The notes under the pieces: generated by a model
Database searches by the model: none
Seen by the model: only the letters and a program-made list of their open reading frames with translations
What the model was told of the DNA's origin: nothing
Source of the DNA: Eledone cirrhosa
Taxonomy: Eukaryota
Length of the DNA stretch: 64,000 nucleotides
Direction of reading: 5' to 3'
NCBI GenBank assembly: GCA_964016885.1
Contig: OZ024745.1
Location: 38,440,001-38,504,000 of the forward strand
Translations under genes and position numbers: made by a program
Shown here: piece after piece, positions 1 to 64,000 of the stretch
How positions within the stretch are numbered: position 1 is the stretch's first letter
Layout of the letters: every line of letters begins with the position of its first letter

Positions 1-1450
1 AAGCACTCGATAATGAGGGAAAGGATAAGGAAGGAATGTTACCGCAGAGTAAGAGCAATCTTAAGAACGGAATTGAATGCAAGGAATAGGATCGATGCCA
101 TAAACACGCTTGCCATACCAGTAGTAACCTACAGTTTCAATGTCATCAAATGGTTAAGCACAGAGATCCGTAGGCTCGATACAAAATTCGAAAATTCTTA
201 ACCATGCACAGAATGCATCACCCTAAGGCAGATACAGATAGAATATATCTCCCTAGGAAAGAAGGAGGACGTGGGTTAATCCAGTTAGACAATGCGTTGA
301 AAACTGCAACAATTGGATTATCTACATATCTAAGGGAATCACATGATTGGATGATCAAACTCGTTTTGAAACACGAAAGCATCAAAAGATCATACTCCAT
401 TACAAAAGATGCACAAAGATACAGTAATGGACTACACATTTCAGAAGTCCCATTTACTGCTGAAATGGAAAACACAGAAAAAGCAAAGCAGGTAAAAGTA
501 ACTGCGAAGAAAGAACTGCTACAGAAACTGGCTAAGAAATGGCAAGAAAAGCCTATGTATGGAACATTCCCAGGATGTTGACAAAACTTTAACCCATCAG
601 TGGTTAGCATCCTCTGGACTGAAATCGGAGACTGAAGGACTGATTATATCAGCACAAGATCAGTGTCTGCCAACAAAAAATTACCAAGGCAACATAATAA
701 AAAATGGATGCAGCCCTGTATGCCGTGTATGTAAAAAACAACCAGAGACCATTGACCATATAATTTCAATGTGCAGTCCTATAGCTCCAACCGAATACCT
801 AAACAGGAATGACAGAGCTGCACAATACATACATTGCATAATGTGTAAGCATTTTGACCTGCCCCTTCAAAAGAATTGGTGGGAGTATCAACCACCTCCC
901 ATACTTGAAAAAGATCACATCGCAATCTTGTGGAACTTTAGCATCCAGACCGAAAAATAGATGCAATTAGACCTGATATAATATTGAAGAACTTTAAAAA
1001 GAGGGTATGCCTGCTAATTGATATGTCCGTTCCAATAGACAAGAATGTATCTATAAAAACATTTGAAAAATTGAGCAAGTATAAGGACCAGGAGATAGAA
1101 ATTGGAAAAATGTGGAAATTGAGAACTAAAACAATACCAGTGGTTGTAGGCGCTCTTGGAATGATACCTAAGGGTTCTAATGATTACTTATCGCAAATCC
1201 CAGGAAACCCGCGTATATGAGAAATACAAAAGATAGTACTAATGGGAACTGCCCATATACTAAGGAAGATTCTGTCAATATAAGTACATCACACGTCTAA
1301 ACACCTAAAGATGCATGTGTGAGTATGTATGTTCTTTCTTGAAAATGGCGTACCTTGTTGTCTCTTGAGGTCACTGGTTGTGACTTGGTGATAACTCGTA
1401 TGAACATAAAGCAAGATAAATGCAGCTGTAATAATAATAATAATAATACT
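1..1450 (+). mobile_element. R4/Dong-clade (RLE) non-LTR retrotransposon, 3' part, frameshifted
   Basis: Broken ORFs 13-1283 encode RLYLPRKEGGRGL, a CCHC finger (CRVCKKQPETIDHIISMC), restriction-like endonuclease motifs (RPDI, IDMSVP..K..KY) and the C-terminal IQKIVLMGTAHILRKIL. A (TAA)n tail follows at ~1429-1448. Confidence 0.88.
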
Positions 1451-1451
1451 G

Positions 1452-1523
1452 AATATAATAATTGTTTCTACTTTTGGCACAAGGCCAGCAATTACCCCAG
1501 TGTATTACTGGTACTTTATTTTA
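1452..1523 (-). mobile_element. SINE 3' fragment (Meta/MESC-core-like family)
   Basis: Reverse complement of the family tail aaaataaagtaccagtaat..aattgctggccttgtgccaaaagtagaaacaattat, also seen at 6630, 16073, 45385 and 57885. Confidence 0.75.
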
Positions 1524-1895
1524 TAATAATAATAATAATAATGATGATAATAATAATATATTTGATATTGTGTAAGTTCTTTCGAATATGTAAAGACCAT
1601 ACACATTTTGGGTGCGTTCAGTTCATGTTAAAACCTCAAGTGCATGCTGAGAAGATAAAGAACAAATAAGTAAGTTCTGTTTGAAATTCCTGAAGTTGAC
1701 ATAATGTTGGAAATATTGTTGGAAATCTGATAATATTATTTCAGAAATCCAGAAGTAGCACTATAAGATGCGACAGAACAATAGATGTGGCAGCAAAGAT
1801 ATGGTCACATGATGGTGTTATATTTTATATTGAATGTAATATCTTACAATATATATACACACAAACGAACGCGCATACTCACACAGACGATATAT

Positions 1896-1951
<56 letters not shown>

Positions 1952-1969
1952 ATATATTTATATATACAT

Positions 1970-2061
<92 letters not shown>

Positions 2062-2254
2062 TTATATATATGTGTGTGTATGTCAATATATATGTATGGT
2101 ATGGATAACTGGTGAACACTTTTGAATATAAATTCGTTCTTAAAAAGCAAATTGCGAGGTGTCGATCCTAGTAATCAGCAGCCTTATTTGTTTATTATAA
2201 CGGTGCATGACCGCATAGTGATTACTGAAATCTGTTAAAGAACATACACACACC

Positions 2255-4020
2255 ATTATTATTATTATCGTGTCAAGCTACATCTACAATCAGGCACGAT
2301 CTTTTTTTCCTCGTCCAAAACCACCAGGCCAGGCCTATTGTTTTCTAATGTCTTGTCTATCTGTATCCTAATATCGCATACCACCTTCACCTGATCTTTT
2401 CTATCACCGACTCTGGTTTATGCTCATACCACTTCTCAGAAGGTGGTAAGTTGTTTACTTTGCATAGATGCTAGTGGATCACCAACTATTACATAATTTC
2501 TCCAGCCTTTATAGTGAGTCTGGGCTAGGTACTTACACTCGGATACAATGTGAGCCACAGTCTCCTCTCACTCTCCACAGATCATACACAGTGAGTTAGC
2601 CTCTTCCTTGTCAATATGATGTTTCACCCACTTCGTTCTGAGGTCTTGCTCTTGCGCAGCCATTAGCATTCCTTCTGTAGCCTTTTTAAGGTCTCCTCTT
2701 TTTAACCAGTTCCATGTCTGTGGATACTAAATTCCGTTTTCTTAAAGAAGGTGCTATGAAGGGATTTGTCAAGAACGATGCCGTTCCTCGATCTTGTTAT
2801 TTCCTCCTTGGACATGCCCTGGTCCATTGTCTTCTCCTTCAGTACAATTTTGAGCATTGGTTCCCTACTGTCAGTCACGGATTTGTGCATGTTGTTTTTC
2901 TCCTCTATGCTGATAAGACCTCTTCCACCTTCAGATCTCTTTAAGTAGAGTCTATCGACATCACTCCTCTTGTGAGGCATGTTGTAGATAGTCATTAGCT
3001 TCCTAGTCTTCCTAAACATTTCGTTTTGGTCAGCAACAATCCATTTCAGAATTCCCGCACTGTACCTAATAATAGACTAAACTCGGGAATTTACTGCACT
3101 TATGACATTCCTACTGTTTAGATGTGGTTTTAATATGTTCCTTACTCTCCTTATGTATTCATTCTTTTCGATTCCTTCATTCTTTTGTTCTTGTTGTCAT
3201 ATGCCTCCAGAGCACCTAAATATTTGTATCCGTCTTCAGTGTAAATTTCCTTTATCATCTCACCTGTTGATACCTGGATTCTGTTGCTTCTGCATCACTA
3301 GGACTCTACACTTATTAACACCAAATTCCATACATATATCATTGCTGAAAATACGGGCAGTGTCAACAAGTACGTCCAACTCCTTCTCACATTTCCCAAA
3401 GAGTTTACGATCGTCCATGAAGAGGAGGTGGTTGATGATAAGCTCTCCTCTTTCCAACTTTTATACTGCTGTCACTTTTCACAATATGACGAACAGGGTT
3501 ATCAGGGGAGGACAAACAACGAAGGGGACAAACTATCTCCCTGGAAGATACCTCTCTTGATCTTCACGCCTCCCAAGAATTCTCCACCTGATGTTAACTC
3601 TGTTTCCCAGGACTTCATACTTTTGCTTAATAGCTTTCTGATGTTATCTGCCACCTTGAAGATCTCTATTCTTTTGGTTATCCAAGAATGAGGTACCATG
3701 TTGAATGCCTTTTTATAATCTATCCATCCCATGGCAAGACCAGTGTGGCTCCTCTTGTAATTCCTCATTAACTTCTTATCAATAAGTAACTGGAATTTTG
3801 TACCACGGGACTTCTTTCAGCATCCGTTCTGTGGAGGTGATAGTAGATTTCCTCAGACACAATGCTTGTTAACAGTTTCCACATTACGGATAGACATGTT
3901 ATAGGCCTATAGTTGGTAACATCCTTACCCTTTATTCGATCTTTCATTACCAGAACTGAGGTACCTTTTGTCAATCAATCTGGTACTTCACCCGACATCA
4001 AGCAGTCATTTAACATGGTT
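2255..4020 (-). mobile_element. R4/Dong-clade RLE retrotransposon, decayed, 5'-truncated
   Basis: Minus-strand ORF pieces: NYRPITCL, WIDYKKAF, GIFQGDSLSP, HLLFMDD, RLYLKRSEGGRGL. CCHC region near 2540-2590. (TAA)n tail at ~2255-2268. Confidence 0.88.
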
Positions 4021-4029
4021 TCAGTTTTG

Positions 4030-6615
4030 TGTGGAGGGATGTTATATTTTTAATCCAATACTCTTGAACACCATCTGGGCCTGGTGATTAACGGTTGGTT
4101 AGTTATTTGGCCTCTCTTGTTGTGTAAGAGATATAAACTCTTCGATTTTCCCCTGTGAAGGGGAAAGTATAATATTTGGGCCTTTAGGCCCAAATATTTG
4201 AACAGCATTTCAACATTTTGTTTTTGAAAAAAAAACAAAAAAACAAAGAACATGGCTGAGCAACGCCCACCTGCAACATATTTGCTGTGACATCGGCGTA
4301 AAAGTTGAGAGGAGGGTTAGTGAAATTCATACAACAAACACCACCACAACAACGTGAACAAAGACAACAGCACTGAGAACATTACTTTTTTAAAAATAAC
4401 CACAACAATAAAAGCGTCAACCAAAATACAGACAATAGAAAAAAATGACAACACCAACAACAACAATACAAATTGCACCGAAAACAACAACAACGGTGGC
4501 ACCAAAAACACAACCAACTACAACAGTGAAAACAGCAACAACACCAACAATACCATTTGTAGCAGTAGCAACAGCAACAGCACCAACAACAAGGCCGATA
4601 GCAGCAGTAGCAGAGGCAATGATGGTGCCGCTGTAAAAGGGGCCACTTCTTTCACAGGTGTGGCACGAAATATAGAGACAGTGATAGTCACGGAGGAGGA
4701 GATGGCAGTCGCAAGAGACATGGTGACAAGGAATGAAAATAGAGCATCCCTGAAACATCCACTCGATTTCTTCAAAGACCAGCAGCTGCGCACGGTATCT
4801 TACCGCACCATAAGCAGAATGTCACATCGGGTGGAGAGAGCCACGGAGGCGCAAATCCAAAAGGCCTTGGGGTGCGTCTGGGTGCGCAAAACCCACATCA
4901 CCCGAGGCAAAAAGTACGCCACAGTAGACGTACTTTTCGCCAACCCCCAAGAGGCGAAGTCTCACTATTTGGAAACCCTAAAGAGTGAGGAGGGTATTTT
5001 GGTGCCCTGCTACCGCGGGCAGAAAATTGTGAGGGTCAAAGTGACCCATACCTTGGCCCGACGTGCCCATACTCTTTTTGGCCGCGTCTGTACTGGCTGA
5101 AATCGAGGAGAAGACCACCATACTGCAAATAGAGAGAATGGGGAGAGAGAACTGGTCAGGAATATGCATGCAAATTCTAATACAGACTTACCAGGAGTGC
5201 ATCGAGGTCATCCCAGATATCATAGACCTCGAAGAAGGACTCCAACTCCCTATAAGCGCGGAAGGAAGGCACCCAAAGTGCTATCTCTGTGGACAGAAGG
5301 GTCACCTCAGGGCCTTCTGCCTGGAGAAGACAGCCAAGAAGAGGGCGCCCCTCCTTCCGACGCCTGATCCGCTGCTACCAAGAGCAGGGCAGGCAAAAGA
5401 GACAGAAGACCCTTCCATGGTGAATAGGAGGGTAACGTCCGTGGCACCCATACCAAGGCCACGGAAAGCTAAAACAGCGAGAGCAGAGACGCCAACACCA
5501 ACAGTCGCAGTAGCTATACCATCAGCAAAATCGCTGGAGCGGGTTCCACTACCACCACCAACAGCAGTGGAGCTCATACCCCTCCCACACTCCACGGAAT
5601 CCGACATGAAGCATGAGGCGGGAGGGAAGTGCCAAACGGTCTGCCACAAAAAAAGGAAAAGCCCTTTACTTCACACTCCAAAAGCGAAGGCAAACAAAGA
5701 GGGGTAAAGGCTGCAGAGAGACTGTCGCAGCCTTACAGCATCCCGTGCTCGGTCCGCCCGGGTTGCTCCCTTTTGTTCCTCTTGTACGTACTGGACCTCG
5801 AGCCGTTACTGCACAAATTGGAGAGGAGGAGGGGTTCTCACGCGAACTGGGATGCGGGAGATCCGTGTCAGCTTACGCCGCCGACGTCACCGTGCTGGTG
5901 TCGAGTACCAAACACGTCCAGAAGCTCGGCACCGCTCCAAGGAATACGAAGCGGTGACAAGAGCAAAAATAAACCAGGAAAAGTTGGTGGCCTTACAACT
6001 CGGCACCTGCAGAGGCAAGTCCTTGCCGTGCGACAGCGCCGTTGGGCCCTGGACGGAAGGACCGATTAAATTGCTCGGGGTCTGGTTCGGTCCGGACCTC
6101 CAGATTGAGAAACACTGGTGGCCATGGCGAAAGAGATTGTGTGGTGGACAAGGTTGAAAGGATTGAAGACGTACACTTTCCTCTCCGGCCAATCCCTGAT
6201 TAACTTTTTCAACATTCACTTGAAGAGAAAAATCATGGTGGGGATGGAAGTGCTATCTTCTAGTAAGTTTGTTGAAAGGAGGGTGAAAGTACCGAGTCTG
6301 GTCCGAGTGAACGGGCCCGCTCTGAGTATGCGCATGTAGACCGAGAAGTGGAAAACCGAGAGAGGTCGCTTGCCCTGTTGGTCAGGGTGGCCGTGGTCAT
6401 TTGTGTGGTTTTCGCCACGAGTGACCCTCGGATGTTTCGCCATTTTGGGGGAAAATCTTTTGTTTAACATTTTTTTAAAATTTCTATCCCGATTTCTATC
6501 TTGTTGTAACCTGTTTACACGACCAACACCCACTTTGTATCGTCCTGTACTGTTCTGTGCCGTGAGTAATGTTTTTCTTCATGTTAGTCCTTGTGGCCAA
6601 CATAGAAACCATTAT
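4030..6615 (+). mobile_element. L1/Tx1-like LINE, internally deleted (ORF1 with zinc knuckle plus ORF2 remnants)
   Basis: ORF1 from about ATG 4252, Asn-rich, with CCHC knuckle CYLCGQKGHLRAFC (ORF 5063-5707). RT remnants SVSAYAADVT and LQLGTCRGK..IKLLGVWFGPDLQ are homologous to ORF 11529-12167. The endonuclease and most of the RT are missing. Confidence 0.82.
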
Positions 6616-6627
6616 TGACGGACCTTG

Positions 6628-6755
6628 CCACTCTGAGTTCGAATCCCACAGAGGTTAACTTTGCCTTTCATCCTTACTGGGTCGATAAAATAAAGTACCT
6701 GTAATGCACTGGATAATAGCTGGCCTTGTGCCAAAAAGTAGAAACCATTATTATT
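6628..6755 (+). mobile_element. SINE (Meta/MESC-core-like); a second degenerate copy follows at ~6800-6945
   Basis: B-box gagttcgaatccc, core tttgcctttcatcctt..gggtcgataaaataaagtacc, and family tail. Confidence 0.8.
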
Positions 6756-8716
6756 TTTATTATTAGATTGACGGACCAAAGGCATTATGGTCTATATTCA
6801 AGCTCTTTATGTGCCCTTCAAATCACCGAGCTCAAATTTGCTTTCCATCCCTCAGTTTTCCATGAAATAATACATAGCTCAAGTACCCGGCTTAATAAAA
6901 TCAATATAACCCCCTCCCCCAATTGCTGGCCTTATACCTGAATTTAAAAAAAAATAATATGACAATTTATGCTGTTTAAGAAAGGCCTTGATTTCGAGGT
7001 AAGGTCCATATTTCTGGACCCCGTCGGTAAGCTGGTTTTCAATGATAGTTCAATGGAATCAGATGTATACAAATCCTTATCGCAGCAATTAGAGAGAAGT
7101 AGAGCAACTCAAACGCAAAATGATGAAAATGAATCTAATGAAACTCAAAGGCTATTTGAAAAGAGAACTGAAGATTTAGCATTTAAAACGGTTGTCGCGG
7201 GGAACATTACTGTTTTTAGTTAAAGCCCTCATAAAGACTATGCCTTGGAACCTTCAATTGGAATTTCTTCAATGAATCGTCCAAATAGTGGCGTCAAAAA
7301 ATGGAATGTTGAGTCTCACTGGATTGGGTTGTTTAATTGGAACGATTAAGTTTAGGCTATTACCTCAAACATCTGACTGGTGACTGGTAAAACTATGGAA
7401 TCAATACAATTTCTTCAAAATATCCAGCCGTAAATTATGCATTCCAAATGGCAAAATATGGTGCAAATGCATGAAGGTTGCTTTATACTAACTTTCAAGA
7501 AGCACCAAAATATTTACAGCTGTATTTCATCAGTGATATGAAAACCCAACAGAAATAAACAAACTAAATATGAGACCATATTGTAACTAAAAGATAAGTT
7601 ACGTAACAGAAACAGCTATATTAGAAGTGGCCTCATACAAGATAGACTTGGTGTTATATATTTGTTGCAGAAGGCAGACATCATTTATCCGGCTTCGATT
7701 TTTACCGACTACATGTAGAAAAAATCCTCTTCCTCTATTCTGGGTGGGACATGTTTATTTAATAACTCTAAGAATGTTTTAAATTTGTTAATCTTCATTG
7801 TTAGGGAAATTTATGGGTATCTAAATATTAGGGGCGTTAAGCGATACATTTTCAAATTGTTATGTCTATTATAAGTGTTTTGTAAGATATATATATATAT
7901 ATATAGGAACCTGTATTAATATATCATGATTTTGAGTTGGGGTTATGATAACACTTATGGGTATCTAAATATGCTTTGCAGATTTTCAGAAATTCGAACA
8001 GTCTGAGGTGACATCATGTTATAGATATGAATTTTTCCCTGTATGAGAATGAATTTAGTGGCGTGGTATCAACGGTATTGATTTCCCATAAACCTTTATA
8101 GCCATACAATTGCAATTATCTTCCATTCATATAATATTCAATATCATCACACGGACCATTTCCCTCTAAGAAATCCAATATCCATGCACATTTAGGCACA
8201 TGTATCTTTGTGTGCCGGTCGGACTTCGATATATATAAATATGTACACACACACACATACACACACATATATATATATATATATATGCAAAGAGTTACGA
8301 ATGAGTGAACTCACGATTAATTGTGTATGTTTAAACACCTTTCAAATCTGAATTACCATTGTCTATATATACATAACTCATAACATGACGATTTAATTTT
8401 TAACCTTCTTTCTTATTCGTTTTTCATGACAGTAATGTGCTTTCAATTATAGCGTTTAACCGGAGAACTACGTACATCAGTTCCGAAAGCTAAACAGTAA
8501 TAGTTTGCAGGAAAAGAGAGTTAGAAAACAACTCGTGGCACTGTAAAATATTCAGAATATAATCCAAATGTTATTACAGATATGTTATCCAAATATGGAG
8601 AACTGTTAAGAAATTATAAATCATGCGTCCTCGATCACCTATAATACTTCTCCTCCACTATTAAGGACTTGATCTATATGTATATAATATAATATAATAT
8701 AATATAATATAATATA

Positions 8717-8758
<42 letters not shown>

Positions 8759-8759
8759 T

Positions 8760-9120
8760 ATATGTTTGATTGAGTGAAGTAATTCCGTCGGAAAGGTCCA
8801 GGAAAAAAGAGTGCTCTATGTAGGTTACAGAGATGATTAGTTATGTAATAAACAACATAAGATAATTATTTCATTTACCAGTGGTTTCTTGAAAGCAATT
8901 AAATCTGCTTTCAGTCGTCAGAATAAAAAATTATTGAATGTGGATTTGAAAACCACATTCAAAACCACATTCAAAACCACATTCAAAACCACATTTCAAA
9001 TCCACATTCAATAAAAACACCAGGATTTTTTTTATTCTTACGACTGAATGCAGATTTATTTGCTTTCAAGAAACTACTGGTAAATGAAATAATTATCTTA
9101 TGTTGTTTATTATATAACTA
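8760..9120. mobile_element. Short HHR-bearing fold-back element in (TA)n
   Basis: ~90-bp inverted arms (8839-8930 / ~9028-9119) enclose an inner palindrome with 4x aaaaccacattc. Flanked by (TA)n on both sides. Confidence 0.8.
8869..8928 (-). ncRNA. Type I hammerhead ribozyme motif
   Basis: Minus strand: ttttatt CTGACGA c-tgaaagcag/ttgctttca-a GAAA ccactgg TA aatgaaa. The mirror copy at 9030-9089 (+) has a mutated core, CTTACGA. Confidence 0.82.
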
Positions 9121-9272
9121 TATATATATATATATATAGGGGGAGGGGGTATTATTTGTGTGTGTGTGTTTGAGTGCTTGAGTGCGTGTGTGTGGAATTT
9201 GTCATTTAGAGAGGGAAACAATAATTCTGAAAAATAAAAAAAAAGCTATTTTTACGAGTCATTCTTTCGTAG

Positions 9273-9392
9273 AAGGCGTGTGGCTGAGTGGTTAGAGAAT
9301 TGGAATCACAATCTTGAGATTGTGAGTTCGATTCCTGGACCGGGCGATGCGTTATGTCCTTGAGCAAGACACTTTATTTCACGTTGCTCCTT
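9273..9392 (+). mobile_element. tRNA-derived SINE (CORE/V-like central region), 5' part
   Basis: A box tggctgagtgg, B box gttcgattcc, then ccttgagcaagacactttatttcacgttgctcc. Same family as 44478-44737. Confidence 0.75.
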
Positions 9393-10479
9393 CTACCTGG
9401 AGTTGCGACCGATAGATAGTATTAGCAACTGGAAAGACCGACGAAAACATTGTTTCCTCGGTCCGATTTGACGAAAGTCGATCAACTCTTCCTTCTTTCA
9501 TAGACAAATATACTCACATACAAACACAGTAATGCATATATGCCATGGTCTTCCCCATAGTTTCCACCAAGCAATTTTCACTCATAGCACAGTGTTCAAC
9601 AATGAATTTCAAAAAAAATAAGGATTACCTAGAAATATTAAATTTCTCTAATTTGACATAAGGACATGTCAAAGAGTATGTAGCTTTGATCTGGATCTTT
9701 GAAGGAGGACTTTGCGATCCAGTTCGTTTCCTTTCCAGGCCCATTTGGTGTATGCCATTTCTATTTGTAACATATGTATTTTCTTAGTCAATTTGTGATA
9801 ATATGTTCCAGCATATGCAAAGTCAAGCCAAACACTTGCTAACATATAGTTCTTCGTGCCTCACACCTCCTGAAAAATTCATCGATTAGTAGTTAGGAGT
9901 GATGTGCTTACGGTCGTAATGTATCGCTCTTTTTTATTTCATTGGGCAAACATAGATATCATGGAAAGGAGAGACGTATATGCATGAACTGTCTGTGATC
10001 TTCTATGGAACGCCCGGGTAGGCTTGTGTCGCCGGAGAATCAAACCCATTGGTACAAAACCCATGGATTTCTTAATGATAGTGGCCCAGGCATTATATCA
10101 TTTTTTTCCGCGGACCTTAGGCCGAAGTTCACGTTACCACGCACAGTGACAGAGCTGACATTACATCCCACAATACATTGTGTTACGCGTTCTAGCAAGG
10201 CTTCCAATAAAATGTCCTGAATAGGTACTTTACTTATCGGCCTTGAAAGAATGAAAGGTAATTTTATCCTCGGTAAGATTTGAAATCAGAGCACACATCA
10301 TTTAATTTGGTGTTATAATCATTATACATGATATTTTCTACTCAGCAAATTACAGTGTCTATACATTGATCGCATCACTCATGAAAAGCACGGGATTTGC
10401 ACCTAAAACAAGATTCATCCTCAACCAAACCACTGATTTGCTATCTATATACTAGTTTGTAAAACTAGTATAATGATAT

Positions 10480-12970
10480 CCTTCTTTTTTGCCACAGTAG
10501 TGTACAAAAGATGGGACTTTACAAGACGTGACGGCGGGTGTTTTACATAAAAATCATATAACTTTAACATTAATTAATAACAATAAACTATATATAATAA
10601 AATAACAATTGAAATCCCCAATAGGGGGGAACCTTACTGCAGGGTTGTTTTACACCCCGTGGATAGAACAACTCTCAACACCAGGAACACGTTTTGTAGG
10701 TGTTCAAGTCTTCTCTCTGTTTATCTTCCTCCACCTACAGTTTTATATACAGAGTCGGCCCATTCACTCGGGCCATTTTCGCCACATTCACCCACCTTTC
10801 AACGAATTTACTGGGGTGTAGCACCTCTCTCTCTCCACTCTCACCTTCATTCTGAAGTCGTACTTAAAGAAGGTGATTAGTTGTTGTCAGGAGAGAAAAG
10901 TGTTTGCCCTCAGTCCTTTTAACATCGTCCACCATATACCTCTTTCCTCATAGCCACCAGACAGAGGAAAGACGCCTCTCCTTCACCCTTAAAGGAAGGC
11001 GGCGGTATGATACTCATGATGGACTCGGCTGACAACTGGAGGCGTCCTACACGTGACAGTAGCTGTTCGACATAATTCCACAAGTCGGTCAACAAGGGCA
11101 CTGAACAATTGCGTGCAGAACTGTTTCGATGTTCTGCTCGCCTCTTGGACAGGTCCTTTTGGCAGGGTCTCTGCCAGAGTGTCCGTGCCTGTAGATTTTG
11201 TCTCGAACTGGTATAGCTACTCGGTACAACTGCCAGTCCAGAGACCTCCGGATGTTATCGAAAGGCCCTGGACGGAAATTCCTCCCGAAAGACTGGTCAG
11301 TTCGTCCTCCTCGATGCCTAGAGTTTCCCCGAGAACGTCGTCGCACATATTCTCCACTAAGTGGAGTCTCCGCTGATTACCGTTTCCGCTTGGAAGAGGG
11401 CTGTGAGCGCCTGAAGTCACTCGAGGTGCCAGGCAGCCATTTTTGATATTCGCTTGATCCTAGATTGCAGCTCTGTTAATGAGACGAGTTGTGGAAGAGC
11501 TTGTCTCACAAACGACAGCAACACCCGTTCACCGGTCAGGAATACCTGGAGGTGACTTAGCCTCAGAGCGTGTTTGCGTATCATCAACCAGTGTTTGCAC
11601 ATGCTTGCGCATGCCCAGCCCTCCATTAGAAGGGTGTTGACAGCAGATGGATCTCCTAACCAATGGACCCTGTTTCTTCCAGAGGAACCTGAAGAGTAGG
11701 CGTTCGATTTTGGTGAGGTATTCGCGGGGATAAGGCACGACTGTCAAGTGGTAATAGATGAAGGATGCTGTGTAAGAGTTCGCCACCTCCGCTCTACCTT
11801 TCAAGGAGAGTTTGCACTCAGCCCACTTCTGGGTGAGTGCAAACACATTCGCCGTGACCTCGTTCCAGATCTTGTCCACCTGGAGATCTGGACCAAACCA
11901 GTTCCCGAGCAATTTCACCGTTCCTTCCATGCAGCATCCAACGACACTGTCGGAAGGCCTGAATTTCCCTCTCCATGTGCCGAGTTGCAAACCGCCAGAC
12001 TTGATTGGGTTTAGTCTTGCTCCTGTCAACGTTTCGTATTCCTGTAATAGGTTGCCAATTACCCCGATTTCCGAGGTTTTCGACACCATTACGGTTATGT
12101 CCTCGGCATAGGGCGACGCTGCACTCCGCAGTCCTGGTTCAATCCGGATGCCCTGCAACAGCTCCAACTTCCGCTATACTAGCTCGAGAGTCAGTACATA
12201 CAGAATGGAGGAGAGAGGTCATCCCTGACGGATGGAACGCATGATTTGGAATGGCTGCGATAGATAGCCATCCACCTTGACTGCAGATGATGGTGTGCAT
12301 GGCATCCTCTGAATACGGGACCGAAGCCAGCCACCTTGAGAACAGCTCCGAGTATTGATGATCGACCCTATCAAATGCCTTAGATTGATCTAAATTGATC
12401 AGAGCCCCACCGAAGTCAGATTTACACCCGACCCTCTCTATGATGTATCGCATGAGGTGGAGCTTGTTGTGTATGGACCTGGTCAGGTTTGCACACATTT
12501 GCGCTTCCCCTACCAGGTTCTTGACGACAAGAGCCAGCCTCGCTGCTTAACACCTTGGCCGAAATCTTTAACTCTGTGTTGAGCAGTGTTATGGGCCTGA
12601 AATTGCTTATCTCATCCCCCTTGTTCTCATCTTTCCTCATCAGCGTTACTAGACCTCTACCTACAGGACAGGGAATGCTCCCGTTCTGCTGCCAGTTGCA
12701 GTGGACCGCTTCGAGGACGCCATAGAACAAGTCTGCCATGCCTATGTAAAACTCATAGGGTAGACCATCTAAACCGCGTGATATGTTTCCCGCAGCGGCC
12801 TAGGGCATCTTCTATTTCGCCCGCTGTGACGGCCTTTCGCAGCTCTCTGCATCCGTGCTCGAGAGTTATGGTACGCCGTCGAGGTAGGAGCTGCAGTCCA
12901 TCATCTCCCTCTACGTTCCGCATTGCCCGAAAAAGTTGTGCAAAATGCTGCTGGAATGCCGTGCACAGCT
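10480..12970 (-). mobile_element. L1/Tx1-like LINE ORF2, 5'-truncated, frameshifted
   Basis: SNFRPITLLNTELKISAKVL, LDQSKAFDRVDHQY, PYAEDITV, GGLGM. C-terminal LCLVAMRKEV matches VAMAKEIVWW in the 4-6.6 kb element. Confidence 0.87.
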
Positions 12971-15076
12971 AGTGTATAGATCGATAGCAAATCAGTGGTT
13001 TTGGAAATATTACTACGGCGTTACTTCATAGTAAAATACACCAAAAAACTCACATAATTTAGACCAAGAATACGTGACCGTTACACATTCAATCAGTAGA
13101 TATGTAATGACTGAATAGATATCACCACTGATTGCCATAGTTGCGCAATTCCCGGCTGTAGAATATTTCAGTAGAGATAATCATCTTAATACTAAAACTA
13201 AATAACACTGCTCGCACCATAAATCTGACATCCTGTACCTCTAGATAAACGTAATTTATGGCTTATGTGTTTCTTAAACGAATTGCCGAATGCGTTCCTT
13301 ATTACCCTTGTAGTTATGAACGTACAGAAATGTTGGATATCATATGAAATTATATTGGCAGCTATACAGAAATAATATAATGCTTCCATACATTGAAACG
13401 CTTAAATGCCCATCCATTCGAATATCAACGAAACTTTCTTCCTAAGTACATACCTTTCTACCTATCTCCCTTGATAGCTGCCTGCCTCCTGGTTCTCTTC
13501 CTCCATGCCTCTATCGTAAAAAGATCATTTTCCATGTCTGTTTGTATGGATGGGTGTATCAATGAGTGTGTGTCTGACACACTTCATCTATCCATCTCTC
13601 CATTTCAAACACACATATATATATATATATATATATATCCATCTACCTATCTATCCATCCATCTATCTACTTTCTTCTGTTTCTCTGTATGTGTATGTTA
13701 GTGCTTATGTGTGTATGTCTATGCATCTACTTATCTATATATCTATCTATCTATCTATCTATTCATCCATTTGTATATATTTTTCATCTAATTATCTAAT
13801 GTTCAATTGTAAATTATTTTGAGTTCATTTCTGCCCCCTATGTCGATACTCGAGTATCACGTATGGCTTTAGGACGGCCGGTGTTCAAAATTAACTATTT
13901 GGATATCTAAACTATACATATTTCACCTGTTATTTATCCAAATTGTTCTATCAGAAACCAACGTAATTATCTTTATATTCGTGTCGACAACGTTGTAGAA
14001 CAACAAATGAAATGGTATCTACATAACTCTAGTTAAAGAGAAATGAACGATCACATAAGTAGAATACCACGTGTATAGACTGAGGATTGGACAATCTCTG
14101 TTGGATCACCTCATTACCTATTTGGATCTTGGCTATAACACTGATGATCTGATAATCACTAATGAATGGCGTTCTTGAAACTATGTGGCTTTTGTTTATA
14201 AGGGGGTTATTGTTTTACAATATTAGGATTTTTTCTGAAACAAAGAATGTAAACCCATGTAGGGATTGTGAATAGTTTTAAAGTGCCGTTGATGATTTAT
14301 GTGAGCTAGAATCAAAGACATATCAATCCGGTGCATAACTATAAATTAATCATTTGCGTATGCAAATATGCATTTATGCCCCTGTGAGTTAAATTTTCTT
14401 TTTATATATGTGACACACCAGTAAATTATTTTAAAAGATATGTTCTCATGTGATGACTGGAAAAATGATTCTGTCTTAATTTAAATGTTCTTCATATATC
14501 ATTTACCATAATATTCTACCAAGCATTCAAAGATTACATAATAAATTTCATTGTTGACAGACGTTTAGAAATTCGAAAAGAACTACATGGGAAATGAGGG
14601 TTATTTTAATTCACGTATTACTAATAAAATACCGATTTTCTCTGAATATCAGGGAATATATGGTTGACTAAATGGTTAAACAGATGCATGTGGTTTTGTT
14701 AGGTTCAGATTTCGATTTAAAGATCTCTGAATATATGATGTAATCTGCAAACCGGTTTCCACCAACATGTCAAGATAGGGCAGTTATAATCAACTTTCAG
14801 TTATTTACTAAATATCAACAGCCCTTTGTGAAAATCTTCCTAATACTTATTCGAATCAAGTTTCATAAAAGCCATAATTAAATACAGAGAAACATTAATC
14901 AAAATTTAGCAACTTAATTAATTTAGCAATTCAATTAAACCCATGTTTTGATTTAGAGCCCAAAAAGCATTATCCGTAGCCACAAATATAATGACCTTAT
15001 ACGCGATTCATGCCATGTATGTGGTGAATAGCAAGGGATATTGTCCAAATAGTACACTTATAAACCAATATGCTCA

Positions 15077-15140
<64 letters not shown>

Positions 15141-15351
15141 GGTGTTGGATGCTTAAAGCGTCCGAATGCGGTAGGCCGTATGAGCACTCGATGCCCTCGT
15201 AGAGCAGAGTATGATATCACAGGAAAAAGAGATTCAGTGTTGCGACGAAAGGAATGTATTGGACATAACACAATTATTTCTTGAGGAAAATCTGCTTCGT
15301 AGAATCGACACGTATTCAAGGACCGCGCGATTTCAGAGTCATAGTCAGTTT

Positions 15352-15382
<31 letters not shown>

Positions 15383-15720
15383 CTATATCAATATAATAAG
15401 ATCAATTTATATCCAAAATTAGCAAGCACATGACAAATCCTAGGTATTTATTCATAAGCACATTTAAATGAATTTACAGTTTCAATGCTATACATAAATG
15501 TACATACAGACACATTCATATCTACGCTCACACACGTGCGATGGTAGTATGTGTGTACCAACGAGATAATGGGAGAATGCCGTGTATTTAACATGGAGAG
15601 GGTCCCAAATAATATGAGGGGTGGCAATAATGTGTGTGTGGGTGTCTTAGGAAATGGAAACATGTTTAGTTTACGATCGTAATTATGGGATTTCTTGTAA
15701 TGTAGTATTTTTTTATCGTA

Positions 15721-16359
15721 TACTAGCAGTGGCACCCGGCGTTGCACGGGATAATGTATTGTGAAATATATAACCGCCTTAGCTAAGCTTAGTATTGCAA
15801 CAACCACGGCTGGCAAAGAAGTAAGGGTCTGGTGGTACGTAAGTAAGCAACAGTGTGGCTTAAAACGTGAGGAAGAGGTTGTGAGCACTTACCAACTGTT
15901 TGGGGTATGAATGTGAGATTTGTCTTGAGCAAAGGTGGCATAATAATCGGAGGCAGCAGACAGCGAGACCTATAGACATATATTATAAGAGTGCGTTCTG
16001 GATGCAGAGCGTATTGTAGGAAGTGACGTAATGCAGACAGCTAGACATACAGAAATATATTATAAGGGCGCGCCGAGGTCGACTTTGCCTTTCATCCTTA
16101 CGGGGTCGATAAAATAAAGTACCAGTAATGCACTGGATAATTGCTGGCCTTGTGCCTAAAGTAGAAACAATTATAAGGGCGCGACGCTATATTTATGTAT
16201 CATCTAAAAAGAGAAAGACTAAGAATTATAGAGAGATATCGCTAAATCGCCTAATGCCGTCCCTAGGGCATTGACAATTTGAACTTTTTTTTTGCTCAGA
16301 ACACTCCCTGAAACATAAGTATTACATGTGTAAAGTTTGGGTGCGTCTCTCGTTTTAGG
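15721..16359 (+). mobile_element. Helentron-associated (HINE/DINE-like) non-autonomous element, interrupted
   Basis: Starts tactagcagtggcacccggcgttgcacggg, the same terminal motif and hairpin as at 45827. Internal catgtgtaaagtttgg motif. Cut by the PLE at ~16360. Confidence 0.55.
16073..16169 (+). mobile_element. 5'-truncated SINE with 14-bp target-site duplication
   Basis: attataagggcgcg at 16059-16072 and at 16170-16183 flanks the core plus tail. Confidence 0.85.
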
Positions 16360-17938
16360 GTGGTGGTGGAAGGTGCAGTACGCCACCATCACGCATACAG
16401 ACAGACAACAGGTTTACCCATGGTATCCAGCCTATCGGGCCTGCTGGCCATCACCTACATGAACCAGCTAGAATGCCGAGCCCTCAACACCTGCCATCCC
16501 CATGCCTTCTTCACCCGATATGTAGATGACATACTCATCCTCACATCATCCCGTGAGGAGGCAGATAAAATATACACAACATTCTCCAGCATGGACGCCA
16601 GTATAAAGTTCAGCATGGAACACCCCGATGACCGCGGATCCTTATCCCTACTGGACTTCCAACTCAGGGTAACAGAGGAAGGCAACATCCACACCAGCTT
16701 CTATAAAAAAGCCGCCAGCAGGGACCTGTTCGTACATTTCAGATCGGCCCTCCCACTCGGTGCCAAGTTCGGATACATAAGGAACGAACTGGCACGTATC
16801 CGGAACAAATGCACCGCCGCTAGAGACCGAGACACACACACCACACATTTCCTGGAAGTACTCAAACTGAACGGATACACGACATCCACCACAAACCGTG
16901 CCAGAAAGAACAGAGGCAACCACACCCGAGGCACTAACACTTGCTTCCTGAAGCTCCCACACTTCAGTGAAGAAACAACAACAGCCATCCGCAGAGCCAT
17001 CAGACGAGAAGGACTAGATATCCAACACACTCCACCAGAAATGACAACTGCTGCAGACTAGCCAACTGCCCCATCAACGACACAGACCTATGCCACCAGG
17101 CTTACGTCGTATACAGACTAGAGTGTGACAAATGCAACAACTTCTACGTAGGTAGCACCACCAGACCACTCCACATAAGAATACAAGAACACCTCAATAC
17201 TAACGCTTCCTCATTTAAGAAACACCTAGTTAAATGCAAAAACACCGACAAAACCATAACAGTTAGGATAGAAACTAAGGAAAGAAACCTCGGCAAGCTT
17301 AGAATTAAGGAAGCACTAATTATAGATAAAACACAACTACCTATCAATAATAGACTAGAACTCAACACCCAATTTATAACCTGATAGGGCTTCTAGCCCC
17401 ATATTTACACACCCCATACACACACACGCACGCACACACAAACACACACGCTTACACCTCCACTTATTCTCTCTCACACATACACACACAAAACCAGTTC
17501 TAACACCAGATAACACCTATCCCTCACATTTACGAATAAACTTATCATCTCACACACACACACACTCACATACTTACACCTTCATGCATTCTCCCACACA
17601 CTTAAACAGGCATGTATATAAAAAAAACGCAAAAAAACCCTAAACAAATCCCTTTTAAAGGGAGACTACTCTTTATCCACCTAATTTTAACTCTTTGACA
17701 AAGAGATAGAACAGATACTCTATACTATTTCCTGTCAGCATGGCTTGGCAAGATATTTAGAACGCTGGTTTGAGACCTTTATTTCCCTCTGAAGAAGAGA
17801 TATTATCTCGAAAATTAAGGACGTTTAAAATAAATCTAAGGTAAAAGACCAATTGTCAACAATATCTTTTGCAATTGCATTCTTTTTTCTATGTCCATAC
17901 CTGCATTGATTTGGCTTTATTATACATATCCAAACGTT
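16360..17938 (+). mobile_element. Penelope-like element, 5'-truncated (RT + GIY-YIG + 3' pLTR with HHR)
   Basis: RQTTGLPMVSSLSG and TRYVDDIL in the RT. After a frameshift: Cys-rich linker CRLANCPINDTDLC, then VVYRLECDKCNNFYVGSTT..RIQEH..EALII..NN. Ends in (TA)n. Confidence 0.92.
17784..17822 (+). ncRNA. Minimal type I hammerhead ribozyme in PLE pLTR
   Basis: tccct CTGAAGA a-gagat att atctc GAAA AT TA agga. Stem III reduced to the palindrome AATT; stem I is short. Confidence 0.7.
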
Positions 17939-17988
17939 TATATATATATATAATATATATGTGTATATATATATATATATATATTATA

Positions 17989-18060
<72 letters not shown>

Positions 18061-18065
<5 letters not shown>

Positions 18066-18286
18066 AACAAATAACGAAACGAAATTAAATTTCGTTTCGT
18101 TTGTAACTCACTTTTGTATGACTGACGCTTAAACAGTTAAGTTAAAAATGTACATCCACATATGTATACTGAAATACTAGTATGCATATGAATACACACA
18201 CGTATACATATGTAGATGTACCGAGTTTTTCACTGGTCACTTTACTGTGAGTGTCCAGCTATTCTGTATGTAAACACACAGACAAA
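18061..18286 (-). mobile_element. Fragment of the 465-nt retrozyme-like family (see 38313-38959)
   Basis: Near-identical in reverse to 38797-38959 continued by 38490-38541. Flanked by (TA)n. Confidence 0.88.
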
Positions 18287-18292
18287 AAAAAA

Positions 18293-18304
18293 ATATATAT
18301 ATTA

Positions 18305-18356
<52 letters not shown>

Positions 18357-18426
18357 GTATATATATATATATATTATATATGTATATATATATATATATA
18401 TATATTATATATGTATATATATATTA

Positions 18427-18504
<78 letters not shown>

Positions 18505-18600
18505 TATATATGTATATATATATATACATATATTATATATGTATATATATATATACATATATATTATATATATATATTATATATATGTATATATATATAG

Positions 18601-18653
<53 letters not shown>

Positions 18654-18720
18654 CTATATATTATATATGCATATATATATATATGACAAAAAAAAAATAT
18701 ATATGTATATATTATATATG

Positions 18721-18752
<32 letters not shown>

Positions 18753-18791
18753 ATATATATATTATATATGTATATATATATATATATATTA

Positions 18792-18831
<40 letters not shown>

Positions 18832-18875
18832 GTATATATATATGTATATATATATATACATATATATATATATTA

Positions 18876-18917
<42 letters not shown>

Positions 18918-19055
18918 GTATATATATATATACATATATTATATATGTATATATATATATACATATATATTATATATATATATTATATATATGTATATAT
19001 ATATATATATATTTTATATATATGTATATATATATATATATATATTATATATATG

Positions 19056-19095
<40 letters not shown>

Positions 19096-19145
19096 TATTA
19101 TATATGCATATATATATATATATTATATATATATTATATATTATA

Positions 19146-19196
<51 letters not shown>

Positions 19197-19222
19197 TATA
19201 TATATATATATATATATATATA
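18293..19222. repeat. ~930-bp degenerate (TA)n microsatellite with recurring tattatatatg interruptions
   Basis: Read directly. Source of spurious IYIY ORFs. Confidence 0.95.
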
Positions 19223-20476
19223 TGTAGATAAATCTACCAAGAGTTTACGGTAGTGTCCAATCCGTATGAAGAACTCAATGTATTCCGGATATCATGGAAA
19301 GAAGAAATGTAATGAAAAATCACTTTCGGTGAAAGATAAACGGTATACAGAGTCAAGATAAAATATTAAACAAATAATGAATAAACAATTCCTTATATTA
19401 AACAAAAAAAGTTCATTATTTAACGATCGTTTCTAGGATATATATGTGTTAGAGTTGGCATGCATATTCAACAGATCTATGTACAAAATTATACAAAATT
19501 ATACAAACTATCAAGATTAAATATACATACCAACACATATATACGCCGTCTTCAGAAATAATGAAATATATGTATTGATAATAACAACAATTCAAACTTT
19601 CAGGTCCGTTTGGGAACAAAATTGACCAATGAAAATACAAAAGGTTTAATGCCGTTCGGTGTGTGTATATACATGTAATAACCCTTACACATATTTTACA
19701 AAAATGTATGCACAACCTGTATACTCATACAAAAAGGATGGATGCAAATACAAAATTTCAAGGTTAATGTCTCTGTAAGTTTATAATGCATAGATAAGAT
19801 GCGTATAGATACATAAATATGAAATAAGTGTATACACATATTCTCATACTAACACATATCCGTACAATCACACATACACGCGCGTATATGCATAAACATA
19901 CACATAAACTACAAACATACAAACACACACACACCACCACTCACATATATATATGTGGATATAAAATCCTAAGCACATGGATATTAATTCACTCACATAA
20001 ACACTGGCACACACATTTAGATAAAGATACAGAAATTAGGTGGGAGGGGGGGGGAGGTCAGTATTCAACGGTTTGGGCTGCCTGCTTAATATAGATGTAT
20101 CTATAAACTAAGAAAATAAAAAATAATAATAAATAATAAATAAACATTAAAAAGGAAAGAAAAGAAAAAGAAAAAAGAAAAAAAAAAAAAGAAAAAAGAA
20201 ATATATCAAGAAAATATATATATATTATATATATATATATATAACTATATATATATATTTTTTATATATATATACATACATGTATATATACATACACATA
20301 CATACACACACACACACACATATACATATACACATACACATATACAAACACATACATACATATACACACATCCACACTTAGAACATAACATACACACACA
20401 TATATAAACATATACATATACACACATAGATACAAATACACACATACATATAAATACACATATATATATACATATA

Positions 20477-20540
<64 letters not shown>

Positions 20541-20828
20541 CACTCATACATACGCATATAATCACACATACTATATAGACACACATATATATACACACAT
20601 ACATACACATATACCTACACTTACATACATATATACATACAGATATACACATACATACCTATATATACACACATAATACATACAGACATATATACATACA
20701 TACAGACAAATACTTACGCGTCTATATATCGGTATATACATACAAACACCACTACACTCTCACACAACTCAGACATACAAAGAAAAAGGTATATACCCAT
20801 ACACATATACATATACAAATAGAGAAAC

Positions 20829-20887
<59 letters not shown>

Positions 20888-21113
20888 CATACATATACAT
20901 ATACACATACACACATACACATACAAACACATACATACATGTACACACACATAGATATATATACACACACACATACACACATACACATACATATATATTC
21001 ATACACACACATACACCTACACGAACATACACATACACATATACAAAGATATATATACACACACACACACACATACACACACACACATATATATAAAAAA
21101 AAAAAAATAAAGA

Positions 21114-21187
<74 letters not shown>

Positions 21188-22135
21188 CATACACACATAC
21201 ATAGACATATATGTACATACATACATATACATAGATACATACACATACATACATACATATATATATATACACATAGACATATACATACATACACACACAA
21301 CATACATACACACATATATACTCATACATAGAATTAGATATATAAACATACATACATACGCACTTACATATACTCATATATACCAATACAAACGCATCCA
21401 TATATGCGTATATACATAGAAACACCACTACACCCTCACACCAACTCAGATATACAAAGAAAAAGGCATATACATATACATATATACACGCATTAATAGA
21501 GATATATATACACATATATATATATATATATATATATGTGTGTACACACATACACTTATATACATATACCCACACACACATTGTATGTTTGTAGTTTATG
21601 TGTATGTTTATGCATATACGCGCGTGTATGTGTGATTGTACGGATATGTGTTAGTATGAGAATATGTGTATACACGTATTTCATATTTATGTATCTATAC
21701 GCATCTTATCTATGCATTATAAACTTACAGAGACATTAACCTTGAAATTTTGTATTTGCATCCATCCTTTTTGTATGAGTATACAGGTTGTGCATACATT
21801 TTTGTAAAATATGTGTAAGGGTTATTACATGTATATACACACACCGAACGGCATTAAACCTTTTGTATTTTCATTGGTCAATTTTGTTCCCAAACGGACC
21901 TGAAAGTTTGAATTGTTGTTATTATCAATAAATATATTTCATTATTCTGAAGACGGCGTATATATGTGTTGGTATGTATATTTAATCTTGATAGTTTGTA
22001 TAATTTTGTATAATTTTGTACATAGATCTGTTGAATATGCATGCCAACTCTAACACATATATATCCTAGAAACGATCGTTAAATAATGAACTTTTTTTGT
22101 TTAATATAAGGAATTGTTTATTCATTATTTGTTTA

Positions 22136-22144
<9 letters not shown>
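19223..22144 (-). mobile_element. Non-coding PLE-type element with ~560-bp inverted duplication and long-stem-II HHR
   Basis: Arms 19357-19922 and 21581-22144 are near-perfect reverse complements. The spacer is CA/TA-rich. The terminus at 19223-19290 is homologous to 33309-33372. (TA)n on both sides. Confidence 0.82.
19412..19565 (-). ncRNA. Type I hammerhead with 115-nt stem II (mirror copy 21938-22090 +)
   Basis: ttcattattt CTGAAGA cggcg-tatatatgtgtt...aacacatatata-tccta GAAA cgatcg TT aaataatgaa. Confidence 0.78.
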
Positions 22145-22200
<56 letters not shown>

Positions 22201-22211
22201 ATACATATTTA

Positions 22212-22278
<67 letters not shown>

Positions 22279-22281
<3 letters not shown>

Positions 22282-23058
22282 GGAGGTGAGTTTTATTGTA
22301 GTACAATAAAGCAATGCAGATATCGGATAAGAAGCACTCTACAGTTTGTAGGACTGGAGTATACATAATATAAGATCAAAAGATGGTTAAAGGAGTTCCA
22401 TGTATTTTATTATGCGCATTTCAAAAACAAACATCATCATGCAATAATATTTGTGTTTTCATCAGATAAAACAGGAGAACATGATATGAAGGCTAAAAAA
22501 CACTTGTGGATAGTGCAGTTTTAAATCAACATATGAAAAGTGGTTTTAGATTGATGTGTGATATTGGGAAAAATATTTTGTTTAGAGAGGAGGGGGTGGA
22601 AAGGATGAAAAAGGGGAGGAGATGAGAGGGAGAGATGGGTGATAGAGAGAAAGAGATATATATATCTTCCTTCGTTAATTTTCAAATTCTTTTAATTTAT
22701 ACATTATCTTCCAACGGTTTTCAACCTCTCTATGTAAAACAATATATATTCTCTCAATTATAAAAACTATCTCTTTCTCTCTATCACCCATCTCTCCCTC
22801 TCATCTCCTCCCCTTTTTTATCCTTCCCACCCCCTCTCTAAATAAAATATTTTTCCCAATATCACACATCAATCTAAAACCACTTTTCATATGTTGATTT
22901 AAAACTGCACTATCCACAATTGTTTTTTAGCCTTCATATCATGTTCTCCTGTTTTATCTGATGAAAACACAAATATTATTGCATGATGATGTTTGTTTTT
23001 GAAATGCGCATAATAAAATACATGGAACTCCTTTAACCATCTTTTGATCTTATATTAT
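22279..23058. mobile_element. Fold-back HHR element with ~290-bp inverted arms
   Basis: 22365-22658 versus 22768-23058 are reverse complements. Flanked by (TA)n. Confidence 0.85.
22951..23019 (+). ncRNA. Type I hammerhead ribozyme (mirror copy 22404-22472 -)
   Basis: gttttat CTGATGA aaacacaaatattatt..gatgatgtttgttttt GAAA tgcgca TA ataaaat. Confidence 0.87.
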
Positions 23059-23069
23059 ATATATTTATA

Positions 23070-23105
<36 letters not shown>

Positions 23106-23305
23106 NNNNNNNNNNNNNNNNNNNNNNNNNNNNNNNNNNNNNNNNNNNNNNNNNNNNNNNNNNNNNNNNNNNNNNNNNNNNNNNNNNNNNNNNNNNNNNN
23201 NNNNNNNNNNNNNNNNNNNNNNNNNNNNNNNNNNNNNNNNNNNNNNNNNNNNNNNNNNNNNNNNNNNNNNNNNNNNNNNNNNNNNNNNNNNNNNNNNNNN
23301 NNNNN
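23106..23305. other. Assembly gap (200 N)
   Basis: Run of N next to (TA)n. Confidence 1.
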
Positions 23306-24002
23306 GGGACAGCACACTAATAGAACGCTCGGAGATAATGACATTTATGTACGTTTGCAAGTGACAAGCGCCAAACATTATTGTATGCTTTCAAAACGGA
23401 CAGTGTTAGATATCGTATGCATCTTAAAGGGGTTGTACTGGCATTTGAAAGATGCAAATTGTTTAAAGATAAATATATAATTAAGGATTTAACTGATAAG
23501 ATTCTCAACGCATGAGGACGTTAGTTAAATAACCAGTGTTATTTGATGATTATTGAAATAGTATGTACAAGCGTGCTGAATCGTCTAATCTAATTTGAAA
23601 TGTTGTCGTTGTTAGAGTTGTTGTTGGGTCTCCGTCGTTTCTAATGAACTATGCTCCACCTGATTCAGTCAATGGCACTGCTTGATCGTAAATTTAATGT
23701 GTACTTGGTAATACACGTATACCTGTATCAACGTTCACAAGCGTATTCATTCTTTGTAAATGTGTGGAAAGGCTTATTCCGTAAATTCCACGTACAACCC
23801 GGTTTGGTAGCTTAAGTAGGCGGGTGCGAAGTTAGGTAATTGTTGTTGAGTGTGGAGTTTTATATTCAAATGCAAATAAATGTACATCCTTAATCGAACT
23901 CATAAACGGATAATTATGAGGCAAGAATCATAACTACTAAACCAGGCACTTTCACATCTCAGTAGAGATATGACTAAAAAATAAACATATTGACCTGTTA
24001 CA

Positions 24003-24140
24003 TAATGGTTTCTCATCTGGACACAAGCCCAGCAATTTGAAGGAAGGAGAAAGTCGATTAAATCGATCCCAGTGTCTTAGTGGTGCTTTATTTTATCTAC
24101 CCCAGCGCGATTTGAACTCAGAACGTAAAGTGCCATAACC
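24003..24140 (-). mobile_element. SINE, degenerate (Meta/MESC-like family)
   Basis: Reverse B-box gatttgaactcagaacg, ggtgctttattttatc, and tail aatggtttct. Confidence 0.6.
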
Positions 24141-25799
24141 GAATACCTCTACATAATGCGATATCCTACCTGGCTTCAAAATTGTTTTCGAGTGAGGAGT
24201 CTTACATTCAAATGCCAATTTATGGAAAAACTAAACGGTTATACTATACTGTTGTGGATACGTGTGAATTAATGGTAAAACCATTGGTCACAGCTTTTTA
24301 ATTTCGTACGCGTTTGATACTTGGCCTTGGCGATACATTGTATCGTTGAGCGAAATGCCTTATTTCATATTATTCCCGTGAACTCGGGTGATACTGATTG
24401 TCATCAACAGATGGTGTGAAAGCCTACGATGGACTGACGCCATGTTTGGATTTTATCACCAGATAGGTTGTTACATTGTGTGCTTTACTGTAGGGCACTC
24501 AACCGAAGAATTATATGGGTTAGTCTTTGGATGGACTGGCATCCCGCCCAGAGAAACATATTGTTCTCTTCGCAGATAAATCAAAGCCCATTCAACTGGG
24601 ATAAGGCCCGGCCTGATGAGCCTTTAAACATTTAAAAACATATTTCACGGTCAGTAACGAGGAACATGTATACATAGAGAAATGCACATGTAGGGAGAGA
24701 AAGTAAGAAAGAGGGAGAGAGAGAGAAAGAGAGCGAGAGAGAAAGATATAGAGAGAGTATTCCAATCGAAAAGGTGGCGTGATAGATGGAGGACATATGA
24801 AGAGACACAGATTTGAAAGTTTAAAAGATGATAAAGAAAGACAGAAAGAAAGAAACAAGAAAGAAAGAAAGAGAATCAGGGGAAAAGGAAATAAAAATGT
24901 AATAGTGAGAGTGTAAGTTTATAGGAGAAAGAGTTACTGAGAGTTAGAGTAAGGCCAATAGAATAAGAAGAGATGACGGTAAATCAGAGAGAACAATAGC
25001 AAAGAGTGATGTTGTTGAAGAAGATTAAATGAATTAAAAGAGATGCATGCGGGGAAGACAGAAGCGAGAAATGAAGAAACAATAGAAAAATGAGAGGAAG
25101 GTGAGAAGTTGAGAAACAAGAAAGAAGGGCAAATGGGAAACGTGTGATAAAGAGAGAGAGAGGGGAAAACAAGAGCGAAAGAGAGGGAGTGGGTTGGGAG
25201 GATAGAAGAGGGATATACGAAGGTCTGAGAAGGAAGTTAGAAGACTGTGAATACAAACTTTAAATGATATCCGCCACCATGTTTGTGTCTTCATTTAACT
25301 GATATAACGACAGAATGAGACAGGGGTAGGGCAATTTAAACTTGTTAATATTGGTTAATTGATTAGTTACGTGACTGATGAATGATATCTGGCTTTGTAA
25401 ATAATTTACTTTAGTGATTGGACCAACAAATATAGATATCCGCTAGGTTGGTTCACTGATCATCTGTTTAATTAAAGACATGCTATTAATTAGATTTAGA
25501 TATATATGGAACTTTTACCAGTTCATTCCACGTGCTAGAAACATTCGTTCATTCGTTGATTCTTTGACTGCTAAGAGTAACTACATTGCAGCCATAGTGG
25601 GGCAACGCCTTGATCGGATTTATTCGATTATATCGATACTAACATTGATTCTTCTATACTGGTACACATGTTATCGAACGCTTCTTGTCAAACAAATTAA
25701 TGTGAGGACATAAACATATCTACATACTTCCCCCATACATATACGCGCTTCATTCCAAAATTAGGGTTAACTTATGTTTTATATAAAAGTATATTCGAC

Positions 25800-26035
25800 A
25801 TACTGGAAATTGGGAATTCGAAAAGTGGTTCCTACGTTTTTTTCATTGATCGTAGCAGAACCGGAACTCATTTTCTGTGAGTGTCTTTAGCTTGTCGGCT
25901 ACAATTTTTTGTATGTTTTCCACGGACCCAAAATGATAAGCTTCCACATTCGATTTCAAATTAAGGAATAGGTAGAAATCACAGGGAGCTAGATCTGGGC
26001 TGCAGGGTGGATGTGGAAAATTCGGAATATGCAAC
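25800..26035 (-). mobile_element. Tc1/mariner transposase C-terminal remnant
   Basis: PHPPCSPDLAPCDFYLFLNLK, matching the mariner YSPDLAP motif. Confidence 0.8.
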
Positions 26036-27389
26036 CAACAGAAATAACAGCTGCAAATAATAATTATGTTCTTCTGTATTTCGTTTTTATACGCTTAGTA
26101 TATTTTATTCTGACTGATGTTCATGTCATTCCCTATCAGGGATTAACACTGATTTGCAGAAATAACTCGCTTGAATATGGTTTATAACTCATTCACCTAA
26201 AGATGTTATAAGACAGAGAAAAGGGGACATTATTTTCAGGCCGGATAACATTCTCCTTGGCTATTTGCAAGTGTAATCCAGCGAAACATCTAACGAGTAA
26301 ACAAAGCTATTGAAACTGGTGGCAGATAAGATCTATGTAAAAGAATTATACTTCTGCAGTTTCCACGCAGTTTCCACCTACAACATTTCACTCACAAATG
26401 TTTGTCTATTGGAGAAGACACACGTTCAAGATGTCACGCAGTAGAATGAATCCCGATAAGCATAATTGTTAAACAGTGTTTTAAATCGCACATGCATTCA
26501 TGATGGTGATAGAAATATAGTACATACCTAGATCACATAAGAATCGTGATTTAACAAAGATAAAATTGCCAATGCTGTTTGTGGAATATATAAAGGTGAT
26601 CTAGCCGAGACTCTAATTCTTGCTTGACGCCTTGCCATAATACAGTGTAATTTGAATGAATGGGAAGAATTAGTATAAAATAATTTATTTAAAATTTACC
26701 ATTAACAATTTTCACGTGAGTGACATGAGATAACAGCCAATCCTCACTTTATGTCATAAACGTTAAACGAATATCTCGGTTATACAATAGTTCTCGTTCA
26801 AACAACATAGTGGGAAACACTCTTTAGATATTCTTACAATGTTTGCTGCCAGTCGATGAATACTAAAAAAATATAAAATATTTCCAAGTATCACTAATAT
26901 GTTGAATGATTTATCTGTATAAAAAAGTTTGCAGAGTTATAATGGAAACATTATTTAATAGCAGAAAATATGTTATGTTTTGGAAAACATTACATAACGG
27001 GAAATAACTTGAAAAACATAAAAAAAAGGATTTGCTGGTTAGGAAACATACAAAGCATATGTAATATAAAAATATATTTAGAATTATTTCAAAAAAGATA
27101 CCGACAATAAATATAGGTAGGCAAAATAGGTGTACAATCGTAAGTATTGAACAAAGTTTAGAGAAATAGTCGTTATGAAAGAAGTAGCTGTATTTCTGCC
27201 ACCACTTGACAGTGGCAATCGAAACCGTATTGATAATTCGAGCTACCAGGAACGGCTGTTGTGTTTACTGAACGACATTCTATCTGCCACAAACAAACAC
27301 AGCAAATGTATTTAATTTCGCGTTTTATTATGACTGCTTCGAACAATATGGTAAAAGTCAATATCTAAAAACAAAGACAAAAACCAACT

Positions 27390-27525
<136 letters not shown>

Positions 27526-28764
27526 ATCGTATGGGATTACGTGTTTATACGCGTATTTCAGCGATTGTGTATGAAACAACCTTATGCAATAATACAAATT
27601 ACAAAGTTAAAAAAAGGCAAATGGAATGCAATGGTGTACATATCGTCTTTCAGTCTTCAATCTCCATAATATTAACGTTCAGTCAGTGGTGCATAGAAAA
27701 CACCGGGGAATTATGGAAATGGATGGCAGGTACCTTACAATAAGCTGGAAGATTACCACTATATAATATTACCAAATAATATCTTGTACCATGATTATAA
27801 AGCACAAAGCAACCAGCAAAATAATAGAGAGATGGAATGAATGTAGAAGATTCAAAGACGGTTTGAGAGTACGATAGAGGGGTTGAGGGAGAGATTGAGG
27901 GGTGCAAAGAGGACATGTGAGAGTGGGATAAGCAGAGTAGAATAAAAAGGCTATTGAAGAAACGAGAATTTATGAGTTAAAAGTTAAGATAGGTAAGGGT
28001 TACACAATGGGTATTATCAATGTGACTGTTATTGCTTCTTAAAATTAAATGGTCATAGAAACACGAATGTCACCCTAGTTAAATGTATGACTGTCATATG
28101 TAAACAATGTAGAAATATTACAGCCATAGACACTTGTATGATCATAATATATGAATACATACGTACACAGTATCATAAGTACAGAATATATTCAAAGCAG
28201 ATATTTAAAATAAACATAGAAAATAAATTAAATTCCACAACGATACATATCAAAGTAAGCGTCGATTTCTTCTGGTGATGCTAAAATCTCAATCTCTCCA
28301 TTTACATCTGCCATGAAGCCTACAAGTATAACGTGGATATTTCATCGATATTGCACAAATAATGCTGCAATAAATTTTAAAATTCACCGAATCAGTCTAT
28401 ATATTCTGTATAAAGAAACTGAACCTCGCAACAATAAATGTACGGAGCAAATATTTAATATTAGCTGGTATTTTCAATATCAGAGGACCACATTTTTTGG
28501 GGAAAAAAAACATCGCATAATATTCATCTACATCCTGAGTGAAAAAATTCCTCCAGGGAATACCATATAACCCACATATACTCGGATGTGTTGCTGCCAA
28601 CAAAACTGTTATTGAGTGAGCATACTTAGCGCTGAATCCTTAAACGTGATTTACATACATACACAAACTCTTTCTCTCTGTGTCTCTGTCTCTCCTCTCT
28701 CACTCACTCCTTCTCCCCCTCTTTCTCTCTACACATACAACCTCCCCCACAAACACACACACAA

Positions 28765-28851
<87 letters not shown>

Positions 28852-29005
28852 GCAACATTGCCATATAGAGGTGCATGAGTTTCGTAGGTTAAGTAACATT
28901 TCTAAAATATATCCAATACGAGTAAAAATGAATATAGGAAACAGAGTTGAAAATACAATTGGAGTCTTTACGAAGGTTTATTTACAACAACTTATATATA
29001 TATAT

Positions 29006-29037
<32 letters not shown>

Positions 29038-29815
29038 GGGGGGGGGGGGTTGAGTGTATGTGTGTGTGTGTAATGTATGCTTTACTTTAATAATTTTCTT
29101 CAGCAACACATATATATATCTGTTATTTATATTTTTATTCATATAAAGTGAAATATTTTATACATTAACGTTGAACGTGTTTTCTGAAAGATTTTCCATA
29201 TTACGAATGTTTGATTCTCTGTACGATTATAATCGTTTCAAAGACAGTGTACTTTTGCAGCACCTACTTTGATATTACTGACTCCAAGAAAATGTGTTAA
29301 AGTTCTATCTATGACAAATTGTTTAGTGTACTAAAATGATTTTCAGACAGGAAGGAATATCACCGAAACCAACAACAATAGAATAACATTTGAACACAAT
29401 ACATTTTATAGATTATTGTAAGGAAAAGTATCCTCTATCTGATACTTTCGTATATCCAGTAACAATGCCTCAAATTGTGCAAGTAATGGTGATTCATACG
29501 TGACTTGTTCATGTCTACATAATCACATACACTTGATTTGAGCATATAGACGAATGTATTTCCAGTGCATACAAGGCAATAGATATACGTAAAGGTAGAC
29601 TCGGACACAGAAAAACATACTTACGCACACACGACAGGATCGTACGCCTCTATTCATCAACAATCGCATACAAAACACATTTACCAATCAATCAGCCAGT
29701 GTGATAGAAACACATAGACATCAAAATATACATTGTGCACCGATCTGCACTGGCGTCTATAATATACACACTCAAACCCATTTAGATACACAACATATTA
29801 ACACACAACACACAT

Positions 29816-29846
<31 letters not shown>

Positions 29847-29880
29847 TACACACAAACACACATATATATATATATATATA

Positions 29881-29918
<38 letters not shown>

Positions 29919-29919
29919 C

Positions 29920-29973
<54 letters not shown>

Positions 29974-30008
29974 TGATGTGTGTGTGCGTGTATATAAATA
30001 TATATATA

Positions 30009-32068
30009 GATAAAATAAAATAACAGGAGGCTGGACTGGTGTAAATCCGTGAAATGTGTATTATACTATGATCATTTCAATGACCGGGTTCCATATGAAT
30101 CCGGTGATATCATCAGGTATTGGAATATAACAAAGGAATATGTAAAAAACCATGGGTCCGAAAAATCAGAGACAGAGACAAAGAGGACGACTGACCAACT
30201 AGCTGCTCTGCCAGTCGCCCTCAAAGTGGTGGCACTGAATCTACTAATGAACATCTGGTGAGGGGGCGAAGGCTTATAATGCACTACCACCTCTCCGTCA
30301 AAGAAAAAGTGGAAGAAAGAAAGTGAGAAAGAAGTCAGTGTGAGGGTCACACTACATTCATGCTAGAAAATGCCGCGAACAAATGCTACTCCAAAGAATC
30401 TATAATGGGTGTCTGTATGGTCTAATGTGTGAACCGAAGATTGGAACGTTAAACTTATGTTGCGAGTTATAGGATGAAATTAAATTAAATTAAGAATATT
30501 AAATTGCAAAATGATAAATTGAAAAATAAGTTATTAGAGAATTAGAGGTTATGATAACGAGATTTATTTATTTAATGAAGTTACGGAGAGAGTCTTATAT
30601 GAAAAAATGTATCTCGATAAGACATTAGGATGGGATATAGAGTAAAGATTTCGATTGTGATTCCCAGCCAGCTGCCCCTTTATTAATTTTTTTTATTATT
30701 TCATTAATGTATATTTTTTTTATTATTTTATTATTTTATTATATTTTTTATTATTTTATTAATGTATTTTTATCAATAGAAGGATGGGGGAAGAAGGAAA
30801 TATAGATATAAAAGATCTTACGTCTACATTTGCAAGCAGGGGTTAACCATTACAAAATCGGCAAGTGGGGTGTTATAGCCCTAGTCTACCCCCCGGGTCA
30901 TTATGGGGTTTGAGGGCGAGGTAAGTCCTACGCAATCTGTGTTTACATGCAGTTACCAGTTCATCTTTCTTGTTTAGGAGTTGGTCCGTCGAAAACAGCA
31001 TTTGTAAAGTTTCCTCCGAGCATAAATTGCACGGACGGCGTCCTCCCGTGTAAGAGTTGGCTCTGGACAGTAAGCTCCAAGTGAGATCATAGGTAATATT
31101 GTTATCCTTGAGGTGCCATATGTGGCCCGAAAGTGTAGTGGTGCCACGCCGGGCCGGGTTTCGGAAGGTATGTCTGTGTTGGTATAGCCGTGTCTTGAAA
31201 CCACATGCGGTTAATCCTATATAAGCTTTGTTGGAGGTGTCCGTCCTCACGTTGCACTGGTAGATCACATTACGATCTCTGCATCTGTTGTCGAGGGGGC
31301 AAATGGATCCATCAGGACAGTTGCACCTCCTGGTCGGCTCTCCACTGCTATTTATGTTATTTCTTCCATAGGGGTTGAGTTTTTGTTGTTAGAGGAGACG
31401 ATGTTTTGTGCAAAGTTTGGTGTGGTGCTGTAGGAGAGTTTGATGGTATTTTTGTTAATTGTGTTGTGGTAGCCGTGTTGTAGTGGGAAGTGTTTTTCAA
31501 TGAGCCTAAAGAAGATTTTCCCGATAGGAGTTGCGGGGAGGATTGAACCATGTTACATTGCGTCAGCGGCGGTGTCGCCTGCTGGTTCCGCTAATGGAAG
31601 CTGGACAGTAGGATATTTCCTCCCGGAAACCACTCCGCTTGAGGGCCTGGTTGTAATAAGGCGCATCTTCCTCGAATATCTGCTCATTAGCTGACAAACG
31701 AGATATGCGGAGGGAGATGTTTTTAACCAGGTTATTGGTGATGTTCCTAGGATGGTTTGACCGGCGGTGGATGTAGTGCAGGTTGTCGTTGGGTTTTCTG
31801 TATGGGTAGTACAGATCATTGTCGAGGTCAAGGGTAACGTCCAGGAAGTTTCTCGGGTCAGGGACGTTTGTAGGTTTATTTTAAATCCCCAGTCGCGGAA
31901 GAAGCTGATTAATTGTTTACGGACCCGATCTGTACTACTGGAGTTGTACCCTTTAAGGGTAAGGAGCCCATCATCACGGTACAATCCACCGCCGAATGCC
32001 GGAAACATATGCGTGAGTTTGGCTATTAGGAATAATCCTATAAGATCTGTGACCTCAGCCGAATCCGT
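30009..32068 (-). mobile_element. Penelope-like element, 5'-truncated, frameshifted (second PLE family)
   Basis: DSAEVTDLIG, GGLYRDDGL, PYRKPND in the RT. Linker CNC..CPL..C. GIY-YIG IYQC..AYIGLT..R..H, then CNLC.EE, LLNK. The 3' UTR ends in (TA)n at ~30008. Confidence 0.92.
30063..30120 (-). ncRNA. Type I hammerhead ribozyme in PLE 3' pLTR
   Basis: atac CTGATGA t-atcaccggattc atatg gaacccggtcat-t GAAA tgatca TA gtat. Stem III palindrome ATGATCAT. Confidence 0.87.
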
Positions 32069-32864
32069 AGCGGTGGTATCTTTGCTTTAATTTCTCGTAT
32101 ATCAGTATTTTTGTGTGTGTGTGTGGGGGGGGGGGATTCTGAATTAATTTTCCGTATCAAATTTTACATATACTCTGTACGAGCATTTATGTAGTTTGCA
32201 CTAGAATTTGTGTATCGTGGCGGCACCCTTAGAGATAGTATTAGTATTCTTTTTCGGGATTCTGAATTATTATTCCGTATTAGTTTATTTTTTTTTGCAC
32301 TGGGTGGTTGCTGGCCTTGTGCCTGGAGTAGAAACCTTTATTTCGTACTGGTCTCGGGATTCTGAATTATTATTTCGTGGTTGTTTCTTTAGTATTTTGG
32401 ACCCCACTTGTTGACCCGTCACCGTAAGATATACTCGGTTGATTAATTATACCTCTTAAAAGGGTCTCATTATAATACCGTCCCACGTAGTAAACCTTTC
32501 TTTAGTCTAGCAGTAACAGTGAGATACTTGATAGCTGTCCTTAGGTCATTGTAACCAGAAATTGTTTTTTTTTACATTTAATTGTTTTTTAAAACTCTTA
32601 GTATTTTTCTACATATTTACAACATATTGTTTTACTTATTGTTTCGAGTTCCTCCCCCTCCCTAGTATCTTCTTTGACCTCCTGCCCAGCTGTAGTTGGC
32701 ACTATCACCGCACGACTGGGTTTCCTCCACCCCTCTCCCTCTTTCTTCTACTGGCAGGTTCAGCTACCCCTTCCCTCCACAAATTACCATGATATAATTA
32801 TTATCTCTCAACAACAAACTTTTGACCAATCCTTGTGACAATCATTTTTACCATATATGGAATT

Positions 32865-33051
32865 ACCCCCTGAGAAGCTCGGCTATTCATATACCAGGAT
32901 AAAAATGTTCATTTAGTCCAGAATTAGCCGTCGAAATGGCTTGAGCTCAGCCATCGGTGTCCTACTCGTTCCTATTACCCACTCTACTACCCTAAGTATT
33001 GAGTACTTTGGTGCGTTATGGTCCACCTGGTTCCTTACCACATTTCCTTCG

Positions 33052-33053
<2 letters not shown>
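32865..33053 (+). mobile_element. PLE-type 3' terminus with degenerate HHR (32865-32960); family also at 37408-37569, 38994-39085, 40653-40864
   Basis: acccc CTGAGAA g..cggcta/tagccg..c GAAA tggc ttgagctca gcca TC ggtgt. Shared tail gtgcgttatggtcca..tggttcctt..caca.ttccttcgtt(AT)n. Confidence 0.75.
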
Positions 33054-33089
<36 letters not shown>

Positions 33090-33110
33090 ACATATATATA
33101 TATATGTATG

Positions 33111-33141
<31 letters not shown>

Positions 33142-33152
33142 ATATATATATG

Positions 33153-33224
<72 letters not shown>

Positions 33225-33241
33225 ATGTATATATATATATG

Positions 33242-33306
<65 letters not shown>

Positions 33307-33308
33307 AT

Positions 33309-33927
33309 ACAGATAAATCCACCAATTAATGGTAGGGTCCAAGCTGTATGAAGAACTCAATGTAATCCGTATGTAGAAGATATCGTGAAGTAAAGTTTAA
33401 AATACAAAATTTCAACGTTATAATTCTTTGGAAGCAGAGTCAAAATAATACAAATAGTGAATTACAATGAAATTAAACAAAACACGTGTAATTCATAGTA
33501 AAACTCATTATTTTACGATCGTTTCTGGGGGGTAGTTCTCCGTATGTTCATTCTATTAGTGATCTATGTAAAATATATTACAAATTATCAAATTAAGAAT
33601 ATATACATACCTCTTCCCTACCCGCCGTCTTCAGAAATAATGAGTTTTTTTTTTTATTGAAGAATATAAAAATAAGGTTGAGATTGACCAATAGTAAAAA
33701 ATAGCAAGAATAGGAAGGGGCAAAATAGATCATTAAGCTGGTAGTAGTAGATGAATAAATTAGCAGTCAGGGGATGAGGTATCGAATGACCTTTAAGAAA
33801 AGAAAGTTGCGAGTGTAAAGGAATTTAGACAGATTGTATAGAAAAGTGTGGAGAGTCAAGGAAGATTAAAGTTGAAGGAAAAGGGGTGCATATATCAGTG
33901 TGTTATATCCAGTAGAATAGTATAGAA
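33309..33927 (-). mobile_element. Second copy of the long-stem-II HHR element, interrupted by a hAT
   Basis: Terminus homologous to 19223-19290. AG-rich flank appears to resume after 36367. Confidence 0.72.
33500..33648 (-). ncRNA. Type I hammerhead with 14-bp stem I and 102-nt stem II
   Basis: aaaactcattattt CTGAAGA c-ggcgggtag..gtatgt...acatac..ctacccccc-a GAAA cgatcg TA aaataatgagtttt. Confidence 0.85.
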
Positions 33928-36359
33928 CAAAGGTTCTCAATGGTGGGCATAAGCTCCCCCGGTGGGCGTTTCCGAACTCCAGGGGGCGTTTGGGAGCAAA
34001 GTCGCGTTAGGGTGGCGGTGGGGGCGTTGAATGCTCTTTATTTTGGTAAGTTTTATAAGACATATTTGTATGTCTTTGAGTCAGCCAGTGTGAATGCATT
34101 TGAATGAGCTTCCAGACAGCATAACTATAGCCTGACTACAGGCGTGTGCGGTAATTGAGACATTACCCGGTAATTGATATCCTAAAAATGGTAGAAGCCC
34201 ACAGTCAACTGGGTCAAGTACACTTTGAACGCAGCCAGTTAGAATCTTATCTTTCCTTCACCCATAACAATGTATGAAATTATTGACTCAGCCGTAACGA
34301 GATAACACTACGTAAATCTATTTTATTCCCTATTGTATAAATATTATTACAAATAAAAAAAGAAAAGAAAATCAGAAGCGGGTAGCACACATATCTAGGA
34401 CCACATACAACACATAATCAGATAATACACACATCTAGGACAACATACAACACATAAGCAGGTAATACACACATCTAGAGCCACATGCAACACTAAGGAG
34501 GTAACACACACATATAGGACCACATAAAACACACAAGCAGGTAATACATACATCTAGGACCACATACAATACATAAGCAAGTAATACAAAAATCTAAGAC
34601 CACATACAACACAATCAGGTAATACATACAGCTGGGACCACATGCAATACATAAGCAGGTAATACATACATCTAGGACTATATACAACACACAGGCAGGT
34701 AATATATACATCTAGGACCACATACAACGCACATTGTATCATGTGCTACGGACGACGCAATAGCAATGGTCGGCAAACATAAGGGTTTCGTCACTCTTCT
34801 GAAAAGAGAAAATCTATCTGTATTTGCTGTTCATTGTGTCATTCATCGACAACACTTGGCTGCGAAGAAACTCAGCAAGCCGCTGAGCAAGTAATTGCAG
34901 GTGGCCATTGATGTCATCAATATTATCAAACGGCATTCCCTGAATGAAGGAATTTTCCGGCAACTGTATCAAGATAATGACGAAGAATTCGTCAAGTTGC
35001 TCCTTCATACTGAAGTGAGGTGCCTTTCAAAGGGCAAGTAATTTACTCACTTCTTTTAACTCTTCGACTCTATCATTGAGTTTCTGCGAGGTCGCAACAC
35101 AGAACTGTACAAGAAAACCCTCGATGTGAGGCAAGATTGCGCCTACCTCACCAACATCATCGAAAGGAATCTTTGTTGACGGGAACTCTATAATGTTCCT
35201 AGTGTCGCCAATGTTCAACACATTGTAAGCGATGACCAACTCCAAATTTATACCACTCAACTCCGTGCGCTACAATACAACATGAGAGAACGTTGTGTCG
35301 ACCTTTTGCCGATCCGATGGACATCCCAATGTGGATAGCAGAACCCTTCATAGCTAACGTCGACGATTTGGACATTACATTTCAGAAAGAATTCATTGAA
35401 CTTCAAACAGATGACATGATCAAAATTAGATTTCCCAAAATAGGTGAACCTCTTTTGGGGATGCAAGATGAAATTCAGCGTTGATTTCCACACCTACATG
35501 CAGAGACTAAGATATTTGCTCTGCCTTTTCCAAGCTCATACTTAGTCGAAAGTAGGTTGGGTGCTGTTTCCAGACTGCACAGTAAGGCTCGCAACCGCTA
35601 CAATGTAATTACATGTGGAGATCTCTCGCTACTTCTTAGGAAAATTCAACCTCATGTCAAAGAGTTAGCTAGACACCATGAAGATAAAGGGTCCCATTGA
35701 AATGAATCAAAGTTAAAGTAAGTTGATTTATTCGAAGCCTTGTATATGCTATTGTTACAAAGCAAACTAACAATTTTTTTTATTTGTAGTTGCAGTCTGA
35801 CTAGACTGGAAGCCATCTACTACAATTCAATTACTCATTTGTTGTATATATTTTACCATTTATTAATAAATATACCCTCCCGCGTGGTCATTAAAACCGT
35901 CTTCCGTGGTCTCTAAGCTCAGAAAGCAGAGAGGACATCGAGTTAGATATCAACATATATTCTGTCCGTTTCATTAAAGGGAAAATTGGAAAGCTTTGAA
36001 ATGATATAATTGCCACTTTCTTCCAGATAAGAGCACTCTTTGGATAGACAGAATTGCTCTTGAATAAATGTTCAAAATAACTGGTATCGCCAGGTGGGAA
36101 TATAACAAATTCAACTGGTCCTTATTCATAAAAAGGAAAATTTATGTTCCTTTTTTTGAAATTTATATATTTCCTTTCAAGGAATGTATTTATACTCTCA
36201 GCTGCCTGCAATGGTATCTTAGGAATATTGTTAATCAATTTTTTAGTAATCTACTGATATCAAAATCAGTAGTATATTGAAAAATGGAAAAATAGGGCAA
36301 GGGCGTTTGTGATTTCGAGGGACAAATGGGTTTTGGCCTAAATGGGTTGAGAACCTGTG
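33928..36359 (+). mobile_element. hAT (Charlie/Buster-type) DNA transposon, defective
   Basis: 13-bp TIRs caaaggttctcaa / ttgagaacctgtg. 8-bp TSD gtatagaa (33920-33927, 36360-36367). Transposase remnant 34735-35700: CATDDAIAMVG, HCVIHRQHL, LPFPSSYLVES, KARNR. Confidence 0.93.
34378..34732. repeat. ~40-bp minisatellite, ~9 copies, inside the hAT
   Basis: Unit gcaggtaatacacacatctaggaccacatacaacacataa. Confidence 0.92.
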
Positions 36360-37179
36360 GTATAGAACAATCCTAAATATTTGTTTTTTCTTTGTTCAAG
36401 AGGTATAATTTGTTCTAAAAATAGAACAAGTAGAGGAATATAGATGGGACCAAAGAAAAGTAAAACGTAGATAAACAAATATATAGGTAATAAAATAATA
36501 AAATTTGTGTAAGTATTGTATTGTATTAGAGTGGTCAGAATGAAGTTTTACCTGTAGAGAATTTCATATATATATATATATATGTGTATATATGTGTGTG
36601 CATATATAAAGAGAACAACATACACAATTATATACAAATTCATACATCCAAGAATGTTTCATGCTCTACAATTGTTCTTTATGGTAAAAAGGAAAAGAAA
36701 TTCACTGAAAGAACGCTATTAGATCTAATTTTTAAAGGATCCTTTTCTAAAACATTAATCGCTGTAAAGCCAAGGTAATATTGCAAGTTACCAAAAATGC
36801 GTTAATTTTCCCTGTATAAAAACTTGTTTAGTGTAACTTAGACGATATTCACAGAGGAAGAAATATCACCAAAAACGACAAGTGGATACCAGTAGAAAGA
36901 ATTTATTCTATATCGAAGGTCTTCAAAATTGTCTTGTCTTTTGATATGCAAATCAATGTTTCAAATTTTGCAATTAATGACATTTCACTACCGATTTTAC
37001 AACAAAGCATGAACATGGACACACATGGACACACATGAGAGGCACAGAAATTTATTCGCGTACGATCGAACACATATTTACATGAAATGGTGGTTGACGC
37101 AAGTATTTGCAGGTCCGTACAACACGCAGACACGGACTTAGAGCAACACCATCATCTACGCACAATAGGAGTATATGCA

Positions 37180-37247
<68 letters not shown>

Positions 37248-37260
37248 CACACACGCACTC

Positions 37261-37602
<342 letters not shown>

Positions 37603-37766
37603 CATTCATACCAGGGGTGAAGGGTCCGTGTATGCAACGCATGCAGTGCATGCGTTATAGAATCTTGAGTTGAGCAATTGCGTCGGTTGAAGCAAGCATA
37701 ATTTTGGCTGCTTACTAAAACGTATAGACACAGAAATAGATAACACACACATACACACACACACAA

Positions 37767-37797
<31 letters not shown>

Positions 37798-37959
37798 CAC
37801 GCACAGACACACACACACAAAGTAATAAAAGTATTAATGATAATATATGTATGTATGTATGTATGTATGAATTTCATACATACATACATACATACATACA
37901 TACACACATTATCATTATTACATTTATCCCTTTTGTAGATACAAAATGCAATAGAGTAT

Positions 37960-38300
37960 TTAGTCATTAGTCAAGTCAAAACTATGATCTAAGACAGATA
38001 ATTTTTCACTTAAAATGAGCGCAGTGCCTAGCAATGCTGTTTTCTGTATGACACCAATCGTGTGTGATATTTCTATCCGCTTAAAGAAGTCTTGGAGTTT
38101 CAGCATGATTGACAATCATGCCCCGTTCACAAATGGTATTACTTTCAAATTATCCTCTCCCATTTCACATTGTTGTGCCATCTCCAATTCAATTCGGAGT
38201 AATTGAAAATTTTTAAAATGTCTTTTCTCGCAATATTCATGTGATTTGATATGGCTTTGTCTATGTTCTGAGAGCATTTTTATTTAATATTCAAAACCAC
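37960..38300 (-). mobile_element. R4-like retrotransposon 3' remnant
   Basis: Minus strand reads GVIQKTALLGTALIL, similar to the C-terminus of the element at 1-1283. Confidence 0.6.
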
Positions 38301-38312
38301 ACAGTTCGGTCA

Positions 38313-38954
38313 GTTTGTAACTCACTTTTGTATGACTGACGCTTAAACAATTAAGTTAAAAATGTACATCCACATATGTATACTGAAATACTAGTATGCA
38401 TATGAATACACACACGTGTACATATGTAGATGTACCGAGTTTTTCACTGGACACTTTACTGTGAGTGGATGTACATTTTTAACTTAATTGTTTAAGCGTC
38501 AGTCATACAAAAGTGAGTTACAAACGAAACGAAATTTTATTTCGTTTCGTTATTTGTTTTTATCGTCTCCGCTGAACCGGTACGTACTCACGCTCTATGC
38601 AAATTAGTCTGCCCACTACTAATTTTCATAGAAAAAGCATATAACGATATGTGCTTTTACGATTCTCTAGACAGGCCGGAAGATAGGTAAATATTGCTGA
38701 TGAGATGTAACAACATCGAAACTAGTCCACTATTCCTGTCTGGCTTTCTGGAGAATAGAGGAAAGGTGTTTCCTCGAAAACCAGTATGACTCTAAAAACC
38801 GGTTTGTCTGTGTGTTTACATACAGAATAGCTGGACACTCACAGTAAAGTGTCCAGTGAAAAACTCGGTACATCTACATATGTACACGTGTGTGTATTCA
38901 TATGCATACTAGTATTTCAGTATACATATGTAGATGTACATTTTTAACTTAATT

Positions 38955-38959
<5 letters not shown>
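38313..38959 (+). mobile_element. Retrozyme-like element: 465-nt monomer with terminal redundancy and inverted 5' piece
   Basis: gatgtacatttttaacttaattgttta occurs at 38468 and 38933. 38313-38467 is an inverted copy. One HHR. Ends in (TA)n. Confidence 0.85.
38690..38734 (+). ncRNA. Type I hammerhead ribozyme
   Basis: aatattg CTGATGA gatgt aaca acatc GAAA ctag TC cactatt. Stem I extends outward (agatagg/cctgtct). Confidence 0.92.
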
Positions 38960-38996
<37 letters not shown>

Positions 38997-39082
38997 CTTT
39001 TTCTATTACCCACTCTACTACCCTAAATATTGAGTACTCAGTTGCGTTATGGTCCAACTGGTTCCCTACCACAATTCCTTCG

Positions 39083-39122
<40 letters not shown>

Positions 39123-39123
39123 A

Positions 39124-39183
<60 letters not shown>

Positions 39184-40579
39184 TATGTATATATATATGC
39201 GTTCGTATGGGCGTTTATGTGTACAACTGAACGTAACGATGTGTGTATTTCCCCAATGAAAAATATATTATCATTGTCATGGTCATTAGTGTAATAAGGG
39301 CTGTGATTAGTAATACGCCACCCCCACCAACGCCACACACACACTATTTTCCGATAACGCAAACCTTCAGTTACCAACAAATCCATGTATGTTCCGTTGT
39401 CATTAAAAAAGACCCCTCTCTATCTCTGTTCCAGACATAGAAACCCATGCACTTTCTTTCACTTTCAACACACACACACACACACACACAAACAACCCCC
39501 CCACATACATACACGCCCATACCCCCCCCTATATATATATATATATATATTGTATTGTATTAATATTGTATTAATTATTATAAATATATATATATATATA
39601 TATGTCTATCGGTCTGTCTATATATCTTTCTATGACTCTATCTATCAACTATCTATGCATAAATAATCAATAGTTATGAACCAATACATTGGTACACATA
39701 TTTAATTCTAACTTACCGCCATACGCCTCATAACCCTGTGGCAACATGTAAACGCTTCACAAATGAATGTAATCATGACTTTAAATAATCCAAAATCTAA
39801 TTGCCTGTAATAGTAGAATAATTGTAGCTCGAAACTGAATCAATTCATTATTTCAATATATTTATTACAGATTGTTATTGTAGGCATTTTGTGGTAATTT
39901 AAACAGTCTTAAGTAATTATTTTCAATTTTGATCTGCTACAACAGTTTTACTCTTCTCTGTTCAATCCCCCGCAGGGTGAGAGCGAAACAGTAATTGAAT
40001 CTATAACCGTCTTTAGAAATATAATCAATGATTGTAGAGGGATAAGTTGCATTATATCACATATGCGTTATATCATGCATGTCGTATATGAGCCAGTAAT
40101 CAATACATTACTATCTACAAGACAACGTGTGAGCGACTAATGCCTCTCAACCTACTAGAAATAGTAGACGATGAACGTATTGTCGCAATATTACGTCAAA
40201 ATAGTATTACTGTAATTAGTGAAACATTGTACTTCGAATTAGGGAGGTATATAGCGCAATAATATTGCATGTGAAGTTTATTCAGGGTAACCTATATATG
40301 CCGTGGTGTATTCATGACATCCAAGGAGCCTCGAATATGCTATTTGACCAACTAGAATGAATAGCCAAATAACTTACTTATCATATCTTAACTTTTTAAT
40401 TATAGATTTCTAATTCATGATTCCCAGTACATAAATAATAAGGCAAGTGTCCTAGTGATCAGGGACTGAGATCAGGGCCACGTGGATACAATCATATAAA
40501 CTGACATAGACACAGACAAACGGTTAGGTAGTCACTGAACAATTTTGGAATAATATTTATTGATACTGCATGTGAGAAC

Positions 40580-40652
<73 letters not shown>

Positions 40653-40656
<4 letters not shown>

Positions 40657-40864
40657 AAACAGTATGACCCCGACGGCAGAGCGCAAGCCGTTTCGACGGC
40701 TATTTCTGGGCTAAATTAGAATTTAGCCCAGAAATAGCCGTCGAAACGGCTTGAGCTCTGCCGTCGGGGTCATACTTTTTCCTATTTCCCACTCCCACAA
40801 CCCTCAGTATTGAGTACTCTAGTGCGTTATGGTCCATCTGGTTCCTTAGCACAATTCCTTTGTT
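40653..40864 (+). mobile_element. Copy of the 32.9-kb family with ~65-bp-arm hairpin
   Basis: 40653-40784 is a near-perfect palindrome containing only the HHR 3' half (GAAA cggc ttgagctct gccg TC ggggtc). In (TA)n. Confidence 0.87.
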
Positions 40865-41375
40865 ATATATATATATATATATATATATATTAGTGTTTTA
40901 TATATTTAACAAATTTATGGTGAAAATATTTTGCTAATCCTTTTTGTCACTTTCATAATTTTTAAGTCTAATGACGCAAATGGTTGTATCCTTGTTATCA
41001 CTTGGGAAACCTTACACGTATGGTGAATTGTAGCGGATAAACCCTGCAAGATTTCCATGTTTTCCTGTCCTAACATTACAATTGTTAGACACCGGGACAC
41101 ACATTGCATTACAAAGGAATTAGAAAGAAAATAGATACTAGTTTTTCATTGACTACACATTAGAGGTTTCTTTCCCTTATACGTTATAACGTTATCATAA
41201 GTTAATGTTTAGTTAACTATCATGAATTTATACTTATACTAACTTTGTCCATAGCTGGTGGTGATGGTAATACTCTCAGTACCTTTAAAACTGATATTAT
41301 ATGTATTCATAATCATCAAATACAGAAGTACGCCACCCATTACATTTGGTTTGGATAAAATTGAGTTCATTATAT

Positions 41376-41603
41376 TGGCGTAAGGTTGATTGGCTGTATC
41401 GGTAGGGGGTCGGACGTCATGCTTTGCAGCATAGAGTAACGGCTCTTTATGATCTGAGCTCAAATCCCGCCGAGGTTAACTTTGTCTTTCATCCTTATGG
41501 GGTCGATAAAATAAAGTACCGGTCACGCACTGGGGTCGATTTAATCGACTTTCTCCTCACCCCAAATTACTGGCATTGTGCCTATATTAGAAACCACTAT
41601 ATT
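41376..41603 (+). mobile_element. Full-length tRNA-derived SINE (Meta/MESC-core-like)
   Basis: Head ttggctgtatcggtag, B-box-like gagctcaaatccc, core and tail. tatattggcgtaag is repeated at both ends (probable TSD). Confidence 0.8.
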
Positions 41604-42776
41604 GGCGTAAGAAAAACTGATGATATATTATATAATATTTAGCATTGCTATTGTAACTCAAGAGAATTGCTATTGTAACTTCAGAGATTGGGCCCTTAAA
41701 TTATAGGTGCAGTCTCAAAATTGAGATCTAAATAATTTTGGTTCACCGACTTTTTCACAGGCTTGTGGCGAACTAAAGATATTGTAAATTATTCTTAACA
41801 CAAATGCTAAGGATTAGGATCGAACAGAAGTAATTATGATACTAAATTGAAATTCCAGACGATTACGGCAGCAGAACTGGAATATTATTAGAAAATCCTC
41901 GCTGTCCACCCCTAACAATTCCAGCAGCGACGAGAAGGCAGCTGCCTTTGAGCGACCCTTAATCATCACAGTGAAAGCAGAATGTCGTGTGAGGCGATGG
42001 CAATGAGGTGGCATTACAATGAGTGGAGTTGAAAATAGATTTTACATCGAATGGTCCTATCATTTTACGCTCAATAGTTTCTTGTCACCTATACATCTAT
42101 ACGAGAAACGAGACGATTCCTTACATTGTTACCATTGAATATGCCTTGTTTATGTTCATCAGATTTACAAATCATAACAATATCATTTACAATTGAAAAA
42201 GAGTGAGGTTCCTATCTAATGCTGATAGATGTGTGATAGATTTATCACAGTTAATAAGGAAGAAAAATGTATTATTGTTGTCATATTTAAGATGTTTTAA
42301 ATCCCCTGCAAACTGTTTTAAGTGATTTTGTTATAAAAAGTACTAGATGTTATGTATATTTGTTTAATTTTCAATGTGGGATATTTGGTACTAGTTGTAA
42401 CAGATTTTATTTGGATACATTTGTTTGTATATTATGTACATATTTTAAAGTTTACATAGTTAATCAAAGTTTTAGCATGAATACATATGAAAATCCACAG
42501 AAATGCTGTTTCTTATGGAAGATATTTTTACTTACACATATAAAACTGAATTTATGTTTAAGGTGTTGTTGAATGACAGTTTAACAATAGCTTTTATTTA
42601 TTTATTCTTTTATTTTTTGGATGTTTCACATTTTTACCCGTTGGAAATCTCTAGTTTTACTTAATATTTTTTACGTTTAGGACCAGCTGGCTATGATTTT
42701 GTTGAATAATGAATGCAAAATATCATGTAGCCAGATAAACAATATGTACAAGGCATTGGTAAATAAATATATACAT

Positions 42777-42895
<119 letters not shown>

Positions 42896-43115
42896 CAATA
42901 TATATATATATATATATCAATACTATTATTGGAATTATCCCTTTAAATGAGTAGATACTTTCTAACGAGGAAAGCAAGCTATAGTCCTACTTTTATATAA
43001 CAGAAGCAGGAAAGAATTCATATGTTAAACTTTAAATAAGTCTTCAATAATTATACTCATCTCCTTATAGATTGTATTTAGGAAGTCTTTTCTTATTTTG
43101 TCATTTTTTTTTACC

Positions 43116-43729
43116 CGAATTATTAGCAGTACAGTGTTCGGCAAACATCGCTGCCCTATTTGTTCAACACTGACAAAGGAACGATGAAATAGTTTCTAGC
43201 TTATATCTGTCTTCAGCTATACATATATGTATGTACGTATACATACTTACATTTAAGTATCAGCCGTACTAAGAGTGAGAAATGAAATTTCATTTTTTCC
43301 ATTTATCGCGTTCGGTACGCCCGGCCGACTAAGTCACTCGATATACAAAATAGGCTGCTCAGACGTTAATATGCATACGAGAAGTATATACTTTCAAACG
43401 TTCAATCAACTGAGAGGAAGGTATACGGTGCTGATGACAGCTAAGAGGCTAGAAACTAGTTCATCGTTCCTTTGTCAGTGTTGAACAAATAGGGCAGCGA
43501 TGGTTGCCGAACACTGTACGGCTACTAATTCCGGCTGTTTGTTTACAAACAATCCGAGCATTATAATAAATGTTCGGTAAAACCATACATACATATATAT
43601 ATGTGTGCATGTATGTATGTATATACATACTACTGTATGTCTGTATACATATATGTATGTACGTATACATACTTACATTTAAGTATCAGCCGTACTAAGT
43701 GTGCGAAATGAAATTTCGTTTCTTCCATT

Positions 43730-43732
<3 letters not shown>
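43116..43732 (+). mobile_element. Retrozyme-like element: 426-nt monomer with ~88-nt direct terminal repeat and inverted 5' piece
   Basis: 43218-43306 is repeated at 43644-43732. 43116-43216 is the reverse complement of the HHR region. Ends in (TA)n. Confidence 0.85.
43425..43467 (+). ncRNA. Type I hammerhead ribozyme (degenerate mirror copy ~43181-43216 -)
   Basis: acggtg CTGATGA c-agct aaga ggct-a GAAA ctag TT catcgt. Extended stem gttcaa..ctgagaggaa / ttcctttgtcag..ttgaac. Confidence 0.85.
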
Positions 43733-43762
<30 letters not shown>

Positions 43763-43919
43763 TATCGAGAATCGGAACCTCGGCCCACGAAATAACGAAA
43801 CACAATCTTCGAAATGTGTGGCAAAGTGCTCAATAGTTTGGATAAACCAGAGCTATAACTAACTTATAACCCTTATTTATATATATATATATAAGAGATA
43901 GGTAGAGAGAAATTGATAA

Positions 43920-43977
<58 letters not shown>

Positions 43978-44422
43978 AGAGAGAGAGAGAGAGATTATAT
44001 ATGGATGTATTTCAATTAAATTTGATTGGAAGTTATTAGAATGTGTGTTGTGATATAGCTTTAAACAAACAAACCACGGGGACAATATTGCTTTTGGTGA
44101 TGGTGTAGAGTTTCTGTACACGTCCATCGTTAGGCTCCATTATTAGTATAGAAACGGAACATGGATTACTATTAGTATTTAGATGAAATGCTGATTAATT
44201 AGATTAAAACATCATTAATGATGAGAAAATATTGTCATTGAATTTAAATATTTCTGTCTTCAGTGATGTGATTGTTGACAGAATCCATTTATATTTTTTC
44301 CGTTTATGATATTTAAAATTCAAACAGGATCCAACATACTTGCATTAATAAACATTATCTTCTATATACATTCAAGTTTTTTGTATTGATACTCACATAT
44401 TAAATTGTGAAATACCCCACCT

Positions 44423-44466
<44 letters not shown>

Positions 44467-44477
44467 TATATATATCA

Positions 44478-44734
44478 CCTTGACTACCTTAACCGACCAG
44501 TCTGTCGGGCGCCAATGGGCGCCGCTGGTCACAGCACGTCATGCTGTTTTAGCCATAAGATAACGCCATCCCACTGGCTGGGCGGGCAGGCTGGTACTCA
44601 TTTCTACAGGTGAGTAAACTGGAGCAACGTGAAATAAAGTGTCCCGCTCAAGGAAACAGGACATCATCCGATCCGAGAATTGAACTCACAGCCTTTCGAT
44701 TGCAAGCCCAATGCTCTAACCACTAACCCATGCG

Positions 44735-44737
<3 letters not shown>
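44478..44737 (-). mobile_element. tRNA-derived SINE, full length
   Basis: Reverse strand: tgggttagtgg A box, gagttcaattc B box, ccttgagcgggacactttatttcacgttgctcc. Matches the 9273 copy. Confidence 0.75.
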
Positions 44738-44807
<70 letters not shown>

Positions 44808-44810
44808 TAC

Positions 44811-44841
<31 letters not shown>

Positions 44842-44853
44842 TATATAGTATAC

Positions 44854-44884
<31 letters not shown>

Positions 44885-44890
44885 GTATAC

Positions 44891-44985
<95 letters not shown>

Positions 44986-44993
44986 TATAGTAT

Positions 44994-45062
<69 letters not shown>

Positions 45063-45379
45063 TATAGTAGCAGTAGTAACGCACTGACATGTCGTGATGC
45101 ATAGCAAGGGTTGGTTATTGAAGTTTATTTGTAATAACCATGTTTTTTTACCTTGAAAAATGTTTTTGTAATTGGCTGTGGTCATATCACTGTTCTTATT
45201 GTCAAGAAAAGGTGAACGCCCAACGGCGAAGTGTTTCGATTTGTATCCGTAATCGAAGAGGCTTACTCCGTCCTTTCTGAGATAAAATATGGTGGCTGTC
45301 ATGAATTAATAAGCTGTTGTAGTGCACGGACCTAGCGTGGAACGTAAGAAGAGAAATAAATGGCAACGAGGCAAAAAAT

Positions 45380-45536
45380 AATGGCAGTAACGGTAGAAGG
45401 TCGGACGTCATAGTTTGCAGCAAAGAGTTACGCCCCTCTACCGTCTGAGTTTAAATCCCACCGAGGTCGATAAAATAAAGTACCAGTAATGCGCTGGTAT
45501 AATTGCTGGCCTTGTGCCAAAAGGAGAAACAATTAT
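45380..45536 (+). mobile_element. SINE (Meta/MESC-like), internally deleted
   Basis: Head, gagtttaaatccc, gtcgataaaataaagtacc, and tail. Confidence 0.78.
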
Positions 45537-45777
45537 ATGTAAACACTTCGTATATGTTTTAATATGCAACACTTTTGTATCTTTTCACGCCCATATTTGT
45601 GTATTACTACGTATAGTAATAACTAAACAACAAAACGAATGGAAAGCTATACTAATACATTGATGTAAAAAACAACAAGGACACGCGTTTTTATTGGTAC
45701 ATGACCCTTCCGGGATCTTCAGGAGATCCCGTCAAGGGTGAAAGCAGTGATTATTTGCTTAAACTTTAATCTGTTAT

Positions 45778-45826
<49 letters not shown>

Positions 45827-45829
<3 letters not shown>

Positions 45830-46842
45830 TAGCAGCAGTAGCCAGCGTTGCCTAGGTAGGTAAAATAATATCTGCTTTGATGAAAAGGTGTTGATCTTAG
45901 CTACTGCTTCTCGATGACTCTTCGATGGTCACACACAGGCCATGCGGGGGAGGGTGGAGCTGACCTCTATCACTGAGAAACGCGGATAACTGACGAAGGG
46001 GCATGCTGCGGAAGGGAGGTAATGACCACTAACACTAAGCCACATTTCCTCACTCTACTTGATTGGAAACCGATGAATTTACAAATACACAACTAAAAGC
46101 TCAGACGACGTCAGTGGCCATTGTTTTGCCTTTGGCACTCTATAAGATGTGTAATTATAGGTTCTATCGTAGCATAAAAGTTGAACCAAATAAATTGATT
46201 TATGCGTAAGGTGGAGCCGAAGTTTTGAATTTGAAAGACATCGATTGAAAAAAGTGTGAGCTAGAGCCGAAAAGGCGGAAATTTGAGCGAAAAGGTGATA
46301 TTTTCGAATATTTAAGCGGCTGCCACGCCGTTCTTGAACAAAAAATGAAAAATGTAAAGCCTCTTTAAGACGTGAAATAATCAGATGTAGCGTAGTGTAA
46401 AATCTGAACAAAGTAGGTTGATTAATGTGGGAGCTAGAAAAAAGAAATTGGAAAGCTGAGTCTAAAAGTGTTAATTTTGAATATTTAAGCGGCTGCCACA
46501 CCGTCCCTGAACAATAAATGCAAGATATAAAGACATTACAGGATGTGCAATGATAAATTCTATTGTGCTTTAATATGTGAGCGAAATCGCTGGCAAAATG
46601 TGGGAGCTACAGCTAAAAATCTTATTGTTCGATACCTAAAAAAAGGTGACCCCTATAGATTTTTATCTGCAGAATGACGCCGGAATAAAAAACCGATACG
46701 CTGATATACAGGAAACCCTCCCCGATGAGTAATCTATCAGCCTGTAAAGTTTCATGAAAATCGGTCGTAAGGTGTAGGCCCCTATAGGTAATAGGCAGAC
46801 AGACAGACGCACACACACAAACACATACTTAATGTTATATAT
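45827..46842 (+). mobile_element. Helentron-associated (HINE/DINE-like) non-autonomous element
   Basis: 5' tactagcagcagtagccagcgttgcctaggt. 3' aaagtttcatgaaaatcggtc followed by a (GACA)/(CA) microsatellite. Internal ~180-bp diverged duplication (gaatatttaagcggctgccac at 46306 and 46479). Confidence 0.6.
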
Positions 46843-46940
<98 letters not shown>

Positions 46941-47265
46941 GCAAAAGTTCTATTTAAAATTGTTGGGATACAACAAGTTAATATTTTTATAATTGATATA
47001 AAGCACTCGAAAAGTTTTTGGAGTAGATATACGATATTAATAAATGAAGACTATATTTTTAAAATCATATTTATTTCATTATACATATTTCAGGGATACC
47101 ACATTAAATTATGGTATGCCAAAGAGTACGTCAAAGCTATTTGTAAAACTGTTATATATTGTATTTTGTCTGATGAAGGCATACCGTAATTTAATGTGGT
47201 ATCCCTGAAATATGTATAATGAAATAAATATGGTTTTATAAATATAGTTTCCATTTATTAATATC

Positions 47266-47271
<6 letters not shown>
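46941..47271. mobile_element. Fold-back HHR element with ~93-bp inverted arms
   Basis: 47027-47120 versus 47178-47271. In (TA)n. Confidence 0.82.
47162..47226 (+). ncRNA. Type I hammerhead ribozyme
   Basis: tattttgt CTGATGA aggcatacc..ggtatccct GAAA tatgta TA atgaaata. Confidence 0.87.
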
Positions 47272-47325
<54 letters not shown>

Positions 47326-47660
47326 CTATATCCAAAATTAAGATAAATAAAATCCAGATGACGATTTGAACTCAGTGTGTGAGCATGGATAGTTGTACAT
47401 TATTCTTCCTTGTTGACAATTCAACAATATCCACTTTCCGTGACTTACCATCTGATTAATTGGTGAAATATATTTATTTAATGGGATATATACAAGGAAG
47501 GTTAATCACACTTAAAGGTATAAATTTAATTATTACCCAAACTAGCTATGCGTGGTTACACGCTTGTAAAAATTATCTCCTGTGATTATTCATGTATGTT
47601 TATATGTTAATCAATTTCTACTTGTTATATATATGTATAAATATATATATATATATATAT

Positions 47661-49760
47661 ATACATTATGAAGAGAGAAGAAACATTTAGATATAATTAG
47701 TAATAAAATGTATCATACCTAAACTGTTCCTAAATTCCTCGACTACGTAGTTTCGTGGCATAAACAAAAACAATATATCAAAGATATAGAGTCCTTGCGA
47801 GGTCTGCCGACTTATCAAGAGGATACCTCATTTTACTAGTCTCAAGAACGCGTCTACACGACGTGAGAAAGAATCCCAAAAGGCGGAGGGGGAGACAGTC
47901 ACGCGATATAACGGTCGAGAAACAGAGCTAAGCCTCTTATAACCACGAAGAAAATACCACGGAGGCGGAGGGGGTATTCATATCGAGGCCGTAGAAGAGG
48001 TAGTGAAGAAGGCGAGAAGTATGAGTAATGGAAGCTTTCCAGTTGTCCCCACACTTCAAAGATTGCTCGACCAGAGGGAGTTATTAATATATTTAGAAAC
48101 ACACAGATACATGCGGACACACACATATATACATGAATGCATCCGCACCCAACTGTGAGTTAAGGGTGCCAACTTCACCGATGTTGCTCAATGAATGACT
48201 GGGACAGACTAATTCAGTTTGAACCAGACTGAACCAGTATCAGAGTTAAAAATACATTATGAAGAGAGAAGAAACATTTAGATATAATTAGTAATAAAAT
48301 GTATCATACCTAAACTGTTCCTAAATTCCTCGACTACGTAGTTTCGTGGCATAAACAAAAACAATATATCAAAGATATAGAGTCCTTGCGAGGTCTGCCG
48401 ACTTATCAAGAGGATACCTCATTTTACTAGTCTCAAGAACGCGTCTACACGACGTGAGAAAGAATCCCAAAAGGCGGAGGGGGAGACAGTCACGCGATAT
48501 AACGGTCGAGAAACAGAGCTAAGCCTCTTATAACCACGAAGAAAATACCACGGAGGCGGAGGGGGTATTCATATCGAGGCCGTAGAAGAGGTAGTGAAGA
48601 AGGCGAGAAGTATGAGTAATGGAAGCTTTCCAGTTGTCCCCACACTTCAAAGATTGCTCGACCAGAGGGAGTTATTAATATATTTAGAAACACACAGATA
48701 CATGCGGACACACACATATATACATGAATGCATCCGCACCCAACTGTGAGTTTTCTCGACCGTTATATCGCGTGACTGTCTCCCCCTCCGCCTTTTGGGA
48801 TTCTTTCTCACGTCGTGTAGACGCGTTCTTGAGACTAGTAAAATGAGGTATCCTCTTGATAAGTCGGCAGACCTCGCAAGGACTCTATATCTTTGATATA
48901 TTGTTTTTGTTTATGCCACGAAACTACGTAGTCGAGGAATTTAGGAACAGTTTAGGTATGATACATTTTATTACTAATTATATCTAAATGTTTCTTCTCT
49001 CTTCATAATGTATTTTTAACTCTGATACTGGTTCAGTCTGGTTCAAACTGAATTAGTCTGTCCCAGTCATTCATTGAGCAACATCGGTGAAGTTGGCACC
49101 CTTAACTCACAGTTGGGTGCGGATGCATTCATGTATATATGTGTGTGTCCGCATGTATCTGTGTGTTTCTAAATATATTAATAACTCCCTCTGGTCGAGC
49201 AATCTTTGAAGTGTGGGGACAACTGGAAAGCTTCCATTACTCATACTTCTCGCCTTCTTCACTACCTCTTCTACGGCCTCGATATGAATACCCCCTCCGC
49301 CTCCGTGGTATTTTCTTCGTGGTTATAAGAGGCTTAGCTCTGTTTCTCGACCGTTATATCGCGTGACTGTCTCCCCCTCCGCCTTTTGGGATTCTTTCTC
49401 ACGTCGTGTAGACGCGTTCTTGAGACTAGTAAAATGAGGTATCCTCTTGATAAGTCGGCAGACCTCGCAAGGACTCTATATCTTTGATATATTGTTTTTG
49501 TTTATGCCACGAAACTACGTAGTCGAGGAATTTAGGAACAGTTTAGGTATGATACATTTTATTACTAATTATATCTAAATGTTTCTTCTCTCTTCATAAT
49601 GTATTTTTAACTCTGATACTGGTTCAGTCTGGTTCAAACTGAATTAGTCTGTCCCAGTCATTCATTGAGCAACATCGGTGAAGTTGGCACCCTTAACTCA
49701 CAGTTGGGTGCGGATGCATTCATGTATATATGTGTGTGTCCGCATGTATCTGTGTGTTTC

Positions 49761-49765
<5 letters not shown>
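47661..49765. mobile_element. Retrozyme-like array: 591-nt monomer, ~1.85 copies (-) joined to ~1.7 copies (+)
   Basis: Period 591 (identical ORFs at 47899/48490 and starts at 49139/49730). Inversion point at ~48751. (TA)n at both ends. Four HHR motifs. Confidence 0.9.
48851..48938 (+). ncRNA. Type I hammerhead, U3:A8 core variant (also 49442-49529 +, 47736-47823 -, 48327-48414 -)
   Basis: tcctc TTGATAA gtcggca...tgccac GAAA ctacgtag TC gagga. Confidence 0.85.
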
Positions 49766-49811
<46 letters not shown>

Positions 49812-49813
49812 GT

Positions 49814-49860
<47 letters not shown>

Positions 49861-50259
49861 AACAAAATGTCCTACGCCATCTTGTTTGTGCGTGTGTTGT
49901 GTGCTTATTTTGCACATGTGTTACATCCGGGTGTCTGCGTGTGTGTTTATTTGTTTATTTATTTGTTTATTTACATGTTACTAGTTGGGTGTTTGTTCTA
50001 TGTGTGTGTGTGTTTTCATTTTGTCCTTAATTGTAAGTTGTGATGTTGCTATTCCATTCATGTTTTCTATTTAATTTTGGTAGTTCATTTATGTTTATTA
50101 CCTCTGTGATTTGTCTAAACATTGCGTCTTTTCTGTGTGTAGATTTTATTTTAATTTCTATGTTCTCTAATTTGCCCTTGTGTTCTATTTAGCATGTTGG
50201 TGGAGTACTGATGAGTCTTTTCTATCTTGAAGGTGTCGTCAGTGTTCATTTAATCCCCG

Positions 50260-50302
50260 GTCACTGATGAGGTGACAGAATGTGCGACGAAAGAACTTTG
50301 AC
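50260..50302 (+). ncRNA. Degenerate type I hammerhead (related copy ~50651-50698 -)
   Basis: gtca CTGATGA ggtgacagaatgtgcgac GAAA gaac TT tgac. The opposite copy has the perfect stem gtcaca/tgtgac but core GTGAAGA. Confidence 0.6.
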
Positions 50303-50514
50303 AATATATGAACAACCATCCGGTTGTGGAACCAACCAACCAACCGGAAATTTATACTTTTTTTAAAATGTATAACTTAATTTATAATAAATTGGACTGA
50401 AAGCGGATGGTGCGTGTGTTTCTTATTAGCAACATGACCCTCCAAAGTATAACAATATAGGCTTCAATACGCGTTTTCAGATAAAGTATCTTGCTAAAGA
50501 AATTCAGAAACGAA

Positions 50515-50545
<31 letters not shown>

Positions 50546-53500
50546 TACAATAGAAGCGACATGCTGCCAATAAAAACGCGCGCAAACCTGTTGGATTTCA
50601 CTTCAATATTTTAGTATAGGTTCCCATTCGGTTGGTTGTTTAGTTATTGATTGTCATCAAATTTCTTTCGTCACACATTCTGTGACGTCTTCACTGACTA
50701 CTATTGTTCCTTTTTTTATGTCTCCTCTGTGTAGTCGTATACACGATTCCACGCTAAATGTATTGATGTTTTCATGAATATTCACCTCATCGCATGCATT
50801 TTATCTAAAAACCAGTGATTCGTTGATCCACACAATATATTGTGGTTGTTGACATTGCAAATAGATACTATATAATCCCCAAGGAGCTTGAAAAAGAACA
50901 ATCGGTAAAGAAAGTGTGAGAGTAAAGGAAATTGAGAAAGTGTGAGTCTGAGTGTGTGAGTGAGAAAGGGATAGAGATGGGGCGGTTATAAATAAAGTCA
51001 AAATGGCAGAGTTAGAAATATCTATATTTTATTATTTCTATAAATGCATGTGCCCACATTATCTCAAACATATTTCGTTGTGTATAATAAACGTTTTCTT
51101 TTTCCATTTAACGAAACCAGTAACCGACTATGTTTATTGAGTTGTAGACATACATTGAAATTGAAACTCACTTTCCATTTTCACCCCGTATGTAATAAAT
51201 GATTGATAGTGTGGTCCCAAGTACATTCCATATAATATAACACAGTTCTGTTGGCATCATAAAATATCACATTTGGTATCTTATATCATCCTTTACATAT
51301 AACCCTACGTGCATACATATATCCGTATATTACATACGCTTATATTTTGAAGTAATGGTACACCTAATCTAAATGCTCACGAATCGACGACATACGATAT
51401 CGCCCCTATGACACCGAATGTTGAAAGCCCACCGAGATGTTAAATAAAGGATGGTCAATCGTATAACTAAAGATGAACAAACTTTCCTGGGGGGAAACTA
51501 TACACATCGAGTATACTTGACCATTTCTATAAATGAGAAATAATCTTTAATATTTTTGTAGTTTAGTGAACGTGTAATGAAAAATTACAGTCACGGTTTA
51601 CTTAAATAATTATTTTCACATTTTACACAAGGCCAACAATCTGGAAAAAAGAGGAAAGTCGACGAAAGGCACGCCAGTGCGTTACTGATATTTTATTTTA
51701 TGGAGCACATAACGATGTAAGACAAGGCTAAGATTGGTGACATTTGAACTCAGAACTCACAAGACATTTTGTTTGACGCAATAACAATTCTGTCTTCTAA
51801 TCCCCCAAAGGCTTACTGAAATGTTAGAATATGTTAATATATGTATGCAATTATAGTGTAAGAAGAAGCAGTCGCAAACAACGTGAGCCTAATGAGGTAT
51901 TTATTTATGTAACGTTGCACAAGGGAAACGTAAAATTTCTGATGTCAGGTGGACAGATAGAACAGACGGTAATATGAATATATGGAGATTATTCCAATGT
52001 ATGCTAACATAGAACAAACCAACACGATGACACATGTTGTTGTCATTCTTTCACGGCGTATGCTAGTCCTACAGCACTGTGAATAACTAGCAAACAGTCG
52101 GAAGGAAGAGAATGTGAGTATATGAAGAGTAATTTTTCATGAGGAATTACTAGATTTGAAAACGAAAATCAGTGTTGAAAGTAAATGAGTTTGATACTTT
52201 TCTTCACACATGATTCTTGACTTGGCAGACGTACAAGCTGGTCTTTCTGATCTCACTGAGAGCTGCACAAAACCTGGTAACCAACCCCCACAACGTAAAG
52301 CAAATTACCTATCATCGATGTGATAGATATTTCAATAATCTATGGAAACAGTCTATCATTGGTTCTGTATATTTTATGATAAAGACACTGCCATTTATTT
52401 GTTAAATGTTCACTAGTTATGGATTAAGGTATGTGTCACTAACAGCCATTAATATATTCCCTAATTAATTTATGCCAATGGAAGGATCTATTCTTTCTGA
52501 TATATCTTAGTAAACTTATTTTCAACTGATGGTATTTGTAAAATAATGTTCATATTTAATAGCTCTATATATAACCCTAATTTCCAAAGGTTTGAATCAG
52601 TGATCAATGTGTCTGGGTTATAAAATCCATGGGCACAACATTTCTCTCAATAAATCAATAAATCATTGTATATAAATAATATGAATTCAGACGTTAATCA
52701 AAATATCAGTGTAGATTGTATTAAACAGCATAAGCATCCGTCCCAATATGTTCAAATGTTACAATATTTATTTCTGTAAACTGTAAAATCTGAATACAAT
52801 GATATAAATAAGAAATAATTGTCATGGCAAATATTACAGTACCAAAATTCTAAACATTATGGCATCTGAAAGAAAGTCCTACCGTTTTGTATGAAGTAAA
52901 CAAGTCTAATATTTTTCTTCGAATTAAGGGAGAAACGCCATGTAGTATTTTAGGAAATAGCTGGCCAACAGTTATGAATGACGTGTTTAAAATGTTTCAT
53001 CGCGAATATATATTGCTTTTGTAACATGGTTATAACATTTATTTTATTATACAGCATCGTTGGTTACTTGGATTCTGCAACAAAGGATTCCTATAAAGCG
53101 AGGAAATCCTGGCATCCTTAAGAGACCAGAACCACTTGATTCGAATATTCAACATCTTATTATTGATCAATGAAGATTTGTATAACACTTGAAAGAATCT
53201 ACATTTGATTCTATAGGAACATACACTATGATTGCATATATTCGTACACGTACAAATACGCACACGCAGCTCAACCATGCACAGTATTCTAAGAGAATTT
53301 GATTATTTACAAACGGGTGCAACCGCCTTGATTCAAATAAGAAAGCCATGTCAAGTTCGTAGCGAAGTCGGTTATCTGTTTTATTAAGGATTTCAATGCA
53401 TAGTTAAATTGTAAGAGCGTGTTTTCATATACATGTGTATGCATATGCGTGCGGGTGTGATATATATATATATATATTATTGTATGTATGTTCTTCTGGT

Positions 53501-53769
53501 TTTATAATTTCACAAAAGTTTTCCCAATATAGAGAGAGTCGGTTTCTAACATAGACACAAGAACCTCTCATTGAAATTTACACAACATCAACTAGGTAGA
53601 TATGTATATATGTCTACATGCATACATGTGTAGATATTGATGTTATTGTATGTGTGGATGTGGATGTTTTGAGTTGTATGTGTGCATGTGTATATGCTTT
53701 GTATCAGTACATATATATATGTAGTTATTAGATGCAACATTTTTGGATTGTTTTACATATTTTTACCGT

Positions 53770-56700
53770 TCCATTAATGGATTGTACTTGTAATTTCCTA
53801 ACTAGTTGTGGTCTTTCTGTTCCTGTGAAATCTAGCTTCTCAAGATTTGTATTGAGGCAGTTACTAACATATCACAGTGCCCTAATAATCACAGGCATAA
53901 ATCTGAAGGTGTAATCATGGTGGAGTATCTGCAGATTCCTCATCAGTTCTGCATACATATTCTCCTTTTCGCTAATCTTTGATATTATATTGGCATCTGT
54001 TGGGCAGTTATTTCCACTACTGTGCATGTTTTCTTCTGCCTGTCCCATATCATAATATCTAGTCTGTTATGCCTGCATTTTATTGCGGTTTTTAGTGGAA
54101 CATTCCACCAGTACTCTTTCATACTATGTACATGGATATCTTCCACATTGATGTAGCTTTTAATGTGTTTATTATCGGGGCTATCTTTTTTACGTATTGC
54201 ATTGTACAGTGTTTTGGCCACTACATCATGCCTCATAGGCAGATAGTACCGCGATGACATATTTGGACAGCTGCTGATGATATGAGTGATATCTTCAATG
54301 TTAGTTCTGTAGAGTCTGCACTTGTTATCACATCTAGGTGTTTTGCCTGCATCCCTATCTCTTTTGTGAATCCGGCATTTCGTGTTAATCTCCTGTTCTT
54401 GCATTGCAAAAGCGTATCCTTCAAAGTGGGAGCCAATATAGCAGTTGTTGGTCCAAGATAGAATACTTTTCTTATCTATATTACTCTCACTCTGGAGCTT
54501 CCTGGCAACATATCCATGCATGATTGTTTACTGATAAGCATGCAGTTTTTCATCCATGGGTTCACTGCGATACTGCCGAGCGATTTCGTTGGGTGTGAGT
54601 TTTTGATTATCATATAGGGAATATCTCTCGAGGAGTTCCTTCCCGACTCTCATTGTCTTATCTGTTTCATGCGGATAGATTTGCTCGAGAGATGGGCTCC
54701 TACGCTTCGAGGTTCGTAGATGTTGTCGGAGGGATATGATGCGACATTCAAATGCTGTCTGGACTAATGTTAGGCCTTTGCTTCCCTGCTCACGTTTCAA
54801 ATAAAGGCGGTCTATGTCACTGTTGATGTGGAAGTTTGCAGTGTTGTTTTGTATTTTTCGAGTTCCAACATCAACTACTCGGATTTCGCCTATCGTCCAA
54901 TTGAGTATTCCAAACGTTAGTGTTAGGAGAGGCACAGCAAACACATTGTGAGCCACTGTTTTGTTTTGTTCAGAGAGATCCGTTGACCAAATCCTTCTTA
55001 ATCGGGTGTAGTATTCCCTGGTTATGGCGTTCCTTATTGCAGATACCATTATAGGATATGTTCTCATCTATCCCCAGGTATCTGTAGCACTCCTCATAAG
55101 ATATCGATGAAAGAGTTAAGCCATTGATGACATTGTTGCTAGATTGGGTTGTTGTTTTTCCACGCTTTACAGTCATATATGAGCATTTATCTTGGCCAAA
55201 CTCCATTCCTATATCCTTTGAGAACGTTGTAACCAAGTCAATATTTTTCTTCATCTCATCCATGTTCTTGGCATAAAGTTTCAGATCATGTACAAATAAT
55301 TTATGGGTTAGATTCGTATTTCTGTCCTCCTGTGGGCCAATGATGTATCCTTCACAATTCTTGAGCAGAAAGGACAAGGGGTTTAACGACAGGATGAATT
55401 ATAACACAGAGAGACTGTCTCCCTGAAATATACCCCTGCGATATTTTATTTTATCAGTGAAAATAGAGTCCTCCCTCTCTGTGTTTAAGCTTAGGATAGT
55501 TGCCCAAGAAGCAGAGAGCTTCTCTATGGCTCTGATAATAATGTTTGGAAACTTTAGCAAGTTGGGGAACATAATTGAAAGCTTTCCTGTAGTCCAGCCA
55601 GACTGTAGCCATATTCCTCCTGTTGTCGCACCTTCGACATCGCAGTTTTGTTGATTGGGAGTTGTTCAGCACATCCCCAAACCCCTTTCTTTCCAGCTGC
55701 TTGTTCATCTGTGATGATGTTATTATTTTCACAGTGAACTTCGAGGAATAGGTTCAGGCAGGCTGTATACATCTTATACATAATCTTCTGGCATGCAATG
55801 GGTCGGTATTTTTTTGCCTAGTGGGTGTCTTTGTTCTTGGGTACTAGTAATGTTTGTGCTAATGTCAACCATTCTGGTATAAGTGTATCTCCCTTAAGAA
55901 CTTGTTGGTAGATGTCAGTAAAATACCTCCGATAGAATATCAGTTTGTTGTACCAATAGCCGACAATCATGACTCTTCCTGCTGTTTTCTTATCTTGGAG
56001 TTTTTCTATCACAGTCTCAAGGGTACCCTCACTTATTTCGTATGTTTTTGTTGTAGTCTAGGAGCAATAGTTCTTTCGGATTTCTTTTAGCCACACTGCA
56101 TATTGGTTGAAATTCTGCTTTTCACCCCATATTTTGCTCCAAAAGGAATCTATGTCTTTCAGTGACAATTATTATTTTGTTCTTCATATCTCTATAGACT
56201 GATGTTTGGTTTCGTCTGAATCTTTTATTAAGCACTTTTCTCTCATCTACCTTCTTCAGGTATCGGCGTTTTTCGGTAATAGAACTTAATTCTTGTTTGA
56301 GGGTGATCAGCTTATATTGAAGAGTTCTGGTTATACTGTTACCAAACATCGTCTTTATTTTATTTTTCACTTTTTGTTGGTGAGGAGTGAGGTTTATTTG
56401 TGTTTGTTTGCATGAAAGGAGCATTGTCACATATCCTATGGTTTTTCGTAGGTCTGCAATCTTTCTATTTTATATATGATGGTATTTTTGGTGGTGTTTC
56501 TTTCTTGTTAATATCTCTGCTATCACCAAGATAATGCTTCACTGTCGTTGCTAAGGCGTTGATTTGCCAAAATATTGGGGTTTGTATCCCTCGTAAATAT
56601 TCATCCCCTATTTCGTCAATATCACGTAATATTTCATTATTTGGTTTTCTATTAAATATTTTCGTTTTAATACGTTCAGCAAGAGATATTTATACATTTA

Positions 56701-57375
56701 TTAATTTCTCTCTGGAAGATTTCGTTGAGGGAAATTTTCAATTGTTTATACTTTTGTTTATTATCATTATCGTTAGTATTTTCCACAATGGTACACGTAG
56801 TGTCAAATTTCTTCGATTATTATTATTATTTCTTCGATTATTATTATTATTTCTTCGATTATTATTATTATCGATAGTGTTTTCCTCAGCATTCGAGATA
56901 GACTTAGATGGTACAGGGGGTCTCATGTTTCTTACAAGCATAGTTGTATCAAGTCATTGTTCGACCTGGCTGCTAGGAAGTCTAGTAGCATGGCGACATG
57001 TAGCACGTGTGGTTGATCCCATGTTTGTTGTGGGGTACTTACAATTAATAATATTTATCTTATTTTGCGCTCAACAAACGTCGCTTGTTGCCATAATTGT
57101 TTCGCTGTGAAATAATTTAGCTCTCGGTGCATTTCGTCCCAGTGTAGCTTCATTCTGTTCGTATAGCCAATGGAGGGATTGCTTTTTGCCATTTTATAAC
57201 AATTAAATAAATCATCATTAAGTTCGCAACTCCAAGAGAAATGCGATTTATAATTTCTGTTTCTTCTGTAGCTACAACCGAATGAAGTGTGTTTACCTTT
57301 CTCGTTGTTTCTCTTCGATACTTCCTTAATGTTGTTGTTGATGTTGTGTTCAGCCATGCTATTTGTAGCAAATCC
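53770..57375 (-). mobile_element. Near-full-length R4/Dong-clade RLE retrotransposon, decayed
   Basis: N-terminal W..ELN.DL..CY..GY..RM..W domain, KYRPIAC, WLDYRKAF, GIFQGDSL, HKLFVHDLKLY, RLYLKREQG, CRL..EDITHIISSC..RHD, DIMIWD..VEIT endonuclease. Confidence 0.9.
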
Positions 57376-57714
57376 TTGTAAAATGAATTATGTATTTAGT
57401 CGGATATCTCTACGCATTCGAATAAAAGGTGTTTTCAGAAGGTATAGTTAGAAGAATAACCAGTTATTCAACATGACTGTAGTTGTGGCATTACTGTCGG
57501 AGATAGTATTCATCTTAAATTTAATAAATAGTCTCCCACGCCAAAATATACGACTGATCGCGTTGACTGTGTGTGTGTGTGTATATGGGTGTATATGTAT
57601 GTATGTGTGTATATGTATGTATGTGTGTATGTATGTATGCATGTATGTATGTATATGAGTATATAGATAAACGGCGTTTAACTTGTTTTACAAGGTTTTT
57701 GTTTTGTAATCGTA

Positions 57715-57764
<50 letters not shown>

Positions 57765-57884
57765 ATATGGGAGTGGGTGATTTGTGTATTTAAGGGTATT
57801 TTGCAACCTTTCTTACATTCAAATATATCGTATTGTATTCCATGTAAACTGACAATTACTTATTATCATTATACACAAACGGTA

Positions 57885-58066
57885 TTGGCGGTGGATTGGC
57901 AGTATCAGTAGAGGGTCGGAAGCCATGCTTTCACGCACAGAGTTACGTCCCTTTACGATCTGAGTTCAAATCCCGCCGAGATTAACTTTGCCTTTCATCC
58001 TTACGGGGTCGATAAAATAAAGTACCAGTAATTGCTGGCCTTGGGCCAAAAGTAGAACCAATTATC
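57885..58066 (+). mobile_element. tRNA-derived SINE (Meta/MESC-like)
   Basis: Head, gagttcaaatccc, core and tail. ttatcattatacacaaac is repeated on both sides (probable TSD). Confidence 0.82.
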
Positions 58067-58145
58067 ATTATACACAAACACACACTCACACACTCACACA
58101 TACACACTCACATAAACACATACACACACACACTCAAACACACAC

Positions 58146-58272
58146 AGTTGATATAGTCACGTGAATAAGCAACATTTTTGATCCACCTTTTTAAGTGAAA
58201 ATGACAATAAAGAACCCTCAAACACGAACTGGCACGAAAGTTGATGTGTTTATTCACGTGACTGCATCAACT
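58146..58272. repeat. Small MITE-like inverted repeat
   Basis: agttgatatagtcacgtgaataagca ... tgtttattcacgtgactgcatcaact. Confidence 0.6.
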
Positions 58273-58463
58273 AATTGAATTTAAACTCATATATTAAAAA
58301 CAATCTGAACCCATTTTTTTAAGAGCAAATACAATAAGAACTTTGTAACGTGAACTGACGTGAACTGGCGCTAAATGTATTATTTAGTCATCAACCACGA
58401 AATTACATTTCTAAAAAACCTACCCTTTCGAGCCACTTTTCTCCACATAAAACAGAAGTAACA

Positions 58464-59900
58464 GATGTTTCTAGGTTGGTTAGACCGGCGGTGGATGTAG
58501 TGTAGGTTGTCGTTTGGTTTCCTGTATGGGTAGTGTAGATCATTTTCGAGGAAATTGACTCGGGTTAGGGACGACTGTAGGGTGATTTTAAATCCCCAGT
58601 CCCGGAAGGAGTTGATTACGTGTTTATCAACATCTACGACAGAATATATTTGGCCTTGGGACTTTGGCGTATATCTCAGTTTAAAGCTATCAGAATCAGG
58701 ATGAAAATGTGCTTTATTACAATCAGGCCTCCAGGCGAAGCGGCTTTTGGGAGGAAATATGCTTTTACCCAGCCTCACCAAGCGGAACCAGCAGGAGAAG
58801 CCGCCCTGACGCCATGTAACGTATTTCAACCCTTCCCACAATGCCGAGGTTGCAACACCAATCGGGAAAATCTTCTAAATACTCCTCGAAAAACACTTCC
58901 CACCACAACACCGCTACCACAACATAATCAGCAAAAATACTATCAGACTTTCCTACTGCACCACACCCAACTTCGCACAATACATCGCCTCCTCAAAAAA
59001 CAAGAAACCCAACTTTTTTGGAAGAAACACCCTAGACATTAGTGGAGAGCCGACCAGGAGGTGTAACTGCCCTCATAGATCTACGTGCCCCCTCAACAAC
59101 AGATGCCGGAACGTGACGTAATCAACGAATGCAACATGAGGACGGAAAACTCCAACAAAGCCTGTATAGGATTAACCGCTGGTGACTTTAAGACCCGGAT
59201 CTACCAGCACCGACATACGTTCAGAAACCCAGCCCGGTGACATGCCACTACACTTTAGGGCCACATCTGGGACCTCCAAGATAATAATATCACATACCAT
59301 CTTACTTGGAACTTACTTTCCAGGGATAACTACTACACGGGAGGACGCAGTCCGTGTAACCTATGCTCAGAGGAAACAATACAAATGCTGTTTACGAAGG
59401 ACCACTCCTAAACAAAAAAAGACAAACTTGTAACCCTATGTAAACACCGATTGCGTAGGAATTACCTTGCCCTCAAACACCTTCATGACAAGGTTGGGCA
59501 GACGATGGCTGTAACATCCTTCTTTTCCCCATTAGCAGAACAAGATAGGGGAAACCCCATCATACATATGTAGATGTAATTCTTTTCTGTTTTCCCTTTA
59601 CCTCTACTTCTCACCTCATTCTACTCCCTCACATCTTTCTTTTCCTTTTTCCACGTTCGTTTACCCTGAGGCAGCCCGTCGGGCTTACGTAGCGTCAGTA
59701 CCCCCACCCCCGTAAATTCTATATAGCATTAACCGAAAACGCAATACAAGCTAAAAATATAGCAGCTGTTTTAGACTCTAGTTTTTTTCATTATATTTTT
59801 ATTATTTAATATTTTTATATTATTTTTTATTTATTATTTTCTAATTTTTTTATTTCAATTTATTAACCTTTTAAATTTTTTAATTTTTGAACTTCCCATT
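58464..59900 (+). mobile_element. Penelope-like element (family of 30009-32068) with 5' inversion
   Basis: 58464-58627 (-) encodes FRDWGFKI..PYRKPND..PRNI. From ~58668 the (+) strand continues into the linker and GIY-YIG, homologous to 31710-30870. Confidence 0.88.
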
Positions 59901-59902
59901 CT

Positions 59903-61751
59903 CAGATTCCTCAAGACTGGCGTAGCAGCATCATCATTAACTGCTACAAGGGTAAAGGAGATGCCCTAGATAGGGTTAACTATAGAGGCATTAAATTAAT
60001 CGACCAGGTAATGAAGGTCACAGAAAAAGTAATAGCGCAACTAATCAGAGAGCGAATTGATCTAGATGAAATGCAGTTCGGGTTTGCGTCAGGTAAAAGT
60101 ACCACAGACCCTCTTTTAATTGTACGACAACTACGGGAGAAGTACCTAGCTAAAAGTAAACCCCTATACTTAGCTTTTGTTGACTTGGAGAAAGCCTTTG
60201 ACAGAATCCCCCGCTCCATTATCTGGTTGGCTCTTAGAAAACTAGGTGTTGATGAATGGCTTGTGAGAACTATACAGGCAATGTATAAAGAAAAAGTCAG
60301 CAAGGTTAGAATTAACAACGAATATAGTGAAGAGTTTAGCGTAAAGGTTGGTGTTCATCAGGGCTCCGTCCTTAGCCCCCTCCTATTTATTATTGCCCTT
60401 CAGCCTATAACAGAGGAGTTCAAGACCGGCTGCCCATGGGAACTCCTATACACAGAAGATCTAACGCTCATAGGTGAATCAATGGCCGAACTAGAGAAGA
60501 AATTCCAAATATGGAAGCATGGCCTAGAATCAAAAGGCCTTAAAATTAACCTGTCTAAGACTAAAGTTCTAGTTTGTAGGAAGGAAAATAGGGCACCAGT
60601 CCCATCTGGAAAATGGCCATGCTCAGTGTGTAGGAAAGGAGTAGGCAGAAAGTCCATGTTATGTCCCAAATGCAAAGTATGGGTGCATAAACGATGTTAT
60701 GGGATCACAGGTAAGCTAACTAAGAATATAGATTTTATATGTGGCCGGCGCTCTGGTACCATAAGTAGCAGCAAGTGCCCACAAATACTAGCTCATTCCA
60801 TGGCACAGATGGTTCTATAGAAATAGTGGACACCTTCCGTTACCTTGGTAACAAAATCAGCAGCGGTGGAGGGTGCTCCGAAAGTACAGTAGTTAGAGAC
60901 AGAACGGGGTGGAAAAAGTTCAGAGAGCTTATACCACTATTGGCCGCTAAAGGGTTCTAACTAAAAATGAAAGGCAGGCTGTATGATGCCTGCATACGAA
61001 CAGCAATGTTGCATGGCAGTGAGACCTGGACATTGTGTGCAGAGGATATACGCAGACTGGAGAGGAACGAAGCTTGCATGCTCCGCTGGATGTGTAATAG
61101 TAATATACGTGAACGGCAAACCATAAACGAACTAAGGGAGACATTAGGAATAAGAGGGATCATATGTTGTTTACTCGAGAGAAGACTACATTGGTAAGGT
61201 CACGTGATGCGCATGATAGACGAAAGCTGTACAAAAAAGTGCAGGGCGATAAAAATAGACGGTAGCCACCGAGTAGGCAGACACAGATAAACCTGGGACG
61301 ACTTGCTAAATTCCGACCTCACACACACCTCTCCAAGACAATGTCACTGGACCGAGATCTTTGGCGATACACAGTCATACAGAAGACCCGCTTTGCCTAA
61401 GTACAAAGCGAAACCTACAGTCAGTAGGCACCTCTAATAAAAATACACCCCGGACCCACTACCCCCACCCTGCCAATGTAATGGTACCACATCATCCAGT
61501 CCGAAACAGATGAGGGCGTGTAGGTGTCACGACAAAAAACACACAGTCCACGCTGTAATGTTGCCGTGTAGATAACACGGTAAAAACCTCCCAGTCCACA
61601 CTGTAAACGTGGTTGGTGTTAGGAAGGGCATCCAGCCGTAGAAAACCCGCCAGACACTCCTATACGAGCAAGACAACCAATCTTGCCTCAAGTGGGAAAA
61701 TTCCCGTCCAAAGCCATGCTAGCATGGAAGATGGACGTTAAACGATGATGA

Positions 61752-61755
<4 letters not shown>
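59903..61755 (+). mobile_element. RTE-clade LINE, 5'-truncated
   Basis: PQDWRSSIII..KGKGD..NYRGIKL, FVDLEKAFD, GVHQGSVLSP, LLYTEDL, FRYLG, MLHGSETW. 3' end atggacgttaaac(GAT)n. Confidence 0.92.
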
Positions 61756-61828
<73 letters not shown>

Positions 61829-61833
61829 CATAT

Positions 61834-62980
61834 CAATATATATATGGATGTATATATAATGTATTTTGCAATACACTTTATGCTTAATTAAAAGCATTTT
61901 CTCACTACTCTAAAACCATAGCATACGGTCTTCAAAATGCTTTTAATTAAGCATAAAGTGTATTGCAAAATACATTATATATACATCCATATATATATTG
62001 CTATTTCAGAGCTCCAATTCTAATTTTTAATTTCTGCCTGACCAACAACCCCTCTGTATAACCAGTTCCTGATTATTTACTAGAATTCTACAAGAATATA
62101 ACATCAGTGATCTCGGTAGACAGGAGGGAGTAGTTAACCTTGATAAGCATCAATAAATGCGAAACAAGGCCTTGTCGGCTTATCTCCCCTGTTTGCTGAG
62201 ATTAAAGAAAGTGGATTTGACACTACTCTAAAACAATAGCATACGGTCTTCAAAATGCTTTTAATTAGGCATAAAGTGTATTGCAAAATACATTATATAT
62301 ACATCCATATATATATATTGCTATTTCAGAGCTCCAATTCTAATTTGTAATTTCTGCCTGACCAACAACCGCTCTGTATAATCAGTTCCCGATTATTTAC
62401 TAGAATTCTATAAGAATATAACATCACCGATCTCGGTAGACAGGATGGAGTAGTTAGCCTTGATAAGCATCAATAAATGCGAAACAAGGCGGTGTCGGCT
62501 TATCTCCCCTGTTTGCTGAGATTAAAGTAAGTGAATTGGTCACTACTCTAAAACAATAGCATACGGTCTTCAAAATGCTTTTAATTAAGCATAAAGTGTA
62601 TTGCAAAATACATTGTATATACATCCATATATATATTGCTATTTCAGAGCTCCAATTCTAATTTTTAATTTCTGCCTGACCAACAACCGCTCTGTATAAC
62701 CAGTTCCTGATTATTTACTAGAATTCTATAAGAATATAACATCAGTGATCTCGGTAGACAGGAGGGAGTAGTTAGCCTTGATAAGCATCAATAGATGCGA
62801 AACAAGGCCGTGTCGGCTTATCTCCCCTGTTTGCTGAGATTAAAGTAAGTGAATTCGTCACTACTCTAAAACAATAGCATACGGTCTTCAAAATGCTTTT
62901 AATTAAGCATAAAGTGTATTGCAAAATACATTATATATACATCCATATATATATTGCTATTTCAGAGCTCCAATTCCCAA

Positions 62981-62986
<6 letters not shown>
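61834..62986 (+). mobile_element. Retrozyme-like tandem array: ~318-nt monomer x ~3.4 with inverted 5' piece
   Basis: Units start at 61903, 62221, 62541 and 62859. 61834-61900 is an inverted fragment. (TA)n on both sides. One HHR per unit. Confidence 0.92.
62774..62818 (+). ncRNA. Type I hammerhead, U3:A8 core variant (also 62136-62180 and 62456-62500)
   Basis: agcc TTGATAA gcatc aata gatgc GAAA caaggcc(t/g)tg TC ggct. Long extended stem I: tctcggtagacagg..ggag / ctcc.cctgtttgctgaga. Confidence 0.88.
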
Positions 62987-63039
<53 letters not shown>

Positions 63040-63559
63040 TATTGATAGGAGTATCATTGTAATAACTTTATTCAAATGGTTTGTTTTCAAAAGATAACAA
63101 CAAAGAAGAAACACTCCCCTAGAATAAAAATATCGTAATAATAAATAAACAGTCGCAAAATGTTTGTGATTGGGAGTGTCAACATATTTTTAATTACCAA
63201 TAAACACATAGTATTTGGTTTTAATTCCGTATATGAAAACAATTATTATTGCTATTGGTCTTGTCATTTACTATGCTATTGTATTAATACATCAATTATA
63301 TTTCCGGTTGTTATTGGTATTCTTGGTGATTGATATTTTATGGATGTAGTGTTTATTTTTTTCTTCTGTGTCCATGTTTATATATATTTACCCTTCTCCC
63401 TGTTCACACCTTTGACATATTATAATTTGAAACCTGTGCCAATGATATTATTAGTGATATTCTTGAAGAAACAAAAGGAAGAGTATAGAGAATGACGGAA
63501 TCTGTAGCGCAATAATTTAAATATCTTCTGGTATTTAATTGCATTCCATTGTTACACCC

Positions 63560-64000
63560 CAAGATAAAAACAAAATTTGAATAAATTAGAGACAAACAAC
63601 ATAAAACCCGGAGAATTAATTAAAAATAATGTCTTTATAGGTAGCATGGGCCTACATATAGGAGACAATACAAAAGGCATTGGCAGTGATGTGTGTACAA
63701 GGAAATCTCGTAAAATGTAGGCAACATTAGCGGCGAGGACCACAAAAGGGTGACTCAGATACCCCACATATACTGAAGCCCCCAATGCCCCGAGAATACG
63801 TAAGGAGGGCACCACTCTAGTCTTCAAATGAACCAGCCTATAAGTTAGAGTAGGCCCATTCAAAAAAGCCATTCTCGCAACATTCACCCACATTTTAGCA
63901 AATGTCGTGAGGAGCAGCACTTCCCTCCCCACGTCACCTTCCTTTCCAAATGAAACTTGGAAAATTTGATGAGCGATTGTCGTAAGAGAAACGTGTCTGT
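63560..64000 (-). mobile_element. 3' end of an L1/Tx1-like LINE
   Basis: TFLLRQSLIKFSKFHLERK..REVL..F..W.NVAR...NGPTL aligns with ORF 6118-6339. Confidence 0.75.

Follow-up and report, generated by a model that had tools for sequence, protein, structure and literature searches.

Paired, fixed-end insertions of a hammerhead retrozyme into (TA)n tracts of Eledone cirrhosa, likely copied by a Penelope reverse transcriptase from an RNA circle

Introduction

Penelope elements (PLEs) have been described with 5′ truncation, an inverted truncated copy, a tail of 30-40 bp at one end and a bias towards (TA)n (Craig et al., PMC8557442). In work on a PLE protein, Frangieh et al. (PMC11167929) showed nicking of both strands of AT-rich DNA and initiation at two neighbouring internal sites, which define the tail. 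For metazoan non-LTR retrozymes, a circular RNA template for a PLE or LINE reverse transcriptase (RT) was proposed by Cervera and de la Pena in 2020 (PMC7229834), and a preprint by Li, Clavereau and Pollet (2026, 10.64898/2026.07.22.740005) proposes PLE copying of retrozyme circles, with the mechanism still to be characterised.

Here, we report a non-coding hammerhead repeat of Eledone cirrhosa, analysed at one locus of a 64,000-nt stretch of contig OZ024745.1 (the window, i.e., the whole stretch of DNA that was analysed) and across the genome. The repeat is like the metazoan non-LTR retrozymes in its non-coding, low-GC tandem unit with one type I hammerhead, in forming dimers to multimers, in its highly paired RNA and in occurring alongside PLEs, whereas its unit of 466 nt exceeds their RNAs of 170-400 nt; Xenopus retrozymes have a homologous pLTR and none was found for the 466-nt unit. 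With the EN+ PLEs (Neptune, Naiad, Poseidon) it has in common the 5′ truncation, the inverted 5′-truncated copy, the tail at one end, the two initiation sites and the (TA)n bias, but it is without an ORF, its hammerhead is canonical and not minimal, its tail is 69-74 nt long (30-40 in theirs) and its arms reach up to about 16 units. The non-autonomous Chlamys PLEs such as MRC1, as presented in PMC8557442, are alike in being non-autonomous and in their multicopy head-to-tail insertions; they have 3′ ends common to autonomous families, whereas no sequence-related partner was found here, and the same paper presents a PLE group of Chlamys elements without canonical hammerheads. The newt satellite 2 and the schistosome hammerhead satellite are alike as hammerhead repeats with an internal promoter, which is cited as an snRNA type for Pol II in newt and as Pol III in schistosome (PMC2220036); the motif found here matches U6, not U1/U2.

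In the covered parts of PMC7229834 and of the 2026 preprint, fixed paired ends, two-armed insertions, (TA)n targets and edits carried by all units are not described for retrozymes. A literature search over titles and abstract openings, with supplements and subscription journals outside its scope, did not find paired ends or an edit barcode in a retrozyme.

Experimental procedures

The genome comprises 3.0 Gb in 1,796 contigs. Loci of the family were drawn in three ways, i.e., as the best DNA matches, as the first hammerhead matches of contig 1 and as the first tail matches of contig 1; the tail-picked loci carry an A end (site A, below) by construction. Excluded before any count were L047 (both ends outside the stretch), L106 (overlapping L032), L126 (a duplicate of L125), five two-arm loci at stretch edges and all arms under 60 nt, and L048 and L049 were counted as a single locus. 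For the PLEs, 150 of 10,595 GIY-YIG candidates were scored and 50 loci were examined, together with 30 of a second PLE family.

Results

The sequence-only reading of the window had described a 465-nt monomer (38468-38932) followed by a repeat of its own start, with an end-to-start junction that two other pieces read straight through, and had taken this as circular permutation of copies derived from a circular or multimeric RNA. The features of the locus, as we now read them, are as follows.

38313..38467, minus strand: left, inverted arm, unit 369 to 58
38465..38467: GTG overlap of 3 nt joining the 5′ ends of both arms
38465..38959, plus strand: right arm of the two-armed insertion, 1.06 units, from unit 463 round to 27
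38495..38563, plus strand: Penelope-type "tail" (unit 28-96), bounded by site B (22 or 27) and site A (94-96)
38958..38993: target tract of (TA)n bordering the B end
18061..18286, minus strand: independent insertion into a (TA)n tract, single-armed and 5′-truncated, from unit 336 to site A

A BLAST comparison of the doubled 38468-38932 monomer with the window recovered all three reported pieces. Positions 38933-38959 are exactly unit positions 1-27, i.e., the start of the monomer again, and are followed by (TA)n; 18286-18063(-) aligns to doubled-monomer positions 336-559 (219/224 identical) and 38467-38305(-) to positions 369-531 (159/163, with the clean match ending at 38313), both crossing the junction 465|1 as had been described. 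The two arms meet at 38468 via the GTG overlap, and reading through 465|1 therefore shows only the tandem-repeat unit: the "monomer start" at 38468 is the inversion breakpoint of the window copy, and the 27-nt terminal repeat of the right arm marks site B. Circularisation would create one new junction only, at the ribozyme cut site, and neither partial piece (18061-18286 or 38313-38467) spans it, so that these two pieces are no proof of a circle.

The right arm reads through the tail, which contains a 13-bp hairpin, and terminates at the fixed inner site B in (TA)n. The left arm is without the last 38 nt to site A and without any (TA)n, adjoins an old dispersed repeat and was probably shortened by a later deletion. 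The insertion at 18061..18286 has five differences from the 38468 copy and contains no hammerhead. No ORF of at least 100 aa was found over the locus. At 465 nt, the window copy is one T short of the common genomic unit (466 nt); the window locus is an ordinary, slightly decayed copy.

Genome-wide, the 31-nt ribozyme core has 1,633 exact matches and the family counts roughly two thousand copies, with a unit of ~466 nt (roughly 463-469 nt among subfamilies, which are about 87-99% identical to the window unit) and a GC content of 37% (171/465). Each unit has a hammerhead, the tandem repeats are low in GC and the RNA is self-paired, and the ORF scan, together with unit-only copies ending in (TA)n, points to an element with no protein, LTR, PBS or PPT; judged at the level of sequence, the family has everything that defines a non-LTR retrozyme. 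All 40 tail-picked loci hold unit sequence only, with no LTR or ORF-flanking pLTR upstream, which does not bear out the linear LTR- or pLTR-flanked element that the sequence-only reading had set against its own view, and in a BLAST map of these loci no unit arm runs on into a common PLE body. A plant-type LTR retrozyme (type III hammerhead in LTRs, 4-bp TSD) is contradicted by the type I topology, the tandem units and the lack of an LTR. An autonomous PLE was likewise rejected, since the locus has no ORF with RT plus GIY-YIG and the tail-picked loci are unit copies only.

Two more distant retrozyme families align over the whole unit, one of them in the window.

43114..43732: second retrozyme family, 426-nt period, hammerhead about 43432-43462

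This second family is two-armed (43114-43217 on the minus strand) and collinear with the 466-nt unit, has a GUU cut site and the same tail layout, and ends after a similar tail hairpin in (TA)n. The third was observed at L171:7045-7980.

The ribozyme itself lies entirely in the right arm.

38679..38749, plus strand: type I hammerhead, core 38697-38727

Its core combines CUGAUGA (38697-38703), a stem II of GAUGU/ACAUC and GAAA-CUAG-UC, with a very short and palindromic stem III (ACUAGU); the hammerhead is canonical, as had been noticed from the letters alone, with a predicted cut after 38727. An Rfam scan of the window hammerhead gave no match at the gathering score, and below the cut-off placed Hammerhead_HH9 at 38679-38749 (E 4.3e-4, 28.6 bits, cut-off 52); Rfam microRNA matches were discarded as low-complexity chance matches. 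The core is nearly invariant in 108 loci (variability 0.17% vs 3.2% elsewhere in the unit), a conservation that is inflated because some loci were picked by exact core match. In stem II, roughly one locus in three shows an A-U/U-A swap. Two bases set the window copy apart from the 108 other loci: at 38730, in stem I, it has C and all 108 have A, which produces a private U-C mismatch at pair three of the stem, and at 38672 it has C and all 108 have a purine. The cut site reads GUU in about 40% of units. Hammerheads with a GUU cut site cleave more slowly. As for cleavage in related systems, only one of nine Xenopus elements cleaved in vitro (10.64898/2026.07.22.740005).

That the monomer is highly self-paired was confirmed by folding (z -9.2; 0/100 shuffles equally stable). 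Across the family, 98.5% of cells are paired vs 32-47% when the structure is slid, and there are 4 two-sided (compensatory) changes vs 0-2, in a test that is biased by a structure derived from one family member.

The 3′ ends of the arms are fixed at two sites. Site A (unit 93-97) is the end point of 51 arms and site B (21-28) that of 52 in a set of 106 arms drawn from 61 loci, the remaining 3 ending elsewhere; 95 of the 106 ends run into TA-rich DNA. For the loci picked by hammerhead only, 46 of 48 arms end at A or B. Exact counts over the whole genome are 2,181 for A ends, 1,039 for B27 and 697 for B22, with 0 for the controls. Two-armed loci number 97 in the full set of 139, and the 92 complete ones divide into 83 A+B, none A+A or B+B, and nine with one odd end; the window locus is among these nine, and at least L039 of them is a parsing artefact.

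The 5′ ends, in contrast, are uniform round the unit (219 arms, KS p 0.20), with no excess at the predicted transcription start (4 vs 7.5 expected). We rejected the idea that copies begin or stop at the ribozyme cut site, within 6 nt of which lie 7 of the 219 5′ ends vs 6.1 expected. Random permutation of both ends is ruled out by the fixed 3′ ends, and the circular permutation read from the end-to-start junction is not borne out; fixed ends, which had been named beforehand as the outcome contrary to it, are found at the 3′ side and not at the 5′ side, where ends are scattered. L1-type twin priming is a poor fit, both outer ends being fixed sites. We take the paired fixed ends to be the footprint of a Penelope "tail". 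The arms of one locus differ by a median of 0.45% vs 3.3% to other loci, the own partner arm being closest or tied in 54 of 69 loci, and we read both arms of a locus as copied from one RNA template.

Upstream of the hammerhead, the unit contains a candidate U6-type promoter.

38596..38607, plus strand: TATGCAAATTAG, candidate upstream promoter element, unit 129-140
38640..38644, plus strand: TATA-like box, 44 nt downstream of the motif (U6 genes: 47-49 nt)

With at most one mismatch, the upstream element matches a motif at -77 to -79 in four of five distinct U6 upstream regions, and it has no match in 14 U1 or U2 upstream regions (at least 4 mismatches). When the unit was shuffled 200,000 times, a degenerate form of the motif arose in 97 cases, and 109/125 loci retain the motif intact. 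Spacing between motif and TATA-like box is 3-5 nt shorter than in U6. From the position of the box, transcription would start at about 38670-38675, directly ahead of hammerhead stem I. The unit also contains two T5 runs, which are expected to terminate Pol III and so argue against easy Pol III read-through; the first of them (unit position 10-14) is broken in several independent ways in about 39/127 loci, as if read-through were favoured. In this genome, U6 genes form tandem clusters (at least 30, 1.8-kb spacing; G000:C19:31780605-31840331), U2 genes do so too (at least 40, 2.2-kb spacing; C3:307349256-307453739), and TATA-like boxes are present in the U1 and U2 upstream regions, from which the U6 motif is absent.

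The nature of the template can be approached through variants that distinguish one unit from another. At 22 vs 4, A>G outnumbers T>C (ribozyme strand) among 50 rare variants that every covering unit of a locus carries, and at 16 vs 3 among those fixed in at least three units across both arms, while variants confined to a single unit (n=462) show no such bias (45 A>G vs 43 T>C). Merging of sites common to loci leaves 18 A>G vs 4 T>C (p 0.002); compared with C>T, the ratio is 18 to 4 against a 45:61 baseline (p 9e-4), so that tolerance of G-U wobble alone is an insufficient explanation. At L110, three A>G changes cluster in the promoter motif; every covering unit (14-15) has them, and two of the three occur in the 5′-most partial unit as well. 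Such changes reach the 5′-most partial units. The sequence context fits ADAR in part: a 5′ U precedes 10 of 18 A>G sites (p 0.03), with neither a 3′ G excess nor a 5′ G depletion among them. Since the A>G bias extends to all units and both arms, it is likely that one edited RNA monomer was re-read into every repeat, and the variants fixed in every unit would most simply come from a single edited monomer read many times.

A linear template has to be weighed at this point, namely a mostly uncleaved multimer transcribed from a homogeneous source array and primed by a PLE at two sites, with arrays later made or homogenised by unequal crossing-over and gene conversion. Five of 66 informative A+B loci have unit-specific variants in both arms at the same unit number (seven variants, none A>G, vs four off-register events; in L037, unit 1 differs from units 2-4), a pattern that is not obtainable from a monomer circle and that indicates multimeric templates for those loci. 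A looser count puts 8/9 loci in register vs 2.7 expected (p 3e-4), two of them being weak. Periodic blocks are seen in long arrays, where period-4, -5 and -7 patterns (L061, L047 and L094) represent growth after insertion, and such growth could also homogenise units. The GUU cut sites, with the slower cleavage to be expected of them, are also in keeping with an uncleaved multimer. Unprocessed RNA is the main in vitro substrate of the anole PLE (PMC11167929). Editing of a multimer, though, would go unit by unit, yet A>G and T>C are about equal in single units over about 454 unit-equivalents, while it is the all-unit variants that are skewed and whose edits extend into the 5′-most partial units; moreover, the source array of L110 would have carried a damaged promoter motif. 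Unit patterns common to different loci, which would betray a source array, gave nothing convincing. We thus regard a predominantly multimeric template as unlikely, and, by our estimate, most templates were circles and multimers made a minor contribution. The origin from circular or multimeric RNA that had been proposed at the outset would then stand, by way of the genome-wide A>G bias and the scar-free cut site, while the junction reasoning that led to it fails.

The cut site bears on whether such a circle was covalently closed. It is crossed by 58 of 73 tail-picked A arms and shows 1 indel in 3,006 cells and no scars, and this free crossing without scars or stops is more in line with a covalent circle than with a nicked one. 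A cleaved linear monomer, held by hammerhead stem I as a nicked circle whose nick a telomerase-related RT jumps repeatedly, would yield the same all-unit edits and tandem products, and PLE RTs are sister to telomerase (PMC8557442); given the scar-free site, the lack of a 5′-end excess there and the accumulation of known retrozymes as covalent circles (PMC7229834), we consider this nicked form quite improbable. Contigs from four sequencing runs of unrecorded type yielded two observations that are mentioned for completeness and are not used as evidence: in a run from another organism, a single contig of 495 nt goes back by 465, and in one small run a single haplotype predominated.

The genome is rich in PLEs whose long ORFs combine RT and GIY-YIG and which end in (TA)n; their CxxxC-CxxC linker suggests Neptune, an assignment by motif only and not by tree. 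The 80 PLE loci examined represent a small fraction of those in the genome, and among the matches listed for them no PLE end homologous to the unit was found; unit matches near PLE loci turned out to be separate retrozyme insertions and not partner ends. One Neptune-like family (L160, L164, L165, L168 and L177) terminates in (TA)n at two positions separated by a few dozen bases, and its 3′ region contains a motif resembling a minimal hammerhead; its architecture, though not its sequence, makes it a candidate partner. A detached pLTR of an autonomous PLE, or a plain satellite that spread through events at the DNA level, in either case with no RNA cycle of its own, is a highly improbable account of the unit, for although Xenopus retrozymes are homologous to pLTRs (10.64898/2026.07.22.740005) and the PLEs were sampled in part (150 of 10,595 scored, 80 loci examined), the tail-picked loci are unit sequence only, no arm continues into a PLE body, and the strand-biased A>G, the conserved core, the compensatory stem changes and the paired fixed ends require an RNA step.

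Several other elements of the window deserve a brief record. At 16312-17960 (plus strand) lies a 5′-truncated PLE; its RT and GIY-YIG matches are spread over two frames, its 3′ region has a motif like that of minimal hammerheads, and it ends in the same (TA)n tract as the retrozyme copy at 18061-18286. Fragments of another PLE-like family, with no Pfam match, are found at 30873-32086 (minus strand) and 58380-59042; at least 150 genome matches of this family were scored (92-100% identity); its open frames reach 998 aa, and about 1.2-1.3 kb of 3′ sequence precedes (TA)n. A short repeat that is non-coding and folds back at its ends, situated between (TA)n tracts (32911-33059, 37407-37570, 38995-39090 and 40652-40870), looks like another PLE-type non-autonomous element, and its copy at 38995-39090 adjoins the very (TA)n tract into which the 38465..38959 arm runs on the right. 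Also between (TA)n tracts, a ~319-nt tandem repeat of about 3.4 units (61830-62987) has a short inverted arm (61830-61900) and a two-armed layout like that of the retrozyme; a scan found no canonical hammerhead in it. An assembly gap of 200 N (23106-23305) falls within a (TA)n tract, and degraded LINE-type RT fragments, one with a PHD-like finger, occupy 59891-60820 (minus strand), 11417-12972, 174-960, 2702-3816 and 53985-57387.

Discussion

We think it likely that the locus is an insertion of a young non-coding hammerhead repeat, copied by a PLE RT from one RNA circle into (TA)n. For the fuller picture, in which a self-promoting (U6-type), self-cleaving and ADAR-edited circle is copied over many turns by two Penelope RT subunits from both strands of a (TA)n break, our preference is only slight. 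In this scheme, the internal U6-type promoter of one unit would start transcription just ahead of the next hammerhead, and read-through to a second hammerhead would free a monomer RNA, which a host ligase would close into a circle and ADAR would edit. A PLE protein, probably as a dimer, would then nick both strands of (TA)n, and its RT would initiate on one and the same RNA, at sites A and B, copying from 0.3 to many turns, after which the two cDNAs would be joined at short overlaps. Tandem copying would restore a promoter upstream of each start site. Some long arrays may have been enlarged later by unequal exchange, and a minority of insertions likely come from uncleaved multimers.

The family supplies priming sites (22/27 and 94-96), a (TA)n target and a candidate promoter, and its editing barcode tells circle templates from multimer ones. 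With these defined, the PLE copying step becomes directly testable in vitro and in other genomes. The value of the data lies in this family-level record of the mode of copying and not in the single window locus. If the proposed cycle is true, circularity would let an element with an upstream Pol III promoter retain that promoter, and the genome itself would record rolling-circle retrotransposition, each insertion being a molecular barcode of a single circRNA.

Follow-up and report, generated by a model that had tools for sequence, protein, structure and literature searches.

A probable non-LTR retrozyme copy in Eledone cirrhosa, its diverged sister family, a likely snRNA-type promoter and a Penelope-type insertion footprint

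Positions 43116 to 43732 of the window (the whole 64,000-nt stretch of Eledone cirrhosa contig OZ024745.1 analysed here) raise the question of what kind of element they hold, how it relates to a 465-nt repeat near 38 kb in the same window, and which of its features were kept for RNA and which for DNA. Our answer, held with fairly good confidence, is a decayed 1.2-unit non-LTR retrozyme with an inverted arm, homologous to the 465-nt family. The element likely has an snRNA-type promoter of its own, and its insertion into (TA)n was likely the work of a Penelope-like element (PLE) that copied a predicted unit-length RNA. The parts of the locus, and the sister copy, are:

43114..43217, minus strand: inverted left arm, a copy of 43430-43534, with a damaged second hammerhead (43216-43192) and an outer end at neither fixed 3' site
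43218..43306, plus strand: first copy of the 89-nt repeat, made of the previous unit's last 38 nt and a 51-nt tail
43256..43681, plus strand: full 426-nt B1 unit, from the tail start to the proximal 3' site, with 19 substitutions relative to the family consensus
43682..43732, plus strand: 51-nt tail that separates the proximal 3' site (43681) from the distal one (43732), with a GAAA..TTTC hairpin and a T-run
43731..43759, no strand: (TA)n microsatellite, the insertion site
38305..38959, plus strand: copy of sister family A, with an inverted left arm (~38305-38467), a 465-nt unit and a hammerhead at 38697-38727

The locus consists of an inverted arm, then 1.2 units, then (TA)n, and the element is, judged by its sequence, a decayed copy of a 426-nt non-coding hammerhead repeat family, B1 (GC 37%). 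The direct repeat of about 88 nt that the earlier note had placed at the element's termini is real, measuring 89 nt (43218-43306 and 43644-43732, 95.5% identical, period 426); it is not terminal, being the stretch by which a 1.2-unit partial tandem overlaps itself, Penelope-type tail included, and a reading as LTRs or terminal repeats was rejected. The interval also takes in the inverted copy at its left end, which the earlier note overlooked. A coding function was discarded, the longest ORFs inside the element being only 69 aa, as was derivation from a tRNA-type SINE (ARAGORN found no tRNA gene in the element); plant-type LTR retrozymes, with a type III hammerhead and two LTRs of ~350 bp, do not match the type I topology and single ribozyme per unit seen here. 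The family A copy ends at the proximal site before (TA)n, and its hammerhead is canonical.

Other repeats share the window. A truncated family A copy lies on the minus strand at 18028-18290, within a long (TA)n tract; it has no hammerhead, and its end matches the distal site. At 32929-33056, 37406-37568, 39000-39087 and 40652-40867 we found 'element C', a (TA)n-flanked repeat with internal inversions, which at other loci frequently adjoins B copies and PLE ends and in which a motif scan revealed no canonical hammerhead. A 318-bp tandem repeat occupies 61902-62976 (3.4 copies, 95% matches), and a long inverted duplication spans ~22400-23010, with identical arms around 22465 and 22958.

The relationship between the 426-nt and 465-nt units was assessed on family consensuses computed by script from fetched genomic loci. 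A (465/466 nt) and B1 (426 nt) are collinear from end to end (296 of 473 columns, 62.6% identity; z 19.7 over 200 shuffles), with all of the previously named modules in the same order, and the proposal that the one is a diverged sister of the other is thereby borne out. Similarity is unevenly spread along the unit: the A-versus-B1 score was reached by 0 of 200 shuffles for each of the promoter block, the hammerhead and the TA/CA palindrome, sequence similarity was marginal in the tail (2/200) and in the TGTTTAC hairpin (4/200), and it was not significant in the spacer, both stem I arms and segment 227-275 (16-92/200); hairpin H4, too, fails to beat every shuffle. The exact B1 core occurs 905 times in the genome, so B1 has at least 905 copies; ACTAGT-type cores, which were sorted into subfamilies A1-A3 and B1-B3, number 23,699, against 2 for the reversed control. 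A further family, D (L141-L160), has a different hammerhead and is collinear with the A/B profile at 40.6 bits, a score that carries a high composition bias (31.7). Its units hold three to four octamer-type copies and a U2-like core, their hammerhead has a 3-bp stem III and a stem II closed by an A.A mismatch, and the family has 3,236 first-look candidates. Tandem arrays with consecutive complete hammerheads occur in A, where they are long, and in B2, and are absent in the window copy.

The ribozyme of the window copy comprises:

43431..43461, plus strand: type I hammerhead core, with a C.A mismatch closing stem II, a 2-bp palindromic stem III and GUU; predicted cleavage after 43461
43400..43430, plus strand: 5' arm of the extended stem I
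43462..43486, plus strand: 3' arm of the extended stem I

In the B1 consensus (27 units) stem II is closed by C.A, stem III has the palindrome ACTAGT and the triplet is GUU; family A closes stem II with a G-C pair and has GUC or GUU. The earlier note's single hammerhead sharing its ACTAGT stem III with the 38-kb element is present at 43431-43461, palindrome included; the two hammerheads are nevertheless not identical (C.A/GUU versus G-C/GUC), and the ribozyme is not single, a second, damaged one lying on the minus strand of the inverted arm. With its closing pair and cleavage site the B1 hammerhead is non-canonical around an intact core, and both departures may weaken cleavage. An Rfam search left it unlisted at E<=1, returning otherwise only simple-repeat miRNA matches, and gave the family A hammerhead a weak match (HH9, 28.6 bits, cut-off 52). 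Free folding of the window's hammerhead region prefers an alternative local pairing around the core, and for this reason the active fold is assumed from the motif. B2 and B3 have a U.U mismatch at the base of stem II. Hammerheads also occur outside these families: the 3' region of the PLE family P3 (L124, L125, L128, L133, L140), an autonomous Neptune-type element, contains a similarly built type I hammerhead in sense orientation, whose closing pair is U.U and whose stem III is palindromic, and no canonical hammerhead was seen in the Penelope-like families P1 and P2. At least four further hammerhead families (L082-L083, L127-L128, L067, L140, L300) have an unrelated stem II and no upstream octamer in the printed copies.

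How copies reached their places was read from 60 B1 loci, which form the first part of the contig C1 list of exact cores (of 905), with neighbouring matches merged and two already-used places omitted. Their 3' ends fall at the proximal site in 21, at the distal site, 51 nt further, in 21, and elsewhere in 18; the 5' ends have no fixed place and lie anywhere between 4 and 531 nt before the core. Of the 42 fixed 3' ends, 34 are followed by (TA)n, versus 1 of 14 'other' ends. Inverted arms are present at 36 loci; at 12 of them each outer end coincides with a fixed site, and in 11 of the 12 one end is proximal and the other distal. The forward arm is longer than one unit in 24 of the 60 loci and stays below two full units in all 60, though a few carry two successive cores; a B1 source array of at least two full units was not seen in this set. 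Clustering of copy ends at the cleavage site was rejected (3' ends at +31 and +34 in only 2/60), as was clustering of 5' ends at the predicted transcription start, which was not seen in the 60 loci.

This pattern recurs in A and D, whose copies likewise show two 3' ends (with a tail of ~69 nt in A), and in the PLE families P1-P3, which end at two sites before (TA)n; autonomous PLE ends are also T-rich. According to the accessible text of a study of Penelope-like elements, such tails mark two internal reverse transcriptase (RT) start sites (Frangieh 2024, PMC11167929). The genome is rich in GIY-YIG elements (10,595 first-look candidates), RVT_1 is followed by GIY-YIG in three of four ORFs scanned, and the one RT + GIY-YIG ORF translated contains the CxxxxCxxC linker that the available part of another account ascribes to the Neptune and Nematis clades (Craig 2021, PMC8557442). 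B1 was therefore likely pasted into (TA)n by a Neptune-type Penelope-like enzyme. We infer this mobilisation from the footprint itself, because searches of 50 GIY-YIG loci with blastn and nhmmer detected, apart from simple repeats and retrozyme copies inserted there, no pseudo-LTR (pLTR) with homology to A or B. At L235, a U6atac-like copy and an inverted fragment of family D lie directly side by side, a hint that the two were joined while being reverse-transcribed.

The insertion footprint held in common with PLEs, and the sense type I hammerhead of like build in P3, would also suit an origin of the families as direct deletion derivatives of one autonomous PLE's pLTR, on a model set out, as far as its accessible text goes, in 10.64898/2026.07.22.740005. 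We consider such an origin rather improbable, both in view of the missing pLTR homology in the 50 loci, a small sample of the 10,595 candidates, and because the region upstream in the P3 pLTR is of CCAAT/TATA type, without the 12-mer promoter element described below.

Which parts of the unit were kept as RNA was addressed through the following predicted structures, in addition to the ribozyme:

43493..43508, plus strand: hairpin H4, in all six subfamilies with changed sequence
43516..43523, plus strand: 5' strand of the long-range helix P5, which pairs with tail positions 43688-43695
43536..43577, plus strand: hairpins H6 (the TGTTTAC module) and H7
43585..43669, plus strand: TA/CA-rich long palindromic hairpin, in which A>G changes cluster in one sister copy

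A and B1 keep the same predicted fold despite differing at 38% of positions, the circular folds of both showing the same series of helices and modules (z -10 and -12). For compensatory pairs, the structure of one family was scored on the other in a sequence-only alignment, against a null that keeps the number of changed paired columns. The B1 structure on A1 gave 17 such pairs versus 7.7 expected (P 0.0004), 14 of them outside the hammerhead; A1 on B1 gave 15 versus 6.8, B2 on A3 20 versus 7.0 and A3 on B2 13 versus 6.6, and a control with slid partners 1-11. Alignment and covariation outside the hammerhead core, whose absence the earlier note would have counted against its own proposal, were thus both found. 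The signal comes largely from one deep split, A versus B; the B1-versus-B2 excess is borderline (P 0.06 and 0.018), and 30-48 pairs are broken per family comparison, partly through misalignment. Both strands of P5 have changed, with compensation, between A, B1 and B2, and the sense strand folds more stably than the antisense in 6/6 subfamily consensuses; a strand test that sets GU against AC gave no significant result (88 vs 72). From a MAFFT alignment of 17 copies, RNAalifold retrieved hairpins H4 and H6, stems I and II and some of the tail hairpin, with double changes in 25 of 77 pairs; a number of the pairs it predicts are probably spurious, and the long-range helices were missed because the tail was misaligned. 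Selection on RNA structure, as originally suggested, accounts for most helices; it leaves unexplained the most conserved module, which has an invariant 5' arm, shows no compensation and matches a host promoter.

Editing-like changes offer a separate view of the RNA. In the sister copy L268, A>G changes number 12 and T>C changes 0; of the former, seven are common to both arms, all in UA context, and four lie in promoter hairpins; each change is present in only 1-7 of ~85 loci. In L270, a weaker case, two A>G changes repeat in successive units of one arm and are missing from the other arm. L268 is the one clear case in 60 loci, and a family-wide A>G excess (125 vs 69) was gone after filtering (31 vs 18, P 0.15; 94 vs 99). 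The pattern in L268 points to copying from a single edited RNA, with the promoter sequence as part of that template.

Both inverted arms and AT-rich palindromes abound in this DNA and A forms long arrays, all of which would be compatible with a DNA-level satellite whose hairpins arose by template switching and palindrome formation, with no selection on RNA. We regard this as very improbable indeed, in the face of intact hammerhead cores with compensatory changes in stems I and II, the long-range helix P5, dispersed copies with fixed 3' ends, the sense-strand fold bias and the A>G clusters of L268. The module that covariation fails to explain has these parts in the window copy:

43342..43353, plus strand: U6-type upstream promoter element, an octamer-containing 12-mer, mutated at 43345 and 43350; 5' arm of a predicted hairpin
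43359..43363, plus strand: U1/U2/U5-type core (TCAG-pyrimidine), 26 nt before the TATA, with its last base mutated
43385..43391, plus strand: TATA-like box in a predicted hairpin; transcription would start at ~43412-43415 if the host spacing (TATA+30) holds

A paired motif singled out in the earlier note contains the octamer ATGCAAAT and occurs 25,359 times in the genome versus 7 times in the control. The same 12-mer is indeed in the A and B1 consensuses; the form quoted was a mutated version of it. The host promoters used for comparison come from L181-L183, L231, L237, L238-L249, L211-L213 and L310-L319. Three types of U6 promoter, the best U6atac match and RNase MRP carry the 12-mer at -76 to -78 and a TATA at -30 (5/5 selected), in a small, selected set that left out 3 of 12 distinct U6 upstream regions (L187, L194, L195) and 5 of 6 U6atac matches, where the element is missing at that place and which were judged to be probable retrocopies or interrupted genes. 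For the 12-mer, none of eight U1/U2 promoters exceeds 6.9 bits, and these have TCAGT at -56 to -58. U5 and U12 follow the U1 pattern, the 12-mer being absent from all 14 U1/U2/U5/U12 promoters, and the RNase P promoter has TCAGT (a Pol II-type core) and no 12-mer. Host snRNA promoters appear compact, with a Pol III-type 12-mer at -77, a Pol II-type TCAGT at about -57, and in both types a TATA at -30.

The 12-mer of A and B is identical to that of a host U6 gene; it scores 19.6 bits in both consensuses (0/300 shuffles), and that of D scores 15.3 bits (1/300). Its distance to the TATA is 42 nt in B, 43 in A and 45 in D, compared with 46-48 among the host's Pol III genes, and in all three the positions TATA+27 to +30 lie within the 5' arm of stem I. 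A Pol II snRNA core matrix from 14 genes gives B 8.0 and D 9.1 bits (reached by 0.3% and 0.2% of random windows) at U1-like spacing, the core lying 26 nt (B) and 29 nt (D) from the TATA; with a smaller matrix (8 genes) B is not significant (26-27/300 shuffles). In family A the Pol II core is missing (its -3.5 bits are reached by 21% of random windows), and scores among host Pol III genes run from -4 to -11. Upstream element, TATA and hammerhead core follow one another in this order at 17,642 places versus 0 in the control, with the B-type in all 100 among the matches listed. The octamer is intact in 27 of the 36 B1 copies that cover it; of the 19 substitutions of the window copy, two fall within the 12-mer and one within the core. 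In run X4, from another organism, B1-type sequence with C.A, GUU and an intact 12-mer dominates, and the A unit is deeply covered only over the promoter block; the public run X5 contains the whole A unit, which is not readable as expression.

The same module is predicted to fold. In A and B the 12-mer forms a hairpin whose 5' arm is invariant in six subfamily consensuses and whose partner arm varies with no compensation, the TATA region sits in a hairpin that carries a compensatory change, and family A has a second, inverted near-copy of the element (14 bits). If these hairpins are what was kept, then the module might serve only as an RNA hairpin or as a signal for a PLE protein, its likeness to a promoter being a relic or chance and transcription coming as read-through from neighbours. 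That possibility seems doubtful to us: uncompensated variation opposite an invariant arm is hard to reconcile with it, as are identity with the 12-mer of a host U6 gene at a similar distance from the TATA, the several 12-mer copies in D, and the restriction of deep coverage of the A unit in run X4 to the promoter block. Taken together, the best-conserved module is probably DNA-coded as well as an RNA hairpin, and is likely a DNA promoter that doubles as RNA structure.

As to the polymerase, the 12-mer suggests Pol III, and the core, its spacing and the need for read-through suggest Pol II. Each unit might be a U6-type Pol III gene that starts at stem I and stops at the T-run of the tail, only rare read-through giving unit-length RNA. 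Among host promoters the 12-mer belongs to those of U6, U6atac and MRP and is absent from the 14 of U1/U2/U5/U12 type, no other promoter piece is shared by A, B and D, and in every lineage the first stretch of at least four T downstream of the predicted start sits at the 3' ends or close to them. Even so, such stretches are not significantly depleted in the body of the unit (P 0.24-0.72), T-rich ends also occur in autonomous PLEs, the spacing between 12-mer and TATA is 3-5 nt short, and runs of T5/T6 would block the unit-length template needed by the copies and the L268 edits. We consider a Pol III gene somewhat unlikely on this balance, and lean towards transcription by Pol II with read-through.

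These observations suggest a cycle in which we infer transcription, the polymerase, cleavage, circularisation and the identity of the mobilising enzyme. In source copies of at least two units, the 12-mer, TCAG core and TATA would, from their match to host promoters, start transcription just ahead of stem I; the transcript would enter the next unit and be cut by the hammerheads, probably as dimers via the palindromic stem III. The unit-length RNA released would contain the promoter sequence, would probably be circularised, as known retrozymes suggest, and is predicted to fold into the conserved multibranched shape on which the covariation bears. A PLE endonuclease/RT might then cut (TA)n and start cDNA inside the RNA at two sites 51 nt apart, and cDNA often begun from both sides of the break would yield partial tandems and inverted arms. 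The same bases would serve as a promoter in DNA and as hairpins in RNA.

More broadly, and only tentatively, the A, B and D lineages (tens of thousands of copies) might be self-promoted RNA-circle genes, in which a hybrid snRNA promoter in DNA forms hairpins in RNA, ribozyme cutting and circular copying carry the promoter along, and a P5-closed fold places the RT at its two start sites. If true, an upstream-type promoter, normally lost in retrotransposition, travels with the element. The window copy itself is ordinary and probably inactive, and is likely a dead end because it combines a single intact ribozyme with a mutated promoter element. The wider interest lies in the families: where the transcription of animal retrozymes and the enzyme that copies them are concerned, sister families at 38% divergence offer a natural mutagenesis set that marks the kept helices, promoter bases and RT start sites. 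The comparison also defines compact U6-type and U1-type promoter elements of the host, which could drive small-RNA expression in this animal group.

The promoter of newt satellite 2 combines an octamer with a PSE. As the accessible portions of the relevant papers describe it, satellite 2 is a hammerhead repeat with an internal snRNA-type promoter (PMC2220036) and is transcribed by Pol II (PMC6765202); the elements described here resemble it in this combination (PMC2220036), and differ in a host U6-type upstream element joined to a U1/U2/U5-type core, an invertebrate host, three lineages and a PLE footprint. Like the hammerhead SINE-like repeats of Schistosoma, again on the available text, each unit holds both promoter and hammerhead (PMC6765202, PMC2220036). 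In those repeats the promoter lies at the 3' end of the cleaved unit, hence single copies are dead ends; they are reported to be Pol III-driven (PMC6765202, PMC2220036), whereas here there is no tRNA gene and the promoter resembles an upstream snRNA type.

Metazoan non-LTR retrozymes are portrayed, in the part of that account available, as dispersed and tandem non-coding, low-GC units with a type I hammerhead, for which PLEs were proposed as mobilisers (PMC7229834). B1 is, by its testable features, such a non-LTR retrozyme, with a type I hammerhead, a short low-GC non-coding unit, a stable predicted fold and dispersed copies, joined by tandem ones in A and B2 (PMC7229834), and the U.U mismatch of B2 and B3 has a counterpart at the stem II base of the axolotl HHR_Amex2 (PMC7229834). 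The present units are, however, at or above the reported size range (426-500 nt versus about 150-450 bp), B1 has the C.A closing pair and GUU, and the accessible text of that account describes no internal promoter, two-site ends or cross-family covariation (PMC7229834). With Neptune-type PLEs, to judge from what is available of two accounts, the families share partial tandems, a 5'-truncated copy in inverted orientation, a minimal hammerhead, targets that are AT-rich or (TA)n, and a pair of 3' ends separated by a tail (PMC11167929, PMC8557442). They differ in that B1 has no ORF and in a longer tail (51 nt, ~69 nt in A, versus 30-40 nt; PMC11167929, PMC8557442); TA microhomology to the target is seen at the present junctions, while no homology is involved where the Anolis element starts (PMC11167929).

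Vertebrate retrozymes, insofar as the accessible text goes, likewise co-occur with PLEs and comprise monomer-rich and multimer-rich families (10.64898/2026.07.22.740005); those derived from pLTRs differ from A and B, for which the 50 sampled loci held no pLTR homolog (10.64898/2026.07.22.740005). The same source reports that eight of nine predicted frog retrozymes failed to cleave (10.64898/2026.07.22.740005), and PLE footprints on retrozymes were anticipated there and in PMC7229834. A literature search, with subscription papers and Repbase mostly outside its reach, returned no report of these families or of their promoter layout. An snRNA-type promoter in a hammerhead repeat already has its precedent in newt satellite 2, as the available part of PMC2220036 describes it; new in the literature searched are covariation across the whole unit between diverged families, the hybrid promoter, and a hammerhead core with C.A and GUU.

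Follow-up and report, generated by a model that had tools for sequence, protein, structure and literature searches.

A young hammerhead retrozyme of Eledone cirrhosa with two fixed, paired insertion ends points to mobilisation by PLE machinery

We report a very young retrozyme-type insertion in a 64,000-nt stretch of Eledone cirrhosa DNA (the window). It consists of 591-nt monomers in two tandem arms joined head-to-head within a (TA)n target, and it is almost certainly a real mobile element. In this family the outer ends of insertions are fixed at two sites 165 nt apart and are strictly paired, one of each, an anatomy for which we found no precedent among retrozyme tandems. Outer ends fixed and paired in this way point to the machinery of Penelope-like elements (PLEs), which very probably mobilises the element. 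Our overall reading is that it is a non-LTR retrozyme, probably copied from a predicted RNA circle by a PLE reverse transcriptase-endonuclease.

Results

The minus arm (47661-48752; 1,092 nt, 1.85 units) and the plus arm (48752-49769; 1,018 nt, 1.72 units) match the 591-nt monomer without a single mismatch or gap and overlap by 1 nt at 48752, head-to-head (5'-5'). The earlier note had described about 1.85 minus and about 1.7 plus identical units fused together with (TA)n at both ends, which measurement confirmed; its junction (about 48751) and right end (49765) are corrected to 48752 and 49769. Phases of the monomer are numbered from 48752 on the plus strand (phase 1). On this scale the minus arm runs from phase 353 to 262 and the plus arm from phase 1 to 427. 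The arms share perfect inverted repeats of 858 and 671 nt, and the outer flanks of the insertion show no mirror symmetry. A target-site duplication is unreadable within (TA)n. The features are as follows.

47626-47663: left (TA)n target run
47661-48752, minus strand: left arm, 1.85 monomers, with its 5' phase 353 at the junction and its 3' end at site A (phase 262)
47661-47666, minus strand: site A, a TA-like hexamer (phases 257-262) that blends into the TA run
47736-47823, minus strand: type I hammerhead motif, copy 1; U3:A8 core at 47818-47812, predicted cut at 47741/47740
48327-48414, minus strand: type I hammerhead motif, copy 2
48752: inversion junction, head-to-head, phases 353/1, 1-nt overlap
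48752-49769, plus strand: right arm, 1.72 monomers, with its 5' phase 1 and its 3' end at site B (phase 427)
48752-49342, plus strand: reference 591-nt monomer, non-coding and structured
48851-48938, plus strand: type I hammerhead motif, copy 3; predicted cut after phase 182 (48933)
49442-49529, plus strand: type I hammerhead motif, copy 4
49605-49769, plus strand: 165-nt A-to-B stretch, present at one outer end only, the equivalent of the PLE 'tail'
49764-49769, plus strand: site B, a TA-like hexamer (phases 422-427)
49764-49858: right (TA)n target run

Site A would be a start of reverse transcription and site B a second one. Immediately to the left of the element, between TA runs, the window also holds an inverted repeat of 97 nt with 94% complementarity (47024-47274).

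A U3:A8 core had been claimed for every unit. Four TTGATAA cores were placed in the element, at 47812-47818 and 48403-48409 (minus) and at 48856-48862 and 49447-49453 (plus), and stems I-III, GAAA and UC are present around them. The tandem unit thus carries one type I hammerhead motif, as retrozymes do. Three further TTGATAA cores lie within the 318-nt array described below. The heptamer alone is not enriched (17 observed against 26 expected), so the hammerhead call rests on stems I-III together with GAAA and UC. In monomer phases, stem I is formed by 100-104/183-187, the core UUGAUAA occupies 105-111, stem II is closed by 112-118/163-168, GAAA lies at 169-172, stem III is palindromic and the cut is predicted after 182. 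A scan of the window against Rfam at gathering thresholds gave no match. Two hairpins had been proposed inside stem II: tatatc/gatata is supported, and cct-cgca-agg is not favoured, since 125-132 is predicted to pair with 152-159 instead (p=0.99). In an alignment of 34 rows, G>A changes at 129 (2 rows) and 130 (1 row) would disrupt the cct-cgca-agg hairpin but leave the long stem intact. Each core position is variable in at most one of 228-250 units. Variants occupy 3 of 1,340 core cells against 1,173 of 60,212 cells elsewhere, a contrast inflated by related copies; with rare variants only, the comparison is 3/1,340 against 308/60,212 (p=0.17, not significant). Selection on the core is suggested, not established. 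No covariation beyond that of shuffles was found in the 591-nt unit.

The circular minimum free energy (MFE) of the monomer is -174.3, against -133.9 for shuffles (sd 5.5, n=40), with 63% of bases paired. A highly self-paired circle is therefore predicted, as for other retrozymes. The antisense fold (-131.7) is similar to the shuffles. In the predicted circle the partner of site A is the stem III region of the hammerhead (p>0.9); site B is unpaired. This pairing with site A would keep the hammerhead inactive, as one would expect of a circle that is stable. Relative to the circle MFE, the active hammerhead fold costs 8 kcal/mol, and its predicted probability is close to zero in linear precursors as well; cleavage may therefore depend on dimers or protein. 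Such a need has been reported for PLE hammerheads (PMC11167929, PMC4209133; here and below, literature statements refer to the available parts of the cited papers). The idea that sites A and B form one shared helix was rejected because A pairs with the stem III region and B is unpaired. Hairpins that shorten the 165 nt to a path of about 40 nt did not discriminate either (graph distance 46, background median 48).

The longest stop-free stretch in the monomer is 86 codons, and stops occur in all six frames. As in non-LTR retrozymes, LTR/PBS/PPT architecture is absent from the unit (PBS and PPT judged by eye). An ORF with reverse transcriptase (RT) and GIY-YIG is also absent from it, which sets it apart from an autonomous PLE. 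An endless ORF on a circle of 3n length is ruled out by the stops in every frame. Viroid-like ambisense or coding circles, such as zetaviruses and obelisks, have ribozymes on both strands and a rod fold or an endless ORF. This class was rejected for the 591-nt unit, given the branched fold, the stops in six frames and the lack of an antisense TTGATAA core.

The assembly measures 3.0 Gb and holds 6,161 exact matches to an 18-mer of the hammerhead core. The 591-nt family is a dispersed, mobile family with thousands of copies, as expected of a retrozyme. At least 16 full monomers at 9 loci are identical to that of the window (40 of 434 candidates scored). Together with the absence of mismatches over the 2.1 kb of the window insertion, these identical monomers uphold the earlier suggestion of a very recent insertion. 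Identity of other copies falls as low as 88%, which indicates activity that has lasted a while and that continues or ceased only recently. In all, 97 loci were mapped. Their arms reach 5.15 units, and the inverted form is the usual one (22 of 31 loci picked by an A end). No arm runs into a PLE ORF, so the unit is more than just the end of a PLE. At two loci (L047, L058) retrozyme copies sit inside the TA run at the 3' end of separate PLE copies, a case of shared targets and pile-up. At another (L077, G000:C1:19617000-19624200) an inverted insertion occurs twice, 2,554 bp apart and with the same junction, which is a local tandem duplication after insertion.

Part of the monomer is also present in twenty sequencing runs (X1-X20) from 16 studies with 17 organism codes; none of the runs listed is on record as RNA. 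Five of the 24 runs listed were examined. One circular contig each in X1 (621 nt) and X5 (620 nt), at a depth of about 8, is not taken as evidence of RNA, since both could be trace genomic DNA. Run X1 also has pieces of PLE ORF at a depth of about 3; no such pieces occur in X5, although at this depth their absence proves nothing. Both low-depth runs look like trace carry-over, and the remaining organism codes are not regarded as hosts. In contigs of run X2, which may be the assembled sample or a relative, loose ends enter TA precisely at 262 and 427. The lack of variant 304A in X2 contigs was discarded as a presence/absence test between individuals because 304A occurs in only 2 of 90 units (C1 sample) and contigs drop rare variants.

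At the window and the 36 best-hit loci, 3' ends fall at about 262 (A) or at 427-429 (B) and run straight into TA; 5' ends vary. The expectation that the arms would start and stop at phases permuted as on a circular template therefore holds for the inner 5' ends and fails for the outer 3' ends, which are fixed and paired A/B. Genome-wide there are at least 2,581 exact A-to-TA junctions and, in two registers, at least 1,055 + 668 (1,723) exact B-to-TA junctions, both lower bounds because only exact matches were counted. Reversed controls gave 0-1. The spacing of the two sites is 165 nt (427 minus 262), and the ends lie 80 and 245 nt beyond the predicted cut. The hammerhead cut site coincides with neither outer end; copying therefore begins within the unit.

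For an unbiased test of pairing, all ends on C1:1-103.9 Mb (100 A, 66 B) were listed and tail-out pairs within 6 kb were taken. Every one of the 35 pairs was A+B, with no AA and no BB (p=3e-11 against an expectation of 0.5). Another 12 inversions, each detected through a single end, proved to be A+B as well; one more has a non-standard second end. Among the 37 loci formed by the window and its best full-length matches, 16 of 18 inversions are A+B. A tally of 63 inversions, which overlaps the C1 test, includes 20 loci chosen as AB and counts one duplicated locus twice, gave 58 AB, 1 BB and 4 others. Exceptions include B+B at L042, an end at phase 93 at L063, and arms that differ at a subfamily site (304) at L062. 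A (TA)n target reads alike on either strand and cannot impose the one-of-each rule, whose source must then be the RNA-protein complex; strict pairing on a strand-symmetric target also means that the two starts are coupled within one event. The 591-nt element shares with PLEs a partial tandem with an inverted 5'-truncated copy and an extension at one end only. It differs in the length of that tail, 165 nt and not 30-40 bp.

The arms overlap by at least 2 nt in 18 of the 33 junctions that have no inserted bases, against 15.6% expected; the other 30 of 63 were left out because inserted bases or subfamily differences make the overlap negative. Both arms exceed one unit in 12 of 63 inversions. The 24-mer at the window junction (353/1) was found once more, in an unrelated copy at G000:C17:7305973 (L197), which is older (97%) and has the same 353/1 junction with unrelated flanks and other arm lengths and ends. 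At L092, L094 and L177 both arms are joined at the same phase. Junctions of inversions may have preferred sites. An analysis of hotspots of 5' stops (p=0.01) was set aside because it is confounded by subfamily variants that stop exact extension.

PLEs and a second small family occur in the same window.

16383-17942, plus strand: 5'-truncated PLE with RT, C-terminal GIY-YIG and a C3:G8 hammerhead-like motif, ending in a TA run
61830-62987: copy of the 318-nt family, head-to-head, U3:A8 core (61830-61900 minus strand, 61902-62987 plus strand)

Through the PLE remnant, a member of a candidate helper family, we reached a young PLE family whose unit measures 3,127 bp and whose 860-aa ORF (RVT_1 + GIY-YIG) is intact; 113 homologues of its protein were found, none of them carrying a clade name. 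This family inserts in TA runs, forms tandems and inversions, and ends at 532 or 572; end 572 has no TA likeness. In our tally, 17 of 18 inverted copies with both ends at 532/572 have one of each. The tail measures 40 nt in two intact PLE families and appears to be about 40 nt in a third. The 591-nt unit shows no similarity to these three young PLE families beyond low-complexity stretches, and a 165-nt tail occurs in none of them. PLE candidates scored were 150 of 14,663 and 150 of 17,627. A second RT-like remnant (31556-32086), which we take to be Naiad-like by its motifs, has no Pfam match and only degraded relatives among the 150 candidates scored.

The autonomous PLE (L157-L176) forms arrays of more than three 3,127-bp units with about 100% identity (L158-L159). 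Recent copies carry the hammerhead core CCGAAGA, and the window remnant CTGAAGA. Two further young PLE families (L228-L241), with frames of 887 and 881 aa and about 55% identical to the first, have a hammerhead-like motif with an apparently non-standard core. At 50220-50780 the window contains two PLE-type end pieces that face the TA run 50515-50541 and carry minimal C3:G8 hammerhead motifs at 50259 (plus) and about 50700 (minus, by eye). A 40-nt tandem repeat of about 9 copies lies at 34376-34728.

The 318-nt family ends near 97 and 123-130, which gives a tail of about 26-33 nt. Its 28 distinct loci include 21 inversions; 17 of these have both ends at the sites, and 16 of the 17 have one of each in our tally. 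As the earlier note had it, the two families are dissimilar outside the core (no BLAST similarity at E<=1), and UUGAUAA occurs in both, with cores in the 591-nt and 318-nt arrays. A third small family with a U3:A8-type minimal hammerhead (L084, L123, L049, L052, L056, L240) forms short palindromic insertions in TA runs, and its outer ends apparently differ by about 65 nt (by eye).

We examined 54 young loci for the nature of the template. Eleven sample-private variants are fixed in all units of a locus, 3 of the 11 across both arms, and 59 private variants are confined to some units, as expected of later mutations. The distance between the arms of a locus is below the between-locus median in 40 of 45 loci. 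Shared variants within a locus fit one monomer template per event, and hence a circle; they could alternatively come from one homogeneous donor locus or from conversion between arms. The earlier proposal of a circular template agrees with arrays of up to 5.15 units, the circle itself being predicted. A circular RNA is the probable template of the 591-nt arrays, and whether both arms were copied from a single RNA molecule is an evenly balanced question.

Possible, though less likely than not, is the use of one RNA molecule for each arm, with an asymmetric protein dimer assigning A and B to its separate subunits. Independent RNAs would account for arm lengths that are uncorrelated (rho -0.15, n=43), for the fact that neither arm stops at the start site of the other, and for L062, whose arms differ at site 304. 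The rare variants common to both arms of a locus are at odds with separate RNAs. Two equivalent RNAs would also pose no obvious bar to AA pairs, although A ends are commoner.

The same PLE machinery with two starts might have used a linear template instead, either uncut multimers or jumps between cut monomers; we consider this unlikely. Unprocessed RNA was the dominant substrate of an anole PLE in vitro, and ribozyme mutants were still inserted (PMC11167929). The 591-nt hammerhead is not predicted to fold readily, and young donors of 4-5 identical units exist, so that homogeneous arrays do not need a circle. Internal starts with 5' truncation would only shorten a linear copy, however, and arrays of 5 units would then need a regenerating step. 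Arrays also seldom combine subfamily alleles: none of the 54 young loci segregates at site 27, and 2 segregate at site 304, one of them at a misaligned junction. Animal retrozymes in vivo are, moreover, mostly circular (PMC7229834).

Twin priming is a known behaviour of L1. A LINE-type RT that primes in this manner wherever the RNA resembles (TA)n, with the fixed ends as the best microhomologies, is an improbable source of the insertions. The TA-like hexamers at both A and B, the short overlaps at junctions and the other retrotransposon ORF remnants in the window (identified by eye) would suit such an enzyme. Yet the equally TA-like sites at 145-150, 380-391 and 402-407 are almost never outer ends. 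If the enzyme chose freely between A and B, AA pairs should be frequent, and none was seen among 35; the start of the second arm also fails to coincide with the stop of the first. The same rule holds for the coding PLE, one of whose ends lacks TA likeness.

Alternatively, the inversion could have been created by fold-back during assembly or library preparation, or by snap-back copying of the first cDNA. This notion draws on the perfect inverted repeats of 858 and 671 nt and on the lack of a junction-spanning read, the one raw-read run examined (X22) having no reads on the element at all. It has a negligible chance of being right: the flanks are not mirrored, dozens of loci that differ in junction and age show the inverted form, and both versions are excluded by arms that have no sequence in common (3 of 63 inversions) or that each have phases the other lacks (10 of 63).

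Discussion

We propose the following route for the PLE-mediated copying of the 591-nt retrozyme. Tandem copies would be transcribed, cut after phase 182 and ligated to a circle. By analogy with PLE biochemistry, a PLE protein, probably a dimer, would bind the RNA and cut both strands of (TA)n. At the two ends observed, 165 nt apart, site A would be primed by one DNA end and site B by the other, presumably with the PLE enzyme. Reverse transcription would then run for a variable distance, often over more than one unit as the products indicate. The two same-sense cDNAs may anneal by the few bases seen as overlaps, and fill-in would give the head-to-head form; a single arm kept would leave a plain tandem that ends at A or B. 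The full scheme, with one PLE dimer on one retrozyme circle, two starts 165 nt apart and two rolling-circle cDNAs stitched head-to-head, is offered tentatively, with slightly less than even confidence.

Several of these steps have precedents. For a PLE RT, two internal start sites define the tail, both target strands are cut and extended, and a dimer is predicted (PMC11167929). Other findings on that enzyme count against the scheme: in vitro its start sites did not differ between strands, initiation took place without homology to the target, and cleavage by the hammerhead was dispensable (PMC11167929). Sites A and B, in contrast to these homology-free starts (PMC11167929), are both TA-like. 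Circles have been proposed as templates for copies of more than one unit (PMC4209133).

Retrozymes, U3:A8 cores and inverted PLE copies with a tail are already published. PLEs have been proposed as the retrozyme mobiliser (Cervera and de la Pena 2020, PMC7229834; Li et al. 2026, bioRxiv 10.64898/2026.07.22.740005), and the enzyme that moves animal retrozymes has so far been argued from co-occurrence and pLTR homology. The 591-nt element resembles metazoan non-LTR retrozymes in being a non-coding, AT-rich tandem with one type I hammerhead per unit and a short palindromic helix III, dispersed in many copies and co-occurring with PLEs. Unlike the known ones, its unit has a U3:A8 core with a 44-nt stem II extension, and its insertions are mostly head-to-head with two fixed, paired ends. 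The monomer had been called long for an animal retrozyme: 591 nt does exceed the invertebrate circles of about 170-400 nt (PMC7229834), but it lies within the range of 51-972 bp given in bioRxiv 10.64898/2026.07.22.740005. Homology to pLTRs is reported for 24 of 57 Xenopus families (bioRxiv 10.64898/2026.07.22.740005), whereas none was found for the 591-nt unit in comparison with three PLE families. In the available text, the term 'inverted' is absent from PMC7229834; in bioRxiv 10.64898/2026.07.22.740005 it occurs in the reference list only and 'tail' is absent. Our search, largely outside subscription literature and supplements, turned up no description of inverted retrozyme tandems with two paired ends.

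PLE insertions typically have an inverted truncated copy and a 30-40 bp tail at one end (Arkhipova 2013, PMC3846280; Craig 2021, PMC8557442). With endonuclease-positive PLEs (PMC3846280, PMC8557442; Frangieh 2024, PMC11167929) the 591-nt element has in common partial tandems, inverted 5'-truncated copies, an extension at one end, (TA)n targets, a hammerhead upstream of the ends and two internal RT starts. It departs from PLEs in lacking an ORF, in being repeated as an entire unit, in having an extension of 165 nt and in the TA likeness of both ends. In the available PLE texts (PMC3846280, PMC8557442, PMC11167929) the tail is optional or at one end and the one-of-each rule is unquantified.

Minimal hammerheads with U3-A8 are described in Cercyon-related PLEs of Schistosoma mansoni (Cervera and de la Pena 2014, PMC4209133). 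They show the same core covariation and palindromic helix III as the 591-nt unit (PMC4209133). The Schistosoma motifs are mostly single, heterogeneous and minimal, whereas the 591-nt unit has a full stem I, a long stem II and a young non-coding tandem. Non-autonomous Chlamys elements, MRC1 among them (PMC8557442), are likewise non-coding PLE dependants with multicopy head-to-tail insertions. By contrast, they generally have 3' sequence in common with autonomous families and occur in green algae with other targets, and hammerheads are absent from most Chlamys elements.

In this genome two unrelated retrozyme families, beside intact PLEs, bear the PLE signature in the very structure of their insertions, and the strict one-of-each pairing constrains the unexplained PLE tail and inversion. 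If the proposed scheme is true, the PLE tail and the inverted copy would together be a single, unavoidable result of a double-strand mechanism with two starts, and a retrozyme without helper homology could set a spacing far from 40 nt by RNA shape alone. The paired-end anatomy at 165 nt ties the retrozyme to PLE enzymology, and the coupling of the two PLE starts becomes testable: to the existing in vitro assay the 591-nt element offers a substrate, two predicted starts, a target and candidate intact proteins.

Follow-up and report, generated by a model that had tools for sequence, protein, structure and literature searches.

A dispersed tandem retrozyme family with a U3:A8 hammerhead in Eledone cirrhosa, likely mobilized by Penelope-like retrotransposons

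For a tandem repeat found in a 64,000-nucleotide stretch of Eledone cirrhosa DNA (GenBank assembly GCA_964016885.1, contig OZ024745.1, positions 38,440,001 to 38,504,000; here called the window), the best explanation is a dispersed, non-coding animal non-LTR retrozyme with tandem units of 315 to 320 nt, a U3:A8 hammerhead in each unit, and likely mobilization by Penelope-like retrotransposons (PLEs). We regard this reading as probable. Published work already covers the class, the U3:A8 variant of the core, and the link to PLEs. The contribution of the window family is an inexpensive genomic readout of the PLE mechanism: a 318-nt passenger, two mapped start sites, and near-strict pairing of ends. 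Sister families with a C3:G8/U3:A8 swap and a rewritten palindrome, together with a young RT- and GIY-YIG-bearing element, make the proposals of a circular template and of dimer cleavage testable in vitro.

RESULTS

The tandem array and its hammerheads

Tandem repeat detection returned an array with a period of 318, 3.4 copies, and 95% matches, which agrees with the roughly 3.4 head-to-tail units of the initial annotation. The units are 318 to 320 bp long with a GC content of 35%. No frame of at least 90 aa was found in the array, which has no ORF and thus lacks the RT and GIY-YIG ORF of an autonomous PLE. The retrozyme identity first proposed is borne out by tandem units, a GC content below 50%, the lack of an ORF and of an LTR/PBS/PPT layout, a hammerhead in each unit, and a dispersed multicopy distribution. 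On every feature testable from sequence, the window family belongs with the animal non-LTR retrozymes, as a new member.

The type I hammerhead layout was present in 3/3 full units, each with U3:A8. In order, each consists of the core UUGAUAA, stem II (4 bp, closed by a 6-nt loop), GAAA, stem III, and GUC, and it is set within a long extended stem I. The window cores have the positions 3-9, G12-A14, the 15.1-16.1 pair, and H17 that a type I hammerhead requires. Such a layout had been annotated for every unit with stem I reading AGCC; the three cores stand, but stem I of unit 1 reads AACC. The perfect stem III palindrome claimed for unit 1 was found there over 12 nt, and units 2 and 3 carry substitutions, so it is confined to unit 1. 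When the 116-nt domain of each core was folded, a long stem was obtained (z = -5.4, -4.5, and -6.6), and 0/200 shuffles were equally stable; the 61-nt core alone folded no better than chance (z = -0.9). Of the three cores, the Rfam model RF02275, whose consensus carries C3:G8, scored only two, with 19.5 and 19.3 bits. These values are far under the gathering score of 52, and a standard scan therefore overlooks the window hammerheads. Rfam matches to mir-1277 were rejected as (TA)n artefacts.

The initial annotation had overlooked the insertion anatomy, namely, a 65-bp arm in inverted orientation, 3' ends at two fixed positions, and flanks of (TA)n (Table 1; unit positions are numbered from the base following C17). 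The inverted arm, 98% identical to the corresponding unit positions, has the short end and the main arm has the long end, which matches the family pattern described below, and (TA)n was met at both ends of the insertion. The three units differ from one another about as much as they differ from other loci, and the window locus is a partly decayed family copy. Elsewhere in the window, a 40-bp tandem repeat occupies positions 34376-34728 (8.9 copies, 81% matches).

Table 1. Features of the insertion in the window, with positions counted from the first letter of the window
Feature	Positions	Strand	Remarks
Left (TA)n target microsatellite	61754..61835		Immediately beyond an older LINE copy's 3' end
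Inverted 5'-truncated arm	61836..61900	-	Unit positions 76-140; stops at the family's short 3' end
Main arm (tandem array)	61902..62987	+	3.4 tandem units; 5' truncation at unit position 45; family's long 3' end
Extended stem I around hammerhead 1	62108..62207	+	From folding; recurs in each unit
Hammerhead 1	62136..62180	+	U3 62140, C17 62176; perfect 12-nt stem III palindrome at 62164-62175; one stem I mismatch
Predicted monomer 1	62177..62496	+	320 nt between two putative cleavage sites
Hammerhead 2	62456..62500	+	U3 62460, C17 62496; stem III with two substitutions
Predicted monomer 2	62497..62814	+	318 nt, from putative cleavage
Hammerhead 3	62774..62818	+	U3 62778, C17 62814; stem III with one substitution
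Three small hairpins	62890..62954	+	Just upstream of the short end; one set per unit; compensatory changes
PLE-type tail	62955..62987	+	Between the short and long 3' ends; 7-nt duplication in the window copy
Right (TA)n target microsatellite	62988..63037		Right flank of the insertion

U3:A8 as the norm of the family

The 3.0-Gb genome was searched with the exact 29-mer carrying U3:A8, which gave 187 matches, vs 0 for the C3:G8 (CUGAUGA) version. A genome-wide CUGAUGA consensus with this locus as an outlier, the alternative raised alongside the initial proposal of a compensatory U3:A8, was thus checked and is not what the genome holds. Positions 3 and 8 also behave as that proposal expects. Over 220 motifs from 133 loci, they are U:A in 176, C:G in 38, and mismatched in 6, i.e., paired in 214/220. 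A looser hammerhead pattern gave 1315 genome matches, and U3:A8 was present in 99/100 among the matches listed. U3:A8 is the norm of the window family, not decay. Counts based on CUGANGA underestimate retrozyme content. The looser matches are unequally divided between the strands (816 forward vs 499 reverse), which suggests a long array at an unlocated site.

Sister families were also found. Family B has 315-nt units, is about three quarters identical to the window family (family A), and carries CUGAUGA in 22/24 parsed motifs. An intermediate set with different stems occurs among the tail-bearing loci. The tail motif matched 6488 times in the genome, a count explained by sister families carrying the tail too. 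A more distant sister family has 310-nt units, C3:G8, and a 6-nt palindromic stem III. At two loci of this distant family (L243 and L244, C1 near 24.876 Mb and 184.38 Mb), 10/10 full units are identical, and very recent activity is therefore probable. Two family-B-like copies (L140 and L225), with U3:A8 and U3:G8 cores, may represent an intermediate or a second switch.

When 62 distinct full units were arranged in a midpoint-rooted tree, all 3 C:G units fell on one side, and the 3:8 covariation therefore counts as about one event. From this tree, U3:A8 looks like a single switch that was then retained by a ladder of younger subfamilies.

Insertion anatomy across the family

The 3' ends of the arms fall at two fixed unit positions about 26 to 31 nt apart, a short end at ~140 and a long end at 166-173, and (AT)n follows most intact ends. 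A genome-order sample was taken from the loci behind the first 100 listed matches of the looser pattern; there were 57, of which one was dropped as a neighbour's duplicate. In this sample, 35/56 loci were two-armed, with the arms head to head. The 35 consisted of 27 short+long pairs, 0 short+short, 0 long+long, and 8 loci with one broken end, so every classifiable locus was short+long (27/27). The arms overlap at the junction by at least 1 nt in 24/35. The 29 best-similarity loci contained 16 short+long pairs and 1 short+short, and 29 family B loci contained 14 and 3, respectively. With all three samples pooled, 57/61 classifiable pairs were short+long; outside the genome-order sample, 4/34 were short+short.

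More than one unit was present in 53/81 arms, in a sample chosen to hold a core and hence biased to long arms. On both strands, multi-unit arms are truncated at random on the 5' side, and their 3' ends are fixed. An apparent clustering of 5' ends over unit positions 165-171 (12/191) was not significant after scan correction (p about 0.2), and a gap at positions 148-160 was borderline (p about 0.05). A pattern built from loose contig ends gave 1 match. An inverted truncated arm, a one-sided tail, and (TA)n flanks are the PLE signature. In 13 sequences from families A and B, compensatory changes have preserved the three hairpins upstream of the short end, which are a candidate recognition module for a PLE protein.

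The template of the copies

The putative cleavage site was crossed by arms 214 times, and 3 arms stop there vs 3.2 expected. Since there is no excess of stops at the site, the template was either ligated or uncleaved. Distances were 0.024 and 0.035 within loci, vs 0.070 between loci. In the 11 loci with at least three full units, private alleles were fixed in all units in 3/11, and 3/99 minority alleles recurred at another locus. Older arrays are heterogeneous, with up to 17.7 differences between units. At one locus (L145), a private 5-nt insertion is present on both arms. These patterns favor the origin of the units of one insertion from a single haplotype or monomer, which fits a circular template. 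The window family was likely copied from an RNA circle by PLEs. The rolling-circle reverse transcription proposed in the initial annotation is in line with these family data, but one long array has grown partly by local duplication: the longest array (L241-L242, C1:293635236-293643479) has 26 units, one long end, and a 6-unit higher-order duplication.

The same PLE-mobilized, non-coding family might have been copied without any circle, from linear, uncleaved tandem transcripts whose hammerhead is slow, protein-assisted, or only occasionally active. Passage of the arms through the cleavage site without a pile-up agrees with such a template, and arrays of up to 26 units are possible sources of it. 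The uncleaved transcript of a young uniform array would yield identical read-through and a large part of the uniformity, and the identical units of the distant 310-nt family cannot tell apart the circular and linear models. The hammerhead is dispensable for PLE insertion in vitro, where its mutants were without effect, and no RNA-seq ends were reported at the cut site (PMC11167929). In our predictions, the blocked fold described below is the minimum. One hammerhead-less tandem with a proper end was also found (L215:1880-2510, C1:56078391-56078907); it has 3.7 copies of 163 bp, a normal long end, a junction unique to the locus, and one site that alternates between units, and it may have arisen from a circle with a deletion or by local duplication. 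However, the heterogeneity of older arrays is difficult to reconcile with the rarity of recurring minority alleles and with the loci fixed for private alleles if the template was linear. In addition, 0/27 subfamily-level polymorphic sites lie inside the 13 core positions, and covariation was found in stems I, II, and III, which argues for a ribozyme under selection across transposition cycles. Mutation of the core was not clearly lower than that of the median position (0.014 vs 0.016), as expected under neutral decay after insertion. On balance, we consider the linear template unlikely and retain the RNA circle as the likely template.

Dimer folding and a possible switch

Of the four commonest distinct types of stem III, two are 12-nt palindromes, and the other two are palindromes with an interruption at the center. 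Among 124 12-mers, pair 5-8, formed in the dimer only, is G-C in 87 cases and A-U in 23. Retention of the palindrome through such compensatory changes points to dimer cleavage; the initial annotation had not considered this likely need for dimers. In 11/11 motifs, the active fold of the monomer was predicted to lie 2.6-10.5 kcal/mol above the minimum, by secondary structure only, with tertiary energy excluded. In 9/11 motifs from several subfamilies, the 5' core strand was predicted to pair with the 5' side of stem III, forming a blocking helix with a probability of 0.64-0.99; position 3 lies in this helix in a U-A, U-G, or C-G pair. When subfamily halves were swapped, the matched halves gave the best or a tied blocking helix in 4/6 cases; U is permissive and the events are few, and covariation of the predicted helix is only a lead.

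A rough sum of dimer energies was neutral or favorable in 4/6 intact family copies. For the window unit pairs, dimer folds were predicted to be 6.5-8.2 kcal/mol less stable than the blocked monomers, compared with -0.7 for an intact family copy. Partly decayed and with unfavorable dimer folds, the window copy is thus a poor construct for a cleavage assay.

As a tentative model, one RNA circle could template both strands of the PLE-cut (TA)n site, starting at two fixed points, with the hammerhead acting as a switch that the blocking helix holds off in the monomer, to the protection of the circle, and that is turned on when stem III swaps partners in the tandem. If true, this would explain both the two-strand mechanism of PLEs and how animal retrozyme circles escape self-cutting. 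How these circles avoid self-cleavage is a question left open in PMC7229834; dimer cleavage of hammerheads with a palindromic stem III is established (PMC4209133; PMC6765202).

A candidate PLE partner

The genome contains 10,597 GIY-YIG candidate loci, of which 150 were scored and 50 loci were read, yielding six families with at least two members. When the retrozyme unit profile was compared with the 3' regions of these 50 loci, no PLE aligned (best E 0.028, an inserted sister-family copy aside). One locus (L091, C1:145868500-145877500, minus strand) is a pLTR-ORF-pLTR element with pLTRs 4979 bp apart and a 938-aa frame with RT and GIY-YIG matches. Its linker, identified by eye, reads CX4CxxC, a mark of Neptune/Nematis (PMC8557442). 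Identity was 98-100% in 77/77 copies scored; the L091 family is a full-length PLE of the Neptune type and very young. Its hammerhead is U3:A8, its two-armed copies pair a long with a short end in 3/3, and its terminal TTCTAAT before (AT)n is a heptamer also present in family A. Nothing longer than this heptamer is common to the two, and the tail is about 63 nt vs 26-31 nt. L091 is a candidate partner only. An older PLE family (the L061-L088 group, e.g., L062:1500-2430) carries a motif resembling a U3:A8 hammerhead some 190-210 nt ahead of its (AT)n end. A supposed pLTR pair at another locus (L211), two tail matches 5 kb apart, was rejected as separate non-coding insertions.

The repeat could also be the detached pLTR of a specific autonomous PLE, with tandems arising mainly by local DNA duplication after the insertion of a single unit. 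Such an origin, with local amplification, has been proposed (10.64898/2026.07.22.740005), and the higher-order duplication of the 26-unit array is in keeping with it. However, a coding partner with shared sequence was not found in the 50 GIY-YIG loci, and in the tail-bearing loci examined, the tail is followed by (AT)n or by the next unit. The frequency of arms longer than one unit (in a sample that favors them), the random 5' truncations with fixed 3' ends, and the divergence among the window units, about as great as that from other loci, also speak against duplication of a single inserted unit. We consider this origin very improbable and keep to copying by PLEs, likely from an RNA circle, as the preferred reading.

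At 59891-61753 lies a LINE copy that encodes an RT followed by a PHD-like cysteine cluster (Pfam) and that ends in short GAT repeats. Flanking sequence differs from locus to locus, and the LINE beside the window array is therefore incidental. Twin priming inverts a 5' part only and leaves one 3' end. Mobilization by a LINE, such as this adjoining RTE-like element that ends just left of the array, with twin-priming inversions is hardly credible, since both arms finish outward at the element's own 3' ends, which fall at two different fixed sites, the tail is one-sided, and (AT)n flanks the insertions; the uniform short+long pairing disfavors it as well.

DISCUSSION

Taken together, the data can be arranged into a cycle whose transcription, cleavage, circles, dimer folding, and partner protein we infer. 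A tandem genomic copy would be transcribed, and adjacent hammerheads would pair via the palindromic stem III and cut after GUC. The monomers would then be ligated into circles. At the target, a PLE endonuclease would nick both strands of a (TA)n site, and reverse transcription would begin at two fixed internal sites, the short- and long-end positions (unit positions ~140 and 166-171), one per strand. Synthesis of cDNA would proceed round the circle, through the ligated cleavage site, and the two truncated cDNAs would be joined head to head at short overlaps.

As reported previously, animal non-LTR retrozymes have units of 350-390 nt in mussel, 330/350 nt in axolotl, and 220-245 nt in coral (Cervera and de la Pena 2020, PMC7229834). 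Like the elements described there, the window family consists of dispersed non-coding tandems in the range of 150-450 bp, with less than 50% GC and one type I hammerhead per unit, in a genome that contains PLEs. Unlike them, it has U3:A8, a longer palindromic stem III, and circles and cleavage that are predicted; its inverted arms, two fixed ends, and tail are, as far as the text covered goes, not described there. No paper on the window family or on retrozymes with short+long pairing was found in the literature covered, which did not extend to subscription journals or to the supplementary files of PMC7229834 and of a 2026 preprint, where the family might be listed.

In that preprint, retrozymes are presented as non-autonomous PLE derivatives mobilized by the PLE machinery (Li, Clavereau, Pollet 2026, bioRxiv 10.64898/2026.07.22.740005), and mobilization by PLE machinery is likewise our inference. 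The evidence is different. The preprint relies on pLTR homology and on co-occurrence, chiefly in vertebrates. For the window family, the link comes from insertion anatomy, and a homologous pLTR was not found in 50 loci. Of the Xenopus retrozyme dimers described in the preprint, 1/9 cleaved.

A close match in insertion anatomy is with EN+ PLEs of the Neptune/Nematis type. Hallmarks of PLEs are truncated copies in inverted orientation, a one-end tail, and a (TA)n bias (Craig et al. 2021, PMC8557442). Frangieh et al. (2024, PMC11167929) describe the PLE tail as the stretch between two internal reverse transcription start sites and report that cutting and extension involve both strands of the target. 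The window family shares with EN+ PLEs the partial tandems, the inverted 5'-truncated copy, the one-end tail, the (TA)n bias, the two internal starts, and a type I hammerhead near the 3' end. It differs in having no ORF and in a tail of 26-31 nt vs 30-40 nt, and short+long pairing is quantified in the window family.

The U3:A8 pair is not new but a published natural variant. It was described as a natural covariation, active in vitro according to earlier work cited there (Perreault et al. 2011, PMC3088659), and was reported at about 1,300 Schistosoma PLE hammerheads (Cervera and de la Pena 2014, PMC4209133). In these publications, U3:A8 hammerheads are mostly single minimal motifs, whereas the window family has full-size helices, a tandem retrozyme organization, and sister families with C3:G8.
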